This document shows, piece after piece, positions 1 through 7,225 of a stretch of DNA of 7,225 nt (the first letter of the stretch is position 1; every line of letters begins with the position of its first letter). The notes under the pieces were generated by a model that saw only the letters and a list, made by a program, of their open reading frames with translations, did not search any database and was not told the origin of the DNA. Source of the stretch: Promethearchaeota archaeon (GTDB taxonomy: Archaea; Asgardarchaeota; Thorarchaeia; Thorarchaeales; Thorarchaeaceae); assembly GCA_027031765.1 (NCBI GenBank), contig JALVPN010000003.1:14422-21646 (forward strand), in the 5' to 3' direction. The position numbers and the translations under genes were made by a program.

Positions 1-395
1 GTCGCGGGCATGTAGCGGTAGGAGACTAGGTAGTCGGTGCCAGCGGAGACGACATTGCGCAGGGCAGGGGGGAGTGACTCCAGAGAACGGCCGCCCTTGC
101 TGACAACTCTCTCCACCTCCTTCACGCTCTGGACACGCGCGGGGGCACGTGACCGCTTCCGCCGCCCTCGTGGACGACGCCTACCGTCTGATGGGTACTC
201 TATGTCAGACGACAGCGGCCTTGCCGTCCCACGCTGGACTGCGGTGGTGAATGCCTCGTAGGCATCAAAGAGGTCTTTGTCCTTCCCCTTCACGAGGACC
301 TCTGCATCACAGGTGTAGCACCTCACACTCCACACATCGCCGGCCCTCTTGATGCTGAGGGTCGACCCACACTTGGCGCAGTGGAGAACAGGCAC
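1..395 (-). CDS. N-terminal part of a probable DEAD/DEAH-box helicase with N-terminal Zn finger (partial, runs off the window edge)
   Basis: Manual translation from GTG at 395 is open to the edge: MPVLHCAKCGSTLSIKRAGDVWSVRCYTCDAEVLV...GTDYLVSYRYMPA. It has two CxxC pairs and an SD GGTGA at 406-402. The CxxC..CxxC..DY-x3-Y layout resembles, from memory, the N-termini of archaeal DEAD/DEAH helicases. No helicase motif lies inside the window. Confidence 0.6.
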   Translation of the reverse strand, partial: MPVLHCAKCGSTLSIKRAGDVWSVRCYTCDAEVLVKGKDKDLFDAYEAFTTAVQRGTARPLSSDIEYPSDGRRRPRGRRKRSRAPARVQSVKEVERVVSKGGRSLESLPPALRNVVSAGTDYLVSYRYMPA

Positions 396-536
396 ATCAC
401 ATCACCAGTAGCCAGGGCGGTCTCAGGAGGGCGGACGGGACAGTATGGTCTGGAACCGGCCAGGGAGGTCTGGCAACAGCTCCCAAGACTGTCGTCCTGC
501 CCAGCAGCCCGTACCGGGAACAGTCGGAGGATGAGG

Positions 537-551
537 TTTATCAACGTTTAG
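537..551 (-). promoter_or_regulatory. BRE/TATA-like promoter for the leftward gene
   Basis: Minus strand reads CTAAACG-TTGATAAA, the same AAACG-TT pattern as the promoter at 1751-1763. Confidence 0.5.
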
Positions 552-682
552 CAGTGGTCAAGGTTGACCGGGCTGTCACTGGACTTGAGCAGGCCGCATC
601 TCGTCACCCCACCGACCTGTCCCCCACCCGGTCGGGATGTGTTACTGGTCAGGTGCCGACCCACGACTATGGGCCACTACAG

Positions 683-695
683 CAACGGTTAAAAG
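683..695 (+). promoter_or_regulatory. BRE/TATA-like promoter of thioredoxin 1
   Basis: CAACGG-TTAAAAG, about 50 nt upstream of the ATG at 746. Confidence 0.5.
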
Positions 696-745
696 CGGTT
701 GTGCACGAACTGTACACAACCGACTGAACAGGTGTGAAGTGAAGA

Positions 746-1102
746 ATGGTCGAAGAGATAACAGCTGACCGGATTGAGCAGGTCGTGAAGGACAACAAGG
801 TGGTCTTTGTTGACTGTCATGCCGCCTGGTGTGCGCCCTGCAGGATGCTCAGTCCAATAATCGAGGAGCTTGAGGACAAGTACAGGGACAGAGGGTTCAA
901 GGCTGTCAAGGTGGATGTTGACCAGAACCCGGAGTTCAGCCGTCAGAACATGATCACGGGAGTGCCGTGCGTCTTCGTCTATGCTGGTGGTAGCCGCGTC
1001 GTGTTTGACGATGGAGAGGGGAACAGGCTTGACAGGCTTGTTGGTGTCATGCCCCCTGAGATCTACACGCAGATAGTCGAGGACCTGCTCGCACAGGTCT
1101 GA
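746..1102 (+). CDS. trx: Thioredoxin (WCAPC)
   Basis: 118 aa with VFVDCHAAWCAPC, the cis-Pro motif GVP and C-terminal DRLVG. SD-like GGTG/AGTGA upstream. Confidence 0.95.
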   Translation: MVEEITADRIEQVVKDNKVVFVDCHAAWCAPCRMLSPIIEELEDKYRDRGFKAVKVDVDQNPEFSRQNMITGVPCVFVYAGGSRVVFDDGEGNRLDRLVGVMPPEIYTQIVEDLLAQV

Positions 1103-1202
1103 GACCATGGACAGGACGGGACTGCCATCTGGGGGTCATAGGTAGGACGACTGTCCTGTATTGACCACCGGGCGACAGTCCCAGAGCCTCCCAGAGGTAC
1201 GG

Positions 1203-1215
1203 GCAAGATTATTAG
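1203..1215 (+). promoter_or_regulatory. BRE/TATA-like promoter of thioredoxin 2
   Basis: GCAAGA-TTATTAG, about 40 nt upstream of the TTG at 1253. Confidence 0.45.
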
Positions 1216-1252
1216 GAACGAGAATAGGCGCTGTAGGTGGTGCTATCTGACA

Positions 1253-1609
1253 TTGGTAAGAGACGTTAGACCCGAGGATGTCGAGAGAGCGGTGAAGAGC
1301 ACCAAGTTGCTCTTTGTCGACTGCTGGGCACCATGGTGTGGCCCGTGTCACGCACTGACCCCCATACTGGAGGAACTGGACAGCAAGTACTCGGACAACC
1401 CAGATGTCGGGTTCCTCAAGGTGAATGTGCAGGAACACCCAGAGTACGCAGAGAAGTACAGGATCACTGCAATCCCCTGCGTCCTCATATTCCACGAGGG
1501 GCGGCCAGCAGAGTACAAGCCCCAGAACAGCACCAAGGCTGTGGACAGACTTGTCGGTGTACGTCCGGCAGCACACTTCGAGGAGGTCATAAAGCACTTT
1601 TTGGGCTAG
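1253..1609 (+). CDS. trx: Thioredoxin (WCGPC), paralogue of 746..1102
   Basis: 118 aa with canonical WCGPC, AIP cis-Pro and DRLVG. TTG start preceded by AGGTGGTG. Roughly 35% identical to the upstream copy by manual alignment. Confidence 0.95.
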   Translation: MVRDVRPEDVERAVKSTKLLFVDCWAPWCGPCHALTPILEELDSKYSDNPDVGFLKVNVQEHPEYAEKYRITAIPCVLIFHEGRPAEYKPQNSTKAVDRLVGVRPAAHFEEVIKHFLG

Positions 1610-1750
1610 GCGCGATGCCCATGTATGATGTGGGTCCCTGCTGACATGTCCAGACCCACACACCTAGGACTCCAGTAGGCCCGCAAAGACATGTACCCCA
1701 TGGCGGCACCAACGGTGGAGCGTACCTAGGACTCATGGTGGGCAGTCCAC

Positions 1751-1763
1751 GAAACGTTATTTA
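1751..1763 (+). promoter_or_regulatory. BRE/TATA-like promoter of the gamma-CA-like gene
   Basis: GAAACG-TTATTTA. Confidence 0.55.
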
Positions 1764-1847
1764 GCCATGACTGGTTAGCGCAGAGTGCTCCCGGTTGGCC
1801 AGCCAAGCCGGGCACTAAGAGATAACAGACATGGCGAGGTCGTTACG

Positions 1848-2372
1848 GTGCCAGTGCTCTCATTTGGCGACAAGACACCCAAGATAGATGAGGGGGCATA
1901 TGTAAGCCCCCAGGCGACCATTGTTGGTGATGTGGAGATTGCTGCACGGGCAAGTGTGTGGCCTGGTGCAGTGATACGTGGTGACGGTGCCATGGTGCGG
2001 GTCGGAGAAGGGGTCTGCATCCAGGACAGCGTCGTGATACATGCCCACACACCCGACAACCCTGCAATCATTGGGGAGCTGGCCATAGTCGGGACTGCCT
2101 CGATACTGCACGGCGTGTATGTGGGTGACAAGGCAGACATTGGAGAACGCTGTGTCGTCCATGATGGGGCGACCCTTGGGGAGGGCGTGCGTCTTGCTCC
2201 AGGCAGCATAGTGCCATCAAATGTTGTGATACCGCCCCGGAGCCTGAACTCAGGGGCACCGGTGACCCAGATCAGGGAGCTATCAAGAGACGAGATTGAC
2301 ACACATGTGGTGCGGGCCGAGACCATTGCTTCTGTGTTCCAGAAGTTGCTGCGTTGGCAGAGGGCGATATGA
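1848..2372 (+). CDS. Gamma-carbonic anhydrase family (left-handed beta-helix, YrdA/Cap-like) protein
   Basis: Hexapeptide repeats plus family motifs IRGD, IQD-x4-H and ILHG. Start moved from 1785 to the GTG at 1848 (MPVLSF...) because SD GAGGT lies at 1836-1840. 174 aa. Confidence 0.9.
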   Translation: MPVLSFGDKTPKIDEGAYVSPQATIVGDVEIAARASVWPGAVIRGDGAMVRVGEGVCIQDSVVIHAHTPDNPAIIGELAIVGTASILHGVYVGDKADIGERCVVHDGATLGEGVRLAPGSIVPSNVVIPPRSLNSGAPVTQIRELSRDEIDTHVVRAETIASVFQKLLRWQRAI

Positions 2373-2454
2373 CGGGCAACATGGTGCTGACGCAGGCCCT
2401 GGCCAGACGGACATACAGGCCCACACAGTGGACAGGTCGGGTCAAATAGGAGGG

Positions 2455-2532
2455 TGGCGGGACCGCCCGGATTCGAACCGGGGATTACCAACTCCGCAGG
2501 CTGGCGCCTTATCCAAGCTAGACTACGGCCCC
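2455..2532 (-). tRNA. tRNA-Arg(GCG), intronless, CCA encoded
   Basis: 78-nt cloverleaf GGGGCCG-TA-GTCT-AGCTTGGATA-AGGC-G-CCAGC-CTGCGGA-GTTGG-TAATC-CCCGG-TTCGAAT-CCGGG-CGGTCCC-G-CCA. Arg identity elements A20 and G73 are present. Confidence 0.98.
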
Positions 2533-2554
2533 AGCGAGGATGACAATGGTTCGA

Positions 2555-2570
2555 CTTATAGACTCTTCGC
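2555..2570 (-). promoter_or_regulatory. BRE/TATA promoter of tRNA-Arg(GCG)
   Basis: GCGAAGAGTCTATAAG, ending 22 nt before the tRNA 5' end. An identical copy sits at the same spacing before the second tRNA. Confidence 0.8.
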
Positions 2571-2706
2571 TGAGGATGGTGTCACTAGGGGGGCTCATGG
2601 GGGGTGACCGGGGAGTGGGAGACTATCTGGCCCACGGATCTCCCGGGTGCACGTCACGAGGGACAGTAGACCTTTTAGTCAGGAAACAGATAGGGTGTCG
2701 AGCACA

Positions 2707-3900
2707 ATGAAGGACCTGGTCGTAGTCGGTGCTGGGCCTGCGGGCAGTGTGTGTGCCATGCATGCTGCAAGGGCGGGACTGGATGTCATGGTAGTGGACA
2801 AGGCGCAGTTCCCGCGGTTCAAGTCATGTGGGGGCGCCCTGTCACGCAGGACACTCAAGAACTTGGGCAGCCGGGCCTCGAAAGCGGTCAACTGTGAGGC
2901 CACCGGGCTCGTCGCATACTCCCCGGGCCTGAGGAGGGTTGTGCACGATGTGCACGAGCCAGCATACTTTGTAGTCCGGAGAGAGTGGGACTACCAAGTG
3001 CTCCTAGACGCCCAGGACGCAGGGGCAGAAGCGGTCACAGGCACGACTGTGAAGGATGTCAGGCCCCATGACGACACCGTCGATGTGGTGCTTGGAACGG
3101 GTGACACCGTAGCGTCCAGGTACGTTGTCCTTGCAGACGGCACGGGTCTCAAGTCATACCGCAAACGGCTCGGTTTCACACAGCCGTACGAGTACATGGC
3201 CAGGACAGTCTGCACTGAAACACCAGTGGACGAAAGGGTCGTGGACGAGATCACACAGGGACAGCACAGGCTGCACATCTTCTTTGGCATTGTCCCCCGT
3301 GGGTACGGCTGGCTGTTCCCGAAGAAGGGCTATCTGAATGTCGGTATTGGGTTTGGTAACGAGCACCCACCGGGCAAGAACCAGTTCGAGGTGTTTGACG
3401 ACTTTGTCAGGCTCCTCAAGGGGCGGGGCATGCTCCCAGAAGACTTTGACACCGCCCCCAAGAGGCCTGCTGCAATCCCATTCAAGCGCCCATTCGAGCC
3501 CACTGGCATAGGCCACGTGTTGTTGGCAGGAGATGCAGGGGGCTTCGTCTCACCGGTCACAGGAGAGGGGCTATACTATGGCACGACCACAGGAAGACTG
3601 GCTGCGGAGACCATCCGTGACAGTCTGGACGAGGCCCTTGACACGGGTATTGTGGAGAGTTACCGGCAGCGCTGGATGGACGACTTTGGCAGGGACATGA
3701 CCGGCGCGGGACTGTCCCTGGCCGACACGGTCTACAAGTCGACCAGGAGGATGGAGCTTGTTGTCCGGTTGATGACTGCAGACGAGGTGGTACGCCGGGT
3801 AACAGCTGAGGCAATACTCGGCTACGTTACGTATGGCGAGGCGCGTTCCCAGATACTCAGGAGGGCACCATGGGCACTGGTCAAGTCACTGAGAGTCTAG
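2707..3900 (+). CDS. Geranylgeranyl reductase family NAD(P)/FAD-dependent oxidoreductase
   Basis: 397 aa from the ATG at 2707 (MKDLVVVGAGPAG). Contains Rossmann GxGxxG, KSCGG, ADG, GYGWLFPK and GDAGGFVSPVTGEG motifs typical of GGR/DGGR. Substrate cannot be determined from sequence alone. Confidence 0.92.
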   Translation: MKDLVVVGAGPAGSVCAMHAARAGLDVMVVDKAQFPRFKSCGGALSRRTLKNLGSRASKAVNCEATGLVAYSPGLRRVVHDVHEPAYFVVRREWDYQVLLDAQDAGAEAVTGTTVKDVRPHDDTVDVVLGTGDTVASRYVVLADGTGLKSYRKRLGFTQPYEYMARTVCTETPVDERVVDEITQGQHRLHIFFGIVPRGYGWLFPKKGYLNVGIGFGNEHPPGKNQFEVFDDFVRLLKGRGMLPEDFDTAPKRPAAIPFKRPFEPTGIGHVLLAGDAGGFVSPVTGEGLYYGTTTGRLAAETIRDSLDEALDTGIVESYRQRWMDDFGRDMTGAGLSLADTVYKSTRRMELVVRLMTADEVVRRVTAEAILGYVTYGEARSQILRRAPWALVKSLRV

Positions 3901-4511
3901 TAGTCAACAAAGCCGAGCTGTATGTCTTCGAACAGCTCGGGCATGTGCTTCTGGACAAAGGATACTGGGACTTCCTTCCGCACCATGACCATTATGAACT
4001 CGCACCGCTCGTCACCGGTCGCCTTACACTTCACCTCACGGGCGAGGGTGTGGAAGGCACCGTCATGCATCAGGGCTGCCCAGGTCTGACTTGCACCCTG
4101 ATATGCACCAGCCGGGACCTGACAGAACCGATGGGGGAACCGGATGTTGCGACAGAACGGACAGTCGTCATCGGCCCACCGGTAGATGTATACGGTCTCA
4201 CCATCAATCTCTACGGTCTCATAGCTCTGCTCTGTCGGCGACTTGCCGGCGAACATGATCCATGCGGCCTCACCATAGGCTGGGATGCGCTCATGGTCAG
4301 GGTCGAGATGGGCTGACAGTTCGATCATGAACTCGTGCCCCAGTGACATGCCGCCCTCGAACACTCGCTGCAGCGCCTTACGCGGGCCCATCACCTCGGC
4401 GAGGCTCTCGACGAGCAGCTGGTTGAGTCTCGTGACGGTCAGTGTTAGCACCTTTTCACTGCTGAACTTCTTGACCTTTGAGGCCTGTACCAGTAACCAG
4501 TTCTTTACCAC
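3897..4511 (-). CDS. Stand-alone V4R (vinyl-4-reductase) domain protein
   Basis: 204 aa with CPFC (C117/C120), FC (C130), REVKCKATGDERCEF (C162/C170) and an N-terminal GxxxG helix (GMSLG). GTG start overlaps the upstream stop (TAGTG). SD GGTGGTGA upstream. Confidence 0.85.
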   Translation of the reverse strand: MVKNWLLVQASKVKKFSSEKVLTLTVTRLNQLLVESLAEVMGPRKALQRVFEGGMSLGHEFMIELSAHLDPDHERIPAYGEAAWIMFAGKSPTEQSYETVEIDGETVYIYRWADDDCPFCRNIRFPHRFCQVPAGAYQGASQTWAALMHDGAFHTLAREVKCKATGDERCEFIMVMVRKEVPVSFVQKHMPELFEDIQLGFVDY

Positions 4512-4966
4512 TACTCAATCACCACCTGCACCGACTCGATTTTACCGAGCCGGACAAGTTGTTCACATAATATCTTCACACGCATGGTAGCAACCCCCAG
4601 CACCTGGGCCAACTCGTCGACACTGCGTTTCCCGTCTACAAGGGCGAGAACCTGGATCTGGAACGAGTTCAGGTCATCCAGGTCCACTTGTCCCTTCATG
4701 GGAACTGGGACGAACCGCCGGGTGAGGGGTTTCCGGGCAGCCTTCGCCTCCTCAGCGCGTTCGACAATATTGGAACCGCTGATTGCGCGCAGGCGATACT
4801 CCTTGTCCACGAAAAGCGTTATGGCGTGCTCAGGGTCACCATGGGTCACAACTATGGGCACGGGATTGCGAAGAGAGTACCTCACCTGAGCGTCCCGGAT
4901 GTTCACCACTAAGAATTCATGGCAGATGGGACATTCGAACTTGAGTTGTGCCAATGTGACATCCAT
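4511..4966 (-). CDS. Hypothetical protein: putative Zn-binding N-domain (CxxC...HxxxxH) plus C-terminal winged helix
   Basis: 151 aa with CPIC (C12/C15) and HGDPEH (H42/H47). The C-terminal QVLALVDGKRSVDELAQVLGV..VKILCEQLVRLGKI is a wHTH pattern. Confidence 0.75.
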   Translation of the reverse strand: MDVTLAQLKFECPICHEFLVVNIRDAQVRYSLRNPVPIVVTHGDPEHAITLFVDKEYRLRAISGSNIVERAEEAKAARKPLTRRFVPVPMKGQVDLDDLNSFQIQVLALVDGKRSVDELAQVLGVATMRVKILCEQLVRLGKIESVQVVIE

Positions 4967-4995
4967 CCTCTAGTGGACCGTGGTACCGCTATGTA

Positions 4996-5535
4996 TCACG
5001 AGGTGCCTTGCGCCTGTGGCAGGAGAGCAGCCCAGATCTCGCGTTCAAGGTCATCGAAGCCTATGCCCTCCTTGGCGCTTACTAGTACAAAGGGCATGTT
5101 GTGCTGATGCGCAAAACTCTTTGCCTCATCGACCATCACCATGGGCCTCAAATCCACTTTGTTCGCGACCAGAATTCTGCGACTGGCCGGTATCTCACTT
5201 GTCATCTCCAGCCACTCGCCAAGTTCGAGGAATGACTCGTAACGTGTGATGTCGAACACCACCAGCGCAAGGTGTGCACCGGCAACCATATCAGACTGGA
5301 AGAACCTGAACTGTGGCTGGCCACCAAGGTCGAACGATACTATTCTCATGGAAACCCCGTGTTCCGTGTCAACGGCCGTCCAGGACTCAACATCAAGTCC
5401 AACAGTCATCTCAGGGTCTATGAACCGTTTCATGATGAGCCGCGTTGCGATAGAGGTCTTTCCGACGCCTCCTGCACCAACAAGCACGAGCTTCTTTACC
5501 GTGGATGCCAGGGACCTGCTGTCAGTAGTTGCCAA
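4996..5535 (-). CDS. Rab-like / Ras-superfamily small GTPase
   Basis: G1 GAGGVGKT, G2 T (MTVGLDV), G3 DLGGQ, G4 NKVD, G5 SAK. Preferred start is the TTG at 5535 after SD GAGGTG (179 aa); the ORF track starts at 5565. Confidence 0.95.
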   Translation of the reverse strand: MATTDSRSLASTVKKLVLVGAGGVGKTSIATRLIMKRFIDPEMTVGLDVESWTAVDTEHGVSMRIVSFDLGGQPQFRFFQSDMVAGAHLALVVFDITRYESFLELGEWLEMTSEIPASRRILVANKVDLRPMVMVDEAKSFAHQHNMPFVLVSAKEGIGFDDLEREIWAALLPQAQGTS

Positions 5536-5582
5536 TCCAAGCGACACCTCTGTGACATTATGCAATAGAGAAACAGAATCCG

Positions 5583-5596
5583 AAATAATACCTTTG
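5583..5596 (-). promoter_or_regulatory. BRE/TATA-like promoter of the GTPase cluster
   Basis: Minus strand CAAAGG-TATTATTT, about 50 nt upstream of the TTG at 5535. Confidence 0.55.
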
Positions 5597-5745
5597 TGCG
5601 TGTGTAGGTCGGAGGAGCACCTGCGGACCGACAGCGCCCTAAGAGGCCGGTCCCGGGTGGCTGGCGATGACCAGAGGACAGAGGACCAACGGCGGGTCTT
5701 GCCAGACGAGGCCGCATGTCGACAGACAGAATAGAGAAAGAGAGG

Positions 5746-5823
5746 TGGCGGGACCGCCCGGATTCGAACCGGGGATTACCAACTCCGGAGGCTGGCGCCT
5801 TATCCAAGCTAGACTACGGCCCC
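5746..5823 (-). tRNA. tRNA-Arg(CCG), intronless, CCA encoded
   Basis: Same 78-nt cloverleaf as 2455..2532, but the anticodon loop is CTCCGGA. Confidence 0.98.
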
Positions 5824-5845
5824 ACGGAGTGGAGCATTGCTTTGG

Positions 5846-5861
5846 CTTATAGACTCTTCGC
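5846..5861 (-). promoter_or_regulatory. BRE/TATA promoter of tRNA-Arg(CCG)
   Basis: GCGAAGAGTCTATAAG, identical to 2555-2570 and at the same distance from its tRNA. Confidence 0.8.
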
Positions 5862-5872
5862 CATAGTAGGGT

Positions 5873-6058
5873 CTATCGGCCGACAGCCCTTACCACGAGG
5901 CGGCCGTTTTCCTTTGTCACCCGTAGTATGTGTGATGAGGTCTGGATCTGTAGAGAAGAGCCCTCCTCAAGAGCGTCGGCCACGGGACGACCGAGAGGGC
6001 CATTGAGATACTTTTCGAAGCGCTGGATCACAGAGGAGGCGGGCTCGAATCCGTGCAT
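5873..6058 (-). CDS. Small hypothetical protein (61 aa)
   Basis: MHGFEPASSVIQRFEKYLNGPLGRPVADALEEGSSLQIQTSSHILRVTKENGRLVVRAVGR. Helix-helix-beta pattern, fills the gap between genes, and a TTTTATCA box at 6111-6104 favours the ATG at 6058 over the track start at 6118. Confidence 0.55.
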   Translation of the reverse strand: MHGFEPASSVIQRFEKYLNGPLGRPVADALEEGSSLQIQTSSHILRVTKENGRLVVRAVGR

Positions 6059-6122
6059 GGTATCGGCGGTCAGTTGTATTACCCAACATGAGTGCACAGG
6101 CGATGATAAAAGCACCACGCGA

Positions 6123-6650
6123 CTAGGTACCCCGCGCTAGGCGTTCCTCGTTGACCAGCCACCAAGCGCCGCGTTTCCCCCGGACAAGGGCCCGGTCAAG
6201 CACCAGTAGAGGGACACCAATCACTTCTACCGCACGGGCATTAATCCCGGTTATCCTGTTCAAGACGGTCCTCCGCTTGTCCCGGCTGCCCAGTAGCGCA
6301 GCCGACAGTTCCGTGGTAGTGGCTCCACCGTGTCGCAGGAAATAGGCCAGCAGACGCCGTTCGAGGTCATCACGACAGATCTGGGACACGAGCGACTTGT
6401 CCAGTGACTCCAAATAGAGGCGTGGCGACTGGAGCGACTCCAGGTGTTCGACGCGTGCCCGGAGCTCCTCGACCTCTTCCACGAGCTCGAGGACGGGTGG
6501 CGGGAGTTCCTGGTCGAGGCGCCACAGGATGGCCTCACGGATGAACTTCTGGCGGCCACGTGTCCCGACAAGGCGGTCAATCCGTTCAAGCAGTTCCCGC
6601 TCTATCCGTACCCTGATGTTCACGTACCCCTCCTTGGACTGCTTGCTCAT
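6123..6650 (-). CDS. Ribbon-helix-helix (CopG/Arc-like) protein with coiled coil and C-terminal winged-helix-like domain
   Basis: N-terminal VNIRVRIERELLERIDRLVGTRGRQKFIREAILWRL is an RHH pattern. LVEEVEELRARVEHLE is a heptad coil. ATTTELSAALLG..RRTVLNRI..GAWWL is wHTH-like. Confidence 0.8.
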   Translation of the reverse strand: MSKQSKEGYVNIRVRIERELLERIDRLVGTRGRQKFIREAILWRLDQELPPPVLELVEEVEELRARVEHLESLQSPRLYLESLDKSLVSQICRDDLERRLLAYFLRHGGATTTELSAALLGSRDKRRTVLNRITGINARAVEVIGVPLLVLDRALVRGKRGAWWLVNEERLARGT

Positions 6651-6719
6651 GGCTCAGACCTAGGAGGCATGACACACCATGTCAAGAAAAACGTTCGCCA
6701 TTGTCGCAGGACTTTTTCG

Positions 6720-6732
6720 ACAGAGTTATAAC
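6720..6732 (+). promoter_or_regulatory. TATA-like promoter of the rightward gene
   Basis: ACAGAG-TTATAAC, about 45 nt upstream of the ATG at 6776. Confidence 0.5.
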
Positions 6733-6775
6733 AGCATCACGGAGTGGGTCGTGGGAGTCCCGAGGTGAGTTGGCG

Positions 6776-7225
6776 ATGGTCAACAGAATGAGAGCACTGG
6801 AGCGCGAGCTCGCACGGCTGCGGCGGGTGCAGAACCCACATCAGGTGGACTTCAGGAGGATGCGCAGACTGAGACGGGCCCGCACATCGTACTGGCGGCT
6901 ACGAAAGAGGCTGTATGCTGGGACTGTTGGGACAACAGAGATGCGTGGCGAGAAGAGGAAGGAGAAGGAAAAGGAAAAGGCAGCACGCAGGGAACGGAAG
7001 AGGCCAGCACCCGTGGAAGAGGAGCCAGAGAACGTAACACTTACTGAGGACGAGATTGAGGCAATCTACGGGTACGACGAGGACGTAGAGGAAGAAGTAG
7101 AGGAAGAAGTAGAGGAAGAGGAAGAAGTAGAGGAAGAGGAAGAAGTAGAGGAAGAGGAAGAAGTAGAGGAAGAGGAAGAAGTAGAGGAAGAGGAAGAAGT
7201 AGAGGAAGAGGAAGAAGTAGAGGAA
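6776..7225 (+). CDS. Hypothetical protein with Arg/Lys-rich N-terminus and poly-Glu (VEEEEE)n tail (partial, runs off the window edge)
   Basis: ATG at 6776 with SD GAGGTGA at 6762-6768, open for 150 codons to the edge: MVNRMRALERELARLRRVQNPHQVDFRRMRRLRRARTSYWRLRKRLYAG...EIEAIYGYDEDVEEEVEEEVEEEEEV... Confidence 0.8.
   Translation, partial: MVNRMRALERELARLRRVQNPHQVDFRRMRRLRRARTSYWRLRKRLYAGTVGTTEMRGEKRKEKEKEKAARRERKRPAPVEEEPENVTLTEDEIEAIYGYDEDVEEEVEEEVEEEEEVEEEEEVEEEEEVEEEEEVEEEEEVEEEEEVEE
7085..7225 (+). repeat. Coding tandem repeat: 2 x 12-bp GTAGAGGAAGAA, then 6 full and 1 partial 18-bp GTAGAGGAAGAGGAAGAA
   Basis: Units start at 7085, 7097, 7109, 7127, 7145, 7163, 7181, 7199 and 7217. The 18-bp copies are exact and in frame. 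Confidence 0.97.

Follow-up and report, generated by a model that had tools for sequence, protein, structure and literature searches.

The small GTPase, zinc/winged-helix ("middle") and V4R genes described here form a conserved unit, and the zinc module of the middle protein is a widespread, undescribed Asgard partner of one small-GTPase group. It is this module, not the V4R protein, that tracks small GTPases across Asgard archaea. The window, i.e. the whole stretch of Thorarchaeia DNA analysed (7,225 nucleotides), carries the three genes on the minus strand at positions 3897–5565 (ORF calls and translations), with the following features:

5566–5600, minus strand: upstream region with an AT-rich GGTATTATTT box, a candidate archaeal TATA element (read from sequence)
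4996–5565, minus strand: small GTPase gene, 189 aa, TTG start (ORF, Pfam)
4967–4995, minus strand: intergenic spacer of 29 nt, from the GTPase stop to the middle-gene ATG (read from sequence)
4511–4966, minus strand: middle gene, 151 aa, ATG start
4733–4954, minus strand: zinc module, residues 5–78 of the middle protein (AF2 model, conservation)
4514–4720, minus strand: winged helix-turn-helix, residues 83–151 of the middle protein (DUF742-like, NPRL-like)
3897–4511, minus strand: V4R gene, encoding a Bet3/TRAPPC3-fold protein, 204 aa, GTG start
2647–3900, plus strand: geranylgeranyl-reductase-family flavoprotein gene, 417 aa (NCBIfam TIGR02032)

Layout and conservation of the unit

The co-directional arrangement of the three genes, with a 29-nt gap followed by a 1-nt TAGTG overlap, was confirmed in the sequence as originally predicted, base 4511 belonging both to the TAG that ends the middle gene and to the GTG that starts V4R. 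This overlap suggests that the middle and V4R genes are translationally coupled. A Shine-Dalgarno-like AGAGG motif lies in the spacer directly 5′ of the middle-gene ATG, a GGTGGTGAT motif lies upstream of the V4R GTG start, and the AT-rich box is located ~15–28 nt 5′ of the GTPase TTG start. From the sequence, a single promoter serving all three genes is plausible; a promoter/terminator scan of the window, using a tool that covers sigma-70 sites only and does not model archaeal promoters, returned nothing relevant. The sequencing runs listed as containing the window comprise one hydrothermal-vent DNA run, perhaps the one from which the window came, and no RNA run. Two tRNA-Arg genes flank the unit in the window, but a tRNA-bounded cassette was rejected because neither is found at orthologous loci; the thioredoxin and carbonic-anhydrase-like genes of the window were rejected as parts of the unit, as they are not alongside it in relatives.

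In the orthologue set, the GTPase-middle-V4R order and strand are kept in 9 of the 11 genomes or contigs that could be judged (the window, G046, G124, G143, G005, G299, G063, G069 and G086), covering Thorarchaeia-type relatives and one other Asgard family, with V4R identities of 39–69% among the triad-keeping loci. This recurrence implies that the arrangement is not due to chance, and supports the proposal of a conserved co-directional three-gene unit. G299 has two tandem copies, the whole triad being duplicated as a unit. Conservation is highest for the middle-V4R pair, whose genes overlap or directly adjoin in every locus: in one orthologous locus (L009) the adjacent GTPase has been lost, and in another (L004/L005) the GTPases are divergent. 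The orthologues are limited to a narrow clade (11 of 301 Asgard genomes); a pattern-based search of genome contigs reached 7 loci only, and the wider family was seen by profile search of genomes. A literature search found no paper describing the GTPase/zinc-winged-helix/V4R layout, in agreement with the earlier statement that no operon of this three-part layout has been characterised.

Zinc module and small GTPases

The GTPase matches Pfam Ras (3e-26) and has G1–G5 motifs of Ras/Rab-like type in the orthologue alignment (GAGGVGKT, T54, DLGGQ, NKVD and SAK). Its best PDB sequence matches are Rab33B, Rab1A and Ypt1 at 1e-17, with Thor-Rab (7ezb) at 2e-15, and the best 60 of 624 PDB matches are all Rab-type chains (Rab, Ypt, Sec4), such that its description as Rab-like holds. 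The protein contains zero cysteines and hence no prenylation site, lacking the C-terminal cysteine prenylation motif of Rabs; Thor-Rab is likewise reported to be without a prenylation cysteine (PMC10933270). The source genome encodes 25 Ras-family genes in 2.95 Mb, and in a tree a branch with support 98/92 sets the operon-type GTPases apart from 11 further Ras-like paralogues encoded there. Each of the two own-genome GTPases most like the operon type has a zinc-module gene after it.

In the AF2 model of the middle protein (pLDDT 88), the zinc module comprises two β-hairpins carrying CPIC (C12, C15) and HGDPEH (H42, H47), together with a third strand pair and a helix. C12, C15, H42, H47 and D54 are invariant across 17 diverse copies of the module, giving a C2H2 signature, CxxC...HGxPxH...D...R, which no Pfam model covers. 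The module is present in 212 of 301 Asgard genomes (~70% of those sampled), with as many as 11 copies per genome, and a set of 1.84 billion proteins contains 661 representative clusters of it. Among 40 zinc-module loci, hand-picked from a ranked list and including related genomes that are not independent, 13 have a small GTPase within 300 nt (12 on the same strand; families f1, f4, f9, f12, f13 and f21) and 27 do not. Fusions occur in unrelated lineages: 9 of 112 representative clusters join the module to V4R (best 1.6e-18), and one cluster, P0145, joins it to a Ras domain. A wide structural search with the middle protein listed matches covering the winged helix (83–151) and none covering residues 1–80; thus the zinc-module fold was matched to no known GTPase-binding fold, nor to longin, in a search effective for the winged helix only. 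An Atlas feature search with residues 1–80 returned only unnamed archaeal clusters of 71–75 aa, which at 0.75–0.76 are a lead only.

Proposed role of the unit and alternatives

The reductase gene next to the unit, which the original prediction did not mention, matches TIGR02032 with 222 bits (cut-off 158.8) and is convergent with the V4R gene, their stop codons overlapping by 4 nt. In 11 of 12 sources an orthologue of this reductase gene lies next to the V4R gene, with identities of 50–60% (39% in L028), compared with at most 38% for the own-genome paralogues of the operon-adjacent reductase. The reductase is convergent in most genomes and so cannot share a transcript with the unit there; it is co-directional in L004/L005 and L028. 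In Hermodarchaeia the order is LarA-like, middle-like, V4R, HMG-CoA reductase in 19/19 loci from two genera, with no GTPase gene within the ~1.5 kb flanks of the middle-V4R loci.

The winged helix has a likeness to DUF742 (PF05331) that was likewise absent from the original prediction; 10 of 11 middle-protein orthologues match this family (best 3.4e-6), all below the 27-bit cut-off, with the window protein sub-threshold at E 0.026. It also resembles the NPRL2/3 winged helices, its top structural matches being GATOR1 and SEA-complex chains. The DUF742 family includes CvnC and MfpC, of which MfpC has been shown experimentally to be a GEF of the GTPase MfpB (PMC11343762). Since the DUF742 match is sub-threshold, and HTH_47 and Sigma70_r4 match as many orthologues, the winged helix could simply bind DNA. 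Elsewhere in the source genome, Bet3-like genes also come after winged-helix proteins (L112), one of which, of 327 aa, matches the middle-protein winged-helix profile at 4.6e-8. A Roadblock domain suspected by eye in this protein was rejected, since a Pfam search to E 0.05 gave no Robl_LC7 match.

The V4R protein of the window matches Pfam V4R (PF02830) at 6.5e-5 (23.4 bits; cut-off 31 bits), as do all 18 V4R-protein orthologues at E up to 1 (best 9.7e-7), and it has a Bet3-family fold (AF2 model, pLDDT 85; Foldseek and VIA searches). The glycines of its GMSLG helix, highlighted in the original prediction, are conserved in the orthologue alignment (G53 and G58 invariant, G54 at least 90%). C130, E159, C162 and C170 are invariant and correspond to the MopR/PoxR-type zinc motif (E-x2-C-x7-C plus an upstream Cys), the E...C...C part aligning to MopR (7vqf) in a HMMER alignment whose own E-value is not significant.

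We favour, with confidence falling a little short of even, a reading in which a GTPase switch, a zinc/winged-helix adaptor and a hydrophobic-ligand-binding Bet3-fold subunit are tied to isoprenoid metabolism. The three genes would encode a conserved small-GTPase signalling unit with the middle protein as its hub. Its zinc module would engage the GTPase, as suggested by a family encoded directly after one Rab/Ras-like GTPase group, and its winged helix would be a protein-contact or nucleotide-exchange surface, as in MfpC, and not mainly a DNA reader. The V4R protein would bind the ligand of the unit, a hydrophobic molecule that is probably an isoprenoid, and the output may concern isoprenoid lipid metabolism or membranes. 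We infer the binding partners, the ligand and the isoprenoid output of the unit, the isoprenoid nature of the ligand from the neighbours alone (the reductase paralogue here, HMG-CoA reductase in Hermodarchaeia). A complex prediction for the GTPase, middle and V4R proteins, run without controls, scored 0.00 and argues neither for nor against binding. It is possible, if unlikely, that the middle and Bet3-fold proteins act on a dedicated Rab-like GTPase as its ligand-gated GEF or GAP, coupling isoprenoid-lipid status to the G-protein switch, and that the C2H2 module is a new Asgard-wide small-GTPase-binding domain. If true, such a ligand-gated regulator would be an archaeal counterpart combining elements of TRAPP (the Bet3 fold) and of GATOR1/conservons (the winged helix).

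A winged helix is combined with a V4R domain in MsvR and, less strictly, in the XylR/DmpR/MopR sensors. This pairing favours an alternative that we regard as somewhat unlikely, namely a split MsvR-type transcription factor in which the winged helix would bind DNA and V4R would sense a ligand or redox state, thereby controlling the neighbouring isoprenoid gene, with the GTPase as an accessory input or mere neighbour. The conserved middle-V4R core and the GTPase-free Hermodarchaeia flanks are consistent with such a factor, as are the basic winged helices of Hermodarchaeia (net charge +4 to +5) and the profile matches to Lrp-type regulators in the PDB (0.002–0.003). However, the winged helices of the Thorarchaeia-type orthologues, with net charges of −3 to +3, are not consistently basic, the top-ranking Pfam family is DUF742, which has a GEF as its characterised member (PMC11343762), and it is left unexplained why the zinc module recurs next to GTPases and is fused to one. 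Further, the CPFC pair, on which the description of the V4R protein as "Cys-rich" was based, is not conserved, and the invariant Cys/Glu set (cysteines C130, C162 and C170) is that of the MopR/PoxR structural zinc site (PMC10933270); redox sensing is thus not indicated, making the redox-sensor role once suggested for this protein unlikely.

That the V4R and winged-helix proteins regulate the GTPase in a TRAPP-like manner, as originally predicted, is upheld with respect to the conserved unit and weakened in its TRAPP-like part. A proto-TRAPP-like exchange factor, in which the Bet3-fold and middle proteins would contact the Rab-like GTPase and catalyse exchange as the TRAPP core does on Rab1/Ypt1, appears distinctly improbable. 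The conserved gene order, the presence of the TRAPP substrates Rab1A and Ypt1 among the best solved-structure matches of the GTPase, and the other Bet3-like genes that follow winged-helix proteins in this genome (L112) all point towards it. In TRAPP, however, most of the catalytic site is contributed by the longin subunits TRAPPC1 and TRAPPC4, and four subunit types are needed (PMC10152722), whereas no longin or sedlin family is found by Pfam among the window genes. Moreover, just one of the 18 V4R orthologues matches Pfam TRAPP (E 0.037), the Hermodarchaeia V4R partner has no adjacent GTPase, and it is the zinc module, not V4R, that tracks GTPases.

Finally, a metabolic helper, in which the V4R protein would carry a hydrophobic prenyl compound that the adjacent reductase uses or makes, and the GTPase and middle protein would be unrelated genes retained by drift within one clade, is highly improbable: no neighbour is more constant than the reductase paralogue, which is co-directional in the two most divergent loci, IMG annotators name the V4R proteins "predicted hydrocarbon binding protein", and shared ancestry within the narrow clade could inflate synteny, but the genes flanking beyond the four vary between loci while the four stay together, and the duplication of the triad in G299, the zinc-module fusions to V4R and to GTPase in unrelated lineages and the middle/V4R start/stop overlap all argue against it.

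Comparison with known systems

The small GTPase/zinc-winged-helix pair resembles the conservons (CvnA–D) and the Mfp operon (MfpB GTPase, MfpC DUF742 GEF, MfpD Roadblock GAP), in which a small GTPase shares one operon with a small DUF742-type winged-helix protein, the match here being sub-threshold; the Mycobacterium DUF742 protein accelerates nucleotide exchange (PMC11343762, PMC9769811, PMC4316618). In contrast to the conservons, the operon here has no histidine kinase or Roadblock gene, neither family being found by Pfam in the window or in the called genes of three loci (L001, L002 and L004). Conservon GTPases belong to MglA group 2 (PMC4316618), whereas sequence matches place the GTPase here as Rab/Ras-like (DLGGQ, best matches Rabs) and not in that group. 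The zinc module on the middle protein and the Bet3-fold protein are additional to the conservon arrangement.

For the V4R protein, the closest known systems include the V4R sensor domains of MopR/PoxR/DmpR, MsvR and the archaeal MJ1460. It differs from MsvR in that the winged helix and V4R are on two genes, with a zinc module in addition, and in that CPFC is not conserved. Compared with the TRAPP core and the crystallised Thorarchaeota TRAPPC3 (PDB 7yh2, 7yh3; PMC10933270), the V4R protein is only 14–20% identical and is longer (204 aa versus ~157), with additional elements at both termini; the genes beside it include no longin partner. A V4R-profile sequence search of the PDB gave no significant match to any chain, TRAPPC3 included (MopR at E 1.5), and the window protein has no match to Pfam TRAPP (PF04051).

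Asgard NPRL2-like winged-helix families have been described (Liu et al., 10.1101/2020.10.19.343400), and as in the Roadblock/NPRL2-like pairs a winged-helix protein is encoded directly before the Bet3/V4R-fold gene(s). Here, however, the N-terminal domain is the C2H2 zinc module rather than Roadblock or longin, the GTPase lies inside the unit, and the prenyl reductase is a constant neighbour. The Asgard LAMTOR1-like/Rab-like GTPase/DENN operon (Liu et al., 10.1101/2020.10.19.343400) is likewise a conserved neighbourhood joining a Rab-like GTPase to candidate regulators, although the partners here are a zinc module, a winged helix and a Bet3 fold, not Roadblock and DENN.

Asgard archaea have dozens of eukaryote-like small GTPases, the regulators of which are mostly unassigned. 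In MK-D1, GTPase genes are generally located outside operons with TRAPPC3, Roadblock or longin (Tran et al., PMC10933270), which makes it hard to match GTPases to GEFs and GAPs. In contrast, the GTPase gene here does sit with a Bet3-fold gene, and the locus provides a specific, conserved case in which a Rab-like GTPase is paired with a Bet3-fold protein. It also connects the system with isoprenoid enzymes (prenyl reductase, HMG-CoA reductase), the regulation of which is poorly understood in archaea, and by pointing to an unnamed zinc module as a recurrent Asgard GTPase partner it names testable regulators.

Conservation of the GTPase/Middle/V4R Unit

Features of the window (coordinates, strand, description)
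2455-2532, minus: tRNA-Arg gene (GCG anticodon)
2647-3900, convergent with the V4R gene (4-nt overlap): geranylgeranyl-reductase-family gene ("the reductase")
3897-4511, minus: V4R gene, 204 aa, GTG start, Pfam V4R 6.5e-5, under the cut-off
4511-4966, minus: middle gene, 151 aa, only a weak Pfam match (HTH_47)
4996-5565, minus: small GTPase gene, 189 aa, TTG start, Pfam Ras 3e-26
5746-5823, minus: tRNA-Arg(CCG) gene, just upstream of the GTPase gene

Reading of the sequence bore out exactly the three co-directional genes, 29-nt spacer, and TAGTG stop/start overlap of the original prediction, with Shine-Dalgarno-like motifs preceding both the middle and V4R genes. Named relatives of the window's proteins belong to Candidatus Thorarchaeota MAGs, and the same DNA is present in a hydrothermal-vent metagenome run. 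Two tRNA-Arg genes (GCG, CCG) bracket the four-gene block of reductase, V4R, middle, and GTPase genes; since the orthologous blocks of ten relatives lack flanking tRNAs, save for unrelated tRNA-Gly genes at locus L007, the bracket is specific to this genome. The far end of the window (6701-7225, plus strand) holds an open-ended ORF whose head is Arg-rich; regular Glu/Val repeats (EEEEVEE units) make up its long tail, which continues past the window edge, and the long ORFs on the opposite strand are artefacts of the same repeat.

V4R orthologues (E < 1e-50) were found in only 11 of the 301 sampled Asgard genomes, 10 from the window's own family and one from a second family, with more copies on metagenome contigs. 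Beyond the window, tblastn places GTPase, middle gene, and V4R in this order and on one strand in eight genomes (G046, G124, G143, G005, G299, G063, G069, and G086), V4R identity falling as low as 39%; outside the triad and the reductase the neighbours vary from locus to locus. The layout deviates in three cases. The Thorarchaeota-type genome G299 carries two complete triads, one on each side of the reductase gene (locus L011, 4939-9558); its second V4R copy shares no more than 35% identity with that of the window, so the unit was duplicated in full, and long ago. At L009 (2189-5233) a 1014-aa helicase/restriction-like ORF occupies the GTPase position directly upstream of the middle gene, perhaps through an insertion in which the GTPase gene was displaced; at L004/L005 two GTPase genes lie upstream in divergent orientation. 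Just upstream of the G086 triad (L051, 2776-4335), a 519-aa Gtr1/RagA-like GTPase (Pfam 3.4e-23) and another, weak Ras-like ORF (E 5.7e-4, under the cut-off) are encoded, so that GTPase genes are clustered at this locus.

A Zinc Module Associated with Small GTPases

The AF2 model of the middle protein (pLDDT 88, pTM 0.48) has two domains. Residues 5-78 are modelled as two β-hairpins bearing the CxxC and HGxPxH motifs, followed by more strands and a helix, the predicted shape being as expected for a C2H2 zinc ribbon; residues 83-151 form a winged helix. In a profile search, full-length relatives were found in only three families; the first ~70 profile positions, taken alone, have matches in 212 of the 301 Asgard genomes, and a single genome can carry as many as 11 copies. 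This zinc module is covered by no Pfam family, yet a search of 1.84 billion representative proteins recovered 661 clusters at E ≤ 0.001 and 156 at 1e-10. Cys12, Cys15, His42, His47, and Asp54 are invariant in 17 diverse copies. The module occurs as a stand-alone protein of 70-120 aa, at the N terminus of proteins of 120-330 aa, and at the C terminus of proteins of about 200 aa. V4R is the recognisable domain to which it is most often fused in a set of 112 longer representatives (9 clusters, best 1.6e-18); one representative, P0145, joins the module (29-86) to a Ras-family GTPase (98-258). The zinc-module family is widespread in Asgard archaea and linked to both GTPases and V4R. One zinc-module-V4R fusion (P0127, 241 aa), on a metagenome contig (L102, 1641-4224), adjoins genes for a multi-4Fe-4S ferredoxin-domain protein and a thioredoxin.

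In 13 of 40 zinc-module loci, hand-picked from many genera and including related genomes that are not independent, a small GTPase gene lies within 300 nt, on the same strand in 12 of the 13 and usually directly upstream; L114 and L120 are near misses. The 13 loci span six families, labelled from few named cluster members, Atabeyarchaeia and Hermodarchaeia among them. Because the window's genome has only 25 Ras-family matches in 2.95 Mb, chance adjacency would amount to a few per cent. Of the GTPases in this genome, the two that most resemble the operon's type each have a zinc-module gene next downstream. At L017 (contig C165, 897-2464) a second GTPase gene of this type precedes one for a stand-alone zinc module of 83 aa, and after that comes a 256-aa protein without a Pfam match that, judged by eye, looks hydrophobic and multi-pass. 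A maximum-likelihood tree, which left out the multidomain or partial GTPases C55, C101, C57, C216, and C90, places 11 other Ras-like paralogues of the genome in a supported clade (98/92) with all module-associated GTPases outside it; the support is for that clade, not for a single clade of module-associated GTPases.

The V4R Partner and Its Isoprenoid-Enzyme Neighbours

The V4R protein has no close relative by sequence among solved chains (PDB sequence search), and only one of 18 orthologues touches Pfam TRAPP. In an alignment of these 18, Cys130, Glu159, Cys162, and Cys170 are invariant, and the CPFC pair (Cys117, Cys120) is often replaced by Ser, Asn, or Val. The E-x2-C-x7-C segment aligns to the same motif of MopR, with an alignment E-value that is itself not significant; Thor-TRAPPC3 and PoxR have a zinc site at the equivalent place, and proteins of this type have been argued to bind small hydrophobic ligands (Tran et al., PMC10933270). 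The variable CPFC pair, the invariant Glu/Cys set, and these precedents make a structural zinc site with a ligand cavity more likely than a redox switch, as judged from sequence; of the proposed "ligand or redox sensor", the ligand half is therefore favoured and the redox half is not.

A second cluster in the same genome (L112, contig C41, 4003-6176) encodes a 327-aa protein, two repeats of which match the winged-helix profile of the middle protein (4.6e-8), and, downstream, a TRAPP-like protein (157 aa, Pfam TRAPP 6.9e-6) and a V4R protein (184 aa, 6.9e-10). The window triad looks like a variant of this winged-helix and Bet3-fold theme. In contrast to the C41 cluster, whose contig has no GTPase gene, the triad has the zinc module as the N-terminal domain of its middle protein and a GTPase gene inside the unit. 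Also at L112 (1955-2458, plus strand), a TRAPPC3-like gene (Pfam TRAPP 3.9e-9, over the cut-off) is broken by one in-frame TAG, which could reflect a pseudogene, a sequencing error, or a recoded codon.

An orthologous reductase paralogue adjoins the V4R gene in 11 of 12 sources; at the two loci that diverge most, it follows the V4R gene directly and runs in the same direction. These V4R-adjacent reductases are 50-60% identical to that of the window (39% in L028), compared with at most 38% for the eleven other paralogues of the genome, implying that one specific paralogue travels with the unit. With twelve geranylgeranyl-reductase-family paralogues in all, the genome has a greatly expanded set for an archaeon of 3 Mb. 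All 19 loci examined in Hermodarchaeia (L049, 3164-6966; L062-L080; family f12, two genera) share one gene order, namely LarA-like (lactate-racemase family), middle-like (159 aa), TRAPPC3-like V4R (169 aa), HMG-CoA reductase (Pfam 7e-118), with no GTPase gene found within flanks of roughly 1.5 kb. With the reductase constant in Thorarchaeia and HMG-CoA reductase constant in Hermodarchaeia, the middle-V4R pair sits, by gene neighbourhood, beside isoprenoid-pathway enzymes in two lineages; the Hermodarchaeia arrangement suggests the pair as a candidate regulator or partner of the key enzyme of the mevalonate pathway.

The Middle Protein as a Candidate Adaptor

The simplest account of all the links found is that the middle protein is an adaptor: its zinc module would go with the GTPase, the protein would pair with V4R as a Bet3-fold ligand-binding subunit, and isoprenoid lipids would be the biological context. 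Of the rivals, a split MsvR-like transcription factor is the strongest: the winged helix could be a DNA binder, and within the unit conservation is highest for the middle-V4R pair, its core. A proto-TRAPP exchange factor, raised in the original prediction as "possibly TRAPP-like", still has the Bet3 fold in its favour; against it, Pfam detects no longin family among the window's genes, and the TRAPP active site is built from longin subunits (PMC10152722). A purely metabolic carrier ranks behind the adaptor as an account of these links.

By analogy with MfpC, the winged helix of such an adaptor may be a surface for regulation or nucleotide exchange. Its best Pfam family is DUF742 (10 of 11 orthologues, best 3.4e-6, every score under the cut-off), the family of CvnC/MfpC; for the small GTPase MfpB, MfpC has been shown to act as a GEF and the Roadblock protein MfpD as GAP (PMC11343762, PMC9769811). 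A zinc-ribbon domain is likewise already known from a bacterial small-GTPase circuit, where that of GltJ recruits MglB and raises GAP efficiency on MglA (PMC11135422), a likeness to the Asgard zinc module that is one of analogy only.
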